Assembly: GCA_963771355.1 (NCBI GenBank)
Contig: CAVYTA010000006.1
Span: 480,001 to 544,000 of the forward strand
Direction of reading: 5' to 3'
Length of the DNA: 64,000 nt
Origin: an uncultured Candidatus Rokubacteria bacterium
GTDB lineage: Bacteria; Methylomirabilota; Methylomirabilia; Rokubacteriales; CSP1-6
Below are positions 1 to 64,000 of this stretch, in pieces. Position numbers and translations under genes: made by a program. The first letter of the stretch is position 1, and every line of letters starts with the position of its first letter. The notes below the pieces were generated by a model, which was given only the letters and a program-made list of their open reading frames with translations, was not told the DNA's origin and searched no databases.

Positions 1-221
1 ACCAGCCCCGCCACCGCGGCTTCGTCACCGGCGTCGGCGGCCTGGGCCAGGGCGGTGCCGCCGGCGGCGGCCGCCTCGGTGACGGCAGCATCCAGCGCGG
101 CCGCCTCGCGGTCCACCGCGAGCACGCGCGCGCCCTCACGCGCGAAGAGGAGGAGGCTGGCCCGGCCGATGCCGCTCGCCGCGCCGGTGATGATCGCGCA
201 TTTGCCGCTCAGCCGGCCCAT
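1..221 (-). CDS. SDR-family oxidoreductase, N-terminal part (runs off window start)
   Basis: Manual translation from ATG at 221: [38 protein letters not shown]..., TGxxxGIG Rossmann motif. Confidence 0.9.
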
Positions 222-229
222 GGAGGGAG

Positions 230-1441
230 CTAGACGCGCGCGTCGAGAACGGCCTTGGCCATGAGCCGCGCGCCGTCGTAGCACTTCTCCGGGGTCTCGA
301 AGCTGAAGGCGAGGCGGATGAACTCCTCGCCGCCCCCGTTGGCGAAGAAGGCGGACCCGCTGGTGTACTGCACGCGCGCGGCCGTGGCCAGGTCGGACAG
401 CTTCCGCAGGTCGGTGCGCTCGGGCAGGCGTATCCAGAGGAAGAAGCCACCCTCCGGCTTGCTGATCTCCGCGCCGCTGCCGTCCAGCACCTCGTGCAGC
501 CCGCGCAACATGGCGTCGCGCTTCTTCCGGTACACGTCGATGAGCTGCGACACGTGCGGCTGGAGGTGATCGCGCAGGAAGTAGGTGGCCACCCGCGAGG
601 CGAAGGGATTGACGCCGCCCCCGAAGAGGAAGCCCTGGAAGGTCGGGATCATCTCCTTGGGGGCACAGAGCCAGCCGAGACGGAAGCCGGCGCCGAGGAT
701 CTTGGACACGGTGCCGGCCCGGATCACGCGGCCGCCGGTGTCGAGCGCGTAGAGCGAGGGCAGGTGATCACCCTCGAAGCGCAGCTCGCCATAGGCGTCG
801 TCCTCGAGGATGAACGTATCGAATTCGTGGGCCAGCTCGACCAGCTCCTGGCGTCGGCGCACGGACATGGTGGGGCCGGAGGGGTTCTGGAAGTTGTCGA
901 TGGTGTAGATGAGCTTGCACCGCGTTCCTTCGCGGCGCAGCGCCTCCAGCTGCTGCCGGGCCACGCGGGTCACCAGCCCCTCTGCGTCCACCGGCACGTC
1001 GAGCACGCGGGCCCCGTGCCGCCGGATGGTGTTCAGCGTGCCGGAGAAGGTGGGGGCCTCGCTGAGGATGGCGTCGCCCACATCCACGAAGGCCGAGAAG
1101 GCCAGCGACAGCGCATGCCCCGAGCCGTTCGAGATGATGAGGTTCTCGGGCGCGATCTTGAGCCCCTCGAAGAGCCCGTACTTGTGGCACACCAGCTCCC
1201 GCAGCCCCTTGTATCCCTGCGGGTCGCCGTAGGTGAGAGCCTGGGCGCCCTCGGCCTTCATCATCCTGGCCGTCGCTTCGACGAGGCCGTCGTAGGGGAA
1301 GGACACGGGATCGGGAAAGCCGCCGCCAAACTCGTAGAGGGCGTTGGTGACGGGGCGCGCGGGCTGGACGGAGGTGCCGGTGCCGATGCGGGCACGGGTG
1401 GACAGGAACTCCTCGAACCGGGGCGTAGTCGTTGGGGTCAT
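230..1441 (-). CDS. PLP-dependent aminotransferase class I/II (LysN/MocR-like)
   Basis: [22 protein letters not shown] and [15 protein letters not shown] (PLP lysine) motifs. Confidence 0.92.
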
Positions 1442-1446
1442 GCCTT

Positions 1447-2823
1447 CTAAGATAAGAGGGCGCGGGTCTCGGCGTCAACGTTGAGGGCCCCCGCCGGCTC
1501 GGCGGGGGCGAGCTTGTCCTTGGCCGCCAGGACCTTGGCGCGGACCATGTCGATGTGCAGGCGGAGGTGGTAGTGGACGTCGGAGTACCCCAGCGGAATC
1601 TCCATTCGTCTCGCCTCGTGCTCGGCCGCGTCGAGCTGGGCCAGGATGCGGTCGAGGGCCTCCGCCGACTGGGGCTCGGCGAGAGCCAGGTCCGCCGCCT
1701 GCACCTCGCGATACCAGCGGAAGATCTTGCGGCGGATCCGCCAGCGGTACGCCGGGGGGGCGATCCTGAAGAGAGGAAAGAGCAGCGCCAGCAGTGGAAG
1801 CAGCATGATCTTCATCCGGTCGACCAGGCTCGCCGCCCAGAACGGGAGATAGCGCACGAGGAAGGGGGGGCCGTTCCGGTAGAAGCGCTGCGCCTCGTCG
1901 CTCACGGGGAAGTCGGTGAAGTCCGGGGAAGGGAATTGGCGCGGACGCTCGAACACGCCCGCCCGCGAGTGCAGCCGCGTGGCGGTGACGAGGAGCAGGT
2001 CGCTCAGGGCGGGGTGGAAATCCGAACGGACCACCAGGCTGGCGGCGGCGCCGAGAAGGACGACGTCTCGCGGGGGGACATCTCGCTCGAGGCTCAGCGC
2101 GCCTTCGGGAAGGACGAGCCGGGAGAGGAAGGGGTAGAGCCGCGAGTAGGCCTCCGCGCGCGGGAAGCTCATGAGGCTGACCTCGGGGGCGCTCGCCGCT
2201 TCGCGGAGGGCCGGCGACTCGGGCGAGGCTACCAGCACCGCCGCGTCCACCTCACCCCTCCGGAGGGCGCGCACGGCGTCGAGCCCGGTGAGCGGCAGCA
2301 GGGTCAGGGACTCGGGCCGGATTCCATTCGCCGTCAACAGCAGATCGACGAGGGCGCGGGTGCCGCTCCCCTCGGGTCCGACCGCCAGCCGCTTGCCCCG
2401 GAGGCCGAGCATGTCGTCGGTCCGTGCGCTGGTCCGCGAGAAGATCCAGAGGGGCTCGAAGTACAGGCTTCCCAGGGCAAGGAGGTCGGCGGCGGGCACC
2501 GCGCCGCGCACCCCACCCTGCACGAAGGCCACGTCGATTCCGCTGGCGGGATCGGCGAGGAGGCGTACGTTCTCCACCGACCCCGACGTGGCCCGCAGCT
2601 CGACCTTGATTCCCTCGTGCGCCAGCTCGGCCTGATAGTGGAGGCCATACTGGTGATAGGCGCCGTCCGGCCGGCCGGTCGCCATCACGAGCTGCCGCGG
2701 CGGCGCCGGCTTGACGAAGCTCACCGCCACCACGAAGGCGGCGCCGGCGACGAGGAGGGCGGGCCCGATCACGAGTACGTGGTCTCGGACTCGCCACTGA
2801 CGCCAGTCGCGCGCCTTCAGCAT
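1447..2823 (-). CDS. TAXI-family TRAP solute-binding protein with N- and C-terminal membrane segments
   Basis: MATGRPDGAY, TSGSVENV, VAFVQGG, LYFEPLW, GPEGSGT motifs. Confidence 0.85.
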   Translation of the reverse strand: MLKARDWRQWRVRDHVLVIGPALLVAGAAFVVAVSFVKPAPPRQLVMATGRPDGAYHQYGLHYQAELAHEGIKVELRATSGSVENVRLLADPASGIDVAFVQGGVRGAVPAADLLALGSLYFEPLWIFSRTSARTDDMLGLRGKRLAVGPEGSGTRALVDLLLTANGIRPESLTLLPLTGLDAVRALRRGEVDAAVLVASPESPALREAASAPEVSLMSFPRAEAYSRLYPFLSRLVLPEGALSLERDVPPRDVVLLGAAASLVVRSDFHPALSDLLLVTATRLHSRAGVFERPRQFPSPDFTDFPVSDEAQRFYRNGPPFLVRYLPFWAASLVDRMKIMLLPLLALLFPLFRIAPPAYRWRIRRKIFRWYREVQAADLALAEPQSAEALDRILAQLDAAEHEARRMEIPLGYSDVHYHLRLHIDMVRAKVLAAKDKLAPAEPAGALNVDAETRALLS

Positions 2824-2836
2824 GGAGGATCCGCGC

Positions 2837-3271
2837 TCAGCGCGGAGCGGTTCGCTTCAGGAGGTCGCGGATCTCCATGAGGAGCTTTTCTTCGGCTGAC
2901 GGCGGGGGCGGGACGGCGGGGGCGGGGGGTGCCTGGCGGCGGAGCCGGTTGATCGCCTTCACGAGGAAGAACGTGGCCACCGCCACCCCGAGGAAGGTGA
3001 TGACGCTGTTGATGAAGAGCCCGATGGCAAAGACCACCGCGCCGGCCTCACGCGCGGCCTTGACGGAGGTGTAGACTTCGCCCTTGGGATTTCGGAGCAC
3101 CCAGAAGATGCTGCTGAAGTCCGGGGCGCCCAGGAGGGCCGAGACCAGGGGCATGAAGATGTTCTCGACCAGGGACTGCACCACCCCGCCGAACGCGGCG
3201 CCGATGATGATCCCGACCGCCATGTCGACCATGTTGCCCTTCACGGCGAACTCGCGGAATTCCTTCAGCAT
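2837..3271 (-). CDS. mscL: Large-conductance mechanosensitive channel
   Basis: MLKEFREFAVKGNMVDMAVGIIIGAAFG ... LLMEIRDLL. Confidence 0.97.
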   Translation of the reverse strand: MLKEFREFAVKGNMVDMAVGIIIGAAFGGVVQSLVENIFMPLVSALLGAPDFSSIFWVLRNPKGEVYTSVKAAREAGAVVFAIGLFINSVITFLGVAVATFFLVKAINRLRRQAPPAPAVPPPPSAEEKLLMEIRDLLKRTAPR

Positions 3272-3317
3272 GCCTAGCCTCCAGGGGGCAGAGTGAGTCC
3301 CGCTACTCTACTCCGGG

Positions 3318-3346
3318 TTGACCCTCCCGGGCCACTCGGATAGGAT
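3318..3346 (+). promoter_or_regulatory. sigma70-type promoter for the cyclase gene
   Basis: TTGACC-17nt-TAGGAT. Confidence 0.6.
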
Positions 3347-3411
3347 TTCCGCGTGACTCGATCGCTCTGCTCGCCGCTCCGCCTCATCTCGTACGGGAAG
3401 GAGCGGCCGCT

Positions 3412-6400
3412 ATGCACGGAGACCATGGAGGCATGCCGGGCGACCAGCCGTCTCGCGGCATTCCTCGCCAGGGAGAAGTAGGCGCCGCGCTGGGCGCCGC
3501 CTGTCCGGCGTGCGGCTTCCCCGTCGAGCCGGGGAGCCGGTTCTGCGGCGGCTGCGGGCGCATGCGGGGGGACGCCGCGCCCGCGCCGCGCTTCACCGCG
3601 CCCGAGGCCTATACCCCGCGCCACATCGCCGAGCGCATCCTCACCGCGCGCGGCGCCATGGAGGGCGAGCGCAAGCAGGTCACCGTTCTCTTCGCCGACG
3701 TGAAGGGCTCGCTCGAGCTCCTCGCCGATCGCGATCCCGAGGAGGCGCGGGCACTCCTCGATCCCGTGCTCGAGCTGATGATGGAGGCGGTACACCGGTA
3801 CGAGGGGACGGTGAACCAGGTGCTCGGCGATGGGATCATGGCCATCTTCGGCGCGCCGCTGGCCCACGAGACCCATGCGGTGCGCGCGGCCTACGCGGCC
3901 CTTCGCATGCAGGAGAGCGTGGCGCGCGTGTCCGAGAGCCTCCGCCGGACGCACGGCGCCGAGGTGCAGATCCGTATCGGGCTCAACTCGGGCGAAGTCG
4001 TCGTGCGTTCCATCGGCAACGACCTCCACATGGACTACACCGCCGTGGGCCAGACCACCCATCTCGCCGCGCGCATGGAGAAGCTGGCGCGGCCGGGCAG
4101 CATCCTGCTGAGCGAGGAGACGCACCGCCTCACCGAGGGGTATCTCACGGTCACGCCGCGGGGGCCCATCCCCGTGCGCGGGATGGCCGAGGCGGTGCAG
4201 GTGTACGAGGCGGTGGGGGCGGGCCCCGCGCGCTCGCGCCTGCAGGCGGCCGCCGCGCGCGGCCTCACGCCCTTCGTGGGCCGCGACGCGGAGCTGGGCC
4301 TCCTGCGCCAGGCGCTCGAGCGCGCGGGATCGGGGCGGGGCCAGATGGTGGCGCTGGTGGGGGAGGCGGGGGTCGGCAAGTCCCGCCTCGTGCGGGAGCT
4401 GGTGCAGGCACCGTGGACGCGCGGCTTCACCGTCCTCGAAGGCCGGCCGGTGGTCTATCGCAAGTCCACCGCCTGGGCGCCGGTGCTGGGGTGGCTGCGC
4501 GCGTATCTGGACCTCGAGCGGGATGCCGACGCGGAGACGGTGCACGCCAAGGTCGCCGCGCGGCTCGCCGGTCTCGAGCGCGGCCAGGAGGCGGCGCGGC
4601 CCGCGGTGCTCTCGCTCTTCGAGGTGCCGGTGACGGATCCGGCGTGGACGGCGCTGGAGCCGCCGCAGCGCCGGCGCCGGACGCTCGATGCCCTCACGCA
4701 CCTGCTGCTCCTCGAGGCCCGGCGCGCGCCGTTGCTCCTCGTCCTCGAGGACCTCCACCGCATCGACGAGGAGACCCAGGCCCTGCTGGACGGGCTCGTG
4801 GAACGGTTGCCCCACGCCCGCCTGCTCGTGGTGGTGACGTATCGTCCCGAGTACCAGCACCGCTGGGGCAACCAGGCGGGCTATACGCAGCTCCGGGTCG
4901 AGCCGCTCGGGAGCGAGACGGCGGGGCGGCTCCTCGACGCGCTGCTGGGCGCGGATCCCGCGCTGCGGCCGCTCCACGGCCTCCTGGTGCGGCGCACCGA
5001 CGGCAACCCGCTGTTCCTCGAGGAGAGCGTGCGGGCCCTCGCCGAGACCGAGGTGCTGACGGGCGCGCGCGGCGCCTACGGTCTCGGTCGACCGCTCGCC
5101 GCCATCCAGGTGCCGCGCACGGTGCAGGCGGTGCTGGCCGCCCGCATCGACCGCCTGTCGCGCGAGGGCAAGCGCCTCCTGCAGTGCGCCGCGGTGGTGG
5201 GCCGCGACGTGCCCTTTCCCGTGCTCGAGGCCATCGCCGATCTCGATCCCGACGCGCTGCGCGCGGGACTGGCTCAGCTCCAGAGCGCCGAGTTCCTCCA
5301 CGAGACGCATCTCTTTCCCGAGCTGGAGCACGCGTTCAAGCATACCCTCACCCAGGACGTGGCCTACGGGACCCTGCTCCAGGACACGCGGCGGGCGCTG
5401 CATGCGCGCATCGTGGACGCCATCGAGCGCCTCTATCCGGACCGGCTGGTGGAGCAGGTGGAGCGGCTCGCTCATCATGCGCTCCGCGGCGGGCTCGCCA
5501 CCCGTGCGGTGGCCTATCTCCGGCAGGCGGGGACCAAGGCGGCGGCACGCTCCGCGCATCGCGACGCCGTCGGCTTCTTCGAGCAGGCCATCGAGGCGCT
5601 GGACGCGCTGCCGCGCACGCGGGAGCACCTCGAGCTGGGCGTGGACCTCCGGTTCGACGCGCGCGCCTCGCTGGCTCCGCTGGGTCTCTTCGCGCGGAAT
5701 CTCGAGCACCTGCGGCGGGCGGAGACGCTCGCGGAGGCCCTCGCCGACCGGCGGCGGCTCGGCTGGGTGGGCGCCTATCTCGCCCAGTCCTACTACACGC
5801 TCGGCGACCAGGACGCGGCGCTGGCGTCCGCGCGGCGCTCGCTCGAGATCGCGGAGGAGCTGGGCGATCTGCCCCTGAAGGTGGCCGCGACCACCGGGGT
5901 CGGGCAGGCTTACCACGCGCTCGGCGACTACGCGCAGGCCCAGGTCCATCTCGGGCGCGCGGTGGACGCGCTGGAGGGCGATCTCGCGAGCGAGCGCTTC
6001 GGCATGGCCGGGCTGCTCTCGGTGGCGGCGCGGGTCTGGCTGGTCAACTCCCTGGTGGCGGTGGGGGACTTCGACGGCGCGGAGGCGCGCGCGCTGGAGG
6101 CGATGCAGCGGGCGGAGGCGGTCGATCATCCCTGGAGCGTGGCGGCCGCCCACGTGGCGCTGGGCTTCGCCCAGCTCGCGCGGGGCACGCTCGCCGCCGC
6201 CGCGCCGGTGCTGGAGCGAGGCCTGGCCCGCGCGCGCGAGCTCGATCTCACCGCATGGCTGCCCATGCTCTCCTGCCAGCTCGGCATCGTCTACGTCCGT
6301 CAGGGCCGCGTGGACGAGGGCGCCGCGCTGCTCGAGGACGGGATCCAGCGCGCGGCCGCGCTCTCGATCCTGAGCCGCCACTCCCTGCGCCATGCCTGGC

Positions 6401-6744
6401 TGGCGGAGGCCCACCTGCGCGCGGGGAGGATCACGGAGGCGCGCGCCACCGCCGAGCGGGCCCTGGCGCTGGCGCGCGCGCACCAGGAGCACGGGTACGA
6501 GGGCTGGGTGCTACGCATGCTCGGCGAGGTCGCCGCGCGCTCCGGCGAGACGGAGCGTGCCGCTGCGCACTTCCGCGCCGTGCTCGCGGTGGCGGAGCCG
6601 CGCGGCATGCGGGCGCTGGAGGCGCATGCCTGGGCCGCGCTGGGCCGGCTGGCTCGCGCGGCGGGAGACCACGCGGAGGCGGAGCGGCTCGACGCCGCCG
6701 CGGCCACCCGCGCCGCCCGGCTGGGGATGGTGGTCGCCCGCTAG
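3412..6744 (+). CDS. Zinc-ribbon + class III nucleotide cyclase + STAND/AAA ATPase + TPR protein
   Basis: CPACG..FCGGCG; VTVLFADVKGS and GDGIMAIFGAP; GEAGVGKS Walker A; LEDLH Walker B; GNPLFLEE; helical repeat C-terminus; RBS AAGGAG. Confidence 0.92.
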   Translation: MHGDHGGMPGDQPSRGIPRQGEVGAALGAACPACGFPVEPGSRFCGGCGRMRGDAAPAPRFTAPEAYTPRHIAERILTARGAMEGERKQVTVLFADVKGSLELLADRDPEEARALLDPVLELMMEAVHRYEGTVNQVLGDGIMAIFGAPLAHETHAVRAAYAALRMQESVARVSESLRRTHGAEVQIRIGLNSGEVVVRSIGNDLHMDYTAVGQTTHLAARMEKLARPGSILLSEETHRLTEGYLTVTPRGPIPVRGMAEAVQVYEAVGAGPARSRLQAAAARGLTPFVGRDAELGLLRQALERAGSGRGQMVALVGEAGVGKSRLVRELVQAPWTRGFTVLEGRPVVYRKSTAWAPVLGWLRAYLDLERDADAETVHAKVAARLAGLERGQEAARPAVLSLFEVPVTDPAWTALEPPQRRRRTLDALTHLLLLEARRAPLLLVLEDLHRIDEETQALLDGLVERLPHARLLVVVTYRPEYQHRWGNQAGYTQLRVEPLGSETAGRLLDALLGADPALRPLHGLLVRRTDGNPLFLEESVRALAETEVLTGARGAYGLGRPLAAIQVPRTVQAVLAARIDRLSREGKRLLQCAAVVGRDVPFPVLEAIADLDPDALRAGLAQLQSAEFLHETHLFPELEHAFKHTLTQDVAYGTLLQDTRRALHARIVDAIERLYPDRLVEQVERLAHHALRGGLATRAVAYLRQAGTKAAARSAHRDAVGFFEQAIEALDALPRTREHLELGVDLRFDARASLAPLGLFARNLEHLRRAETLAEALADRRRLGWVGAYLAQSYYTLGDQDAALASARRSLEIAEELGDLPLKVAATTGVGQAYHALGDYAQAQVHLGRAVDALEGDLASERFGMAGLLSVAARVWLVNSLVAVGDFDGAEARALEAMQRAEAVDHPWSVAAAHVALGFAQLARGTLAAAAPVLERGLARARELDLTAWLPMLSCQLGIVYVRQGRVDEGAALLEDGIQRAAALSILSRHSLRHAWLAEAHLRAGRITEARATAERALALARAHQEHGYEGWVLRMLGEVAARSGETERAAAHFRAVLAVAEPRGMRALEAHAWAALGRLARAAGDHAEAERLDAAAATRAARLGMVVAR

Positions 6745-8321
6745 AGGTCGTGGCCCGAGTAGGACAGGTTGAACGACTTGTTGCAGAGCGGAAAGTCCGG
6801 GACGATGTTGTCGAGCACGGCGAGCTCGAGCGCGGGCCAGTTGCGGAACGACGGGTCGACGATCTTGACTCGGCGCAGTGCCTGCGGGCCCGCGGCCCAC
6901 ACCCAGTACCAGACGGGGCCGCGCCACGCTTCCACGCAGGAGACCGCGTCACCGCCCGGGGGCAGCGGCGGGAGCGCGGCCCGCGCGGGACCGTCGGGCA
7001 GGCGTCCGGCCACCATGCTGAAGAGACGCGCCGCCTCGCGTGCCTCGTCGAGACGTACCATGGTCCGTGCCCACACGTCGCCCTGGGCATACACCGCCGG
7101 GGTCACCGCGAGCTCACCGTACGCCGCGAAGGGGGCGTCGCGGCGAAGGTCGGCATCGACGCCGCTGGCGCGCGCCGCCAGCCCCACCACCCCCAGCTCC
7201 CGCGCGAGCTCATGGGAGAGGCGCCCCGTGCCCTGAAGGCGCTCGAGCACGAGGGTATTGCGCAGGCAGAGGCGCGCAATTTCGAGGAACTCCGCCGTGA
7301 TCCGCTCCACGGTGCCCGCCGCCTCCGCGAGCGTGGTCTCCGCCAGGGGGCCGGCGATGCCGCCCGGCACCACCGCCCCTCGCATGAGGCGGTGACCGGT
7401 GAGCCGCTCGTTGAGCCGCAAGAGCTCTTCCCGGAGGCGGAAGCAGTGGGCGTGTCCCCAGGAGAAGCCGGTGTCGTTGACGATCATCCCGACGTCGCCC
7501 ACGTGGTTGTACAGCCGCTCGAGCTCGAGCAGCGCCACCCGCAGCCAGGCCGCCCGCGGCGGCACGTCGCCGCCGGCCAGCCGCTCGAGCGTCTGGGCAT
7601 AGGCGAGCGCGTGCGCCACGCTCTCGTCGCCGGAGACACGCTCCGCCAGCTCCGGCGTGCGCGCGAAGGGGAGCTGCTCGAACAGCTTCTCCGTCCCCTT
7701 GTGGGTGAAGCCCAGGCGCGTCTCGAGGTTGACGATCTCTTCCCCTTCGACGCTGAAGCGGAAGTGGCCTGGCTCGATGATGCCGGCATGCACCGGCCCC
7801 ACCGTGATCTCGAAGATGCCGTCGCCCTCGACCCGCCGGAACGGAAACGGCTGGCCGGCATCCACGAAATCGCGCCGGGGTGCGGCGTCCCGGCGGAGCG
7901 GGTGGTAGCCCTCGGGCCAGAACTGGTGAAGGGTCAGGCGCCGCAGTTCCGGGTGGTCGGAGGGGACGAGACCGAGGAGATCATGGACCTCGCGCTCGAA
8001 CCGGCTCGCCGGGTATGAGCGCGTGGCGAGCGAGGGAAACTGCGGGGCATCGGCGGGCACGGAGACGAGGGCCACCACGAGGGCGCGCGGCGCCAGGGGG
8101 GCGAACACGTAGGTCAGGGTGAAGTCTCCCGTCTCCGGCCGGGTGTCGGTGCCGGCGAGCAGCTCGAGGTCGAGCCCGAGTCGCGCCAGGCGTTCCGCGC
8201 AGGCGGGAATCGCCCCGCGCGGCAGGCGGCAGTGGACGAGCCCGCCGGACCGGACCTCGGCGGCCTCCGCGCCGGCGGCGAGGACCGCCTCGCGCAGGAG
8301 CACGGGGCTGGGCACGCTCAT
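6741..8321 (-). CDS. Ehr large subunit (HyfG/HycE, NuoC/D-like) lacking the Ni-binding cysteine pairs
   Basis: Start MSVPSPVLL (ATG overlaps upstream stop); FEREVHDLLG, GPVHAGIIEPGHFRF, AERVSGD, DFPLCNKSFNLSYSGHDL. Confidence 0.9.
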   Translation of the reverse strand: MSVPSPVLLREAVLAAGAEAAEVRSGGLVHCRLPRGAIPACAERLARLGLDLELLAGTDTRPETGDFTLTYVFAPLAPRALVVALVSVPADAPQFPSLATRSYPASRFEREVHDLLGLVPSDHPELRRLTLHQFWPEGYHPLRRDAAPRRDFVDAGQPFPFRRVEGDGIFEITVGPVHAGIIEPGHFRFSVEGEEIVNLETRLGFTHKGTEKLFEQLPFARTPELAERVSGDESVAHALAYAQTLERLAGGDVPPRAAWLRVALLELERLYNHVGDVGMIVNDTGFSWGHAHCFRLREELLRLNERLTGHRLMRGAVVPGGIAGPLAETTLAEAAGTVERITAEFLEIARLCLRNTLVLERLQGTGRLSHELARELGVVGLAARASGVDADLRRDAPFAAYGELAVTPAVYAQGDVWARTMVRLDEAREAARLFSMVAGRLPDGPARAALPPLPPGGDAVSCVEAWRGPVWYWVWAAGPQALRRVKIVDPSFRNWPALELAVLDNIVPDFPLCNKSFNLSYSGHDL

Positions 8322-9760
8322 TCGCCCATCACCGCCGCCAGGCGCTCGAGCGCGGCGGTGAGGCCGGGCGGCCACGCGGTGCCGGTGAGGACGAGGAGCG
8401 ACAGCGCGACGGCCATGGGCGCGGCGCCCTTCCACGTGAGCGTCTCGCGCGCGGGCTCCCGCGCGGAGTCCCCGTAGGCCATGTGGTGCAGCGCGCGCAG
8501 CAGGCCGCCGAAGGCGATGAGCAGGAGGACGAGCCCCAGCGTGGCGGCGAGGCCCCACCCCTCCCGGAAGCCCGCCCCGAAGATCATGAGCTCGCTGATG
8601 AAGAGACCGAAGGGCGGCAGCCCGAGCAGGGCGAGCAGCGCGACCACGAAGCCGCGGCCGGTGACGGGCATGGTGACGAGCAGTCCGCGCACGGACGGGA
8701 TCTCGACGGTGCCGTAGGCGTCGCGAATGCGGCCGGAGAGGAGGAAGAGGACCGACTTGGCGAGCGCATGGTTGCCGAGGTGCAGGGCCGCGCCCGCCAC
8801 GCCCCAGATCCCGCCGAATCCCAGGCCCAGGCACACGAGCCCCAGGTGCTCGACGCTCGAGTACGCGAGCATCCGCTTGAAGTTGGTCGGTGACCAGAGA
8901 AACGCGGCGGCGACCGTCATCGAGGCCAGCCCGAACAGGACGAGCAGGCGCCGCGTGAAGCCGGGGCCGGCGGCCAGGTCCACCACCGTCTTGAAACGCA
9001 GGACCGCGTAGATGCCCACGCTCAGGAGCACTCCGGACATGAGGGCGCTGATGGGCGCGGGCGCCTCGCTGTGGGCGTCGGGGAGCCAGGTGTGCATCGG
9101 AGCGAGCCCCGCCTTCGTCCCGTAGCCGACGAGGAGGAACACGAAGGCCAGCTCGACCACCGGGGCCGGCAGCTGCGGCGCCCAGCGGAGCAGCGTGGTC
9201 CACCGTAGCGCGTGCGCGTCCGCGCCGAGCCGCTGGGCGTCGGCGAAGTAGACGAAGACGGTGCCCACGAACGCCAGCGCGATGCCCACCGAGCAGATCA
9301 GGAGGTACTTGTAGGCGGCCTCCAGGGACGCGCGAGTCCGGTGGAAGTTGACGAGGAACACGGACGCCAGCGTGGTGCCCTCGACCGCCACCCACATGAG
9401 GCCGAGGTCGTCGGTGGTCACCGCCAGCAGCATGGTGAACACGAAGAGGTGGAAGAGCGGGTAGAAGCGCCGCGCGTCCCCGGCCTCCCCGTCGGGCAAG
9501 CCGCCCAGGACCTCGGCCCCGGCCAGGGTGGCCACGATCCCGATGAGCCCCACCATCCAGGCCGAGAGCGCGTCGGCACGGAGGAGCCCGTCGAGCGCCG
9601 TCACCGCGCCGTCGCGAGCCACGCCGGCCACCACCGCGGCGGCGGCGCCGAGGGTGGCGGCCACCGTGGCGGCGTGCACGGCGCGGGCGGCCGGTCCCAC
9701 GGCCCGCCCGAGCAGCGCCGCGCCGGCGAGCGGAGCGAGGAGGAGAACGATCAGGCTCAT
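8318..9760 (-). CDS. hyfF: Hydrogenase-4 subunit F-like antiporter subunit
   Basis: Start MSLIVLLLAP; EAAYKYLLICSVG, GYGTKAGLAPMHTWLPDAHSEAP, KRMLAYSSVEH. Confidence 0.88.
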   Translation of the reverse strand: MSLIVLLLAPLAGAALLGRAVGPAARAVHAATVAATLGAAAAVVAGVARDGAVTALDGLLRADALSAWMVGLIGIVATLAGAEVLGGLPDGEAGDARRFYPLFHLFVFTMLLAVTTDDLGLMWVAVEGTTLASVFLVNFHRTRASLEAAYKYLLICSVGIALAFVGTVFVYFADAQRLGADAHALRWTTLLRWAPQLPAPVVELAFVFLLVGYGTKAGLAPMHTWLPDAHSEAPAPISALMSGVLLSVGIYAVLRFKTVVDLAAGPGFTRRLLVLFGLASMTVAAAFLWSPTNFKRMLAYSSVEHLGLVCLGLGFGGIWGVAGAALHLGNHALAKSVLFLLSGRIRDAYGTVEIPSVRGLLVTMPVTGRGFVVALLALLGLPPFGLFISELMIFGAGFREGWGLAATLGLVLLLIAFGGLLRALHHMAYGDSAREPARETLTWKGAAPMAVALSLLVLTGTAWPPGLTAALERLAAVMGE

Positions 9761-10398
9761 CCGCGCAGCTCCCGCAGCCGATCCACGTCGATCGAATCGT
9801 GCTCCCGCCGGATCTGCATCACCATGCCCTCCATGAGGAGGACGATCACGAGCACGTCGAGAAAGACGCCGGCCTCCACCAGGCTGGGCAGGCCGTAGGT
9901 GGCCAGCAGCGCGAGGCCGAAGATTCCGTTCTCGAAGACGAGAAAGCCGAGGACCTGACTCAGCACGTCTCGGCCGGTCACGCAGACGAAGAGGCCGATC
10001 AAGGCCATGGCGAACGCGAGCGGAATGGCGCCCGCCGTGGGCAGGGTGGCGGCGGCGGTGACGGGCAGGATGATCGTGTAGGCGGCCACCACCAGTGCGC
10101 CCGCCACCAGCAGCGCGACGCCGCTCGAGTGGCCGGGTCCGAGCGGGCGCACCGGAGTGCCCGTGGCCATGCGCCACAGGATTCGCGGAATGATCCACGC
10201 CTTGAGCCCGAGCAAGACGATCGCCACGACAAGGAGGGCGGGCTTGCCCGCGAACCAGCCGATGGCGGCGGCGAGGAGCGCGAGCAGCACCGACTGCGCG
10301 ACGAAGAGGCGGAGCCGTCCCGGCCAGCTCTGCCGCCAGACGAGCAGCAGGGTCACCACGAGCGCGAAGAACGTCAGCAGGTTGGTGGTCGCCGTCAC
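9757..10398 (-). CDS. hyfE: Hydrogenase-4 subunit E-like membrane protein
   Basis: GTG start (VTATTNLL) overlapping hyfC stop; QVLGFLVFENG, EAGVFLDV, LRELRG end. Confidence 0.85.
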   Translation of the reverse strand: MTATTNLLTFFALVVTLLLVWRQSWPGRLRLFVAQSVLLALLAAAIGWFAGKPALLVVAIVLLGLKAWIIPRILWRMATGTPVRPLGPGHSSGVALLVAGALVVAAYTIILPVTAAATLPTAGAIPLAFAMALIGLFVCVTGRDVLSQVLGFLVFENGIFGLALLATYGLPSLVEAGVFLDVLVIVLLMEGMVMQIRREHDSIDVDRLRELRG

Positions 10399-11339
10399 TT
10401 GAGGAGCACCACCGAGGCCACCGACAGGACGGCCAGCGCGAACGACCCGGCGAGCAGCTCGGGCACCCGGAAGAGCCGGAGCTTGGCCACCGCCGTCTCG
10501 AGCACGGCGAGGGCGGCGGCGAGCAGCACGAGCTTGCCCGCCAGCGCCAGCGCGCCCAAGAGCATGGGCAACGCCGCCGCTTCGGTGGGGATCCACCACG
10601 GGAAGAACAGGTTCACGAGGAGGGTGAGGAAGAGGAAGAGCTTCATGGCCCCCGCCCACTGCACCAGGGCCAGGTAGTGGCCGGAATACTCGAGCACCAT
10701 GGCCTCGTGGATCATGGTCAGCTCGAGGTGGGTGGCGGGATTGTCCACCGGGAGCCGGCCGTTCTCCGCGACCATCACGATGAAGAAGGCGAAGAAGGCC
10801 AGGATGTGTCCGGGATGGGCGGCGAGCACGGGATCGCCCCCGATCCGCTCGGCCACGCCCCCGAGGTTGGTGGTGCCGGTACGGATGGCGAGCGCGAATA
10901 CCGCGAGCATGATGGTGGGCTCGGCGAGGGCGGCCACCGCGACGCCCCGGCTCGACCCCATGCCCCCGAAGGCGCTCCCGGAATCGAGGCCGGCGAGGGC
11001 GAGGAAGAAGGTGCCGAGCATGAAGAGATACATGAGGAGGATCACGTTGCCGGCGAAGGCGAGCGCGGGGCGCGTCACGATGACCGGCACCACCGCCGCC
11101 GCCACCAGCATGGTCGCGGCCAGGACATAGGGGGTGACGGCGAACACCCACGAGGTGGTCTCCGAGACCACGGCCTCCTTCTGCAGGAGCTTCGCCAGAT
11201 CGGCGTAGGGCTGCCACGGGCTGGGGCCCCGCCGCCCCACGAGACGGGCCTTGAGGGTGCGGATGAGCCCCACCAGGAGCGGAGCTCCCGCCGCGACCAC
11301 CAGCGTCTGCGCCAGCGCGGCGAGGATGGCGGCGGTCAC
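10395..11339 (-). CDS. hyfC: Hydrogenase-4 subunit C-like (NuoH family)
   Basis: GTG start (VTAAILAA); RRGPSPWQPYADLAKLLQK, FGGMGSSR, ENGRLPVDNPATHLELTMIHEAMVLEYSG. Confidence 0.9.
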   Translation of the reverse strand: MTAAILAALAQTLVVAAGAPLLVGLIRTLKARLVGRRGPSPWQPYADLAKLLQKEAVVSETTSWVFAVTPYVLAATMLVAAAVVPVIVTRPALAFAGNVILLMYLFMLGTFFLALAGLDSGSAFGGMGSSRGVAVAALAEPTIMLAVFALAIRTGTTNLGGVAERIGGDPVLAAHPGHILAFFAFFIVMVAENGRLPVDNPATHLELTMIHEAMVLEYSGHYLALVQWAGAMKLFLFLTLLVNLFFPWWIPTEAAALPMLLGALALAGKLVLLAAALAVLETAVAKLRLFRVPELLAGSFALAVLSVASVVLLK

Positions 11340-13246
11340 GCGAACACCAGGAGGACCAGCAGCGCGGCGAGCACGTAGATGAGGTAGAGGTTCGAGTTGC
11401 CGGACTGGATGGTGCGCACCCGGGCGGTGGCGTGCTGCAGCGCCCGGCTCACGGGGCCGTAGAGCCATTCCTCGGCGAGCCCGCGCGGGAGATTCTCGTA
11501 CGCCATCCGGCGCACGAAGAAGCGCGATTCGGGGTGGTACTCGACCTCGAGCCGCTTCCGGGGCCGATACACGAAATCGAAGATCCGCTTGTACGGGCCG
11601 GCGAAGGAGGCCGCGTTGTACTCCATGCGCGCGGTCTGGAGAAGCCGCCCGCAGCCCCAGGTCGCGGTCCGGCGACGGCCCCGCGGCGCCCCCAACGCCC
11701 AGAGCGCGAGGGTGGGCAGGACCAGACCGAGGCCCAGGGCCAGCGCGATCACCGGCATCGAGAGGCTGGCGAAATCGCCCGCCACCGTGAGGGTGAGGGG
11801 CCACTCCACCAGCACCGGCGTCGGCAGCCCCACCAGGCTCGCCGCCGCCCGGCCCAGCACCGGGAGTACCACCGTGGGAGCCAGGCCCAGCGCGGCACAG
11901 GCGATGGCGAGGAGCACCAGGGCCAGGCGCATCGCGCCGCCCACCTCGTGGGCGCGGGCCGCCGATTCGCTACGCGGGAGCGCGAGAAACGTGATGCCGA
12001 AGGCCCGGACGAAGCAGGCCACCGCGAGGCCGCTGGTGAGCGCGAGCCCGGCGATGGCCAGCGCGAAGACCAGGCTCAGCTCGAGCCGGGGGATCTGGAC
12101 GGTCTGCAGGAGCGCCTGAAAGGTGAGCCATTCGCTCACGAAGCCATTGAGCGGGGGCAGGGCGGCGATGGCCACGGAGCCCACGAGAAAGGCGGCGGCG
12201 GTCCAGGGCATGCGCTTGATGAGCCCGCCCAGCGCCTCCATGTCGCGCGTGCCGGTGGCGTGGACCACCGCGCCGGCGCCGAGGAAGAGCAGCGCCTTGA
12301 AGGCGGCGTGATTGGCCGCGTGGTAGAGGGCGGCGGCCAGCGCGAACACCGCCAGGAACTCGAGGCCGGAGGCGTGGAAGACCATGCCCGCCCCGACACC
12401 GACGAGCACGATGCCCACGTTCTCGATGCTGGAGAAGGCGAGGAGCCGCTTGAGGTCACGCTCGACCAGGGCATAGAGGACGCCCTTCACCGCGGACACC
12501 GTCCCGGCGAGGAGCAGCACCACGCCCCACCAGGCGGGGCCGGGACCGAGCCACTCGAGCCCCGCGCGCAGGAGCCCGTAGATCCCCAGCTTGATCATCA
12601 CCCCGGACATGAGCGCGGAGACATGGCTCGGGGCGGCGGGATGCGCGATGGGGAGCCACACGTGCAGGGGCACCACGCCCGCCTTGCTCGCGAAGCCGAT
12701 GGTGAGGAGGAGCCAGGCCAAGCTGCGCGTGGCCCCGTCCAGGCCCGGGGCGGCGGCCGGCCAGTCCGCGAAGCGCAGGCTTCCCGTCGAGGCGCTCAGC
12801 AGCAGCATGCCGGCGAGCAGACTGGCGAGCCCGGCGTGCGTCATCACCGCGTACACCCACGCCGCCCGCACCACGCCCGGCTCGTCGTGGTCGTGGAGCA
12901 CGAGTGCGTAGGAGGCGAGCGCCATCAGCTCCCACGCGAGGAGAAAGGTCGGCGCATTACCGGCGAGGGGAACCACGCCCATCGCGAGCAAGAAGACGAG
13001 GTAGGAGACACGACCCTTTACCTCTCCCCGGGCCCGGTCCAACGAATAAATCGACGTGGGTACGGAGGTGCCGCCGATGAGGAGGAGGAAGAAGCCGGCG
13101 AGGGGATCCATGCGCAGCTCGAGGCCGCTCAGCGGCACGAGCCACGCAATCTGAACGGACCACTGAGAGCCGAGCAGGCCGGCGAGTCCCAGCCCCGCCG
13201 CGCCGAGCCCGGCCACGGCCCCGCCGACGAGGGCGAGGGAGGACAT
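11336..13246 (-). CDS. hyfB: Hydrogenase-4 subunit B-like antiporter subunit (NuoL/MrpA family)
   Basis: Start MSSLALVGG; WELMAL, KAGVVPLHVWLPIAHPAAPSHVSALMSG, KRLLAFSSIENVG, LPPLNGFVSEW. Confidence 0.9.
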   Translation of the reverse strand: MSSLALVGGAVAGLGAAGLGLAGLLGSQWSVQIAWLVPLSGLELRMDPLAGFFLLLIGGTSVPTSIYSLDRARGEVKGRVSYLVFLLAMGVVPLAGNAPTFLLAWELMALASYALVLHDHDEPGVVRAAWVYAVMTHAGLASLLAGMLLLSASTGSLRFADWPAAAPGLDGATRSLAWLLLTIGFASKAGVVPLHVWLPIAHPAAPSHVSALMSGVMIKLGIYGLLRAGLEWLGPGPAWWGVVLLLAGTVSAVKGVLYALVERDLKRLLAFSSIENVGIVLVGVGAGMVFHASGLEFLAVFALAAALYHAANHAAFKALLFLGAGAVVHATGTRDMEALGGLIKRMPWTAAAFLVGSVAIAALPPLNGFVSEWLTFQALLQTVQIPRLELSLVFALAIAGLALTSGLAVACFVRAFGITFLALPRSESAARAHEVGGAMRLALVLLAIACAALGLAPTVVLPVLGRAAASLVGLPTPVLVEWPLTLTVAGDFASLSMPVIALALGLGLVLPTLALWALGAPRGRRRTATWGCGRLLQTARMEYNAASFAGPYKRIFDFVYRPRKRLEVEYHPESRFFVRRMAYENLPRGLAEEWLYGPVSRALQHATARVRTIQSGNSNLYLIYVLAALLVLLVFA

Positions 13247-13755
13247 CAGCGACGGCGGCCGATGGCGTCGAGAAGACCCGCGAGGAGCGCCGTCGGCGAG
13301 GGCGGGCAGCCGGGGATCACGCCGTCCACGGGCACGACGGCGGCGACGCCTCCCACGATGGCATACGAGCCCTGAAAGATGCCGCCGTCGCGCCCGCAGT
13401 CGCCGGCGGCGATCACGAGCTTGGGATCCGGGGTCGCCTCCCACGTGAGGCGGAGCGCCTCGGCCATGTTCAGGGTGACGGGGCCGGTGACGAGGAGGCA
13501 GTCGGCGTGGCGGGGTGAGGCCACGAAGTGCAGGCCGAACCGCTCCAGGTCGTAGTGGGGGCCGGTGAGCCCGCCGATCTCGAGCTCGCAGCCATTGCAG
13601 GAGCCGGCGTCCACCTGGCGGATATGCAGCGAGCGCCCGAAGCGGCGATGCACCTCGGCGCCCAGTCGGGCCCCGATCCCCTCGAGGGCGGGATCATGAG
13701 CCGGGGGCTCGGTGACGATTCCGGCTCGAAGCCCCACACTCAGCTGGCGGATCAT
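13246..13755 (-). CDS. Ehr small Fe-S subunit (HyfI/NuoB family)
   Basis: DAGSCNGCELE, ASPRHAD, GDCG, IPGCPP. Confidence 0.92.
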   Translation of the reverse strand: MIRQLSVGLRAGIVTEPPAHDPALEGIGARLGAEVHRRFGRSLHIRQVDAGSCNGCELEIGGLTGPHYDLERFGLHFVASPRHADCLLVTGPVTLNMAEALRLTWEATPDPKLVIAAGDCGRDGGIFQGSYAIVGGVAAVVPVDGVIPGCPPSPTALLAGLLDAIGRRR

Positions 13756-13926
13756 CTATTGCAGAGCGTCGGGTCGAGGGACAAGACTCTCACCATCCTC
13801 CACATACCGAATCCGCGAGACGCAGTCAAGTAATCGGCGGCGCCGTGGCAGGGAGTCCGGGACGGACGTGGACAGACGCCTGCATCAGGGAGAGAGGCTG
13901 CTCTGACGACTGGCGAGGAAGGCGAA

Positions 13927-14244
13927 CTAGCGGCGGAAGCCGCGGTCGCCGCCGCGGTCGCGGTCACCGCCGCCCCCGCCGCCGCCCCGCTTGGCTCCGG
14001 TCGATTGCGACCGCTCGACCTTCAGCTGGCGGCCGTCCACCTTCGCCCCGTTGAAGCGGGAGATCGCCGCATCGGCGTCCTCGGGGGTGGCCATCTCGAC
14101 GAACCCGAAACCGCGCGATTGCCCGGTCTGGCGGTCCGTGACGACCGTGGCCGACTCGACACGGCCGGCTTCCGCGAAGATCTCGCGCAGCCGCTCGCTC
14201 GAGGTGGAGAAGGAGAGACCGCCGACGAAGAGCTTGTCCGCCAT
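13927..14244 (-). CDS. RRM-domain RNA-binding protein with Gly/Arg-rich tail
   Basis: KLFVGGL (RNP2) and RGFGFVEM (RNP1); start taken at MADKLF. Confidence 0.95.
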   Translation of the reverse strand: MADKLFVGGLSFSTSSERLREIFAEAGRVESATVVTDRQTGQSRGFGFVEMATPEDADAAISRFNGAKVDGRQLKVERSQSTGAKRGGGGGGGDRDRGGDRGFRR

Positions 14245-14420
14245 GATCGAGCCCCCTGTAGCCGTGCGTGTGACCGGGCGCGCGACGGTGCCGGTCTGAC
14301 GCACCGGGGCGCGGTCTGGAGGGAGTGCGGTTTGTGGTGAACCGACCTTCGCCCAGGCGCCGCCAGTTTACACGACTCCCCGGGGGCCCGCCGGGATTTC
14401 AGGGCCCCTCGGGCCGCTGT

Positions 14421-15038
14421 TCAGGGGCGGCGGGCGAGCTCGATCTGGACGGGCAGCGTCGTGTTGAGGAAGTGGCCGGTCATCCTGTCGCCCTGCACCG
14501 TGAACTGCGCGGAGAACGGCTTCCTGTCCGTCGCTTCCTGGATGTAGACGTCATTGCCGTCGACCTTCACCCAGACCAGGACGCCGACCGAGCCGGCCCG
14601 GCGTAGAGCCCACGGCACGCCCTCGACCGCGCCCGCGTCGCTGACCACCAGCACGCCTTCGCCGCGATCGTCCTTGAGCGCAAACTCGGCCCGCGCCACC
14701 GCCGACCGCGCCGTCTGCGAGAACATTCCGCGCCCGGACCAGCCGCCTTCCCATCGCCCGTTGATCTCGGCCGGCGGCCCGTCGGCAAGCGACCCGTCGG
14801 CAAGCGACTCGGGAAGACCCTTGCCCCACCACTGCTCTTTCTGGGCATTGGCCAGGTCCGCTTCCGTGATCCGTGGCTTCCGCGCGCCGGCATTGCGCGC
14901 CGAGAAGGCCATGTGGCGGTCCGATGCGTATTGCGTCGGGTGGTCCTGCCATGTCTGGCGGTCCTCGGCGGTGGTGCAGGCGGTCGCGAACAGCATCACG
15001 CCCCCCAGCAAGATCGGACGCAGGCAGTGGGTCATCAT
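14421..15038 (-). CDS. Hypothetical lipoprotein
   Basis: RBS GGAGGAG; signal peptide ending in lipobox-like ATAC; internal SLADG duplication. Confidence 0.7.
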   Translation of the reverse strand: MMTHCLRPILLGGVMLFATACTTAEDRQTWQDHPTQYASDRHMAFSARNAGARKPRITEADLANAQKEQWWGKGLPESLADGSLADGPPAEINGRWEGGWSGRGMFSQTARSAVARAEFALKDDRGEGVLVVSDAGAVEGVPWALRRAGSVGVLVWVKVDGNDVYIQEATDRKPFSAQFTVQGDRMTGHFLNTTLPVQIELARRP

Positions 15039-15127
15039 CGTGCTCTCCTCCCGGCCGGTACGCGGTGCAAGGCCAGCACCAACCCTACACCCCCATCGAA
15101 TCAAACCTTTCGTATCCAGATAGGGAC

Positions 15128-15171
15128 CCGGATGACAGGCTGACGTCCGGAATGTCAACCGGATGACAGGC
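15128..15171. repeat. 13-bp direct repeat CCGGATGACAGGC x2 in a divergent intergenic region
   Basis: Copies at 15128-15140 and 15159-15171; minus-strand TTGACA lies between them. Confidence 0.55.
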
Positions 15172-15295
15172 CGGGAGGGAGGGGAGGGCCCGCCGGGGGC
15201 CCCTTGTGTTCCCCTCGGGAACGGGGGAGTATGGGGCCCTGTCGCCGGGCCCCGACGCCCGCGCGCCGTGTTTCCAACTGCCACGGAGGCCGCGA

Positions 15296-16504
<1,209 letters not shown>

Positions 16505-16579
16505 ACTGTCTCGCCCCTTCCGTCCGGCGGCGCGGGGAAGCCTCCCGGCTCTCCGCGCCGCGGATCCTAGGAGATCCCC

Positions 16580-17380
16580 ATGAATCTCTCCGCCAAGGAC
16601 CTGACGCTGGACCTCGCCATCCGGTACGGCTTCCAGGTGATGGGAGCGATCGTGATCCTGGCGGTGGGATTGCTCCTCGCCCGCTGGGTGGGCAATCTCT
16701 TCGACAGCTGGCTCCAGAAGCGCGCGCTGGAGCCGCCCGCCCGCAAGCTCATGGTGCGGGTGGTGCGCGTGGTGGTGATGGTGTTCACGCTGGTCGTCGC
16801 GCTGGACAAGTTCGGCTTCCAGATCGCCCCGCTGGTAGCGGGCATCGGGGTGGCCGGTCTCGGCATCGGGATCGCGCTCCAGGGCGTGCTGTCCAACGTG
16901 GTGGCCGGACTGACCATCATCTTCACCAAGCCCTTCAAGGTGGGCGAGTACATCCAGGTGGTGGGCGTGCACGGGCAGGTGAGTATCATCGACCTGTTCT
17001 CGACCACGCTCCTGCACCCCGACCAATCGCGCGTGGTCATCCCCAACCGGAAGATCGTGGGCGAGATCCTGCAGAACCACGGGAAGATTCGTCAGCTCGA
17101 CCTTCGGGTGGACGTGGCCTTCGCCACCGACCTGGAGCGGGCGCTGGGCGCGGCTCGCGGCGCGGTGGAGGCCGACCCGCGTGTCCTGCGGGAGCCCGCG
17201 CCGGTCATCGGCGTGGCGGGAGTGACCGACGGGCGGGTCACCGTCGCGGTGAAGCCGTGGGTGACGGCGGACGCCGAGGTGGCCGCCTCGGGCGATCTGT
17301 ACCGCGCCGTCGTGGAGCGTCTTCGCGCGGCGGAAATCGAGGTCCCGCGCTCCCGGCACGAGGTCCACATGCTCGCGTGA
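16580..17380 (+). CDS. mscS: Small-conductance mechanosensitive channel family protein
   Basis: GIGIALQGVLSNVVAG, KPFKVGEYI, VVIPNRKI. Confidence 0.92.
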   Translation: MNLSAKDLTLDLAIRYGFQVMGAIVILAVGLLLARWVGNLFDSWLQKRALEPPARKLMVRVVRVVVMVFTLVVALDKFGFQIAPLVAGIGVAGLGIGIALQGVLSNVVAGLTIIFTKPFKVGEYIQVVGVHGQVSIIDLFSTTLLHPDQSRVVIPNRKIVGEILQNHGKIRQLDLRVDVAFATDLERALGAARGAVEADPRVLREPAPVIGVAGVTDGRVTVAVKPWVTADAEVAASGDLYRAVVERLRAAEIEVPRSRHEVHMLA

Positions 17381-17510
17381 TCCAGCGCGTCACCTTTTGC
17401 GACCAGCGATTCGAGTGCCGCGGCGCTGCGTTCCGGCGTAATATCGACTGCGTCGGCGAGCTTCCGGGACGGCGGTTCTTCGGGGTGCTCGGCGTCATCT
17501 CCTAAACGCG

Positions 17511-18764
17511 ATGAAGCGAAAGCTCGTAGTCGGGCTGGCCGCGCTGGCGGTGCTGGGAGCCGTCGGCTACGGCGTCTACGCCTGGATCTTTTCCCGTTCA
17601 CATATCTGGACGGACGACGCCTACATCGAGGGAACCATCGCCCAGGTGAGCGCCAAGGTGGGCGGCCACGTGGCGGAGCTCCTCGTGGACGACAACCAGC
17701 TCGTCAAGACCGGCGATCTGATCCTCCGGCTCGACCCGCGAGACTACCAGGCCAAGCGCGACCAGGCCCACGCGGCGGCCGGGGTGGCGGAAGCCGCGCT
17801 CCGGTCGGCGGGCTCGGAGGTGCCGCTCGCGCGCGAGCTCAGCCGGGCTCAGAGCGATGAGGCGCGCGCCTCGCTGGAGGCGGCCCGGGGCGCCGAGCGC
17901 GCCGCGGAATCCGCGGTGGCCGAGGGGCTGGCCCGCGTGGAGTCGCGCCGGGCCGCGGTGCTGGCCATGCAGGCCGAAGTGCAGGGCGGCATGAGCAGCC
18001 AGCGCCAGACCTCTCGCGAGCAGGAGCGCGTGCGTCAGCTCGCGCGGGGCGGCTACGTGGCCGAGCGCGACGTGGACCAGGCCGAGGCCGCGGCGTCCAG
18101 CGCGGCGTCCGGGCTCGAGGCGACGCGCCGCCGGCTCAGCCAGGCCGAGAAGGAAGTGGACCAGGCGCAGGCGGAGCTGGCCTCGCGCCGGCACGCGGTG
18201 GCGCAGGCCCGGGAGCGCGCGCTGGAAGCGCAGGCGGCGCTGGCTCGCGCGGACAGCCAGCGCCACACCGTCCCCGTGAAGGAGGCGGAGGTCGTGCGCG
18301 CGGAGGCGCGATTGCGCGAGACGCGCGCCGACCTCGCCCTCGCCGAGCTCCAGCTGTCCTATACCGAGCTACGGGCGCCCGTCGACGGCGTGGTGGCGAA
18401 GAAGTCGGTGGAGCTGGGGCAGGTGGTGCAGATGGGCCAGCCGCTCATGGCCATCGTGCCGCTCCACGCGGTGTGGGTGGTGGCCAACTTCAAGGAGACC
18501 CAGCTCTCGCGGGTGCGGCCGGGGCAGACCGCCTGGGTGGAGGTGGACACCTTCCCGGGCAAGGCACTGAACGGTGTGGTCGAGTCCATCAGCCCGGGCA
18601 CGGGCTCGCGCTTCTCGCTTCTCCCGCCCGAGAATGCCACCGGCAACTGGGTCAAGGTGGTCCAGCGCGTGCCCGTCAAGATCCGGCTCAACGTCAAGGA
18701 GTTCGGGAACCCGCAGCCGCTCCGCGCCGGAATGTCCGCCGTGGTGACGATCAAGGTGAATTGA
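17511..18764 (+). CDS. HlyD/EmrA-family membrane fusion protein
   Basis: WTDDAYI, VANFKETQL, FSLLPPENATGNWVKVVQRVPV. Confidence 0.93.
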   Translation: MKRKLVVGLAALAVLGAVGYGVYAWIFSRSHIWTDDAYIEGTIAQVSAKVGGHVAELLVDDNQLVKTGDLILRLDPRDYQAKRDQAHAAAGVAEAALRSAGSEVPLARELSRAQSDEARASLEAARGAERAAESAVAEGLARVESRRAAVLAMQAEVQGGMSSQRQTSREQERVRQLARGGYVAERDVDQAEAAASSAASGLEATRRRLSQAEKEVDQAQAELASRRHAVAQARERALEAQAALARADSQRHTVPVKEAEVVRAEARLRETRADLALAELQLSYTELRAPVDGVVAKKSVELGQVVQMGQPLMAIVPLHAVWVVANFKETQLSRVRPGQTAWVEVDTFPGKALNGVVESISPGTGSRFSLLPPENATGNWVKVVQRVPVKIRLNVKEFGNPQPLRAGMSAVVTIKVN

Positions 18765-21088
18765 GCCGGAAATCTCCGGGGCTCGACGCCGAGACGCTCG
18801 CGACGCTGGAGAGCATCCAGCGCCGGGTGCTGTGGCTCGCGACCTGGATGGTGCATCACGCCAACAATATTCGCCCCAACCCCGAGGGCACCAAGGTGGG
18901 CGGGCATCAGGCCTCCTCCGCCTCCTCCGTGGGGCTACTCACCGCGCTCTACTTCCACCACCTCCGCGAGGGCGACGTCGTCGCGCTGAAGGCGCACGCC
19001 GCACCCGCCTTCTACGCCATCCAGTACCTCTTCGGGCGCCTCACCGCGGACGACCTGCGCGAGCTGCGGACCTTCGGCCGTCTCCAGGCCTATCCGAGCC
19101 GGCGCAAGAATCCGGAGGTGGTGGATCTCTCGACGGGCTCCATGGGGCTCGGGGCGGTGCAGGCGACCTTCGGCGCCTTCGCCACGCGCTATCAGGCGGA
19201 CCACGGCGGGCCCGGACGCCCCGAGCGCGTGCTCGTCATGGTGGGGGACGCCGAGCTCGATGAGGGCAATGTGTGGGAGGCGCTGCTCGAGGAGCCGGTG
19301 GCGGCGCTGGGCAATGTCCGCTGGATCGTGGACATGAATCGCCAGAGCCTGGACCGCGTGGTGCCGGACTCGCGGCGCCGCCAGCTGCGTGACATGTTCG
19401 CGGCGGCGGGCTGGCGCGTGCTGGAGCTGCGCTGGGGCTCCCGGCTGCGCGCGCACTTCGCCGGCCCGGGGGGCGAGGCGCTGGCGCGGCGGCTCGAGGC
19501 AATGTCCAACGCGGAGTATCACGCGCTGCTCCGCCTGCCCGCCGCCGCCGCCCGCAAGGCCCTCGTCACCGCGGCCGACGGCGCGCCCGATCCGGCGCTC
19601 GAGGGGCTCTTCGCGGGCCGCGCGGACGAGGACGTGCAGGCGCTGCTGGGCGACCTCGGCGGCCACGACCTCGCCGCAGTGATCGCCGCGTACGCCGAGG
19701 CGGATGCCGATCTCACGCGGCCCTCGGTGATCCTCGCCGACACGCTCAAGGGGTGGGGCCTGCCGATGGCCGGCGACCCCATGAATCACGGCGCGCTGCT
19801 GAGCCTCTCCCAGATCGAGACGCTCCGGACCGCGCTGGGCGTGCGGGCGGGCGAGGAATGGGCGGCGTTTCCCGCGGGAAGCCCGGAGGCAGCGCTGATC
19901 CGCGCCCGGCCGCCTTTCTTCCGGCCTGCCGCGCCCCCAGCCAGCCCGGTCGAGATCCCGGCGGACCTCGGCGAGGCCTATGCGGGCCCGCTCTCCACCC
20001 AGGAGGCGTTCGGCCGGACGCTCGCCGCCCTGGGCCGGACGCCGGCGGGGGATCGCATCGTGACCGTCTCCGCGGACGTGGCGATCACCACCCACCTCGC
20101 CGGGTGGATCAACCGGAAGGGCATCTACGCGCGGACGGCGCGGCCGAATCCCTTCGCGGACATCCCGCAGGCCATGCAGTGGCGCGAGAGCCCCGCGGGC
20201 CAGCACATCGAGCTGGGCATCGCCGAGCACAACCTCTTCCTCCTGCTGGGCGCCCTCGGCCTCACCGGCGAGCTCTCGGGCGAGGCGCTCTTGCCCATCG
20301 GCACCCTCTACGATCCCTTCGTCACGCGCGGGCTGGACGCCCTCTATCACGCGCTGTACTCGGGTGCCCGCTTCGTGGTGGCCGCCACGCCGTCCGGCGT
20401 GAGCCTGGCTCCCGAGGGTGGCGCGCATCAGTCGGTGATCACCCCGGGCATCGGCATCGCGCTGCCCGGCATCGTCTACTGGGAGCCCGCCTTCGCCAAG
20501 GAGGTGGAGTGGATCCTGCTCGATGGGCTCGCGCGGATGGCCCGCGGCGAGGGCGAGAGCCTGTACCTGCGCCTGTCCACACGTCCCCTGGATCAGGCCC
20601 TGGCGCCGGCGCCGAGCCCGGCGCTCCGCGCGGCGGTGCTGGCGGGGGGCTATCGCCTGCTCGACGCGCGCGGGGAGGCCGGCTGGGACCGGGAGGACAA
20701 TGCGGTGTCCATCTTCGCCACCGGCGTCATGGCGCCCGAGGCCGTCGCGGCGGCGCGCATGCTCGGCGAGGAGGGCCTCCACGCCAGTGTCTTCGTGGCG
20801 ACCAGCCCCGACCTCCTCCATCGCGGACTACGGGCGGGGCGGGGAGTGCTCGAGACGCTGGTGTCCGCCGACGAGGAGGACGTTCCCATCGTGTCCGTGC
20901 TCGACGGCCATTCCCATGGTCTCGCGTTCCTGGGCGGCGCGCTCGGCGTCCCGCAGATGCCGCTGGGCGTGGATCACTTCGGCCAGTCCGGTACCCGGGC
21001 GGATCTCTACCGCCACTACGGCATCGATGCGCCGTCCATCGCCGCCGCCGCCCGCCTCCTGCTCGGCCGACCCGCGCGACCCTCCTAG
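18761..21088 (+). CDS. Homodimeric pyruvate/2-oxoacid dehydrogenase E1 (AceE-like, transketolase fold)
   Basis: TTG start overlapping HlyD stop; KVGGHQASSAS, STGSMGLG, GDAELDEG..N ThDP motif, APEGGAHQS, FGQSG. Confidence 0.88.
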   Translation: MSRKSPGLDAETLATLESIQRRVLWLATWMVHHANNIRPNPEGTKVGGHQASSASSVGLLTALYFHHLREGDVVALKAHAAPAFYAIQYLFGRLTADDLRELRTFGRLQAYPSRRKNPEVVDLSTGSMGLGAVQATFGAFATRYQADHGGPGRPERVLVMVGDAELDEGNVWEALLEEPVAALGNVRWIVDMNRQSLDRVVPDSRRRQLRDMFAAAGWRVLELRWGSRLRAHFAGPGGEALARRLEAMSNAEYHALLRLPAAAARKALVTAADGAPDPALEGLFAGRADEDVQALLGDLGGHDLAAVIAAYAEADADLTRPSVILADTLKGWGLPMAGDPMNHGALLSLSQIETLRTALGVRAGEEWAAFPAGSPEAALIRARPPFFRPAAPPASPVEIPADLGEAYAGPLSTQEAFGRTLAALGRTPAGDRIVTVSADVAITTHLAGWINRKGIYARTARPNPFADIPQAMQWRESPAGQHIELGIAEHNLFLLLGALGLTGELSGEALLPIGTLYDPFVTRGLDALYHALYSGARFVVAATPSGVSLAPEGGAHQSVITPGIGIALPGIVYWEPAFAKEVEWILLDGLARMARGEGESLYLRLSTRPLDQALAPAPSPALRAAVLAGGYRLLDARGEAGWDREDNAVSIFATGVMAPEAVAAARMLGEEGLHASVFVATSPDLLHRGLRAGRGVLETLVSADEEDVPIVSVLDGHSHGLAFLGGALGVPQMPLGVDHFGQSGTRADLYRHYGIDAPSIAAAARLLLGRPARPS

Positions 21089-21091
21089 TCC

Positions 21092-21604
21092 CTAGGCGGC
21101 GGCGCCGTGCTCATCCTCGCTGCGCAGGGGGATCCGCGTGCCGTCCACGACGAGGGTGGCGTCCCAGGTGACCTCGATGGCACCCTTGACGCTCTGGTGG
21201 GCGGGACATCCCTCGGGATGCAGCTGCAGCGCGCGCTCGGCTGCCTCGCGGGCTCCCGCCGGCACCGCAAGGTCGTAGTGGACGTGAATGGACTTGATGC
21301 GAATGGTCCGGCCGATGCCGACGATCCGTCCCTCCACCGTGGCCTTGTAGGACTCGCGATCGAACTCGACTTTGCGCCCTGCCAGGGCGCCGCGCAGGGT
21401 GCCGTACATTCAGCCGGCCACCGCGGCGACGATGTGGTCGAGCGTGGAGGCGATCGCCGGTCCCTCCTTCGCGCCGTAGTACTGCCGGAGCGCCCCCTGG
21501 ACGCCGTACACCACGGGCTCGGGCACCTCACCCAGATACGCGTTGCGGTAGCCGTCGCGGTACTCGAGTCGCGCCTTTGAGATGTACTCGAAATCGTCGG
21601 CCAT
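21092..21604 (-). CDS. OsmC-family redox protein, probable selenoprotein (in-frame TGA at 21410-21412)
   Basis: ORFs 21410..21604 and 21092..21409 are in frame and abut: ...HIVAAVAG-TGA-MYGTLRGAL...EGCPAHQSV; RBS GGAGGG at the upstream start only. Confidence 0.85.
21374..21390 (-). promoter_or_regulatory. Putative bacterial SECIS hairpin (OsmC gene)
   Basis: GCGCCC-TGGCA-GGGCGC, +20 to +36 after the TGA, G at +27. Confidence 0.6.
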
Positions 21605-21685
21605 GAGACCCTCCCTGGTAGCTCCGGAGTATCGGACGCGGTTGTCCCGGGTGAGTCTAACCTGGACAGGCGAGGAGAGGTGTTC

Positions 21686-22981
21686 ATGTCGAGGACCGTG
21701 CGCTCACGGTTGATCGCCCCGCTGGCGTGGCTCGTGGCGATGGGCGGGGCGGGCGCCGCCGCCGCCGCGACGGAGGCGGAGCTCCAGTCGGCGGTGTTCC
21801 GGGCGAAACCCGCCGTCGTGATGGTGGGCGTCCGCATCGGCGCCACCGCCACCATCCGCTGCAGCGAGGGCCCGAGCGTCACCGTACGCCCGGCGCCCAT
21901 CGGGGAGCTGGGCAGCGGGGCCATCATCCATCCGGATGGCTGGATCGTGACGAATGGCCATGTGGTCCAGCCGTTCCAGGACGGTCAGGAGAGCGCGTTT
22001 GCCGCCGAGCTCCTCGAGAAGTCCGTGGCCACGGCCTGCGCGGCGGAGGTGGACGCGCTGCCGGCCGCGGCGCGCACCGAGCGGATCCGTGCCCTGGCCG
22101 CCGAGCCGATGAACCGGGCGGGGCTCGTGCTCGAGCGCTCCCTCCAGGTCAATCTGTCCAATGGCAAGGGATATCCGGCCGAGATCAAGTACTACAGCCC
22201 GCCCGCCTACGTGGTGACGGCCGGGGGCAAGGAGCACGGCCGCGACGTCGCCATCCTGAAGATCGAGGAGCGCGAGCTGCCCGTGGTGCGGCTCGCGCCC
22301 CGGAGCACCGATCTCCACCTGGGCCAGGCGCTGTTCGTCATCGGGTTCCCGGGCGTGGTGGCCGCGCACGAGCTGCTGAGCCGGGCCACCCGGTTCGAGC
22401 CCTCGATCACCACCGGGCGGGTCTCGGGGTTCAAGCAGGATGTGGGCGGCCAGCGCGTCATCCAGACCGACGCCGCCATCATCCAGGGCAATAGCGGCGG
22501 GCCGGTCTTCGACGACCGCGGCTACGTCATCGGCGCCGCCACCTTCACCTCGCTCCAGGGGGACCAGGTGGTCCAGGGCTTCAACTTCCTCATTCCCGTG
22601 GAGACCGTTCACGCCGCCGCGGGTCGGGCCGGTTTCACGCCCCGCGGCGACAGCATGTTCACGCGCCTGTGGAACACGGGCGTGGACCTCTACGTCCGCG
22701 ACCTCCACTACCGCGCCTACCGGAACATGAGCGCCGCCAACCGCATCCACCCCGGCTTTCCCGACGTCGAGCGGGTGCGCGAGGACTGCGACATCAAGCA
22801 CAAGGAACAAGGATATCTGCACCGCGAGGAAGTGCAGTGGGGCGTCACGGGCGCGGCCCTGCTGGGCGGTATCGCGGCGGTCTGGTTCGGGGGGCGGCGC
22901 CTCCTGGCGGCGATGCGGAAGGGCCTCCGCCGTCTCATCAGGGAGGAGCTGGAAGGGGTGAGCGGCCGAGGGGGCCCCTAG
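21686..22981 (+). CDS. Secreted trypsin-like (S1) serine protease with C-terminal membrane anchor
   Basis: Signal peptide; TNGHVV, DVAILK, GNSGGP triad; C-terminal hydrophobic helix; no PDZ; start may be 21680. Confidence 0.9.
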   Translation: MSRTVRSRLIAPLAWLVAMGGAGAAAAATEAELQSAVFRAKPAVVMVGVRIGATATIRCSEGPSVTVRPAPIGELGSGAIIHPDGWIVTNGHVVQPFQDGQESAFAAELLEKSVATACAAEVDALPAAARTERIRALAAEPMNRAGLVLERSLQVNLSNGKGYPAEIKYYSPPAYVVTAGGKEHGRDVAILKIEERELPVVRLAPRSTDLHLGQALFVIGFPGVVAAHELLSRATRFEPSITTGRVSGFKQDVGGQRVIQTDAAIIQGNSGGPVFDDRGYVIGAATFTSLQGDQVVQGFNFLIPVETVHAAAGRAGFTPRGDSMFTRLWNTGVDLYVRDLHYRAYRNMSAANRIHPGFPDVERVREDCDIKHKEQGYLHREEVQWGVTGAALLGGIAAVWFGGRRLLAAMRKGLRRLIREELEGVSGRGGP

Positions 22982-23078
22982 CGAGTTCGGCGGTCAGCGG
23001 CGATTCCGTATATCGCGGGCGCCGCTTCCCTTCGCGCGCGAAGCCAGTCAAACCGGCCGTGTGCTATGCTCCGTGTCG

Positions 23079-24092
23079 ATGAGCTCGACGGCCTTGCGCG
23101 CGCCTGTTCAGAGCGCCAGCGAGACGGCCATCCCCGTCATCGACCTCGGCGCGTACCTCGCCGGCGCGCACGGCTCCCTCGAGGCGACGGCCTCGGCCCT
23201 CCGGAACGCCCTCGAAGGCATCGGGTTCTTCATCATCGTCAACCACCGCGTTCCGCGTGACCTGATCGCCCAGACGTTCGCCGAAGCGAAGCGTTTCCAC
23301 GACCAGCCGGTGGACGCGAAGATGGCGATTCGCATGAACGAGCACAACAACGGCTACATGGCGCTGGGCCGGTATGCCGTCTGGACGTCCGAGGTGAACG
23401 CCAATACCAAGCCCGACCTGAACGAGGCCTTCTTCGTGAAGCGGGAGCGGGCGCCGGGCGATCCGCTGCTGGAGTCGGGCCGGCGCTTCGTCGGGCCGAA
23501 TCTTTGGCCGGACGATCTGCCCGGATTTCGCGAGAATGTTCTGACGTACACCGCGGCGGTGGACGAGCTGGGGCGCCGCCTCCTGCCCGTCTGCGCCGTG
23601 GCGCTCGGCCTGCCGCCCGAGCGTTTCGACACGGCGTTTGCCGAGAGCCAGTTCTCGTTCCGGCTGTCACACTATCCGCCCGTCGAGGCGGACGCGAATC
23701 AATTCGGGATCGCGCCGCACACCGACGCCAATTTCCTCACGTTCCTCGCCCAGACGGAGATCCCGGGCCTTCAGGTGCGCACGCCGGCCGGCGCCTGGGT
23801 AGACGTGCCGTACGTCCCCGATTCGTTCGCGGTGAACTCGGGCGACATGATGTCCCGCTGGACGAACGGCCGCTTCAAGTCGACGCCGCATCGCGCCTTG
23901 CCGCCGATCGGAAGGCACCGCTACGCGATCCCGTTCTTCTTGGGACCGCACATCGACACGATCATCGAGTGCCTGCCCACCTGCCAGGGACCGGACACGC
24001 CGCCGAAGGATCCGCCGATCAGCTATGCGGACTATCTGAAGTGGTGGTACGACGCGAACTACGATGCGTCGCGCCAGCAAGACCGCTCCTGA
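23079..24092 (+). CDS. 2-oxoglutarate/Fe(II) dioxygenase, isopenicillin N synthase family
   Basis: IPVIDL, GFFIIVNH, HTD..H facial triad (PHTDANF, STPHR), RYAIPFF. Confidence 0.93.
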   Translation: MSSTALRAPVQSASETAIPVIDLGAYLAGAHGSLEATASALRNALEGIGFFIIVNHRVPRDLIAQTFAEAKRFHDQPVDAKMAIRMNEHNNGYMALGRYAVWTSEVNANTKPDLNEAFFVKRERAPGDPLLESGRRFVGPNLWPDDLPGFRENVLTYTAAVDELGRRLLPVCAVALGLPPERFDTAFAESQFSFRLSHYPPVEADANQFGIAPHTDANFLTFLAQTEIPGLQVRTPAGAWVDVPYVPDSFAVNSGDMMSRWTNGRFKSTPHRALPPIGRHRYAIPFFLGPHIDTIIECLPTCQGPDTPPKDPPISYADYLKWWYDANYDASRQQDRS

Positions 24093-24173
24093 CACCTCCC
24101 GCCGTTCGCGAGAAGCAGCGGTAAGAGCCAGGCGACGCTTCGTGTCGACGCGCTCAGGCGGGGCACCGTCGCT

Positions 24174-24701
24174 TCAGGGCTCGGCCAGCAATTGGCGGAT
24201 GAGCCGCTCCATCTCCGCGTAAGCCCCCTCGCCGATGTGCGTGTACCGGACGATGCCCTTCTTGTCCACGATCACGGCCGCCGGCCAGTACCGATTCCCG
24301 TAGCGCTTCCAGATCACGAAGTCGTTGTCCTGTACGACCGGATACGCCACGCCCAGCTCCTTCGTCGCGGCCACTACCTTGTCGTACGGCTTCTCCCAGA
24401 GAAACTCCGGCGCGTGAACCCCGACGATGGTCAGCCCTTTCGCGTTGTGCCGCGCGTGCCAGTCCCGCAACTGCGGGATCACGTTCTTGCAGTTGTATCA
24501 GCCGAAGGTCCAGAACTCGACGAAGACGACCCGTCCCCGGAGCTTGGTCATCGAGAGTGGCTCGCTGTTGATCCAGCGCTCGCCGGTGATTTCCGGTGCG
24601 GGTTCGCCGACTTTCAGGCTCGCCGGCTCGCTTTCTACTCCGGTGCCGAGCAGCATGACCGCGACCGAGAGCGTCACCCCCATCCCGCGTATCCACCGCA
24701 T
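24174..24701 (-). CDS. Exported TlpA/DipZ-like redoxin, probable selenoprotein with UxxC active site (TGA at 24498-24500)
   Basis: Joined reading: MRWIRG...GRVVFVEFWTFG-TGA-YNCKNVIPQL...VGVHAPEF...NRYWPA...HIGEGAY; RBS GGAGGA. Confidence 0.9.
24463..24478 (-). promoter_or_regulatory. Putative bacterial SECIS hairpin (redoxin gene)
   Basis: TCCCGC-AGTT-GCGGGA, +20 to +35 after the TGA, G at +27; possible lower CGTG/CACG stem. Confidence 0.65.
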
Positions 24702-24781
24702 GGCGTTCCTCCACGTCAGGTCTGGGTGTCCGCCATCGCGACGGAGGTACTCTCGCCCATGGTCACAAACCGCGAAGCAGT

Positions 24782-26011
24782 CTAGCCCCCGTCCAGCGGA
24801 TCGACGGCATCGGGCTCGATCCACTGAATCTCGGCGCCGGCGCCCTTGACGGCCGTTACCTCGACCTCCACCGCCAGCTCGGGTCGGGCGAGGCCGCTGA
24901 TGCGGCAGCCGAGCGACGCCGGATGGCTCTTCGCGAACGGCGTGGGGCCGTCGCCGTACGCTCGATTCTGCTTCGCGCCCTCGACCGTGAACGTCCGCCG
25001 GCGCACCACGTCGTCCATTGACGCGCCCGCCTGCTCGAGCGCCCAGCGACTGGTGTCGACCGCCAGGTCGTACTGGCGGGCCCAGTCGCCCGGCGCCTGC
25101 ACCTCACCGGTGGCCGACACCGACGTGCAGCCACTGACGTAGACTTGATCGCCCACGACGACGGCGCGCGCGTACCCTCGCGGCTTCTCCCGCATGTGCT
25201 GCGTGTAGATGTCGCGGCGCGAGCGCGCGGCCCCGAGCACGGCCTCGGCCTCGATCTCGACGAGCAGCTCCGGGCGGACCAGTGCCGGGACACCCAGCAG
25301 CGTGGAGACGGGACGCACGTCGCCGAGCACCTCGACGAACGCGCGCGTATAGTCCGCCGCCTTGCTGAGATCGGTGAGGAACGTCTTGGTGTAGACAAGG
25401 TCCCCGGGCACCCCGCCGGCGTCCGCGAGCGCCCGAAAGATGGTGTCCAGGGTCGTGCGCGTCTGGCGGTACATGTCGCCGACGCCTTCGACGCCGCGGG
25501 CGGTGAGCGCGGTCGAGCCCGAGATGAAGACGCGTTCACCGATCCGGACGGCTCGCGAGTACGCGTACACCGCCTCCAGCGGACCACCCGAGGAGATCCG
25601 CTGGGCGGACGTTCGCGCGCCGTCGATGGCGTCGAGCTCGATCTCGACGAGCTGGGTCGGGCGGGCCAGGCCGCTGACCTGCACCAGCGTGGCCGCCGGC
25701 CGCGCGTCACTGAAATGCCGTGCCACCGCGCGCGCCGCCGCGTCACTCACCGCGACGTCGGTGACGTAGATCCGGCTGCGGACCACGTCGTCGAGCCGCC
25801 CGCCCGCCTTGCCCATGCTCCACTCGGCGATGCGCATGATGGCGTCGACCTGGCGGGCGACATCGCCTTCGCCGCGGACGTTGCCTTGCCGGTCGATGGC
25901 GGTGGTGCCCGACTGCAGCACGGTGTCGCCGACCCGCAGCGCGCGCGAGTAGTGCGCGAGCGACTCCAGCGGGCGACCCGAGGCGACGTTTATCCGGCGA
26001 GCGGGTGTCAT
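24782..26011 (-). CDS. Rid (YjgF/RidA-family) protein with three tandem domains
   Basis: Three repeats of YSRA..VG..V..SG.T ... L.RP..LVEIE. Confidence 0.9.
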   Translation of the reverse strand: MTPARRINVASGRPLESLAHYSRALRVGDTVLQSGTTAIDRQGNVRGEGDVARQVDAIMRIAEWSMGKAGGRLDDVVRSRIYVTDVAVSDAAARAVARHFSDARPAATLVQVSGLARPTQLVEIELDAIDGARTSAQRISSGGPLEAVYAYSRAVRIGERVFISGSTALTARGVEGVGDMYRQTRTTLDTIFRALADAGGVPGDLVYTKTFLTDLSKAADYTRAFVEVLGDVRPVSTLLGVPALVRPELLVEIEAEAVLGAARSRRDIYTQHMREKPRGYARAVVVGDQVYVSGCTSVSATGEVQAPGDWARQYDLAVDTSRWALEQAGASMDDVVRRRTFTVEGAKQNRAYGDGPTPFAKSHPASLGCRISGLARPELAVEVEVTAVKGAGAEIQWIEPDAVDPLDGG

Positions 26012-26020
26012 GCGTGGACG

Positions 26021-26049
26021 ATGATGCGCCCGCCCCGGGGTCGCGTCAA
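26021..26049 (-). promoter_or_regulatory. sigma70-type promoter, very short leader
   Basis: TTGACG-17nt-CATCAT, 9 nt upstream of the ATG at 26011. Confidence 0.5.
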
Positions 26050-26173
26050 GGTGGGGCGGCGGGCGAGCAGGAAGGCGAGGATGGACACGCTCGAGGCAAT
26101 GACCCATGATCGGCCATACCGGCGCGCCGGTGCACTGGCAAGCCCGCATTCAAGCCAGAGAGGAGAGCTCGAG

Positions 26174-26250
26174 ATGACGGATCAGCCGCTTAGACTCTCT
26201 TCGTGGACGGCGGCATGACCCTCTATCCCGAGTTCGTGCGGGGAGGCTAG
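26174..26250 (+). pseudogene. Internally deleted glucose-1-dehydrogenase-like SDR remnant
   Basis: RBS AGGAG + ATG MTDQPL.. joined to a second frame TLFVDGGMTLYPEFVRGG-TAG, a typical Gdh-type SDR C-terminus. Confidence 0.7.
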
Positions 26251-26258
26251 TCTCTTCC

Positions 26259-28284
26259 ATGGTGATGCGCGCGGTCGACTTCGGCCGCGAGGTCTGTGGC
26301 CGGCTCGCCGCCGCCGAGGCGCGCGAGTGGCTCTGCGTGAACGGCATCGGCGGCTTCGCCTCCGGCACGGTGGCGGGGCTTCTCACCCGTCGGTACCACG
26401 GGCTGCTGGTGGCGGCCTTGCAGCCGCCCTTGGGCCGGACGGTGCTCGTCTCGCGGGTGGAGGAGACGACCGAGTACCGCGGCGTGCGCCGGGAGCTGCA
26501 CGTCAATCGCTGGGCGGACGGGACCCTCGGCCCGCAGGGGCATCACGAGATCGAGCGCTTCCACCTCGACGGCACCACCCCGGTGTGGAGCTATGCCCTG
26601 GCCGACGCGCTCCTCGAGAAGCGCATCTGGATGGAGCCGGGCGCCAATACCACCTACGTGGCCTATCGGACGGCGCGGGCCGCGGCTCCCGTGGCGCTGA
26701 CCGTCGCGGTGCACGTGAACTACCGGGACTATCACTCGACCACGCGCGGAGGACTGGTCGATGCGAATCGATCCCATTCCCGCGGGCGTGCGCGTGGAGG
26801 CCTTCGCGGGGGCGCGGCCCTTCGTGGTGCTGGCGCCGGGCGCGGCCGCCGAGCCGGCGGGGACCTGGCACTATCGCGGCGACCTGGCCCGCGAGCGCGC
26901 GCGCGGGCTCGACAGCCAGGAGGACACGCTCCACGCGGTGACGTTCCACCTGACGCTTCCCCCGGGTGCGACGGCGGTGCTGGTGTGCTCCGCCGAGGAG
27001 GCGCCCGACCTGGACGCGGAGGCCGCCTGGCGCCGGCGGCGGGCGCACGAGGCGGCGGTGCTCGAGGCCTGGCGCGCGGTCCGCCCGGCGGCGACGCCGG
27101 AGCCCGCATGGATCACCCAGCTCGTGCTCGGCGCCGACCAGTTCCTCGTCAGCCGGCCGGCCCTGGACGTGCCCGATGGGAAGTCGGTCATCGCAGGCTA
27201 CCCGTGGTTCGGCGACTGGGGGCGCGACACCATGATCGCGCTGCCCGGTCTCCTGCTCACCACGGGGCGCCCGGGGGCGGCCGCGTCCATCCTGCGCACG
27301 TTCGCGCGGCTCGTGGACCGCGGCATGCTCCCGAACCGCTTCCCGGACGCGGGCGAGGCGCCGGAGTACAACACCGTGGACGCCACCCTCTGGTACTTCG
27401 AGGCCATTCGCGCCTATGTGGCCGCGACCGGGGACGACGCGCTTCTCCGTGAGCTCTACCCCGTGCTCGAGGAGATCGTGGAGTGGCATCGCAAGGGCAC
27501 GCGCCACGGCATCGTGGTAGATCCCGACGACGGCTTGCTCCGGGCGGGGGAGCCCGGGGTCCAGCTCACGTGGATGGACGCGCGCGTGGGGGAGCGCGTG
27601 ATCACGCCGCGCACGGGCAAGCCGGTGGAGATCAACGCGCTCTGGTTCAATGCCCTGCGCGCCATGGGGTTCTTCTCACGGCGGCTGCGTCGGCCCGCGG
27701 CGCCGTGGGAGGAGGCCGCCGGTGAGGTGGCGCGATCGTTCAACCGTTTCTGGAACGCCGGCGCCGGCTGCTGCAAGGACGTCATCGACGGGCCGAGCGG
27801 CGATGACGCCGCGCTCCGGCCCAACCAGATCCTGGCCGTGTCGCTACCGGCCAGCCCGCTGCCGGTACCGCGGCAGCGGCAGGTGGTGGACGTCTGCGCC
27901 GCCGAGCTTCTCACCGACTTCGGGCTCCGCAGCCTCTCGCCGCGGGATCCGGCGTACCGGGGGCTCTATGCGGGCGGGCCGGCCGAGCGGGACGGCGTCT
28001 ATCACCAGGGCACCGCGTGGGGCTGGCTGCTCGGCGCATTTGTCATGGCTCACTTGCGCGTGCACGGTGACCGAGCCGCCGCGCGCGCCTTTCTCCTGCC
28101 GCTGGCGCATCACGTACCGGATGCGGGCCTCGGCAGCATCGCGGAGGTCTTCGACGGCGACGCCCCGTTCGAGCCGGGCGGCTGCCCGTTCCAGGCCTGG
28201 AGCGTCGCGGAGACGCTGCGCGCCTGGGCCGCCACCGAGCCCGAGCCGCCGCGCCCGCGGCCCGCGCGGCCGCGCGGGCGCTGA
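26259..28284 (+). CDS. Glycogen debranching enzyme / amylo-alpha-1,6-glucosidase (one frameshift near 26750)
   Basis: REWL..NGIGGFASG, TRRYHGLL in frame 1; IAGYPWFGDWGRDTMI, YNTVDATLW, TWMDA, YHQGTAWGW, QAWSVAE in frame 2. Confidence 0.9.
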
Positions 28285-28296
28285 GGACGGAGGCGC

Positions 28297-30948
28297 ATGA
28301 TCGTCGAACGCGCGGAGCAGCAGCGCCTGGCCGAGGCGGAGGCGCGCACCGCGCACTGGAAGCGCTGGGGCCCGTATCTCTCCGAGCGGCAATGGGGCAC
28401 CGTGCGCGAGGACTACAGCGCGCACGGGACGGCATGGGAGTACCTGCCGCACGACCATGCCCGCTCGCGCGCCTACCGCTGGGGCGAGGACGGCATCCTC
28501 GGCATCTCGGACAACCATCAGCGCCTGTGCCTGGCGCTGGCGCTCTGGAACGGCCGTGACCCCATTCTCAAGGAGCGGCTCTTCGGGCTCACCGGCAACG
28601 AGGGCAACCACGGCGAGGACGTGAAGGAGTACTACTACTACCTCGACTCCACCCCCACCCACTCGTACATGAAGGGCCTCTACAAGTACCCGCAGGCGGA
28701 GTTCCCCTACGCGCGCCTGGTGGAGGAGAACCGCCGGCGGGGGCGGGGAGCGCCCGAGTTCGAGCTGCTGGACACGGGCGTCTTCGACGACGACCGCTAC
28801 TTCGACGTCACCGTGGAGTATGCCAAGGCCGGCGTGGACGACATCCTGGTTCGCATCACCGCGACCAATCGGGGCCCGGTGGCGGCGCCGCTCCACCTCA
28901 TCCCGACCCTCTGGTTCCGCAACACCTGGGCCTGGGACGTCGGGGCCAAGCGCCCGCGGCTGGCGCGGGCGGCATCGGACGGCGGGCACGTCGCGGTCGA
29001 GGCCACGCACCCGACCCTCGGGACCCGGCGGCTCTGCTGCGACGGCGCCCCGCGCCTGCTCTTCACCGAGAACGAGACCAATCACGCGCGTCTCTTCGAT
29101 GGCCCCCGCGTCACCCTGCACGTGAAGGACGGGATCAACGACGCGGTGGTGGGCGGGCGCCCGGAGGCCGTCAACCCGGCAGAGACCGGCACCAAGGTGG
29201 GCGCGCAGTACATCTTCGACGTCCCCGGGGGTGCGAGCGTCAGCGTGCGGGTCCGGCTCGCCGCCGTCGGTTCCGCCGCCGGCCCGTTTGGCGCCGGCTT
29301 CACGCAGGTCTTCGCCGACCGTCTCGCCGAGGCCGACGATTTCTATGCCGGTCTGCTGCCCGGCGAGCGCTCCGAGGACAGCCGGCGGGTGATGCGGCAG
29401 GCGGCGGCGGGGCTGCTGTGGAGCAAGCAGTTCTATCACTACGATATTCGCCGCTGGCTGTCCGGCGATCCCACCCAGCCGCCGCCGCCCCCCGGCCGCG
29501 CCGAGGGCCGAAACCGCGGGTGGGAGCACCTCTACAACGAAGACGTGATCTCGATGCCCGACAAGTGGGAGTACCCCTGGTACGCAGCCTGGGACCTGGC
29601 CTTCCACATGATCCCGCTCGCCCTGCTCGACGCCGACTTCGCCAAGTCCCAGCTGCTCCTCTTCCTGCGCGAGTGGTACATGCACCCCAATGGCCAGGTT
29701 CCCGCCTATGAGTGGGCCCTGGGCGACGTCAATCCGCCCGTGCACGCGTGGGCGGCCTGGCGCGTCTACAAGATCGACCGGAAGGTCAAGGGCACGGGCG
29801 ACCGCCAGTTCCTGGAGAAGGTGTTCCACAAGCTCCTGCTCAACTTCACCTGGTGGGTGAACCGGAAGGACGCCGAGGGCAACAATGTCTTCCAGGGCGG
29901 ATTCCTCGGCCTGGACAATATCGGAGTATTCGACCGCTCGGCGCCGCTGCCCACCGGCGGGCATATCGAGCAGTCCGACGGCACCAGCTGGATGGCCATG
30001 TACTCGCTCAACATGCTGGCCATCGCGCTGGAGCTGGCCCAGGAGGACCCGGCCTACGAGGACGTGGCGAGCAAGTTCTTCGAGCACTTCGTCTACATCG
30101 CGCACGCCATGCACAAGCTCGGCCGCGAGGAGATCAGCCTCTGGGACGAGGAGGACGGCTTCTACTACGACGTGCTCCGCCTGCCCGGGCACCCGCCCAT
30201 TCCCCTGAAGGTCCGCTCCATGGTCGGCCTCATCCCGCTCTTCGCGGTGGAGACGCTCGAGCCCGAGCAGGTGGACAAGCTGGGGGGCTTCAAGCGCCGC
30301 ATGCAGTGGTTCGTGGACAACCGTCCCGACCTGGCCGATCACGTGGTGGAGGTCCAGCGCCTGGACGGCAAGATCCGCCGCCTGCTCTCCATCGTCACCC
30401 AGCCCCAGCTGCCGAGAGTCCTCCGCTTCATGTTGGATGAAGCGGAGTTCCTCTCGCCGCATGGCATCCGCGCGCTGTCCCGCTACCACCGCGAGCATCC
30501 CTACGTCTTCCACGCGGACGGGATGGCGCATCGGGTGGACTACGAGCCCGCCGAGTCCTCGTCCGGGCTCTTCGGCGGCAACTCGAACTGGCGGGGCCCG
30601 GTGTGGTTCCCGGTGAACTACCTGCTCATCGAGTCACTGCAGAAGTTCCACTGGTTCCTGGGCGATGGGTTGCGGCTGGAGTGCCCCAGCGGGTCGGGCG
30701 TCAAGATGGATCTCTGGGAGATCTCGGTGGAGCTGTCGCGGCGGCTGTCCCGCATCTTCCTCCGCGATGCGGACGGGCGGCGGCCGGTGTTCGGGCCCGT
30801 GGACAAGCTCCAGCGGGACCCGCACTGGCGGGACCTGGTGCCCTTCCACGAGTATTTCCACGGCGAGACGGGAGCGGGCCTGGGCGCCAGCCACCAGACG
30901 GGCTGGACCGGGCTGGTGGCCAAGCTCATCGCCCAGAGCGGGGAGTAG
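28297..30948 (+). CDS. MGH1-like glycoside hydrolase (GH63 family)
   Basis: [46 protein letters not shown]. Confidence 0.93.
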
Positions 30949-32350
30949 ACATCCGACGAGTGATCGCGCCGAGGGCGTCGTAGGCGGCGTACTTGTACGC
31001 GTCGCCCAGGCTCGGGTAGTTGAACACCGCGTCCACGAAGGCGTCGATGGTGCCGCCCGCCTGCATCACCATGAGGCCCACGTGCACCAGCTCGGCGGCG
31101 CCCTCTCCCACGATGTGCACGCCGATGAGGGCGCGGGTGTCGGGATCGACGAGGAGCTTCACCTGGCCGGTGAGCTCCCCCATGATCTGACCGCGCGCAT
31201 TGCCGCCGAACTGCGCCCGCCCCACGCAGTAGGGAAGATTGCGCTCCCGGCACGTCTCCTCGGTCTCGCCCACCATCGACACCTCGGGGATGGTGTAGAT
31301 CGCCAGCGGATAGATGCGCGCCACCGCCGTCTTGTACCTGAGGTCGAAGGCGTGGCACACGCCCACGCGCGCCTGCTCCATGGAGGTCGCGGCCAGCGCG
31401 GGGAAGCCGATCACGTCCCCCGCCGCATAGATGTGGGGAACCACCGTCTGGTAGTGCTCGTTGACCGGGATATGCCCGCGATCGTCCACCGTCACGCCGA
31501 CGCGCTCGAGCCCGAGCCCCGCGGTGGCGCCGAGGCGGCCCGCGGCGACCAGTACCGCGTCCACCTCGAGGAGATCCCCCCGCCTGAGGGTGAGCCGCAC
31601 CGCGTCCTCGTCCGCGGCCGCCGACGTCACCCCGTCGAACAGCGCCAGCCGCACGCCGAGGAGCTGCATCTGCATGCGCAGGCGGTCCGCGGTCTCGGCG
31701 TCGAGGAAATCGAGCAGCCGCGCCCGCCCGTCGATGAGATGGACCTCGATCCCCAGCGCGGCGAAGATGCAGGCGTACTCGCACCCGATGCCCCCCGCGC
31801 CGATCACCGCCAGTCGGCGGGGCAGGCGGCTCATGGCGAGGATGGAGTCGCTGTCGTAGAAGCGCGGGTCGTCGATGGGAAGGTCTCGTCCGCGGTTGGG
31901 CACCGAGCCGGTGGCGACCAGGATCACGGGAGCGGTGAGGCGGGTGTCGTCCCCGGTGTCCCCCGCCACCCGCACGGTGTGCGCATCCTCGAAGGAGGCG
32001 GTGCCGCGGACGAGGTCGATGCCGTGCGCGATCACGTTGCGGTCCACCACCGCGCGCAACGAGGCGACCACATCGCGCTCGCGGTGCATGAAGTGCCCCA
32101 CGGTGAGGTTGTCCTCGAGGGTGTAATCCACGCCGTACAGACCGCGCTGGCGGATCCCCGAGTAGTAGAGCGCGGTCTCGCGCAGGGTCTTGGACGGCAC
32201 CGTGCCCGTATTGATGCCGGCCCCGCCCAGATGCGGCGCCCGCTCGACGAGCGCCACCCGCCGGCCGAAGTACGCGGCCTGGGCCGCGCCCTTCTCGCCG
32301 GCCGGCCCCGAGCCGATGACGATCAGATCGTATTCCCGCACCGTTGCCAC
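30926..32350 (-). CDS. sthA: Soluble pyridine nucleotide transhydrogenase
   Basis: [16 protein letters not shown] without a redox Cxxxx[31 protein letters not shown]. Confidence 0.88.
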
Positions 32351-32396
32351 GCGGTATGACTAGCATCCGCCCCGCCGCCCCCGCAACACGGTTTTC

Positions 32397-32426
32397 TTGA
32401 CCGGAAGGGGCGAGGGGCCGCATCCT
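32397..32426 (+). promoter_or_regulatory. sigma70-type promoter, probably leaderless transcript
   Basis: TTGACC-18nt-CATCCT then 6 nt to the ATG at 32433. Confidence 0.5.
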
Positions 32427-32432
32427 GAACCC

Positions 32433-33380
32433 ATGCCCCCCACGCCGCTGCCGCCCCGGGAGCTTTCCCAGCGGCTGGCCGCCAATATCGGCCGGGTCAT
32501 GAAAGGACAGCCGGCCGCCATCCGGAAGCTCCTGGCCGCCTTCGCGAGCGGCGGCCACGTGCTCCTCGACGACTTTCCCGGCACCGGCAAGACCACCCTG
32601 GCCAAGGCGCTGGCCCGCTCCATCGGCGCCCAGTTCAAGCGGGTGCAGTTCACCCCCGACCTCTTGCCGTCGGACATCCTGGGCGTATCGATCTTCGATC
32701 AGCGGGACCAGGCCTTTCACTTCCACCGCGGGCCCATCTTCACCGACATTCTCCTCGCCGACGAGATCAACCGCGCCTCCCCCCGCACCCAGTCCGCGTT
32801 GCTCGAGGCCATGGCGGAAGGCCAGATCAGCGTGGACGGCACCACCTATCGCCTCGAGTCGCTGTTCTTCGTCATCGCCACCCAGAATCCGGTGGAGTTC
32901 CGCGGCACCTATCCGCTGCCGGAAGCGCAGATGGACCGCTTCGCGCTGCAGTTCGGGCTCGGCTACGTGGCGCCGGACGACGAGGTGGCCATTCTCTCGG
33001 ACCAGGAGCGCGGCCATCCCATCGACGAGATCGGGCCCTGTCTCGGCATCGACGACGTGGTGGGCCTGCGGCGCCGCGCGGGGGAGATCCGCATCAGCGT
33101 GGAGCTGAAGCGGTACGTGGTGGACCTCGTGCAGGCGACGCGCACCGTGGCCGGCGTCTCGCTGGGGGCGAGCCCGCGCGCGTCCCTGGCGCTCATGAAG
33201 GCGGCGCAGGCGCTCGCGCTGCTCGACGGACTGGACTTCGTCACGCCCGAGCACATCCAGGAGATCGCGGTCTCGGTGATCGCGCACCGGATGGTGGTGG
33301 ACTCGCAGGCGCGCTTCACCGGCGTCACCCCGCAGGGCATCGTGGAGGAGATCGTCAAGACCCTGCCGGTGCCCGCCTAG
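32433..33380 (+). CDS. MoxR-family AAA+ ATPase
   Basis: GHVLLDDFPGTGKT, RVQFTPDLLPSD, LADEINRA, ATQNPVE..GTYPLPEAQMDRF. Confidence 0.95.
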   Translation: MPPTPLPPRELSQRLAANIGRVMKGQPAAIRKLLAAFASGGHVLLDDFPGTGKTTLAKALARSIGAQFKRVQFTPDLLPSDILGVSIFDQRDQAFHFHRGPIFTDILLADEINRASPRTQSALLEAMAEGQISVDGTTYRLESLFFVIATQNPVEFRGTYPLPEAQMDRFALQFGLGYVAPDDEVAILSDQERGHPIDEIGPCLGIDDVVGLRRRAGEIRISVELKRYVVDLVQATRTVAGVSLGASPRASLALMKAAQALALLDGLDFVTPEHIQEIAVSVIAHRMVVDSQARFTGVTPQGIVEEIVKTLPVPA

Positions 33381-33396
33381 CCGCGGCGGGGTCGCG

Positions 33397-34749
33397 ATGC
33401 GGCGGCTCCTCTTCCAGGCGTTTCGGGCCACCTGGGTGGTGCAGCACTGGATGACCCGACGCTTCACCGCCGCGGGCTTCCTGGTGCTGGCGGGCATTCT
33501 CGCCGCGTCGGTGGTGGGGCTCGACACCAACCGGACGCTCGCCTACCAGGCCTTCACCTTCCTGGTGACGCTGCTCGTGGCCGCGCTCCTGGCGAGCCTG
33601 ACCTTCCGGGGCCGCTTCAGCGTGCGGCGGGTGATGCCGCGCTTCGGGACGGCGGGGGAGGCGCTGGCGTACCGCGTCTTCATTCGAAACGACGGGCCGC
33701 GCCCGCTGCGGGGCCTCACGCTCCTGGAGGACACCGCCGATCCGCGCCCCTCGCTGGCGGCGTTTCTGGCCGCGCGCGAGCCGGGCGAGGAGCGCCGCAA
33801 CTGGTTCGACCGCACGGTGGGCTATCCGCGCTGGATGTGGCTCATCGGGCAGCGTCAGGGCGCGCCGGCGGGGGAGCGGCCCCTGCCGCCGCTGCTGCCG
33901 GGCGTGGAGGCGGAGACGCGGGTGGAGACGGTGCCCGCGCGCCGCGGCCGGCTCAGCCTGGTGGGCATGACCATCGCGCGGGCCGATCCCTTCGGACTCT
34001 TCCGCGGCTTCGTGCGAGTCGCCGCGCCGCAGTCCGTGCTCGTGCTGCCGCGCCGCTACCCCGTGCCCGATCTCGACCTGCCCGGCAATCGGCGCTACCA
34101 GCACGGCGGCGTGGCCCTGGCCGCGTCGGTGGGCGACTCGGAGGAGTTCGCCTCGCTGCGGGACTACCGGCCGGGCGACCCGCTGCGCCGGATCCACTGG
34201 CGGAGCTGGGCGCGCGTGGCGCGTCCCATCGTGAAGGAGTTCCAGGACGAGTTCTTCGTCCGCCACGCGCTCGTGCTCGATACCTTCGCGGGCGCGGGCG
34301 CCGGCGCGGCCGAGATCTTCGAGGAGGCGGTGTCGGTGGCGGCGTCGTTCGCGGTGGCCATCCCCCGCCAGGACTCGCTGCTCGATCTCATGTTCGTGGG
34401 TCCGGAGGCCTACTGCTTCACCGCGGGCCGCGGGCTCGCCCACGCCGACCGCATGCTGGAGGTGCTGGCGGGCGTCGAGCCCTGCGCGGGCCGACCGTTC
34501 CGCGTGCTCCGCGACTCGGTGCTGCAGCGGCAGGGGGAGCTCTCCGGCGCCATCTGCGTGCTCCTGGACTGGGACGACGAGCGCCGCGCCCTGGTACACG
34601 CCCTGCGCGCGCTCGGGGTGCCCACCCTGGCCCTGCTGGTGACCCGCGCGGGGGAGCAGGACGCGGGGACCGAGACCGCCGCCGACGCGGCGCTCGCGCC
34701 CCACCGGCTGGTGGCGGGGCACATCGCCGAGGGCCTCGCCCGCCTATGA
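33397..34749 (+). CDS. DUF58 domain membrane protein
   Basis: DPFGLF, LRDYRPGDPLRRIHWRSWAR; follows MoxR. Confidence 0.9.
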   Translation: MRRLLFQAFRATWVVQHWMTRRFTAAGFLVLAGILAASVVGLDTNRTLAYQAFTFLVTLLVAALLASLTFRGRFSVRRVMPRFGTAGEALAYRVFIRNDGPRPLRGLTLLEDTADPRPSLAAFLAAREPGEERRNWFDRTVGYPRWMWLIGQRQGAPAGERPLPPLLPGVEAETRVETVPARRGRLSLVGMTIARADPFGLFRGFVRVAAPQSVLVLPRRYPVPDLDLPGNRRYQHGGVALAASVGDSEEFASLRDYRPGDPLRRIHWRSWARVARPIVKEFQDEFFVRHALVLDTFAGAGAGAAEIFEEAVSVAASFAVAIPRQDSLLDLMFVGPEAYCFTAGRGLAHADRMLEVLAGVEPCAGRPFRVLRDSVLQRQGELSGAICVLLDWDDERRALVHALRALGVPTLALLVTRAGEQDAGTETAADAALAPHRLVAGHIAEGLARL

Positions 34750-36761
34750 CGCCCGTCCAGGCTCCGCCCCCGCTGCTGCTGGCGCTGGCGCTGACCTTCT
34801 GGGGATGGCAGACGGGTCTCTGGCCGGCGGCCGTCGTGATGGTCGCGATCGTGGAGGGGGCGCGCGTCGTCCCCTGGCGCTGGGACCTGGCGCGCGCCGA
34901 CTTCAACCGCGTCTCCGACCTCTGCAGCCTCATCCTCGTGGGACTGGTCGTGTATCTCGGGGCCACCACCGATGCTCCGCGGGTGCTCACCCTGATCTTC
35001 CAGTGGTTCCCCCTGGTGGCGCTACCGCTCCTGCTGGCGCAGCTCTACAGCACGGCCGGCAGGGTGGACCCCCGCATCTTTCTCTGGAGCCAGCGCAAGA
35101 AGGCCGACGCGGAGGGCACCCCGCCGGCCCACACGGTGGACCTGTCCTACCCGTACTTCGTGATCTGCATCCTCGCCGCGAGCGCCGCGAACGCGCGCGG
35201 GGCGGGCTTCTACGTGGGCGCCTGCGCGCTGGCCGCCGCCGCGCTCTGGAGCGTGCGGGCGCGCGAGCGCTCGCCGCTCGTCTGGGGCGCGCTCCTGCTG
35301 GGGGTGGCGCTGGTGGGGTGGGGCGGGCACGTGGGATTGCACCGCGCGCAGCGGGTCATCGAGTCGGCGGCGCTGGAGTGGCTGGCGGACTGGCTGCGGC
35401 GGGACACCGATCCCTTCCGGAGCAGCACCGCGCTGGGGTCCATCGGGCGGCTCAAGCTGTCCGACCGGATCGTGCTGCGGGTGCAGCCGGGCCCGGGCGT
35501 GAAGACGCCGCTCTTGCTCCGCGAGGCGAGCTACAACGCCTTCTCCATGCCCGCCTGGCTCGCCGTGGACGCGGGCTTCTCGGCGGTGCAGCCCGAGGCC
35601 GACGGCACCACCTGGAAGCTGGGGGCGGGGAGCCCGCCCGAGACCCAGGTGACCGTGTCCGCGCCGCTCCGCCGTGGCCGCGGCGTGCTCCCGCTTCCCG
35701 GAGGCGTCTTCGAGATCGATCGCCTCGCGGTCGTGCACGTGGAGCGGAACCGGCTCGGCGCGGTGAAGGTGGACGAGGGGCTGGGCCTGGTGACCTACGC
35801 CGCGCGGGTCACCTCCCGCTCGGTGCTCGACGAGACGCCGACCGAGGCCGATCTCACCCTGCCCATTCCCGACGGGGCGCTCGTCAGCCGCGTCGCCCGC
35901 GATCTCGGGCTGGGAAGCCTGCCCGCGGAGGAGGCGCTGACGCGCGTGCGGGCGTACTTCCGCGACAATTTCCGCTACTCGCTCTATCGGGCCCCGCCCG
36001 ACGGCGAGATGTCCGCCCTCGACGACTTCCTCAACCGCTCGCGGGCGGGCCACTGCGAGTACTTCGCCACCGCCACCGTGCTGCTGCTGCGTGCGGCCGA
36101 CATTCCGGCCCGCTACGCCACCGGCTATTCGGTGCAGGAGTGGAGTCCGCTGGAGCGGACCTGGGTGGTGCGGATGCGCCACGCGCACTCCTGGGCCCTG
36201 GCCTGGGTGGATGGCGCCTGGCGCGACGTGGACTCCACGCCGTCCGGCTGGGCCGAGACGGAAGCCTTCGGCGCCTCGATGTGGCAGCCGGTCAAGGATC
36301 TCTGGGCCTGGGGGATGCACGCCTTCGAGCAATGGCGCTACGGCGACCGCCGCGGTGGGGCGACGACCTGGCTCGCCTGGCTCCTCATCCCGCTGAGCCT
36401 CATCCTCGTCTGGCGGCTCTTCTTCCGTCGCCGCGAACGGCGGGCCGGTGCGCCACGCCGGGGCGGGGACGCGGCGCGGGTCTTCGGGGGAGCGGACTCG
36501 GAGTTCTACGCCGTCGAGCGGCGGCTCGGGGCGCTGGGGCTCACGCGCGCGCCCGCGGAAGCGGCCGGCCGCTGGCTCGAGCGCATCGGCGAGCAGGCGC
36601 CGGTGGCGGGATCGAGCGCGGCGCTCGAGCGCCTGCTCGCTCTCCACTACCGTTATCGATTCGATCCCGAGGGGCTCCCCGCGGCCGATCGCGCGAGGCT
36701 CCGCGCGGATGCCCTCGCCTGGCTCGCCGAGCACGCCGAGCACGCCGAGACGCGTCGCTAG
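34746..36761 (+). CDS. Membrane transglutaminase-like protein (TgpA-like)
   Basis: ATGA-coupled start MTPVQAPP; multi-TM N-terminus; GHCEYFA, HSWA, DSTP Cys-His-Asp triad. Confidence 0.88.
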   Translation: MTPVQAPPPLLLALALTFWGWQTGLWPAAVVMVAIVEGARVVPWRWDLARADFNRVSDLCSLILVGLVVYLGATTDAPRVLTLIFQWFPLVALPLLLAQLYSTAGRVDPRIFLWSQRKKADAEGTPPAHTVDLSYPYFVICILAASAANARGAGFYVGACALAAAALWSVRARERSPLVWGALLLGVALVGWGGHVGLHRAQRVIESAALEWLADWLRRDTDPFRSSTALGSIGRLKLSDRIVLRVQPGPGVKTPLLLREASYNAFSMPAWLAVDAGFSAVQPEADGTTWKLGAGSPPETQVTVSAPLRRGRGVLPLPGGVFEIDRLAVVHVERNRLGAVKVDEGLGLVTYAARVTSRSVLDETPTEADLTLPIPDGALVSRVARDLGLGSLPAEEALTRVRAYFRDNFRYSLYRAPPDGEMSALDDFLNRSRAGHCEYFATATVLLLRAADIPARYATGYSVQEWSPLERTWVVRMRHAHSWALAWVDGAWRDVDSTPSGWAETEAFGASMWQPVKDLWAWGMHAFEQWRYGDRRGGATTWLAWLLIPLSLILVWRLFFRRRERRAGAPRRGGDAARVFGGADSEFYAVERRLGALGLTRAPAEAAGRWLERIGEQAPVAGSSAALERLLALHYRYRFDPEGLPAADRARLRADALAWLAEHAEHAETRR

Positions 36762-36769
36762 GGGCGCGG

Positions 36770-38230
36770 CTATGCCAGATCGGTCAGCAGTCCCGCGGTG
36801 GTCCGCATTCCCTGGAAGAGATGGTCCAGCCGCAGGTGCTCGTTGGGTGCGTGCTGACGGTTGTTCGCGTTCGCGTAGGGAACGACCAGGGTCGGCAGCC
36901 GGAGGATGTCGGTGAAGGCGAAGAGCGGCACGCTACCGCCGAGGGTGGGCAGCAGCACCGCGCGCTCGCCGCCATGCGCCCGCTCCACGGCGCTGATCAC
37001 CTCCCGGCTCAGCGGAAGGTCCAGCGGCGTCTTCGCGGGATCGTAGCCTCCCTTGGAGATGACCCGGACGGCGCGGCCGCGGAGGGCGTCGGGGAGGGGC
37101 TCCTCGGGAGATTCGAGCACGGTGAAGCCCTGGCCGCGGATGTGCTCGATGATGCGGCGGTACACGCTGTCCACCGTCTGGTTCTTCACCAGGCGCACGT
37201 CGAAGAGCACGGTGGCCCGGTGCGGGATGATGGTGTTCGCTTCCTTCCCGAGAAAGCCGGACTGCAATCCTCGAATGGTCAGCGTGGGGTGGAACATGAG
37301 CCGCTCGAGGAGATCGGCGGGCATGCCCACGCCGAGGTCCCGCTCGAGCGCGGGGATGTCCATGGGGATGTCGGCCATCAGCCGCCGCTCGGCCGCGGTG
37401 GGCAGCAGCACGTCCTCCTCGAGGCCCTCGATGAGCGGGGTGCCGTCGGGGGTGGCCATGGACGAGAGCAGGCCGTTGAGCCGCCAGGCCGCGTTGGGGA
37501 CCACGAAGTTGCCCGAGTGCACGTCCCGCCGCGCCGACTCCAGCACCAGCTCGATCTTGAGATTGCCGCGAGCGCCGCCGGAGACGGTGGGGCGGCCGCT
37601 GGCATGCTTGGGCCCGTCGGTGACGAGGACGACATCGGCGGCGAGCAGCTCGCGGTGCTTGTCGGTGAACGGTCCGAAGAAGGGGCTGCCGATCTCCTCC
37701 TCCCCGTCGAAGATGAACTTCACGTTCACGCGCGGGGCGATGCCCACCGCGTCCATGAGCGCGAGGGCTTCCAGGTGCGCCCAGATCGGCCCCTTGTCGT
37801 CGGACGCGCCGCGCGCGTAGAGCCGGTGCGCGGGCAGGGCCTCGGGCGGGACGGAGGCGAAGGGCACGATGGCGGCGCCGTCCTCGGCCGGGCCCGCGCG
37901 CAGCACGGGCTCCAGCGGCGAGGGCTGGAGCCACCCGTCGGGCGGGATGGGCTTGGTGTCGTAGTGGCAGTAGATGAGGACGGTACGCCGGGCCCCCGGC
38001 ACGCGCCGCTCGCCGAAGACGGCGGGGGCGCCGCCCGTCTCCAGCACGCGGGCGTCGAGGCCGCGGCCGGCCATGTGGCGAGCCAGCCACTCGCCGCAGG
38101 CGCGCACGCGCTCGGGCTCCTGGCTCACGCTCTCGAGGCGGAGAAAGTCGATGAAGCCGGCCACGAGGTCGCGGCGGCGCTCCGCGAGCCGGCGGTCGAA
38201 GGCAGTCCAGTCGAGCGTGGGTGGGGTCAT
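36770..38230 (-). CDS. M20/M25/M40 family metallopeptidase
   Basis: YCHYD, ARGASDDKG, DGEEEIGS, HSGN, QHAPNE. Confidence 0.92.
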   Translation of the reverse strand: MTPPTLDWTAFDRRLAERRRDLVAGFIDFLRLESVSQEPERVRACGEWLARHMAGRGLDARVLETGGAPAVFGERRVPGARRTVLIYCHYDTKPIPPDGWLQPSPLEPVLRAGPAEDGAAIVPFASVPPEALPAHRLYARGASDDKGPIWAHLEALALMDAVGIAPRVNVKFIFDGEEEIGSPFFGPFTDKHRELLAADVVLVTDGPKHASGRPTVSGGARGNLKIELVLESARRDVHSGNFVVPNAAWRLNGLLSSMATPDGTPLIEGLEEDVLLPTAAERRLMADIPMDIPALERDLGVGMPADLLERLMFHPTLTIRGLQSGFLGKEANTIIPHRATVLFDVRLVKNQTVDSVYRRIIEHIRGQGFTVLESPEEPLPDALRGRAVRVISKGGYDPAKTPLDLPLSREVISAVERAHGGERAVLLPTLGGSVPLFAFTDILRLPTLVVPYANANNRQHAPNEHLRLDHLFQGMRTTAGLLTDLA

Positions 38231-38277
38231 GGCGCCGAGAATACCCGGATTCGCGCGATGGAGGTAGCATCAGCTCC

Positions 38278-38703
38278 ATGACGCGGGAAAAGCCGCCGGG
38301 CAAGACCTGGGACGTCTGGATCGAGCAGCTCATCCACGAGGCCAAGGACGCGGGGGAGTTCGATCACCTCGAGGGAAAGGGCAAGCCCATCCCCGGCGTG
38401 GAGGCGCCCTACGATCCCGACTGGTGGGTGAAGAAGCTCCTGGCGCGGGAGAAGGTCTCCATGTTGCCGCCGTCGCTGGAGCTGCTCCGGAAGGTCGAGG
38501 CGGAGCTGGCCAGGATCTGGGCCGCGCGCCGCGAGGACGACGTGCGCGCGCGGGTGCAGGCGCTGAACGCGGAGATCGCTCGGGTCAACGCGCGGGTGGT
38601 CGCGGGGCCGCCCACGCGTCTGGCTCCGCTGGACGCGGACGGCGTGGTGCAGGAGTGGCGGGCCCGCCGGGCCCCGCCGCCTGACGCCGCGCGCCCGGCC
38701 TAG
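38278..38703 (+). CDS. DUF1992 (DnaJ-associated) domain protein
   Basis: IEQLIHEA..AGEFDHLEGKGKP, DPDWW, LPPSLEL. Confidence 0.85.
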   Translation: MTREKPPGKTWDVWIEQLIHEAKDAGEFDHLEGKGKPIPGVEAPYDPDWWVKKLLAREKVSMLPPSLELLRKVEAELARIWAARREDDVRARVQALNAEIARVNARVVAGPPTRLAPLDADGVVQEWRARRAPPPDAARPA

Positions 38704-39548
38704 GTCTCGCGGCTGGCGCCCTGCACCCCGCGCAGCCGGGGGTCGAGCAGATCCCGGAGGCCGTCCCCGAAGAGATTGAGGCCGAGAATGCTCGCCATGA
38801 TGGCGGCGCCGGGGAAGAGGGTCAGCCACGGCGCCTGCTGGAGATACGATCGCCCTTCCGAGAGCACATTGCCCCAGGACGGGATCTGGGGCGGGACGCC
38901 CACGCCGAGGAAGGACAGCGCGGCCTCGCCCAGCACGGCGGCGGCGAAGATGAAGGTGCCCTGCACGATGACGGGCGAGATGCAGTTGGGCAGGATGTGC
39001 AGCGCCACGATGCGGGCATCCCCGATGCCCAGGGCCCGCGCCGCCTCCACGTAGGACGTCTCGCGGATCACGAGGACGGAGCCGCGCACGATGCGCGCCA
39101 CCCGCGGCACGTAGACCACCCCCAGCGCCACGATCACGTTGACCACGCTGGGACCCAGGGAAGCCATGAGCGCGATGGCGAGGATGATCCCGGGAAAGGC
39201 CATGAGCCCGTCCATGAAGCGCATGAGCACGTTGTCCATGGCCCGGTAGTAGCCCCCCAGCAGGCCGACGGTGAGGCCACCCAGGAAGGACAGCACCATC
39301 ACCGAGCCGCCCACCACCATGGACAGCCGCGCCCCGTAGATCACGCGGCTCCACGCGTCGCGGCCCACGTGGTCGGTGCCGAACCAGTGCTCGCCGGTGG
39401 GGCGCGCCAGGCGCGACTTGACGTCGAGCATCTGCGGATCCACCCGCGCGATGAGGGGTGCGCCCAGCGCCACCAGCACGTTCAGCGCCACCAGGACGGC
39501 GCCGATCACCGCGCTGCGCCGGCGGAGGAATACGCGGAGCTCGCGCAT
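38700..39548 (-). CDS. Peptide/nickel ABC transporter permease (DppC/OppC type)
   Basis: GTDHVGRD, YVEAARALG, EAALSFLG, GDGLRDLLDP. Confidence 0.93.
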   Translation of the reverse strand: MRELRVFLRRRSAVIGAVLVALNVLVALGAPLIARVDPQMLDVKSRLARPTGEHWFGTDHVGRDAWSRVIYGARLSMVVGGSVMVLSFLGGLTVGLLGGYYRAMDNVLMRFMDGLMAFPGIILAIALMASLGPSVVNVIVALGVVYVPRVARIVRGSVLVIRETSYVEAARALGIGDARIVALHILPNCISPVIVQGTFIFAAAVLGEAALSFLGVGVPPQIPSWGNVLSEGRSYLQQAPWLTLFPGAAIMASILGLNLFGDGLRDLLDPRLRGVQGASRET

Positions 39549-39549
39549 G

Positions 39550-40494
39550 CTAGCGGAACCGGATGCGCGGGTCGATGGCCAGGTAGGCCAGGTCCACGAG
39601 CAGGTTGATGGCGGTATACGTGAGCGCGATGAGCAGCACCACGCCCTGGACCACGGGATAGTCCCGGCGGAGGACGGCGGAGATGATGAGGCGGCCGAGC
39701 CCCGGGATATTGAACACCGTCTCGATGACCACCGCGCCGCCCACCAGGAGCGCGAAGGTGATGCCGATCACGGTCAGGGTGGGGATGATGGCGTTCTTGA
39801 GCGCGTGCTTGTAGATCACGACGCGCTCGGACAGGCCCTTGGAGCGCCCGGCGAGGATGTACTGCTCGCGCAGCACGTCGAGCATGCTGGACCGCGTGAT
39901 CCGCGCGATGAGGGCCGACTGGACGAGGCCCAGCGCCAGCGCGGGCATGATGAGGGAGCGCAGGTTCAGCCAGAGCCCGCCCTCCAGCGGGACATAGCCG
40001 GCCACCGGCAGCCAGCCCAGCCAGACCCCGAAGCAGAGGATCATGAGCAGGCCGAGCAGGAAGTTGGGGATCGAGAGCCCGATCAGGGCGAACGCCATGA
40101 GCGACTGGTCCACGGTGGTGTTGTGATAGCGGGCGGAGATGACGCCCGCGGGCAGGCCCACCGCTACCGCCACCAGCATGGACCACGCGGTGAGGAGGAG
40201 CGTGGGCTCCAGCCGCTCGAAGATGGCCTCCAGCACCGGCCGGCGGAGGAAGATCGAGTCGCCGAGGTCGCCGCGGGCGAGGCGGCCCCACCACTTGACG
40301 AGCTGCACGGGCAGCGGCTGATCGAGCCCGAGCGACCGCTGGAGCCGGGCGATGTCGTCGCCGGTGGCGTAGGGCCCGGCGATCACGCTGGCGGGATCGC
40401 CGGGCGCCAGGCGAATGAGGATGAACGACACCGTCGCCACCACGAGCATGACCGGGATGACAGCCAGCAGGCGGCGGACGACATAGACGCCCAC
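39550..40494 (-). CDS. Peptide/nickel ABC transporter permease (DppB/OppB type)
   Basis: PGDPA, GDLGDS, RSSMLDVL, KHALKNA, DPRIR. Confidence 0.93.
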   Translation of the reverse strand: MGVYVVRRLLAVIPVMLVVATVSFILIRLAPGDPASVIAGPYATGDDIARLQRSLGLDQPLPVQLVKWWGRLARGDLGDSIFLRRPVLEAIFERLEPTLLLTAWSMLVAVAVGLPAGVISARYHNTTVDQSLMAFALIGLSIPNFLLGLLMILCFGVWLGWLPVAGYVPLEGGLWLNLRSLIMPALALGLVQSALIARITRSSMLDVLREQYILAGRSKGLSERVVIYKHALKNAIIPTLTVIGITFALLVGGAVVIETVFNIPGLGRLIISAVLRRDYPVVQGVVLLIALTYTAINLLVDLAYLAIDPRIRFR

Positions 40495-40500
40495 GGGGAG

Positions 40501-42070
40501 TTATTTCGCGAGCCAGACGTTCCAGAAGTAGAGGTAGGGCAAATTCTGGAACCCGCGCAGATCCTTGCGCGTGACCGAGAAGGTGGAAATAGTCGCCGAA
40601 CTTCACCCGCCCCACGTCCTCGTAGAAGACGGCCTGGAGCCGCTCGATCTGGGCCTTGCGCTTCTTGGGGTCGGTCTCGCGGAGCATCTCGCCCAGGATC
40701 CGCTCCTTCTCCTCGTGGCACCAGCAGCCCGGCCAGTTGCACTGCACGGAGGTGGCCAGGGCGGGGTCGGCGTTCAGCGTGAACCCGGTCGAGAAGATGT
40801 CGAACAGCTCCGGCTTGTTGCGCCGCTGCACGAGGGTGGCCCAGTCGAGCACCTGGAGATCCACCGTGAAGCCGGCCGCCTCCATCTGCTGCTTGGCCAC
40901 CAGCGAGGTGTTGTACATCCAGTCGTATTCCTTGGTGGTGATCCATCGCACGGGCTCGCCCTTGTAGCCGGCCTCCTTGAGCAAGGCGCGCGCCTTGGCG
41001 GGATTCTTCTGGTTGTAGCCGGTGACGCCGCCCTGGGAGTGGAAGGCGGTCTGCTCGGGATAGAAGAGCGCGCCGTCGATCCGGTAGAAGGCCTTGTTGC
41101 CGATACCCGCCGCCATGATGGGATCCATGTCCAGCGCCGCGAGGAAGGCCTGGCGCACCTTCTTGTTCGCCATCACGCCCTGCTTGTGGTTCGGCACCGC
41201 GGTGATCCAGCCGTAGGGCTTGACCACGCCGCGGCTCGAGCGCGGGGAGTGCCCTTGACGCGGTCGTACTGGTCCGCCTTGATCTGCTGGGCAAAGTGGT
41301 ACTCGCCGGTCTCCACGCCGGCCAGCCGCACCGCCTCGTCGGGGACGGGGATGAACAGGATCTCGTCCGCATAGGCGGTCCGCTTGCCCCCGTAACCTCC
41401 GTCGGGAGCGTCCGTGCGCGCGGAGTACTCCTTGAAGCGCGCCACCTTGATGTGCCGGTCGGGCTTGTGCTCGACGAACCGGTAGGGCCCGGTGCCGATG
41501 AACTCCTTGATCTGTCCCTCGCCCGCGGCGGCCATGACCTCCTTGGGATAGATGGCGGCGCCGTTGTTCGGGCTGCCGAGCCCGTAGAGCAGGGACCCCG
41601 ACGGCTCCTTGAGGTGGATGACCACGGTAGTAGGGGTCCTTGGCCTCGACCGCCTCCACCGTCTTCCAGAGGAGCTTGCCCGTGGTGGACATCTTCCCCC
41701 AGCGCTGGAGCGAGGGCACCACGTCGGCGGAGGTCATCTCCTTGCCGTTGTGGAACTTCACGTTCTTCCGGAGCGTGATCGTGTACCGGCGGCCGCCGTC
41801 GGCCACGGTATGGCTTTCCGCCAGCATGGGAACGGGGGTAAGGCTCTTGTCGTAGGTGTAGAGCGTCTCGTACATGTGCCAGGTGATCTGCTGCACGATC
41901 ACCGCGGTGGTCCAGTGCAGGTCGAGGGAAGGCGGCTCGCCGATCATGGCGGCCTTGATGACGCCGCCCGTGCGGGGCGCCTCCTGGGCGGAGGCGGCGC
42001 CCAGCGAGAGAGCAGCGCCCGCGGCCAGGGTGACGAGCGAGAGCAACAACGCGATGGTCATGCGCTTCAT
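40501..42070 (-). CDS. Family 5 ABC solute-binding protein (DppA-like), apparently four single-base frameshifts
   Basis: Signal peptide MKRMTIALL; LRKNVKFHNG, GTGPYRF; pieces spread over three frames (shifts near 41628, 41250, 41229, 40585); ends YFWNVWLAK-TAA. Confidence 0.85.
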
Positions 42071-42095
42071 GGGAACTCCTTTCACGTGCTGTGGG

Positions 42096-43654
42096 TCACG
42101 AGACGCGCGCGCGCCGGCCCTGCCAGAAGGGCTCGCGCAGCACGCGCTTGAGGATCTTGCCGGAGCCGTTGCGGGGGATCTCCGCCACGAAGGACACCGA
42201 CCGCGGGATCTTGTAGCCGGCGAGCCGCTCCCGCGCAAAGGCGACGATTTCGTCCGGGGGAGGGGCGCTCCCATGGCGGGGCACCATCACCGCGTGGACG
42301 CTCTCGCCCCACTCCTCGCTGGGAATGCCGAAGACGGCGACGTCGGCGACGTCGGGATGCCGCTCCAGCGCGGCCTCGATCTCGGCCGGGTAGATGTTCA
42401 TGCCGCCCGAGATGATCATGTCGGACTTGCGGTCGCAGATGTAGTAGAAGCCGTCGGCGTCGCGGTAGGCGATGTCCCCCACGGTGGCGAAGCCCTCGCG
42501 GCGGGTGGCGGCGGTCTTGTCCTTCGCCTTGTAGTACGCCTCGAACACGTTCACGCTGCGCACGAACACCTCACCGGGCACGCCGGGCTCGGTCACCTCG
42601 GCGCCCGACTCGTCGTAGAGCCGGATCTCCACGCCCGGCACCGCGCGCCCGCAGGAGCCCGGCTTCCGGCGGTGGTCCGGCGGCGCGAGCACGGTGTCCA
42701 CGCCCAGCTCGGTGGAGCCATAGACCTCCCAGAGGGAGTCCTCGCCGAAGTCGCGCATGTAGGCTTCCTTCAGCGTCATGGACCAGGGGGCGGCATTGGC
42801 GATCATGCGCTGCATGCTCCGCACGTCGTAGCGCCGCTTGACCTCGTCCGGCAGCGCGCACACGAGCCGGATGGGCGCGGGAGCCGAGAAGGTCGTGCTC
42901 ACCCGGTACTTGGCCACGAGCCGCAGCCAGTCCTCCGGATCGAACCGGCGCTGGAGGATGGCGGTGCCGCCCATCCGGTGGTTGATGGCGAGATAGCCCA
43001 GCGGGCCCGAATGGTAGAGGGGCCCGGTGGTGAGGTAGATATCGTCGGGGCGATGGCCCACCAGCTCGAGCAGCGGGCGCGTGTGGGCGGGGTCGGTGGG
43101 GAGGCGCAGGGCGCCCTTGGGCCGCCCCGTGGTCCCGGACGTGTAGAGCATCGTGGACGGCGTGCCGGTGGGGATGTCCACCTCGGGCTCGGTGTCGTGG
43201 GCGCGAGCGAGCAGGGTCTCCGCGTCCAGCATGCCCGGCCCCGGCCGGCCCCCGAAGACGATCACGTGGCGGACGCGCGGGATGGTGGGCGGATGCGGGC
43301 GAAGAGGCCCGCCTGCTCCGCGTCCACGTACACCGCCACCGCGTCGGAGTTGTCCACGACGTAGGCGGTCTCCTCCGCGGTGAGGCGATAGTTCAGCGGC
43401 ACCGCGACTGCGCCGATCTTGGGGAGCGCGTGAATGGCCCGGATCGCGTCGAGGGAGTTCTGGCCGCACCAGACCACCTTCTCGCCCGGCGCCACCCCGA
43501 GTCCGAGGAAGAGATTCGCCAGTCGATTGGCCTGGCGGTTCAGCTCGGCGAAGCTCCACACCGTGACGGGCGCGCCGGGCCGATCGTCCACCACCGCCGG
43601 CTTGTCGCGGAGCGCGATCGCATGATCGGCCAGGTAGGACCGGGTGATGGGCAT
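42096..43654 (-). CDS. AMP-binding acyl-CoA synthetase (frameshift near 43290)
   Basis: YTSGTTGRPKG, GPLYHS, YGSTE, DRKSDMIISGG, GKILKR. Confidence 0.9.
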
Positions 43655-44409
43655 CAGCGATGGGCCTCGGCGTGGTCCTCGGGGACGAAGCCCAGCACCG
43701 TCCGCGCGTGCGTGAGGTCCCGGTAGCCCCAGCGATTGTCCGAGGTGGCGAAGAAGGCGCCGGAGCGGAGGTCGGCGGGGGCCGCGATGGCCCGCTCGAG
43801 GATCTGGACGACGTCACGCTGACTCAGCCAGACGGAGAAGTCGCGCGTGCTGCGGGGGCGATCCTCGGCGTTGACGCGGCCGATGCGGAGGCTGAGGATG
43901 GACAGGCCGTGCTCGTCGGCGTACTGGCGCGCGAGCGCCTCCCCGTACGCCTTGCTCACCCCGTAGAGCGCGGCGGGGCGGAGGGGCGTCTCGTGGGTGA
44001 GCATGGGCCAGCTCGTGAGCCCCGCGTAACGCCCGGCCACCAGCGACGCGTAGGGCTCCTCGCGCTCATAGCCGGTGACGGTGGCTCCGCTGGAGGCGAA
44101 GATCACGCGCTTGACGCCGGCGCGGCGGGCGGCCTCGAAGACATTGTAGGTGCCGATCAGGTTGTGGCGCAGCACGGACTCCCAGGGCTCGCCGCCCCCG
44201 GCCGCCGCGGCCAGGTGCACCACCACGTCGATGTCCCTGAAGGCCGGCTCGATGGCGCCGAGATCGGCGATGTCCCCGCGATGGCACGGCACGCCGGGAA
44301 TGTCGCGCCGGTTGAGCGCGCGGAGCGGGTACTGGCCCTCGAGCCGCTTGCGGAGCGCGCTCCCGATCAGACCGCTCATCCCGGTCACCAGGATGCGCGG
44401 CGCGGCCAC
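43654..44409 (-). CDS. NAD-dependent epimerase/dehydratase, uronate-dehydrogenase-like
   Basis: ILVTGMSGLIG, FASS, YGVSK, LRIG, WLSQRD; GTG start inferred. Confidence 0.85.
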   Translation of the reverse strand: MAAPRILVTGMSGLIGSALRKRLEGQYPLRALNRRDIPGVPCHRGDIADLGAIEPAFRDIDVVVHLAAAAGGGEPWESVLRHNLIGTYNVFEAARRAGVKRVIFASSGATVTGYEREEPYASLVAGRYAGLTSWPMLTHETPLRPAALYGVSKAYGEALARQYADEHGLSILSLRIGRVNAEDRPRSTRDFSVWLSQRDVVQILERAIAAPADLRSGAFFATSDNRWGYRDLTHARTVLGFVPEDHAEAHR

Positions 44410-44417
44410 CGGCGCGC

Positions 44418-45584
44418 TCAGACCGCCACCCGGACGCTCTCGACCCAGTCTCGCCGCAAGGTGAGACCGAGCCCGGGTCCGGTGGGGGCAAGGACATGGC
44501 CGTCCTCGAAGGCGATCTCCTCCTCGACCAGCTCGTTGAGCAGGGGATTGTGGCCGCGGGAGAACTCGATGATGGTGGCGCAGGGCGTGGAGACGCAGAG
44601 ATGGAGCCCGGTGGCGAAGAGGATGGCCGAGCCCCAGAGATGCGGCGCCACCGTGACGCTGTGGCTGGCCGCCAGCGCGGCGATGCGCTGCACCTCGGTG
44701 AGGCCGCCGGCGATGGCGGGATCGGGCTGGAGCACGTCCACCGCGCGGGCCTCCAGCATCTCGCGGAACGCGAAGCGCGTCTGCTCGCTCTCGCCCGCCG
44801 CGATGGGGATGTCGGTGGCGCGGCGGACCTCGGCCTGTCCGGAGAGATTGTCCGGCGACACCGGCTCTTCGAGCCAGCGCAGATCGTGTGCTTCGACCTT
44901 GCGGGCGAAGCGCTGAGCCTCGCGCACGCTCCAGGTGCCGTGGGCGTCCACCATGATGCCGACGTCGGGCCCGAGCGTCTCGCGCACCTCCGCCACGCGC
45001 GCGGCGGAATCGTCCACGCTCGCGTCCTGGAGACCCACCCGCAGCTTCACCGCGCGGTGGCCGCGCTCGACGTACTGCAGCATCTGCTTGCCGATGCTCC
45101 CCACCTTCGCCCAGCCGCCGGAGGCATAGGCGGGCACGCGGTCGCGATAGCGGCCACCCAGCAGCCGCCACACCGGCACCCCGAGCGAGCGGCCGAGTAT
45201 GTCCCACAGGGCGATGTCCACGCCGGCGATGGCCGAGAGCGTGATCCCGCGGCGCCCGATGGTGGGGAAGGTCCGGCCCTCGCGCACGGCGTAGTGGGCG
45301 CGGCTGCCGTTGTAGAGGAGCTCCCAGGCGCCGGTGATGTCCAGCGGGTCGCGGCCGACCAGCAGCGGGGCGAACTCTTCCCGGATGAGGGTCACGATGG
45401 CCGAATAGTTGCCGAGGTTGCCGACGGCGGCCTTGGCCTCGCCCAGTCCCGTGATGCCGTCATCGGTGTCGATCTCGACGAGGCACATGTTGAAGGAATC
45501 ATTGCGCCCGAAGTCGCTCACATGGACGGCCGACGGAGGGATCGGAGCGCGGAGCCAGGAGGCACGGACGGCGGTGATTCGCAT
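44418..45584 (-). CDS. Mandelate racemase/muconate lactonizing enzyme family protein
   Basis: IALWDILG, KLR, DAH/EEP/GE metal ligands, PGLG. Confidence 0.92.
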   Translation of the reverse strand: MRITAVRASWLRAPIPPSAVHVSDFGRNDSFNMCLVEIDTDDGITGLGEAKAAVGNLGNYSAIVTLIREEFAPLLVGRDPLDITGAWELLYNGSRAHYAVREGRTFPTIGRRGITLSAIAGVDIALWDILGRSLGVPVWRLLGGRYRDRVPAYASGGWAKVGSIGKQMLQYVERGHRAVKLRVGLQDASVDDSAARVAEVRETLGPDVGIMVDAHGTWSVREAQRFARKVEAHDLRWLEEPVSPDNLSGQAEVRRATDIPIAAGESEQTRFAFREMLEARAVDVLQPDPAIAGGLTEVQRIAALAASHSVTVAPHLWGSAILFATGLHLCVSTPCATIIEFSRGHNPLLNELVEEEIAFEDGHVLAPTGPGLGLTLRRDWVESVRVAV

Positions 45585-45602
45585 GGTGGATCGGGTTCGA
45601 CG

Positions 45603-45631
45603 AGACTAGCCGGGGGCCCCCGCCAAGTCAA
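45603..45631 (-). promoter_or_regulatory. sigma70-type promoter for the 45584-38700 operon
   Basis: TTGACT-17nt-TAGTCT. Confidence 0.6.
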
Positions 45632-45646
45632 GGTGCCGGGCGACTA

Positions 45647-46199
45647 GGTAGTGTCTCAGTTTGGGCCAAGCCAAGCTAGGATTCCCGCTGGAGCAGGAAA
45701 ACGCCGGTAGCGATGAGACCGACCGCTAGAAGCTTCGTCCAAGTAAACGGCTCCCGTAGAACCATGAACCCGACCAACAACACGAGCGCGGTCGATGTGC
45801 CGCTGATCATGAATGATGAGGTCACCTTTAGCCCGCTGGCATAGGCTGACAAGGTGAAGAGGTCGGCACAGGCGGCGGCCAGCCCAACGATGATGACCAA
45901 ATAGACGCTCTGGGTTGTAAAGGTCACCGGAGAGCCGGTCGCCTTCATCGTCAGTGTCAAAGCCAAATTCGCGAGGAAAGCCACTCCCGTGATGATGGTT
46001 GCGCCTAGTGCCGGATGAATCCCTGGGGATGCGAGCCGGAGGAAGATCGAATAGGCGGCCATCGAGACGCCAGCGAAGAGCGCAAGCATAGTGTAGTGCG
46101 CCATGCGTTTGGGACACTCCTATCAGCCGCCGACTCCGCCAGCGCGGCGACTTCTTCGAGGCTCCACACGTGATCGGCAATCCCCGCCTCCATGGCCGG
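45647..46199 (-). mobile_element. IS1-family remnant: transposase C-terminus, passenger gene and terminal inverted repeat
   Basis: PAMEAGIADHVWSLEEVAAL at about 46141-46199; GGTAGTGTCTCAGTTTG at 45647-45663; visibly lower-GC interior. Confidence 0.65.
45676..46104 (-). CDS. EamA/DMT-family small membrane transporter
   Basis: Five hydrophobic helices, LREPFTWTKLLAVGLI..GV end; RBS AGGAG. Confidence 0.8.
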   Translation of the reverse strand: MAHYTMLALFAGVSMAAYSIFLRLASPGIHPALGATIITGVAFLANLALTLTMKATGSPVTFTTQSVYLVIIVGLAAACADLFTLSAYASGLKVTSSFMISGTSTALVLLVGFMVLREPFTWTKLLAVGLIATGVFLLQRES

Positions 46200-46202
46200 G
46201 AT

Positions 46203-46724
46203 CTAGGGGTCGCGCCGGGGGGCCGTCACCAGCGCGATCACGCCGGCCACCGTCAGCAGGGCTCCCACCGCCGAGGCCGCCACGACCACGGGTAGGGCGG
46301 CGCCGCGAAGCGCGAGGGCGAGCGCTTGCCCTCCCACCGTGACGAGGGCGGCGCCGACCATGCCGAGCGCGACGATGGCCAGCCAGTGACGCGCCTGGGA
46401 GCGAAAGACCGGGTAGCCGACGGCGGCGCCCCGTGTGAGGCTCGCGACATGAGTGCTCGCCAGCAGGAGAACCAGTCCGCCGCCGAGGGCGGTCGCCGTG
46501 ATGGGATCGTGGTCCGGCCGAGCGACCACGAGCGCGAGGGCGTACTCGATGAGTGCGAGCGCCCCGCCGGCGGTGGCCAGCGGCACGGAAGCCGCGATCG
46601 CTCCGACCCCGCCCACGAGGAGGGTCAGCGCGGCGAGCGCGCCGAGAAAGGGTGACGGAAGAATCGTCAGCGGAAGCCCCGCGAGCACCGCCATGAGCGC
46701 CACCGCCGTGAGACGCAGCGTCAC
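46203..46724 (-). CDS. Hypothetical integral membrane protein
   Basis: Highly hydrophobic; GTGA-coupled to the DUF58 gene. Confidence 0.75.
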   Translation of the reverse strand: MTLRLTAVALMAVLAGLPLTILPSPFLGALAALTLLVGGVGAIAASVPLATAGGALALIEYALALVVARPDHDPITATALGGGLVLLLASTHVASLTRGAAVGYPVFRSQARHWLAIVALGMVGAALVTVGGQALALALRGAALPVVVAASAVGALLTVAGVIALVTAPRRDP

Positions 46725-48004
46725 GCGCGGACCCCGCGGAGCCGCGGGCGGTGCCAGCCGGCCAGCGCCGCCTCGAGGGGCACGACGCCGTCCCAGTCGA
46801 CGACGGTCAATCCGTCGCGCCGGAGCTCATCGAGGTAGGCTCGGCGCTCCAGCGCCCAGAGTCGCGCGGCCACGTCGGCCACGGGGCCGCCGCCCCGCAA
46901 GAGGGCGCGCCCCGCCGCGACGGGGGACACGGCGACCAGGACCAGGTCGAAGCCGCGCGCGGCGAGATCGGTCGCGGCCTTCACGAAGCGCCCATCGAGC
47001 AGCGGGCTCAGGGCGATGACCAGGGCCTGGGGCGGCAGGACGCGCGGCGGGATCATCTCGAGGTCCCGCGCCACGTACGTGAACACGACCGACGCCCGCG
47101 CCAGCGTGTCCAGCAGGCGGTCCCACTGCGCGCGGCCGGCGCGGGGGCGCACCTGTCGCAGGATGCCGCCGTACTCGATCAGCCCGACGCGGTCCCTCCG
47201 GGTGAGGTAGGCGGCGGCGAGGGACGCCGCTCCGCGAACGGCGCGATCGAGGGTCGAGTTCCCCGCCGGCCCGAGGTCGGCCAGCGTGTCGAGGAGGAGG
47301 ACGACGGCGGCGTTCCGCTCCTGGTGGTGCTGTGTCACGTGCAGGACGCCGAGGCGGAGCGTGGCGCGCCAGTTCACGTGGCGGATCTGGTCGCCCGGCG
47401 CGAACGGGCGAATATCCCCGGGCTCGAGGCCTTCGCCCTGCGCCGGCGAGACATGATTGCCGACGAAGGCCTGGGTCCGCCGGGGGCGGGGCGGGCGCCG
47501 GAACGGCGTGACGTGCGGGTAGACCGCCACCTCGGCGCGCGGCTCCTGATGGCGGGTCTCGGCGGCGGCGAGACCGAGCGGCTCCCAGAGCCGGAGATGG
47601 AGATCGGCGAGCCGCAGCTGCTGGCGGCCGGCGCACGCGAGCTCGAACGTCCAGCACACCTCCTCATCGGGGCCGAGGCTGAAGAACGCATGGTGGCTTC
47701 CGCGCGCGGCCCAGACATGGGGCGGCAGGGGCTGCAGCAGCTCCACCAGCGCCAGGGGCTCCCGGGCCCGGAGGGTCACGGTGACGGTCACGCGCTCGCC
47801 CTCGACCAGACGTTCCGCGGACACCTGGCGGCTGATCTGCCACGTCTCGGTGGGCGCCTTCGCGCGCCGCCCGGCGGCGAGCACGACGACCAGGGGCACC
47901 GCCACGAGCATGAGCTCGGCCCGGCCGGTGAGAACGCCGAGGAAGAGAGCCCAGCCGACGAGCGTGACGAAGGAGAGGTTCAGGGCGGTCGGATGGGAGC
48001 TCAT
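46721..48004 (-). CDS. DUF58 domain protein
   Basis: Start MSSHPTAL; IRPFAPGDQIRHVNWRAT, DRVGLI, LSPLLD. Confidence 0.9.
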   Translation of the reverse strand: MSSHPTALNLSFVTLVGWALFLGVLTGRAELMLVAVPLVVVLAAGRRAKAPTETWQISRQVSAERLVEGERVTVTVTLRAREPLALVELLQPLPPHVWAARGSHHAFFSLGPDEEVCWTFELACAGRQQLRLADLHLRLWEPLGLAAAETRHQEPRAEVAVYPHVTPFRRPPRPRRTQAFVGNHVSPAQGEGLEPGDIRPFAPGDQIRHVNWRATLRLGVLHVTQHHQERNAAVVLLLDTLADLGPAGNSTLDRAVRGAASLAAAYLTRRDRVGLIEYGGILRQVRPRAGRAQWDRLLDTLARASVVFTYVARDLEMIPPRVLPPQALVIALSPLLDGRFVKAATDLAARGFDLVLVAVSPVAAGRALLRGGGPVADVAARLWALERRAYLDELRRDGLTVVDWDGVVPLEAALAGWHRPRLRGVRA

Positions 48005-48957
48005 GACGGCTCGGTCACCGGCGCGGGCACCTGATGGAGCAGGCTCTCCACTACCTGGGTGGGCGTGATCCGCGAAACCCACAGCTCCGGCCGCAGCACG
48101 AGACGATGCGCGAGCGCGGGCACCGCCATGGCTTTCACGTCGTCGGGCAGCACGAACTCCCGGCCGCGCAGCGCCGCCTCTGCGCGGGCGAGCTTCAGCA
48201 GGGCGAGGGTCCCCCGCGGCGACGCGCCGAGGGCCACCCGGGCGTCGGCGCGCGTCGCCTGCGCGAGGGCCACGATGTAGCCCTCGAGGGCGTCGCTGAC
48301 GAAGACGTCCTCCAGCGCCCCTTGCATGGCGAGCAGCTCCGACCGCGAGACGATGGTGGGGACCGTCGCCGCGTCCGTGCGCCGCTCTCGCCGGCGCCGG
48401 AGGATCGCGCGCTCGGTGTCGGCATCGGGATAGCCGACGCTGACCCGCATCAGGAAGCGGTCGAGCTGGGCCTCCGGCAGCGGGTAGGTGCCTTCCAGCT
48501 CGATCGGGTTCTGGGTGGCCAGCACGAGAAAGGGCGGCGGCAGGGGAAAGGTCTGGCCTTCGACCGTCACCTGCGCCTCCTGCATCGACTCCAGCAGCGC
48601 CGCCTGCGTCTTCGGCGTGGCCCGGTTGATCTCATCGGCGAGGAGGAGGTTGGTGAACACCGGCCCGGCCCGGAACTCGAACCGGCCGCGGGACTGGTCG
48701 TAGAGGAAGCTGCCGGTGATGTCGCTGGGGAGGAGATCGGGGGTGAACTGGATGCGCCGGAACCCCAGGTCGAGCGCCTGGGCCAGGAGGCGCGCGATGA
48801 GGGTCTTCGCGAGACCGGGGTAATCCTCGATGAGCACGTGCCCGTTGGCGAGGATGCCGGCGAAGATGCGCTCGATCACCTCGTCCTTGCCCATGACGAT
48901 GCGCCCGAGGGTCGACACCACCTCGAGAGCCCGCTCGGAGATGGCGCCGACCTTCAC
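48001..48957 (-). CDS. MoxR-family AAA+ ATPase
   Basis: GTG start VKVGAIS; GHVLIEDYPGLAKT, RIQFTPDLLPSD, ADEINRA, GTYPLPEAQLDRF. Confidence 0.95.
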   Translation of the reverse strand: MKVGAISERALEVVSTLGRIVMGKDEVIERIFAGILANGHVLIEDYPGLAKTLIARLLAQALDLGFRRIQFTPDLLPSDITGSFLYDQSRGRFEFRAGPVFTNLLLADEINRATPKTQAALLESMQEAQVTVEGQTFPLPPPFLVLATQNPIELEGTYPLPEAQLDRFLMRVSVGYPDADTERAILRRRRERRTDAATVPTIVSRSELLAMQGALEDVFVSDALEGYIVALAQATRADARVALGASPRGTLALLKLARAEAALRGREFVLPDDVKAMAVPALAHRLVLRPELWVSRITPTQVVESLLHQVPAPVTEPS

Positions 48958-49403
48958 CGCTCGTCCTCGATGGTGGCGATGATCTCGCGGACACTGCCCA
49001 GGCTGGGGCCCCGCGCTCGGCGCAGCGGCGGGGGAACGAGGGGGCGCGCGGCCAGCGCGGTCAGCCGCGGCCACAGGACCCGTTCGAAGTGACGCCGGCT
49101 ACGGAGGCCGGCGCGCACGCTGGCAGTGAGCTCGAGCAGGCGGTGCGGGGCGCCGGGCTCGACGAGAGGAGGAATCCGCGCGGCATCGAGCGCGGATGGT
49201 CCGTGGCGCGCGAGCCGGCCGGCAAGGAATCCCCGCAGCTCCAGCAGCGCCGTGCCGAGCACCAGCGCCGCGGCGAGGCGAGGGACGAGCGCGCGCCAAT
49301 GCGGCTCCAGGTACACATAGACGGGCACCGCGACGAGGAGCACGACGCCCACCAGCGCCGCGTAACGAAGGGACGTCGCCAGGGGGCGGGGCTCAGCGCG
49401 CAT
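48954..49403 (-). CDS. Hypothetical membrane protein of the MoxR module
   Basis: Two N-terminal TM segments; overlaps both neighbours. Confidence 0.7.
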   Translation of the reverse strand: MRAEPRPLATSLRYAALVGVVLLVAVPVYVYLEPHWRALVPRLAAALVLGTALLELRGFLAGRLARHGPSALDAARIPPLVEPGAPHRLLELTASVRAGLRSRRHFERVLWPRLTALAARPLVPPPLRRARGPSLGSVREIIATIEDER

Positions 49404-50277
49404 GCGTCGGGTCCGTCTCGAGCGCGGTCTTCACCTCGTCGAGGCAGTCGCAGGCGGCAGCGCGCGCGTCGGCGCCCAGGGGCCGCTCGCTGAATCTCGC
49501 CAGCTCGAAGAGCGAGGTGAGGCGCTGCACAGGCGCCGAAGGCATCGACGCCTCGGCGAGCACGGACCGCATGAACTCCGCCGGCGTCTGCCACGCCGGG
49601 CGTGGCATGCGGGCGGCGGAAAGCGCGAGCTCGAAGCGCCGATACGCGCGGATGATGGCCGCGCGTGCGTCCGGCTCGGTGCGGAGGTCGTCCAGGCTCT
49701 CCGCGACGGCGACGTCGAGCCGTGAGCCGGTCGCGCCACGCGCGGGGCCGTCCCACCAGCGCACGATGCGCTCGGCGAAGACCACCAGGACCATCAAGGC
49801 AAAGGTGCCGAACGCCAGCAGCAGCGCGAGCCCGGCCACCGCGTAGTCGAAGGCCGGGACCGACGTCGGCGCCTTGCGCGCCTGCGCCAGGAGCTCCAGG
49901 AGCCCGGCGATGGCGGCGAGGGGTGCTTCCAGGGGGTGGGCCGCGCCGGGGGCCCAGCGCGTCCAGGCCAGATAGATGAGCAAGATCATGAGCAGGAGGA
50001 TCGGCAGGGATGCGAGCACCGCGGAGGGGCGGGGCGGGCGCCCGGTCTTGCCGGCGTCGGCCTCGTCCTCGGTGGGGCGCCGGGGCCGTTGCACGGAGAG
50101 CAGCAGGAGCAGGGACAGCGCGGAAAGCCCCAGCACGATCATCCAGACCACTTCGGGCAAGCGGAGCAAGAGGCTCGCCCCGGGCGCGGCGGTCGGCGCG
50201 GGGGATGGGCCGACGGTGGCGGCCATCGCGAGCACGAGGCCGGCGCCCACCATCGCGCCCGCGCGGAGCCGGCTCAC
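49393..50277 (-). CDS. DUF4129 domain membrane protein
   Basis: AAIIRAYRRFE, TPAEF, LTSLFELARFS. Confidence 0.85.
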   Translation of the reverse strand: MSRLRAGAMVGAGLVLAMAATVGPSPAPTAAPGASLLLRLPEVVWMIVLGLSALSLLLLLSVQRPRRPTEDEADAGKTGRPPRPSAVLASLPILLLMILLIYLAWTRWAPGAAHPLEAPLAAIAGLLELLAQARKAPTSVPAFDYAVAGLALLLAFGTFALMVLVVFAERIVRWWDGPARGATGSRLDVAVAESLDDLRTEPDARAAIIRAYRRFELALSAARMPRPAWQTPAEFMRSVLAEASMPSAPVQRLTSLFELARFSERPLGADARAAACDCLDEVKTALETDPTHAR

Positions 50278-53200
50278 GGGCGCCTCCTCACGTCCGCCTC
50301 GGCCTGCTCCAGCCAGAACCGCATGCCCATCTCGGCGTACATCGTCGTCGCGGTGTCGAGGTACGCGTGCGCCTGCTCGCGCCTGCCCGCGCGCCGGTAG
50401 AGCGTGCCGAGGCCCAGGTGGCAGTGAGCGACGAGCGGGCGCATGCCGAGCCCGTCGGCGAGCGCCAGCGCCTCGCGATAGTAGCCTTCGGCGTCCTCGG
50501 CGCTGCCCGTCGACGCGACGTCACCGGCGAGGCAGAGGGCTTGAGCCTCGTTTGCCCGGGCTCCCAGGCGCCGGCTGACCTCCACCGCCTCACGAGCGTG
50601 GCGGGCGGCCTCGTCGATCAGTCCGGCGGCATGATAGGTCGTTCCCGCGTAGAGAAGAATCTGCGCCGCCCACCGATAGCTCTGGCTGGCGCGGGACTCC
50701 TCGACCGCACCCGCGACCAGCGGGAGCGCCTCCTCCGTCCGGCCGGCGAGGGCGTGGGCGGCGCCGAGAGCCGCGGCGGCGGCCGCGCTTCCCGCGAAGA
50801 GCTGCCAGGTCCGGCACAGGTCGAGACTCCGCTCGAGAACCTGCGTGGCGCGGGGGAGATCCCCGCGACGGAGGTGGACGAGCCCCAGCTCGAACAAGCC
50901 CCAGTACAGGGACAGGGGATGATCCGCCGCCTCGGCGATGCGAATGGCAGCGTCGCCGTGCCCGCCGGCCTCGTCGAACCGGCCGAGCTGGGAGAGCGCG
51001 TCGGCGAGGAGTGCTCTCGAGAGCGCCGGCTGGATGACGGGCGCCCCGAAGCGCTGGTCCTGCACGTCACTCTTGAGCTCGAGGTTCCGCTCGAGGAGCG
51101 CGATCGCGTCCCCGAGCTCGCCCCGGGTGACGTGCGCCATGCCGAGAAAGGTCGTCGCCACCACCTGGATCGAGGTTTCCCCGAGGGCTTCCCCGATGCT
51201 CAGGGCCTCCTGCCCGAATCTGACCGCCTCGTCGTAGTCGCCGCTACCCAGGCACTGGACCACCATGAAGGTGGCGATTCGCCCGAGCCGGTGCTGATCG
51301 CCGAGCGTTCTGGCGAGCCCCTCCGCCGCGTTGAGATGGTCCACCATGCGTGTGCGCTCGCCGAGGGGGAGCAGCGCGTTCCGGAGGTCGATGCGGATGT
51401 CGATGGTCAGCTCGGCCGTCTCCCTCGTCTCCGGAAGGTGGCGAAGGGCCGCGAGCGCCTGTTCCAGGTGAGCGACGGCCTCGCGGTTGGCCGCCCGCTC
51501 CATGGCCCGATGCCCGGCCTGGCGGAGATACGCGACCGCCCTGTCCCAGAGCTCCCCGCGCAGGGCGTGATGGCCCAGCCGTACCGCCTGCTCGGCCACG
51601 CGCTCGGGCGCGAGCCGCTCGATGGCCTCGGTGATCCGGACGTGCAGGGCGCGCTGCCGGTCGTGGAGCAGCCCCCCGTAGGCGACTTCGTGGGTGAGCG
51701 CGTGCTTGAACGTGTACTCGAGGTCGGGAAAGAGCCGGGTCTCGTAGAGGAACTCGGCGGCCTGGAGGCGGGTGAGCGCGGCGCGCACCTCGTCCTCCGG
51801 CGCCTCGGCGATGGCCAGGAGCAGCGGCATCGGCACGTCCTTGCCGATGACGGCGGCCGCCTGGAGCAGGCGCTTGGCCTCGGGCGCCAGGCGATCGATG
51901 CGCGCGGCCAGGATGGCCTGGACGGTGGCCGGGATCCTCAGCTCCTCGACGGGCCGGGTGAGCCGATACGCGCCGCGCTCGCCGCCCAGCACGCCGGTCT
52001 CCACCAGGGCCCGCACGCTCTCCTCCAGGAAGAGAGGGTTCGCTTCCGTTCGCTCGATGAGGAGCCGCTTGAGCGGGCCGAGCGCCGTGTCGCGGCCGAG
52101 GAGCGCATCGAGCAGCTCATCGGCGCTCTCGGGGGCCAGCGGATCGATCCGGAGCTGGCGGTAGTAGGTCTTCCCGCCCCAGCCGTGGCGATACTCGGGC
52201 CGGTAGTTGACGAGGAGCAAGAGGCGCGTCGCGGGCAGGCTGTCGACGAGGCTGTCGAGCAAGGTCTGGGTCTCGCCGTCGATCCAGTGCAGGTCCTCGA
52301 AGACCACCACCAGCGGCTGGACCTCGCTCTCGCGCAGCAGTAGATGCTTCACCGCGTCGAGCGTCCGCTGGCGCCGCTGGCTCGGGTCGAGAGCGTGCCA
52401 GGACGCCTCGTCCACGGGCACGTCGAAGAGGGCCAGGAAGGCGGGGAGGGCGGGCGAGAGCGAGGGGGCGAGCGTCAGCACTTTCCCCGTGACCTTTTCC
52501 CGGATCTTCCGCGGATCATCGCGGCTCTCGATCGCGAGGTAGCTGCGCAGCAGCTCGATCACGGGCAGGTAGGCGGTGGCCTTGCCGTAGGAGACCGAGG
52601 CGGACTGCAAGACGAGCCAGCCGTGCACGCGATGGGAGTGGACGAGCTCCCAGTAGAGACGCGACTTGCCCACGCCCGGGTCGCCGACCACGGCGACCAC
52701 CTGGCCATGTCCCTGGCTCGCCCGGTCGAGGGCGTCGCGGAGCTGCTCCAGCTCGGCGGTCCGGCCGACGAAGCGCGTGAGCCCCCGCCGCGCCGCGGCC
52801 TCGAGCCGGGTGCGGGCGGCGCCGGCCCCCGCCAGCTCGAACACCTCGACCGGGTCGGCGAGCCCCTTGATCGGCACCGGGCCGAGCGGGGTGACCTGGA
52901 CGAAGCCCTCGGCCAGGCGCAGCGTCCCGGCGGTGAGCCGGATGCTGCCCGGCGCCGCGAGCTGCTCCATGCGGGCCGCCAGGTTCGTGGTCTGGCCCAC
53001 CGCGGAGTAGTCCATGCGGAGGTCGCTGCCGATCGAGCGCACCACGACGTCACCGGAGTTGAGGCCGACGCGGATCTGCATCTCCACGCCCTGCGCTCGG
53101 CGCAGCTCGTCCGAGTAGTGCCGCACGGCCTCCTGCATCCGGAGCGCGGCATAGCACGCGCGCACCGCGTGGTCTTCATGGGCCAGCGGCGCGCCGAAGA

Positions 53201-53636
53201 GCGCCATGATGCCGTCGCCCATCACCTGGTTCACGGTGCCCTCGTAGTGGTGGACCGCATCCATCATCAGCGTGAGGACGGGATCGAGGAGCTTGCGCGC
53301 CTCCTCGGGGTCGCGGTCGCCGAGCAGCTCCATCGAGCCCTTGACGTCGGCGAAGAGGACCGTGACCTGCTTGCGCTCGCCCTCGAGGGCCGCCTTAGAG
53401 GTGAGGATCTTCTCCGCGAGGTGCTTCGGAGTATAGGACTCGGGAGGGGCTCCGGTGTGTGCCGTGGCGGGCGGAGTGGCCGCCGCAGCGGCCTGACCGC
53501 ACTCCTTGCAGAACTTCGCTCCGGCGGGGAGCTCGGTGCCGCAGGCCCCGCACGGGCGGGCCAGCCGGCGGCCACACTCCAGGCAGAACTTGGCGTCGCC
53601 CGGGTTCTCGTGCCGGCACTGAGGACAGCGGCTCAC
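50274..53636 (-). CDS. Double zinc ribbon + class III cyclase + STAND ATPase + TPR protein
   Basis: GTG start VSRCPQC; four CxxC; FADVKGS/GDG; QTTNLAARME; GDPGVGKS; FEDLHW. Confidence 0.92.
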   Translation of the reverse strand: MSRCPQCRHENPGDAKFCLECGRRLARPCGACGTELPAGAKFCKECGQAAAAATPPATAHTGAPPESYTPKHLAEKILTSKAALEGERKQVTVLFADVKGSMELLGDRDPEEARKLLDPVLTLMMDAVHHYEGTVNQVMGDGIMALFGAPLAHEDHAVRACYAALRMQEAVRHYSDELRRAQGVEMQIRVGLNSGDVVVRSIGSDLRMDYSAVGQTTNLAARMEQLAAPGSIRLTAGTLRLAEGFVQVTPLGPVPIKGLADPVEVFELAGAGAARTRLEAAARRGLTRFVGRTAELEQLRDALDRASQGHGQVVAVVGDPGVGKSRLYWELVHSHRVHGWLVLQSASVSYGKATAYLPVIELLRSYLAIESRDDPRKIREKVTGKVLTLAPSLSPALPAFLALFDVPVDEASWHALDPSQRRQRTLDAVKHLLLRESEVQPLVVVFEDLHWIDGETQTLLDSLVDSLPATRLLLLVNYRPEYRHGWGGKTYYRQLRIDPLAPESADELLDALLGRDTALGPLKRLLIERTEANPLFLEESVRALVETGVLGGERGAYRLTRPVEELRIPATVQAILAARIDRLAPEAKRLLQAAAVIGKDVPMPLLLAIAEAPEDEVRAALTRLQAAEFLYETRLFPDLEYTFKHALTHEVAYGGLLHDRQRALHVRITEAIERLAPERVAEQAVRLGHHALRGELWDRAVAYLRQAGHRAMERAANREAVAHLEQALAALRHLPETRETAELTIDIRIDLRNALLPLGERTRMVDHLNAAEGLARTLGDQHRLGRIATFMVVQCLGSGDYDEAVRFGQEALSIGEALGETSIQVVATTFLGMAHVTRGELGDAIALLERNLELKSDVQDQRFGAPVIQPALSRALLADALSQLGRFDEAGGHGDAAIRIAEAADHPLSLYWGLFELGLVHLRRGDLPRATQVLERSLDLCRTWQLFAGSAAAAAALGAAHALAGRTEEALPLVAGAVEESRASQSYRWAAQILLYAGTTYHAAGLIDEAARHAREAVEVSRRLGARANEAQALCLAGDVASTGSAEDAEGYYREALALADGLGMRPLVAHCHLGLGTLYRRAGRREQAHAYLDTATTMYAEMGMRFWLEQAEADVRRRP

Positions 53637-56600
53637 GCGAGCTCCTTCAGCTCCGCCTTCGCCTGCGTGAGCCAGTACCGCATGTCCATCTCGCCGAACA
53701 TCGTCCCTGCCGTCGTGACGTGCTCCCGCGCCTCCTGCCGCTTGCCGGTGCGCCGGGACAGCTTGCCGAGGCCGAGGTGGCAATGGGCGACGAGCGGGCG
53801 CATGCCGAGCTCGTCGGCCAGGGCCAGGGCCTGGCGGTAGTGTGCCTCCGCGGCATCGAACTCGACGCGGTCAGGATTGGCCGCGATGTCGCCGAGCAAT
53901 CGCAGGACGTGGGCCTCCACCCCCCGTTCGCCGCGCTCTCGAGCCGCCGCGAGCCCGCCCTGGGCGATCCGGGTGGCGTCCGCCAGCCGCCTGTCGAGGA
54001 GGTACGCCCCGCCGAGCGCCCCGACGCGGCCGGCCCACCATGACCACATCACGCCCTGCTCGGCGATGCCACGGGCGGCGTCCTCCATCAGTGCGATCCC
54101 CTCGGCGCGGCGCCCGGTCCAGTGGTACGCCGCTCCCAGCGCCCCGGCGAAGTAGTGAAGCAGCCAGGGAACCTCGCTCGTCCGGCAGAGATCGAGGCCG
54201 CGCTCCAGCGGGGCCACGGCGCCCGCGAAGTCGCCCTGATCGAGTGTGAGGGTGCCGAGGCCGAAGAGGGGGTAGACAAGTGTGTAGACGTGCCCGGCCT
54301 CCTCCGCGATGTGCATCGCCTCGCGGAGACGCCGGAACGCCTCGGCGAACCGTCCGAGCGCCCCGAGCGCCTTGGCAAGCGTGTCCCGCACGTCCGCGCC
54401 CGAGATGGCGCCCTCACCGAATCGCTTCTGCGCCAGGCCCTCCGGGATCAGCGCGAGCGCGGCCTCGCAGTGCCGGACGGCCTCGCGGTACTGGCCTCCC
54501 ACCCTGTACGCTAGGCCAAGATAGTTGTTGGCGACAACCTGGATAGCGACGTCCGCCTGCGACTCGCCGATGGCCAGGGCGCGAAGTCCGGTCTGGATCG
54601 CCGCCGCAAAGTCGCCGGCCATCCCGAGCGGGATCACCTTGAAGGTCAGCGCGCGGGCGAGGCGGCGCTGGTCGCCGACGGCCTCGGCGAGGGCTTCGGC
54701 CTCGTCGAGGAGGGCGCGCACCCGTCCCCCCTCGCCGAGCGGCTGGAGCGCGTTGCGGAGGTCGAAGCGGAGGTCGAGGGACTCGGCGATCGCGTCGGGA
54801 TGCTCCGGCAATCGCCGGAGGGCGTCGAGCGCCTGCTCGAAGCAAGTGGCCGCCTCGCGATGGGCCGAGCGCAGGAAGACCTTGGTGCCGGCCTGGCGCA
54901 GGTAGCGCACCGCCTTGTCCCACACCTCGCCCTGCCGCGCGTGGTGGGCCAGCCGCTCGACGTGCTCGACGAGGCGATCGGCGTGCAGGCGCTCGATGGC
55001 GGCTGCCACCGCGGCGTGAAGATCGCGCCGGCGCTCCCCCAGCAGGCCCGCGTAGGCCACGTCGTGGGTCAGCGCGTGCTTGAAGGTGAATTCCAGATCC
55101 GGGAAGACCTGCGTCTCGTAGAGGAACTCCGCCTCCTGCAGGTGTCCGAGCCCCCGCCGCAGGGTCTCCTCCGGCTGCTCCGCGATGGCCGCCAGCAGCG
55201 CACAGGGCACGTCCTTGCCGATCACCGAGGCCGCCTGCAGGAGCCGCTTCTCCTCCGCCGGCAACCGGTCGATCCGCGCCGCCAGGATCGTCTGCACCGT
55301 GGCCGGCACCTGCAATGCCTCCACCGGCCGCGTCAGCCGGTACGCCCCCCGCTCCCCCGCCAGCGCCCCCGTCTCCACCAGCGTCCGCACCGTCTCCTCC
55401 AGGAAGAAGGGGTTGCCCCGCTTCACCAGCATCTGCGTCAAGGGGACCAGCCCCGGGTCCGGCCCGAGCAACGCCGCCAGCAGCTCCGCCGCGCTTCCGG
55501 TGGGCAGGGTGTCGAGCCGGAGCTGGGAGTAGGCCGTCTTGCTCCCCCAGCGGTGCTCATACCCGGGGCGGTAGTTAACGAGGAGCAGGAGGCGGGCGGA
55601 CCCGAGGCTCTCCACCAGGCTGTCGAGCAGGGCCTGGGTCTCGCTATCGACCCAGTGCAGGTCCTCGAAGACCACGAGCAGCGGCTGAGCCTTGCTCTCC
55701 CGCAGCAGCAGCCACTTGACCGCATCCAGCGTGCGCTGGCGGCGCTGGGGCGGATCCAGGTCGTGCCAGGCCGCGTCCTCCACCGGCACGTCGAGGAGCG
55801 CGAGCAGCGGGGGCAGCAGGGGCTCGAGCGAGCGGTCCAGGCCCAGCACTCGCCCCAGCACCTTGGCGCGCATCTCCCGGTGGTCGTCCCGGTCGCCGAT
55901 CTTGAAGTAGCCCTTCAGCAGGTCGACCACGGGCAGATAGCTGGTGGACTTGCCGTAGGAGACTGACAGGGCCTCCAGGATCAGCCAGTCCTGCACCCGA
56001 TGCGAGTGGGTGAACTCGTAGGTGAGCCGCGACTTCCCGACCCCGGCCTCGCCGACAATGGCGACTACCTGGCCGTGGCCGGCGTCGGCCTGACCGAGGA
56101 CTTGTCGCAGGTGCTCAATCTCGCCGGCGCGGCCCACGAAGCGCGTGAGGCCCCGGAGCGCCGCGGCCTGCAGCCGCGTCCGCGCCGTCCCTGTCCCCGT
56201 CAGCTCGAAGAGCTCGATCGGGTCGGGGAGGCCCTTCACTGGAATGGGGCCGAGCGACCTCACCTCGACGTAGCCCTCGGCGAGCCGCACGGTCTCGGCG
56301 GTCAGCCGGACGGTCCCGGGTGGCGCCAGCTGTTCCATCCGGGCCGCGAGGTGGGTCGTCTGGCCCACCGCCGTGTAGTCCATGCGGAGATCGCTGCCGA
56401 CCGTGCGGACGACGACCTCCCCCGAGTTGAGGCCGACCCGAATCTGCACCTCCACCCCGTGCACGCGGCGCGTGTCGTCCGCATAGCGCTTCAGCGACTC
56501 CTGCATGCGGAGCGCGGCATAGCACGCGCGGAGCGCGTGATCCTCGTGGGCGAGCGGCGCGCCGAAGAGGGCCATGATGCCGTCGCCCATAACCTGGTTG

Positions 56601-56995
56601 ACGGTGCCTTCGTACTGATGGACCGCTTCCATCATCAGCGTGAGGACGGGATCGAGAAGCTTGCGCGCCTCCTCCGGGTCCCGGTCGCCGAGCAGCTCCA
56701 TCGAGCCCTTGACGTCGGCGAAGAGGACCGTGACCTGCTTGCGCTCGCCCTCGAGGGCGGCCTTGGAGGTGAGGATCTTCTCCGCAAGGTGCCTGGGAGT
56801 ATAGGTTTCGGGAGTGGGCGAACGTCCTGCAACTCCGGCACCGGGGGTGACCGGCTGGCCGCATTGGAGGCAAAAGCGGGCGCTGCCCGGTAGCTCCGAG
56901 CCACAGGCGCCGCACTCAAGCGTCAGCGGCGCGCCGCAGCCGAGGCAGAACCTCGCGTGGACCGGGTTGTCCTGCTGGCACCGCAGACACTTCAT
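53633..56995 (-). CDS. Double zinc ribbon + class III cyclase + STAND ATPase + TPR protein (tandem paralogue)
   Basis: MKCLRC..; FADVKGS/GDG; QTTHLAARME; GEAGVGKS; FEDLHW. Confidence 0.92.
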   Translation of the reverse strand: MKCLRCQQDNPVHARFCLGCGAPLTLECGACGSELPGSARFCLQCGQPVTPGAGVAGRSPTPETYTPRHLAEKILTSKAALEGERKQVTVLFADVKGSMELLGDRDPEEARKLLDPVLTLMMEAVHQYEGTVNQVMGDGIMALFGAPLAHEDHALRACYAALRMQESLKRYADDTRRVHGVEVQIRVGLNSGEVVVRTVGSDLRMDYTAVGQTTHLAARMEQLAPPGTVRLTAETVRLAEGYVEVRSLGPIPVKGLPDPIELFELTGTGTARTRLQAAALRGLTRFVGRAGEIEHLRQVLGQADAGHGQVVAIVGEAGVGKSRLTYEFTHSHRVQDWLILEALSVSYGKSTSYLPVVDLLKGYFKIGDRDDHREMRAKVLGRVLGLDRSLEPLLPPLLALLDVPVEDAAWHDLDPPQRRQRTLDAVKWLLLRESKAQPLLVVFEDLHWVDSETQALLDSLVESLGSARLLLLVNYRPGYEHRWGSKTAYSQLRLDTLPTGSAAELLAALLGPDPGLVPLTQMLVKRGNPFFLEETVRTLVETGALAGERGAYRLTRPVEALQVPATVQTILAARIDRLPAEEKRLLQAASVIGKDVPCALLAAIAEQPEETLRRGLGHLQEAEFLYETQVFPDLEFTFKHALTHDVAYAGLLGERRRDLHAAVAAAIERLHADRLVEHVERLAHHARQGEVWDKAVRYLRQAGTKVFLRSAHREAATCFEQALDALRRLPEHPDAIAESLDLRFDLRNALQPLGEGGRVRALLDEAEALAEAVGDQRRLARALTFKVIPLGMAGDFAAAIQTGLRALAIGESQADVAIQVVANNYLGLAYRVGGQYREAVRHCEAALALIPEGLAQKRFGEGAISGADVRDTLAKALGALGRFAEAFRRLREAMHIAEEAGHVYTLVYPLFGLGTLTLDQGDFAGAVAPLERGLDLCRTSEVPWLLHYFAGALGAAYHWTGRRAEGIALMEDAARGIAEQGVMWSWWAGRVGALGGAYLLDRRLADATRIAQGGLAAARERGERGVEAHVLRLLGDIAANPDRVEFDAAEAHYRQALALADELGMRPLVAHCHLGLGKLSRRTGKRQEAREHVTTAGTMFGEMDMRYWLTQAKAELKELA

Positions 56996-57056
56996 GTTGC
57001 GGGTTGCCTCCAGTTGGCTGGGCCGGGTCGGCCGGCTTCGTGGGACGAGTGCGCCG

Positions 57057-57121
57057 ACCTTAGCCGGAGTCGCCTCCGAGCGTCAAGGTCGGTTGACGCC
57101 TTCCCGAGGGCGTGACAGGAT
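57057..57121. promoter_or_regulatory. Back-to-back divergent sigma70 promoters
   Basis: Plus: TTGACG(57093)-17nt-CAGGAT; minus: TTGACG(57086)-18nt-TAAGGT. Confidence 0.5.
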
Positions 57122-57133
57122 TCGTCTCGACTC

Positions 57134-58132
57134 ATGGCCACCGCGACCCGCTCCACGCTGCACACCCCGCTCTGTGATCTCCTCGGGATCCGGTATCCGG
57201 TTTGCCAGGCGGGAATGGCCTTCGTGGCCCGCTCGGGCCTCGCGGCGGCGGTGTCGCAGGCGGGCGGGCTGGGCGTGCTGGCGGCGGCGCATGGCTCGCC
57301 CGCCGAGCTGCGCGCGGAGATCCGCCGCGTGCGCGAGCAGACCGACCGGCCCTTCGGCGTGGACATCCTCTTCGCGACCGTGAAGACGTCAGGCACGGAG
57401 ACTGACCGGTTCACCGACGACGTGCGCGGCTGGGTGGACGTGACGTTGGAGGAGCGCGTGCCGGTGCTCGTGGCCGGGCTGGGAAGCCCGGGGTCGGTGA
57501 CCGAGGACGCGCATCGTCTGGGCATCAAGGTGATGGCCCTCTGCGGCAACGTGAAGCAGGCCCGCGTTCTCGTCGCCTCGGGGGTGGATGTCGTCATCGC
57601 GCAGGGGCACGAGGCGGGCGGGCATACCGGGCGGGTGGCCGGGCTCGTGCTGCTCCCGGCGGTCGTGGACGCGGTGGCGCCGGTGCCGGTGGTGGCAGCG
57701 GGCGGCATCGCCGACGGCCGCGGCCTTGCCGCCGCGCTGGCACTGGGCGCGGTGGGCGTCTGGATGGGCACGCGCTTCATCGCCAGCCCCGAGGCGCACT
57801 GTCACGAGAACTATCGCAAGAAGGTCGTCGCCATCGACGAGGAGGGCACGGTGGTGACGCGCGCGGTATCCGGCAAGCCGAACCGCCAGATCCGGAACGC
57901 ATTCACCCGGGAGTGGGAGAAGCGCGAGGCGGAGATCCAGCCCTTTCCCGTCCAGTTCGAGCGGGTGGGCAAGCCCGCCGCGATCCGCGCGCGCGAGGAT
58001 GGTGACATCGAGAACGGCAGCGCGGCCTGCGGCCAGTCCGCGGGCCTCATCCACGACGTCCGCCCCGCGGGCGAGCTCATCGCGACCCTCGTGGACGAGG
58101 CCAGCGCCGTGCTCGCGCGCCTGCCGCGCTGA
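57134..58132 (+). CDS. Nitronate monooxygenase / FabK-like flavoprotein
   Basis: QAGMA, QGHEAGGHTG, AAGGIADGRG, MGTRF, CGQSAG. Confidence 0.92.
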   Translation: MATATRSTLHTPLCDLLGIRYPVCQAGMAFVARSGLAAAVSQAGGLGVLAAAHGSPAELRAEIRRVREQTDRPFGVDILFATVKTSGTETDRFTDDVRGWVDVTLEERVPVLVAGLGSPGSVTEDAHRLGIKVMALCGNVKQARVLVASGVDVVIAQGHEAGGHTGRVAGLVLLPAVVDAVAPVPVVAAGGIADGRGLAAALALGAVGVWMGTRFIASPEAHCHENYRKKVVAIDEEGTVVTRAVSGKPNRQIRNAFTREWEKREAEIQPFPVQFERVGKPAAIRAREDGDIENGSAACGQSAGLIHDVRPAGELIATLVDEASAVLARLPR

Positions 58133-58147
58133 AGGCCGGCCCAGCTC

Positions 58148-59303
58148 ATGGCGCTGGATTTTGCCCTCGACCCCGAGCAGGAGGTGCTGGTCCGGACCAT
58201 CCGCGCCTTCGCCCAGCGCGAGCTGTCGCCGCATAGCGCCCAGTGGGATCGCGACCGCGTCTTCCCCGCCGAGGCCTGGCGCCAGATGGGCGCGCTGGGC
58301 CTGCTGGGATTGCGCGTTCCCGCCGCGCTGGGCGGCCAGGAGGCCGACCTGGTCACGGTCGGCCTCGCCATGGAGGAGATCGCCCGCGGCGATTTCTCCT
58401 GCACCTACGGCATCCAGCTCTCGACGCTGGCGGGCGAGATCATCGGCAAGCGCGGGGACGCCGCGCTCCGCGAGCGCTGGCTGCCGCCGATGACCCGGGG
58501 CGAGGTCATCATCGCCCTGGCCCTGACCGAGCCCGGGGTGGGCTCGGACGCGGCGCGACTGACCATGCGGGCCGAGCGCGACGGCGACGACTATCTGCTC
58601 ACCGGCGAGAAGTCGGGGATCAGCCTCGGCATGGCCGCTCAGGCGGTGATCGTCTTCGCGCGCACGGGCGAGGGCGGCGCCCGTGGCGTCACCGCCTTCC
58701 TGGTTCCACTCGACGGTCCCGGGGTGGCGCGGAGCCCCCTGCGCGACATGGGCTCGCATGCCATCGCCCGCGCCGTCCTGGCCTTCGATCGCGTACGCGT
58801 GCCCGCCTCGCATCGCCTCGGGGCCGAGGGCACGGGCTTCTACGAGGTGATGCGCGGCTTCGACTTCAACCGGGCGCTCGATCTCGCTGGCCTGCCTGGG
58901 CGCCGCGCAGATCTCGCTCGAGGAGACCATGGCCTACGTGAAGGAGCGCCAGGCCTTCGGCCGCCCGCTCGCGCGCTTCGAGGGCGTGACGTTCCCGATC
59001 GCGGAGGCGGCGACCTGGATCGAGGCGGCCCGCGGCCTCTGCCTGCGCGCGCTGTGGCTGGCCGACCGGAACGCGCCCTGCACGAAGGAATCCGCCATGG
59101 TGAAGTGGTGGGTGCCGCGGATGGCGGTGGACACCATTCACCAGTGCCTGCTCCTGCACGGCCACTACGGCTACACGGACGAGCTGCCCTTCGAGCGGCG
59201 CATGCGCGACGTGATGGGGCTCGAGATCGGCGACGGCACCGCCGAGGTGATGAAGATCGTGGTGGCCCGCGAGCTGCTGGGACGCGAGAGCCTGCCCTAC
59301 TAG
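58148..59303 (+). CDS. Acyl-CoA dehydrogenase, cyclohexanecarboxyl-CoA dehydrogenase-like (frameshift near 58880)
   Basis: LTEPGVGSDAA, GEKSGIS, GFDFNRAL then ISLACLG.. in next frame, FEGVTFPIAE, RDVMGLEIGDGTAEVMK. Confidence 0.85.
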
Positions 59304-59337
59304 CGCCGCAGTCGACTCTATCCCGAGGAGAGCCCGT

Positions 59338-59817
59338 ATGCCCGACGGCGTGACCCTACCGAGCCTTACCATCTCGCACCTGGCCGAGGCGCCGTGTCCG
59401 CCCACCGCCGCCAATGCCACCTGGCCCAACGTCCTCCTCACGCGTGTCGGCGACCTGGCCGCTCAGCTGGGGCCGGGCGCCTGGGCCAAGCGGATCATCG
59501 CCGACGAGCGGCAGCTGGTGACGCTGATCTCGAGCCCGCCCGGCACCGGCAACCGGCCGCACTGGCATCGGGACTTCGACGAGTGGTGGGTGGTGCTGGG
59601 CGGCCGGCTCGAGTGGGAGCTGACCGGAGGGACCAAGCTCGAGGCCGCGAAGGACGACATCGTCTGGGTGCCACGGGGCACCGTGCACCATATCCGTACC
59701 GCCGGCGCCGAACGCTCCCTCCGGCTCGCCGTGGCCATGCCGCCCGCCGCCCACTACTTCAGCCCCTGCGAGCAATGCGGCTTCACCGACGACGGGCCGC
59801 GCGAGTGGCGCGCGTAG
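59338..59817 (+). CDS. Cupin domain protein with C-terminal CxxC
   Basis: HWH..FDEWW..G and PRGTVH cupin motifs; CEQC. Confidence 0.85.
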   Translation: MPDGVTLPSLTISHLAEAPCPPTAANATWPNVLLTRVGDLAAQLGPGAWAKRIIADERQLVTLISSPPGTGNRPHWHRDFDEWWVVLGGRLEWELTGGTKLEAAKDDIVWVPRGTVHHIRTAGAERSLRLAVAMPPAAHYFSPCEQCGFTDDGPREWRA

Positions 59818-59830
59818 CGCCGGTCTCGGG

Positions 59831-60427
59831 CTAGCCGCCGGGATCGTAGGGCCGGCCCTTCGCGAGGAGCGTGCGGAGCCCGACGTCCAGGCTCGCGAAG
59901 GCGGGGTCGGCCTCGGCCCCGACGCCGTCGAGGGTCTTGCTGAAAAAACAGCGGGCGGCCGCCGTGAGCACGATGTCGAGGATCTCGGCGTCGGCGAAGC
60001 CCTGACGACGGAGCTCGTCGAGATCGGCCGCCGTCACGGTGTGCGCCTCGCGCGTCACCTTCTCCGCGAACGCCATCATCGCGACTTCGGCCCGCGTGAG
60101 CCCGGCCGTGCGATAGTCCCGGGCGATGGCGCTGACCTCGTCCTCGGTGAAAATCTGGCTGCGCAGGAGGGCTGCGCTGTGGGCGAGCATGCAGTAGGTC
60201 GAGCGGAGGGCGCCGGCGGCAGCGAGGGTGACCAGCTCGTAGCGCCGCGGGGTCATGTTGCCGCGGATCGCTCCGAGGAGCTGCCCCCAGGCGGAGAACA
60301 CCTCGGGCCGGTGGGCGAAGGCCTTGAGGTAGTTCGGCACATGGCCGAGCTGTGCCTGGTTCTTCTCGTAGAGTTCGCGCGCCTTGTCGGAGAGCTCGTC
60401 GAGGGGAATCTCGCGGATGTACGCCAT
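59831..60427 (-). CDS. AhpD/carboxymuconolactone decarboxylase-like (peroxidase-related) protein
   Basis: GHVPNY, ELVT..., STYCMLAH (SxxC), FAEKVT. Confidence 0.85.
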   Translation of the reverse strand: MAYIREIPLDELSDKARELYEKNQAQLGHVPNYLKAFAHRPEVFSAWGQLLGAIRGNMTPRRYELVTLAAAGALRSTYCMLAHSAALLRSQIFTEDEVSAIARDYRTAGLTRAEVAMMAFAEKVTREAHTVTAADLDELRRQGFADAEILDIVLTAAARCFFSKTLDGVGAEADPAFASLDVGLRTLLAKGRPYDPGG

Positions 60428-60477
60428 GGGGCTGGCCTCCTGGTGCGCAGTGTACCGCGGAGCGAAAGAGGGAGCGC

Positions 60478-60506
60478 TTGACCGGCTCGCGCCCGCCCGC
60501 TAGGCT
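60478..60506 (+). promoter_or_regulatory. sigma70-type promoter, probably leaderless transcript
   Basis: TTGACC-17nt-TAGGCT, 8 nt before the GTG at 60515, no SD. Confidence 0.6.
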
Positions 60507-60514
60507 CGGGCGTC

Positions 60515-61327
60515 GTGACCTCACTCGCGGGGCGCGTGGCGGTGGTAACGGGCGGGTCGCGCGGCATCGGCCGCGCCATCGCGCGCCGGCTCGCCGCGGA
60601 CGGCGCCGATTGCGCGCTGACCTACCGGCAGCACGCGGAGGAGGCTCGGGCGGCCGTCGCGGAGATCGAGACGCTGGGCCGCCGGGCGATCGCGGTGCCG
60701 CTCGAGCTGGCCGAGCCGTCCGACGTGGGGCCGGCGTTCGAGCGCATCGGCGAGGCCTTCGGACGCGTGGACATCCTCGTCGCCAGTGCGGCCGCCACCG
60801 CCTTTCGCCCCATGCTCGAGCAGAAGCCGCACAATGTCCGGCGGACGCTGGCCATCTCCATCGAGAGCTTCGTGGCCGCGGTGCAGGGGGCCGCGCGCCT
60901 GATGGCGGGGCCGGGGCGCATCATCGCCATCTCGGGGATCGACAGCTTCCAGGGCATGACCGGCCACGGCATGCTCGGAGCGGCCAAGGCGGGCGTGGAG
61001 AGCCTGGTGCGGACCCTCGCGCTCGAGCTGGGCGCGCGCGGCATCACGGTGAACGGCGTGAACCCCGGCTTCATCGAGACGGATTCCTCGCGGTACTACG
61101 TGGAGCAAGGGCTCGGTCGCGACTATGCGGAAGCGACCGCGGGGCTGCGCGCCGCCACCCCGGTGCGTCGCCTCGGTACGGTCGAGGACGTGGCCGGCCT
61201 GGTCGCCTACCTGGCCTCGGACGCCGCGGGATTCCTCACCGGCCAGACCCTGGTGCTCGACGGGGGCCTGACCATCGTCTCGCCGTTGAGCCGGCTGGAG
61301 GAAGGGCGGCAGGGAGGAGCCTCATGA
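60515..61327 (+). CDS. SDR oxidoreductase, FabL-like enoyl reductase
   Basis: TGGSRGIG, SAAATAFRP, AAKAGVESLVR, NPGFIETD, GQTLVLDGG. Confidence 0.88.
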   Translation: MTSLAGRVAVVTGGSRGIGRAIARRLAADGADCALTYRQHAEEARAAVAEIETLGRRAIAVPLELAEPSDVGPAFERIGEAFGRVDILVASAAATAFRPMLEQKPHNVRRTLAISIESFVAAVQGAARLMAGPGRIIAISGIDSFQGMTGHGMLGAAKAGVESLVRTLALELGARGITVNGVNPGFIETDSSRYYVEQGLGRDYAEATAGLRAATPVRRLGTVEDVAGLVAYLASDAAGFLTGQTLVLDGGLTIVSPLSRLEEGRQGGAS

Positions 61328-62124
61328 CCTGCGTGCTCCTCGAGCGCGACGGTGCCGTCGCCCGCTTCGTCCTCAACCGCCCGGCGCAGCTCAATGCCGT
61401 GAGCCCCGAGCTGCTCGAGGATCTGGATCGGGCTTGCGCGGCCGTCGAGGCGGATCCCACCGTAGCCGTCGTGACCCTGACCGCGGCCGGCCGCGCCTTC
61501 TGCGCGGGCGCCGACCTCCGCGTCGTCCAGCAGCTCGCGCCGGATCCCGTGCGCTGGCGCGAGTTCATGGCGCGCTGGCGCCAGGTCTACGACCGCGTGG
61601 AGCGGCTGCCGGTGCCGGTGATCGCGGGCGTGCACGGCATGGCGCTGGCGGGCGGGCTCGAGCTCACCCTCGTCTGCGACCTCGTCGTGGCCGACGAGGC
61701 CGCACGGCTGGGCGACCAGCACGCCAACTTCGGACTGGTCGCGGGGGGCGGCGGCAGCCAGCGCCTGCCGCGGCTGATCGGCGCGCGCCACGCCAAGGAG
61801 CTGATGCTGCTCGGCGGCTGGCTGAGCGCTCAGGAGGCGCTGGCCTGGGGCCTCGTCAACCGCGTGGTGCCGGCGGGGCAGGTGGAGACAGCGGTGAGAG
61901 AACTCGCGCGCGAGCTCGCCGCAAAGAGCGCGGCGGCGGCGCGGGCCGTGAAGATGCTCGTGGACCGCGGCCTCGACCTCCCGCTCCCGCAGGGGCTCGA
62001 TCTCGAGGGCGAGGAGGTGGCCCGCCACATGCGAGGCGCCGACGCCGCCGAGGGCCTCCGCGCCTTCGTGGAGAAGCGCGCGCCCCGCTTCGGACGGGGA
62101 GGCACCGAAGCTAACGGGCCATGA
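61324..62124 (+). CDS. Enoyl-CoA hydratase/isomerase family protein
   Basis: ATGA-coupled start MTCVLLE; LNRP, AFCAGADL, AGGLEL, AFVEKRAP. Confidence 0.92.
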   Translation: MTCVLLERDGAVARFVLNRPAQLNAVSPELLEDLDRACAAVEADPTVAVVTLTAAGRAFCAGADLRVVQQLAPDPVRWREFMARWRQVYDRVERLPVPVIAGVHGMALAGGLELTLVCDLVVADEAARLGDQHANFGLVAGGGGSQRLPRLIGARHAKELMLLGGWLSAQEALAWGLVNRVVPAGQVETAVRELARELAAKSAAAARAVKMLVDRGLDLPLPQGLDLEGEEVARHMRGADAAEGLRAFVEKRAPRFGRGGTEANGP

Positions 62125-62136
62125 CGTCGTCGCAGG

Positions 62137-63518
62137 TTACATGCTGTCCCTGGCCGCTGCGCGATTCGCTTTGGGGTGCAGGACGTCGATCGCCCAGCCC
62201 AGGTCCAGGCGCTCTCCGAGCCAGTCGGGGTGGGCCGTGCGCGCGTCGATGCGAAGACCCTCGGCGTCGTGACGCGCCCGGAGCGTCTCCTCGGAATCTC
62301 CGAGTCCCACCGCGGGCGGCGGCACCTCAGGGAGCGGGCGGCCGTCGGGTCGCCGGAACTGGAGCGTCCCGTCGGGCCCGCGCGCGACCTGGATAGCCCT
62401 CCTCGTGCACCGCGCGGTGATGCCGGCGACATAGCAGCGCGAGATTCGAGAGCTTCGTCGGGCCGCCCTGCGCCCAGTGGTGGAGATGATGCGCCTCGGC
62501 GACCCGAACGCCGCACCCGGGAAAGCGACAGCCCCGGTCCCGATGCTGGAGCGCGCGGCGTGAGAGCCGGGCGGAATGGTCCGGGTCCGCGCGCCGATCG
62601 CCACGACATGCCCTCTCTTCCCATGGCGCATCACTGTGCGGCTCGCGTCACACGTGAGTCGTCGCGACGTTTCCGCGGAAACGTGGGCGCCGTCCTCCAG
62701 CAGCGACTGTCCCGGCTGATCCGGGTCGGCCAGCACCGCGGCGTCGACATGGACCACCACCTGATACCGCTCGCCCGGGGCGCCCGGATCGAGGGCGTGG
62801 TGCAGCGCGGACTCCGCCACCAGCGCCAGCGCATCCGCCTGCTGCTGGGCTACCGTCGGAGGCTTCTCCACCGGCTCTGCCGCCTCCGCTGGCTCCGATG
62901 TTGCCGGCGTGCGGTTCCCGCTGCGTTCTGATAGAGCACCTCGCGCCCCGCCTCCAGTGCACGCCGCAGGAGCGCCCCCGCCTCCGGGGTGAGCCGGCCC
63001 CGCACCACCACCATGCCGTCCTCGTCCTCGTAGACCTGGAGTCCCGCGGCCTTCGTGCTGCCGGGCGGCCTTCCGCGCCTCGGCCCGACGATCCACTTGC
63101 CGCCAGCCGCTGCACGATGCGCTCGACATGCGCGGCCGTGCCCGCCCGCCCGACGGCGAGCAGACCGAGCTTCGGTCTCCGGCGTGGCGACGCGAGTGAG
63201 CGCACGGACCTTGGAATAGGACAGCTCCCCGCGGGCCAGGGCCTCGGCGAGCCGCGGCAGCGTCCCGAGGGCGCGCGCGACGCGGACCCGCTCGCGCGCC
63301 GCGCCCTTGTCGAGCCCCACCCGCCAGCCGAGCCACTCGGCGCAGGAGGGGAAGCCCGTGTTCCACCCGCCCCGCGCGTCGAACTCGCGGATCAGGGCCA
63401 GCAGCCGCGCGGTGGCGGCGTCGAGGTGCGCGGACAGCTCCGCGATCTCGTCGCCGAGCCGCTCCAGCTCGGCGGTGGGTGGGGGCGTGGCCAGCACGGC
63501 GGACGTCTGAGATCCCAT
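62137..63518 (-). pseudogene. DUF222 + HNH endonuclease gene with many frameshifts
   Basis: LERLGDEIAELSAHL..SYSKVRA N-terminus; YQVVVHVD, VSAETSRRL.CDAS; fragments of RDRGCRFPGC..HH..HW..GG.T.LSNL.LLC..HH spread across frames. Confidence 0.8.
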
Positions 63519-63841
63519 GGCGAGTCCTCCCTCTCGGCTGGGCCGACTCTACACCCTGGTTTTCGCGACTCCGGAACGCGTGCGGAGCGAGCGATCGGGC
63601 GGCGTCGAATGATTTTCGATCGCGCGCTGTCCGACCGCGCGCCGGTGGGCCAAGGCGGGCGGCTGGGCCACGATTTACCGAGGGCGGTCTGCGCATGAGC
63701 GATGCGCCCGGCCGAAGCTGTCAAGCGGAAAAGTGCGAGATGCTCCCTCGCGACCACGCCGCCGAGTTGGAGTAGAGTATGGCGCGCGGCCCTGTGGCCC
63801 AGGTCCGACGCCGTCGTTCACACCCACGCGGAGGAGCGGTC

Positions 63842-64000
63842 ATGCCCAGCGTACGGTCCCTGATCACGATCGTGACGTCACTCCTGCTCGTCGCCGCGCT
63901 CGCGGTGCCGGCGGTCGCGCAGGCGCCGGCGGCCAAGACGCAGTGGAAGATGCAGAGCAGCTGGCCCGCGGCGGACTTTCACCAGGTCAATCCCAAGGGC
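63842..64000 (+). CDS. TRAP DctP-type solute-binding protein, N-terminus (runs off window end)
   Basis: RBS GGAGGAG; signal peptide MPSVRSLITIV..AVAQA then WKMQSSWP. Confidence 0.75.
   Translation, partial: MPSVRSLITIVTSLLLVAALAVPAVAQAPAAKTQWKMQSSWPAADFHQVNPKG

Follow-up and report, generated by a model that had tools for sequence, protein, structure and literature searches.

The locus lies on the minus strand of a 64,000-nucleotide stretch of DNA, the whole of which is called the window here. Translation from the ATG at 24701–24699 ran through 67 codons to an in-frame TGA (24500–24498, codon 68) and, on read-through, through 107 more to the terminal TGA (24176–24174), giving a product of 175 aa. 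The sequence around the internal TGA reads ...EFWTFG*YNCK..., i.e. FWTFG-U-YNC. A Shine-Dalgarno-like GGAGG was located at 24712–24708, 6 nt 5′ of the ATG. The original prediction had joined two open reading frames across this TGA into a 175-aa UxxC protein without naming a strand, and translation confirmed both the shared frame and the product on the minus strand. The plus-strand reading of the same coordinates was rejected, as it yields a shadow ORF. The features of the gene are as follows.

24708..24712, minus strand: Shine-Dalgarno-like GGAGG, from the sequence, 6 nt before the ATG
24174..24701, minus strand: CDS (175 aa) for a thioredoxin-fold protein of the DipZ type, with Sec68 of UxxC predicted
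24630..24701, minus strand: predicted signal peptide, about residues 1–24, cleavage site uncertain, from hydropathy, low pLDDT and orthologue N-termini
24498..24500, minus strand: in-frame TGA, predicted selenocysteine 68, at the attacking-Cys position
24489..24491, minus strand: Cys71, which completes UxxC and does not vary across the 90 aligned proteins
24456..24483, minus strand: SECIS hairpin, with a 6-bp upper stem (24478–24463) and the apical loop AGUU (24472–24469), 25 nt after the UGA
24282..24287, minus strand: Trp139-Pro140, where the cis-Pro loop of a thioredoxin fold would be expected, invariant, from the sequence alignment
24174..24482, minus strand: 102-aa fragment from standard callers, devoid of the signal peptide, U68 and C71

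In the ORF list the gene appears as two entries, 24498..24824 (108 aa) and 24174..24482 (102 aa). Standard gene callers had been expected to report a truncated fragment, and indeed 29 of the best 120 database matches are 102-aa proteins that begin at the GTG after the TGA. In our reading, the two fragments are one gene, the internal TGA of which very likely encodes selenocysteine. The contigs of four public soil/rhizosphere DNA runs (contigs rather than raw reads, of which one listed contig, X1 record 4, spans codon 68 and extends beyond it by more than 31 bases either way) carried no alternative letter or indel at codon 68, and they rule out an assembly error there. Six RNA runs had 0.12–0.24 of the region's words in common, and a promoter and terminator scan of 23900–26400 returned nothing at the redoxin gene.

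Codon 68 was compared across homologues, namely 30 loci from 40 relatives and 80 loci from database searches (110 rows, or 101 distinct loci after removal of nine duplicates). It had been proposed that relatives should carry either Cys or a conserved TGA at this codon, with conservation on both sides, and this is what we observed: TGA in 50 loci, TGC in 37, TGT in 14 and no other codon, which argues that the TGA is not there by chance. Among the 40 relatives, 27 gave an orthologue-level match, 24 of them with one TGA and three with none. In a wider sample of the phylum, 128 of 201 genomes matched at E ≤ 1e-45; a TGA anywhere in the match, irrespective of its position, was found in 121 of the 128 (one also with TAA), and seven matches had no stop. 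All 19 matches from outside the host's own order contain TGA. Four unpublished genomes (G016, G088, G124 and G164) are among the 128, and G016 is among the 50 TGA loci; with these four removed, the figures become 117 of 124 matches with TGA and 49 of 49 TGA genes, and the conclusions are unchanged. Over all pairs of the 50 TGA genes, pN/pS was 0.18/0.51 upstream of the TGA and 0.21/0.49 downstream. Since pN is lower than pS on both sides, both halves are coding, and both are under purifying selection. The downstream part measures 106–114 codons in all 50 TGA genes.

Synonymous variation was low immediately 3′ of the TGA. The pS over codons 69–83 was just 0.18 (all pairs, 50 TGA genes). Leu78 is encoded by TTG in 47/47 TGA genes, compared with 28/504 for their other Leu codons, and Pro76 is CCG and Arg79 is CGG in all 50. 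The frozen codons fold into a hairpin 25 nt 3′ of the UGA, with the loop AGUU, or AGGU or GGUU in four genes. We applied a bSECIS rule that calls for G[G/U] at loop position 1–2, a distance of 16–37 nt after the UGA and a folding energy of ≤ −7.5 kcal/mol; the consensus behind it was taken from section 5 of PMC13188914. The hairpin of the gene itself (spacing of 25 nt, loop AGUU, 6 bp, −10.2 kcal/mol) falls within this rule, as do those of all 50 TGA genes, compared with 0/6 close Cys genes, 0/43 distant Cys genes, 0/2 paralogues and a background of 353/5000 random genomic TGAs. Two Cys genes retain the stem and have lost the G[G/U] loop. The 60-nt fold is unremarkable on its own (z = −1.32; 26/200 shuffles as good). 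The 28-nt hairpin was equalled by 4/200 shuffles, but this segment was picked after the hairpin had been seen, and the case for a SECIS element therefore rests on conservation. Over 24453–24526, exactly across the element, the metagenome contigs break and their summed depth spikes (up to 100 vs. 12 in X7), which is consistent with a stretch identical across many co-occurring relatives.

The closest named records of the host genome (5.5 Mb, 99.77% complete) are Rokubacteria / Methylomirabilota MAGs. As the prediction suggested they should be, selA, selB, selC and selD were all found in it, that is, the machinery of a SelB/bSECIS-dependent selenoprotein. The tRNA-Sec gene (selC, C7:111447–111544), selA (C7:113232) and selB (C7:114503) form a cluster at C7:111447–116386; selD, on C4, is a fusion with a Cys motif. 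The SelA, SelB and SelD proteins score above their cut-offs. In 6 of the 24 TGA-bearing relatives selB was unmatched. This lends some support to readings in which the TGA truly terminates translation (in a pseudogene, or between two small genes), encodes Trp under code 4 or results from a sequencing error, as does one database match (P0081) that reads W at the position of codon 68. However, four of the five selB-less genomes examined have another sel gene or tRNA-Sec above cut-off (tRNA-Sec in G018 and G028, selA in G021, and in G014 a selD with a TGA of its own), and the fifth, G002, which is 78% complete, has a partial selD only. Moreover, the same TGA recurs in 50 distinct loci of several families with both halves intact and constrained, the hairpin is tied to it, the host has selABCD, and TGA also serves as the normal terminator of the redoxin gene. 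We regard these readings as extremely improbable compared with selenocysteine.

A tree was calculated with codon 68 removed from 66 rows, i.e. all 56 close and 10 of the 43 distant sequences. The 56 close rows form one side of a branch with 100/99 support, and the six close Cys genes among them need five changes, at least three of which are forced by strong branches. These six genes are nested within the TGA group, and we read them as Sec-to-Cys reversions in a tree with a midpoint root only. Loss of the Sec machinery was rejected as the cause of the Cys forms, because all five of the Cys genomes searched (of six) keep at least one sel gene; G015 and G031 have selA and selB, G042 has selA, and G041 has selD. 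The 3 to 5 independent Sec/Cys changes in one clade amount to a natural experiment, in which the SECIS decays in each Cys gene and the sel genes stay. Separately, G040 (99% complete, Cys form) carries selA at C21:225523 and a TGA-bearing selD, with selB unmatched at E 1e-60. Three loci labelled Nitrosotalea, Dormiibacterota and Anaerolineaceae (L057, L059 and L062) nest in the Rokubacteria clade and have its kinase-regulator neighbourhood; they are likely misbinned or mislabelled contigs.

The protein matched AhpC-TSA (PF00578, 54.9 against a cut-off of 26; the best match), Redoxin (PF08534, 46.3 against 26.6) and Thioredoxin_8, all above the Pfam cut-offs. The PF08534 match together with UxxC places it among the Redoxin-family selenoproteins. 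No NCBIfam model attained its curated cut-off; the best was ResA (E 7e-17, score 61.9 vs. 170), and the ResA-like WAxxUGC (NF041054), DsbE, StoA and TlpA models scored 27.8/300, 29.2/123, 36.5/210 and 23/230, respectively. By sequence, the solved structure closest to it is that of the DipZ thioredoxin domain from M. tuberculosis (2hyx, E 1.9e-37), followed by those of SOQ1, NHLRC2 and YkuV. In the structure model, calculated with Cys at position 68 (pLDDT 90), (C/U)xxC stands at the start of the first helix of a thioredoxin fold, with helix 71–88 after the motif. The model superposed on the DipZ (Rv2874) domain (PDB 2hyx/5cyy) with a TM score of 0.79 at 39% identity. The DipZ SCINC corresponds to G-U-YNC, and GVH-P-E-F and YWP are common to both proteins. 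U68 is aligned with the first Cys of SCINC, in agreement with the earlier claim that Sec replaces the N-terminal, attacking Cys of a TlpA/DipZ-like motif. The invariant W139-P140 aligns with the YWP of DipZ at the level of sequence. Compared to full-length DipZ, the 175-aa redoxin stands alone, without the CcdA membrane domain and the C-terminal domain, and has Sec in place of Cys. By sequence and fold, it belongs to the same subfamily as the CCINC thioredoxin-like domains of SOQ1 and NHLRC2. Those are eukaryotic multidomain Cys proteins, whereas the redoxin, from a bacterium, consists of one domain and has no acceptor fused to it.

The N-terminus begins with two Arg, followed by a hydrophobic stretch with a Kyte-Doolittle 11-residue peak of 2.35 over residues 8–19, compared with ≤ 1.64 in the mature part, and it was modelled with low confidence. 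Sites resembling A-x-A are visible in the N-termini of many orthologues but are not clear in this copy. The first ~24 residues thus appear signal-peptide-like, as judged from charge, hydropathy and the orthologues.

The fusions and the neighbourhood point to a functional context. A CcdA domain is fused to 43 of the best 120 longer homologues and an MsrB domain to nine, so that the redoxin domain stands between an electron relay in the membrane and enzymes of oxidant repair; the five MsrB fusions inspected have an N-terminal hydrophobic stretch and CYNC. The host genome has ccdA and a DsbD-like gene. Within flanks of 1.5 or 3 kb, where kin share synteny and the counts are not independent, msrP or msrQ adjoins 19/50 TGA loci and 4/6 close Cys loci, a histidine kinase adjoins 34/50 TGA loci, and Met-rich exported proteins are encoded at 5/50 TGA loci and 14/43 distant Cys loci; the distant Cys genes, mostly from Nitrospira, have a Mo-oxidoreductase nearby in 25/43 cases. 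High-GC shadow ORFs dominated a first clustering of the neighbours, which was therefore repeated with a codon-bias filter and then with tblastn. All 13 MsrP-type neighbours scanned exceeded the MsrP cut-off, and one of two MXKDX matches exceeded its own.

The copy in the window lacks these neighbours: neither a kinase nor a Met-rich gene adjoins it, msrPQ lies elsewhere (C8:80688–82286), and a search for the linked kinase gave no orthologue above 43% identity. Next to it are a RidA-family gene with three domains and one for a 2OG-Fe(II) oxygenase. The former, upstream at 24782–26056 on the minus strand, encodes three RidA/L-PSP (PF01042) stretches in one protein and adjoins the redoxin gene in G002 too. 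Further along, in a glycogen-debranching (amylo-alpha-1,6-glucosidase) gene at 26259–28284 on the plus strand, an apparent frame change near 26760 divides GDE_N between two frames, which may reflect an assembly error or a pseudogene.

By eye and hydropathy, the two MsrA and one MsrB of the host have no signal peptide, and in the host and 20 relatives together a signal peptide was seen in 2/19 MsrB and 6/23 MsrA (three fragmentary MsrA left out). Exported MsrA or MsrB fused to, adjacent to or co-occurring with the redoxin was found in some relatives and Cys homologues but not in the host. As in PilB-type thioredoxin-Msr fusions, Cys homologues with 49–58% identity to the redoxin are fused to MsrB; unlike in those fusions, the redoxin in the window has no Msr partner, either fused or adjacent. 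The arrangement of the orthologues, next to msrPQ and Met-rich exported proteins, resembles the MrpX-YedYZ (MsrPQ) system of Azospira, in which, as described in PMC4436054, MrpX with YedY (MsrP) scavenges hypochlorite. The regulator differs, being a kinase/response-regulator pair beside the redoxin orthologues rather than SigF/NrsF. MsrP itself is reported to be fed by MsrQ and not by thioredoxin (PMC12525009). The related CCINC domain of SOQ1 is described as donating electrons to an Msr-active domain (bioRxiv 10.1101/2024.11.01.621559), and the domains of NHLRC2 and SOQ1 were reported inactive in the insulin assay (PMC6107167; bioRxiv 10.1101/2024.11.01.621559).

An exported selenoprotein with this fold could instead be a general ResA/CcmG-like reductant for the maturation of cytochrome c or cofactors, with no part in oxidant repair. 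The TlpA/ResA-type fold, the ResA model as the best NCBIfam match, the CcdA fusions and the cytochrome b and Mo-oxidoreductase genes that adjoin the Nitrospira Cys form all speak for such a role. We consider it unlikely, given that the ResA score is far below its cut-off, that a separate TlpA-like gene already adjoins ccdA (C6:1381606–1382662), and that the neighbour families include msrPQ but no cytochrome c maturation cluster.

It could also be argued that the protein scavenges oxidants directly, as a peroxide, hypochlorite or chloramine reductase or as a methionine-sulfoxide reductase itself, and is not an electron shuttle. The motif, UxxC, speaks against this: Prx selenoproteins have TxxU and GPx-like ones UxxT (PMC13188914, Table 1), and the protein contains neither. 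Cys versions have also repeatedly replaced Sec in genomes that retain sel genes, and the Msr activity of SOQ1 is reported to sit in another domain (bioRxiv 10.1101/2024.11.01.621559). Although the host has no exported MsrA/B to serve, AhpC-TSA is the best Pfam match, and the orthologues are linked to msrPQ and Met-rich proteins, which form a known hypochlorite-scavenging system (PMC4436054), we give direct scavenging little credence.

The reading we prefer is a 175-aa Sec68 redoxin of the DipZ type with a conserved SECIS, predicted to be exported and probably acting as a reductant in the repair of oxidised envelope proteins. Translation would almost certainly involve binding of the hairpin by SelB and delivery of Sec-tRNA, and export would very probably follow from the predicted signal peptide. 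In the periplasm, the Sec68 selenolate would be expected to attack a disulfide or an oxidised Cys of a partner, with Cys71 resolving the adduct to a selenenylsulfide that a CcdA/DsbD membrane relay re-reduces. The protein may well work within the oxidant-stress response of MsrPQ, acting on oxidised thiols and, in the relatives that have them, recycling exported MsrA/MsrB. The CcdA and MsrB fusions, the msrPQ, kinase and Met-rich neighbours and the analogies with Azospira and SOQ1 together suggest an exported selenol-thiol reductant, recharged by CcdA/DsbD, for oxidant repair in the envelope. By analogy with these neighbours and fusions, a CcdA/DsbD-recharged envelope reductant is likely, even though the copy in the window has left the msrPQ cluster.

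The window contains a second hidden selenoprotein gene 2.6 kb away, at 21092–21604 on the minus strand, where ORFs of 64 and 105 aa join via a TGA at 21412–21410. Joined, they encode an OsmC-like protein of 170 aa whose motif is UxxT, and a single TGA is present in each of the 12 matches from 21 genomes. Its hairpin is not significant on its own. In G006 and G009, the OsmC-like gene lies within ~1 kb of the redoxin gene. The OsmC-like UxxT proteins are an already catalogued selenoprotein family. A pattern scan of the host genome gave further bSECIS-like TGA candidates, UxxC redoxin-like and formate dehydrogenase genes, at C6:327814 (+), C6:1824098 (−), C6:2320178 (−), C5:421579 (+), C5:957959 (+), C4:311653 (+) and C7:2604 (+), together with obvious noise. 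Of the two formate dehydrogenase matches, one lies at the end of C4 and the other at the start of C7; they do not differ in the 60 bases displayed, so a single locus may have been assembled twice.

UxxC redoxin/TlpA-like selenoproteins are already catalogued, and the main effect of our analysis is a correction of annotation; it involves no new kind of recoding and no new fold. A 2026 review counts 119 prokaryotic selenoprotein families, including UxxC Redoxin (PF08534), thiol-disulfide isomerase-like (cd02966) and Prx-like (PF00578) proteins (PMC13188914), and it cites, from a groundwater study, a Methylomirabilota MAG in which 63 selenoprotein genes are predicted. The GOS study described comparable UxxC families of the Trx-like and Prx-like types (PMC2398784). 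By description rather than by sequence, the DipZ-like redoxin resembles the catalogued UxxC redoxins (PMC13188914, Table 1) in Pfam families, UxxC motif and bSECIS type; no NCBIfam model attains its cut-off for it. Among the papers listed in our literature search on selenoproteins of Rokubacteria/Methylomirabilota, DipZ, MsrPQ and periplasmic UxxC proteins, none dealt with the DipZ-like subfamily, and the part of PMC9751292 available to us holds nothing on a DipZ-like redoxin selenoprotein. The representatives of BSepDB (PMC13326102) may already include it.

A systematic annotation error is thereby corrected, for a gene that 128 of the 201 genomes sampled from the phylum contain, nearly always with TGA, and that is deposited as an inactive 102-aa half. 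The analysis also offers a functional context, envelope oxidant repair beside MsrPQ, for a class of bacterial selenoproteins with mostly unknown roles. More tentatively, a periplasmic selenoenzyme found throughout the class might serve Methylomirabilota as the branch for thiol repair in an oxidant-defence module made up of MsrPQ, Met-rich proteins and a two-component system, with reactive chlorine, peroxide or oxidised proteins of the envelope as direct targets of the Sec form. A directly acting Sec form is proposed because many Methylomirabilota, the host included, have no exported MsrA/B. If this were true, abundant soil bacteria would possess a selenoprotein with envelope repair as its dedicated task.
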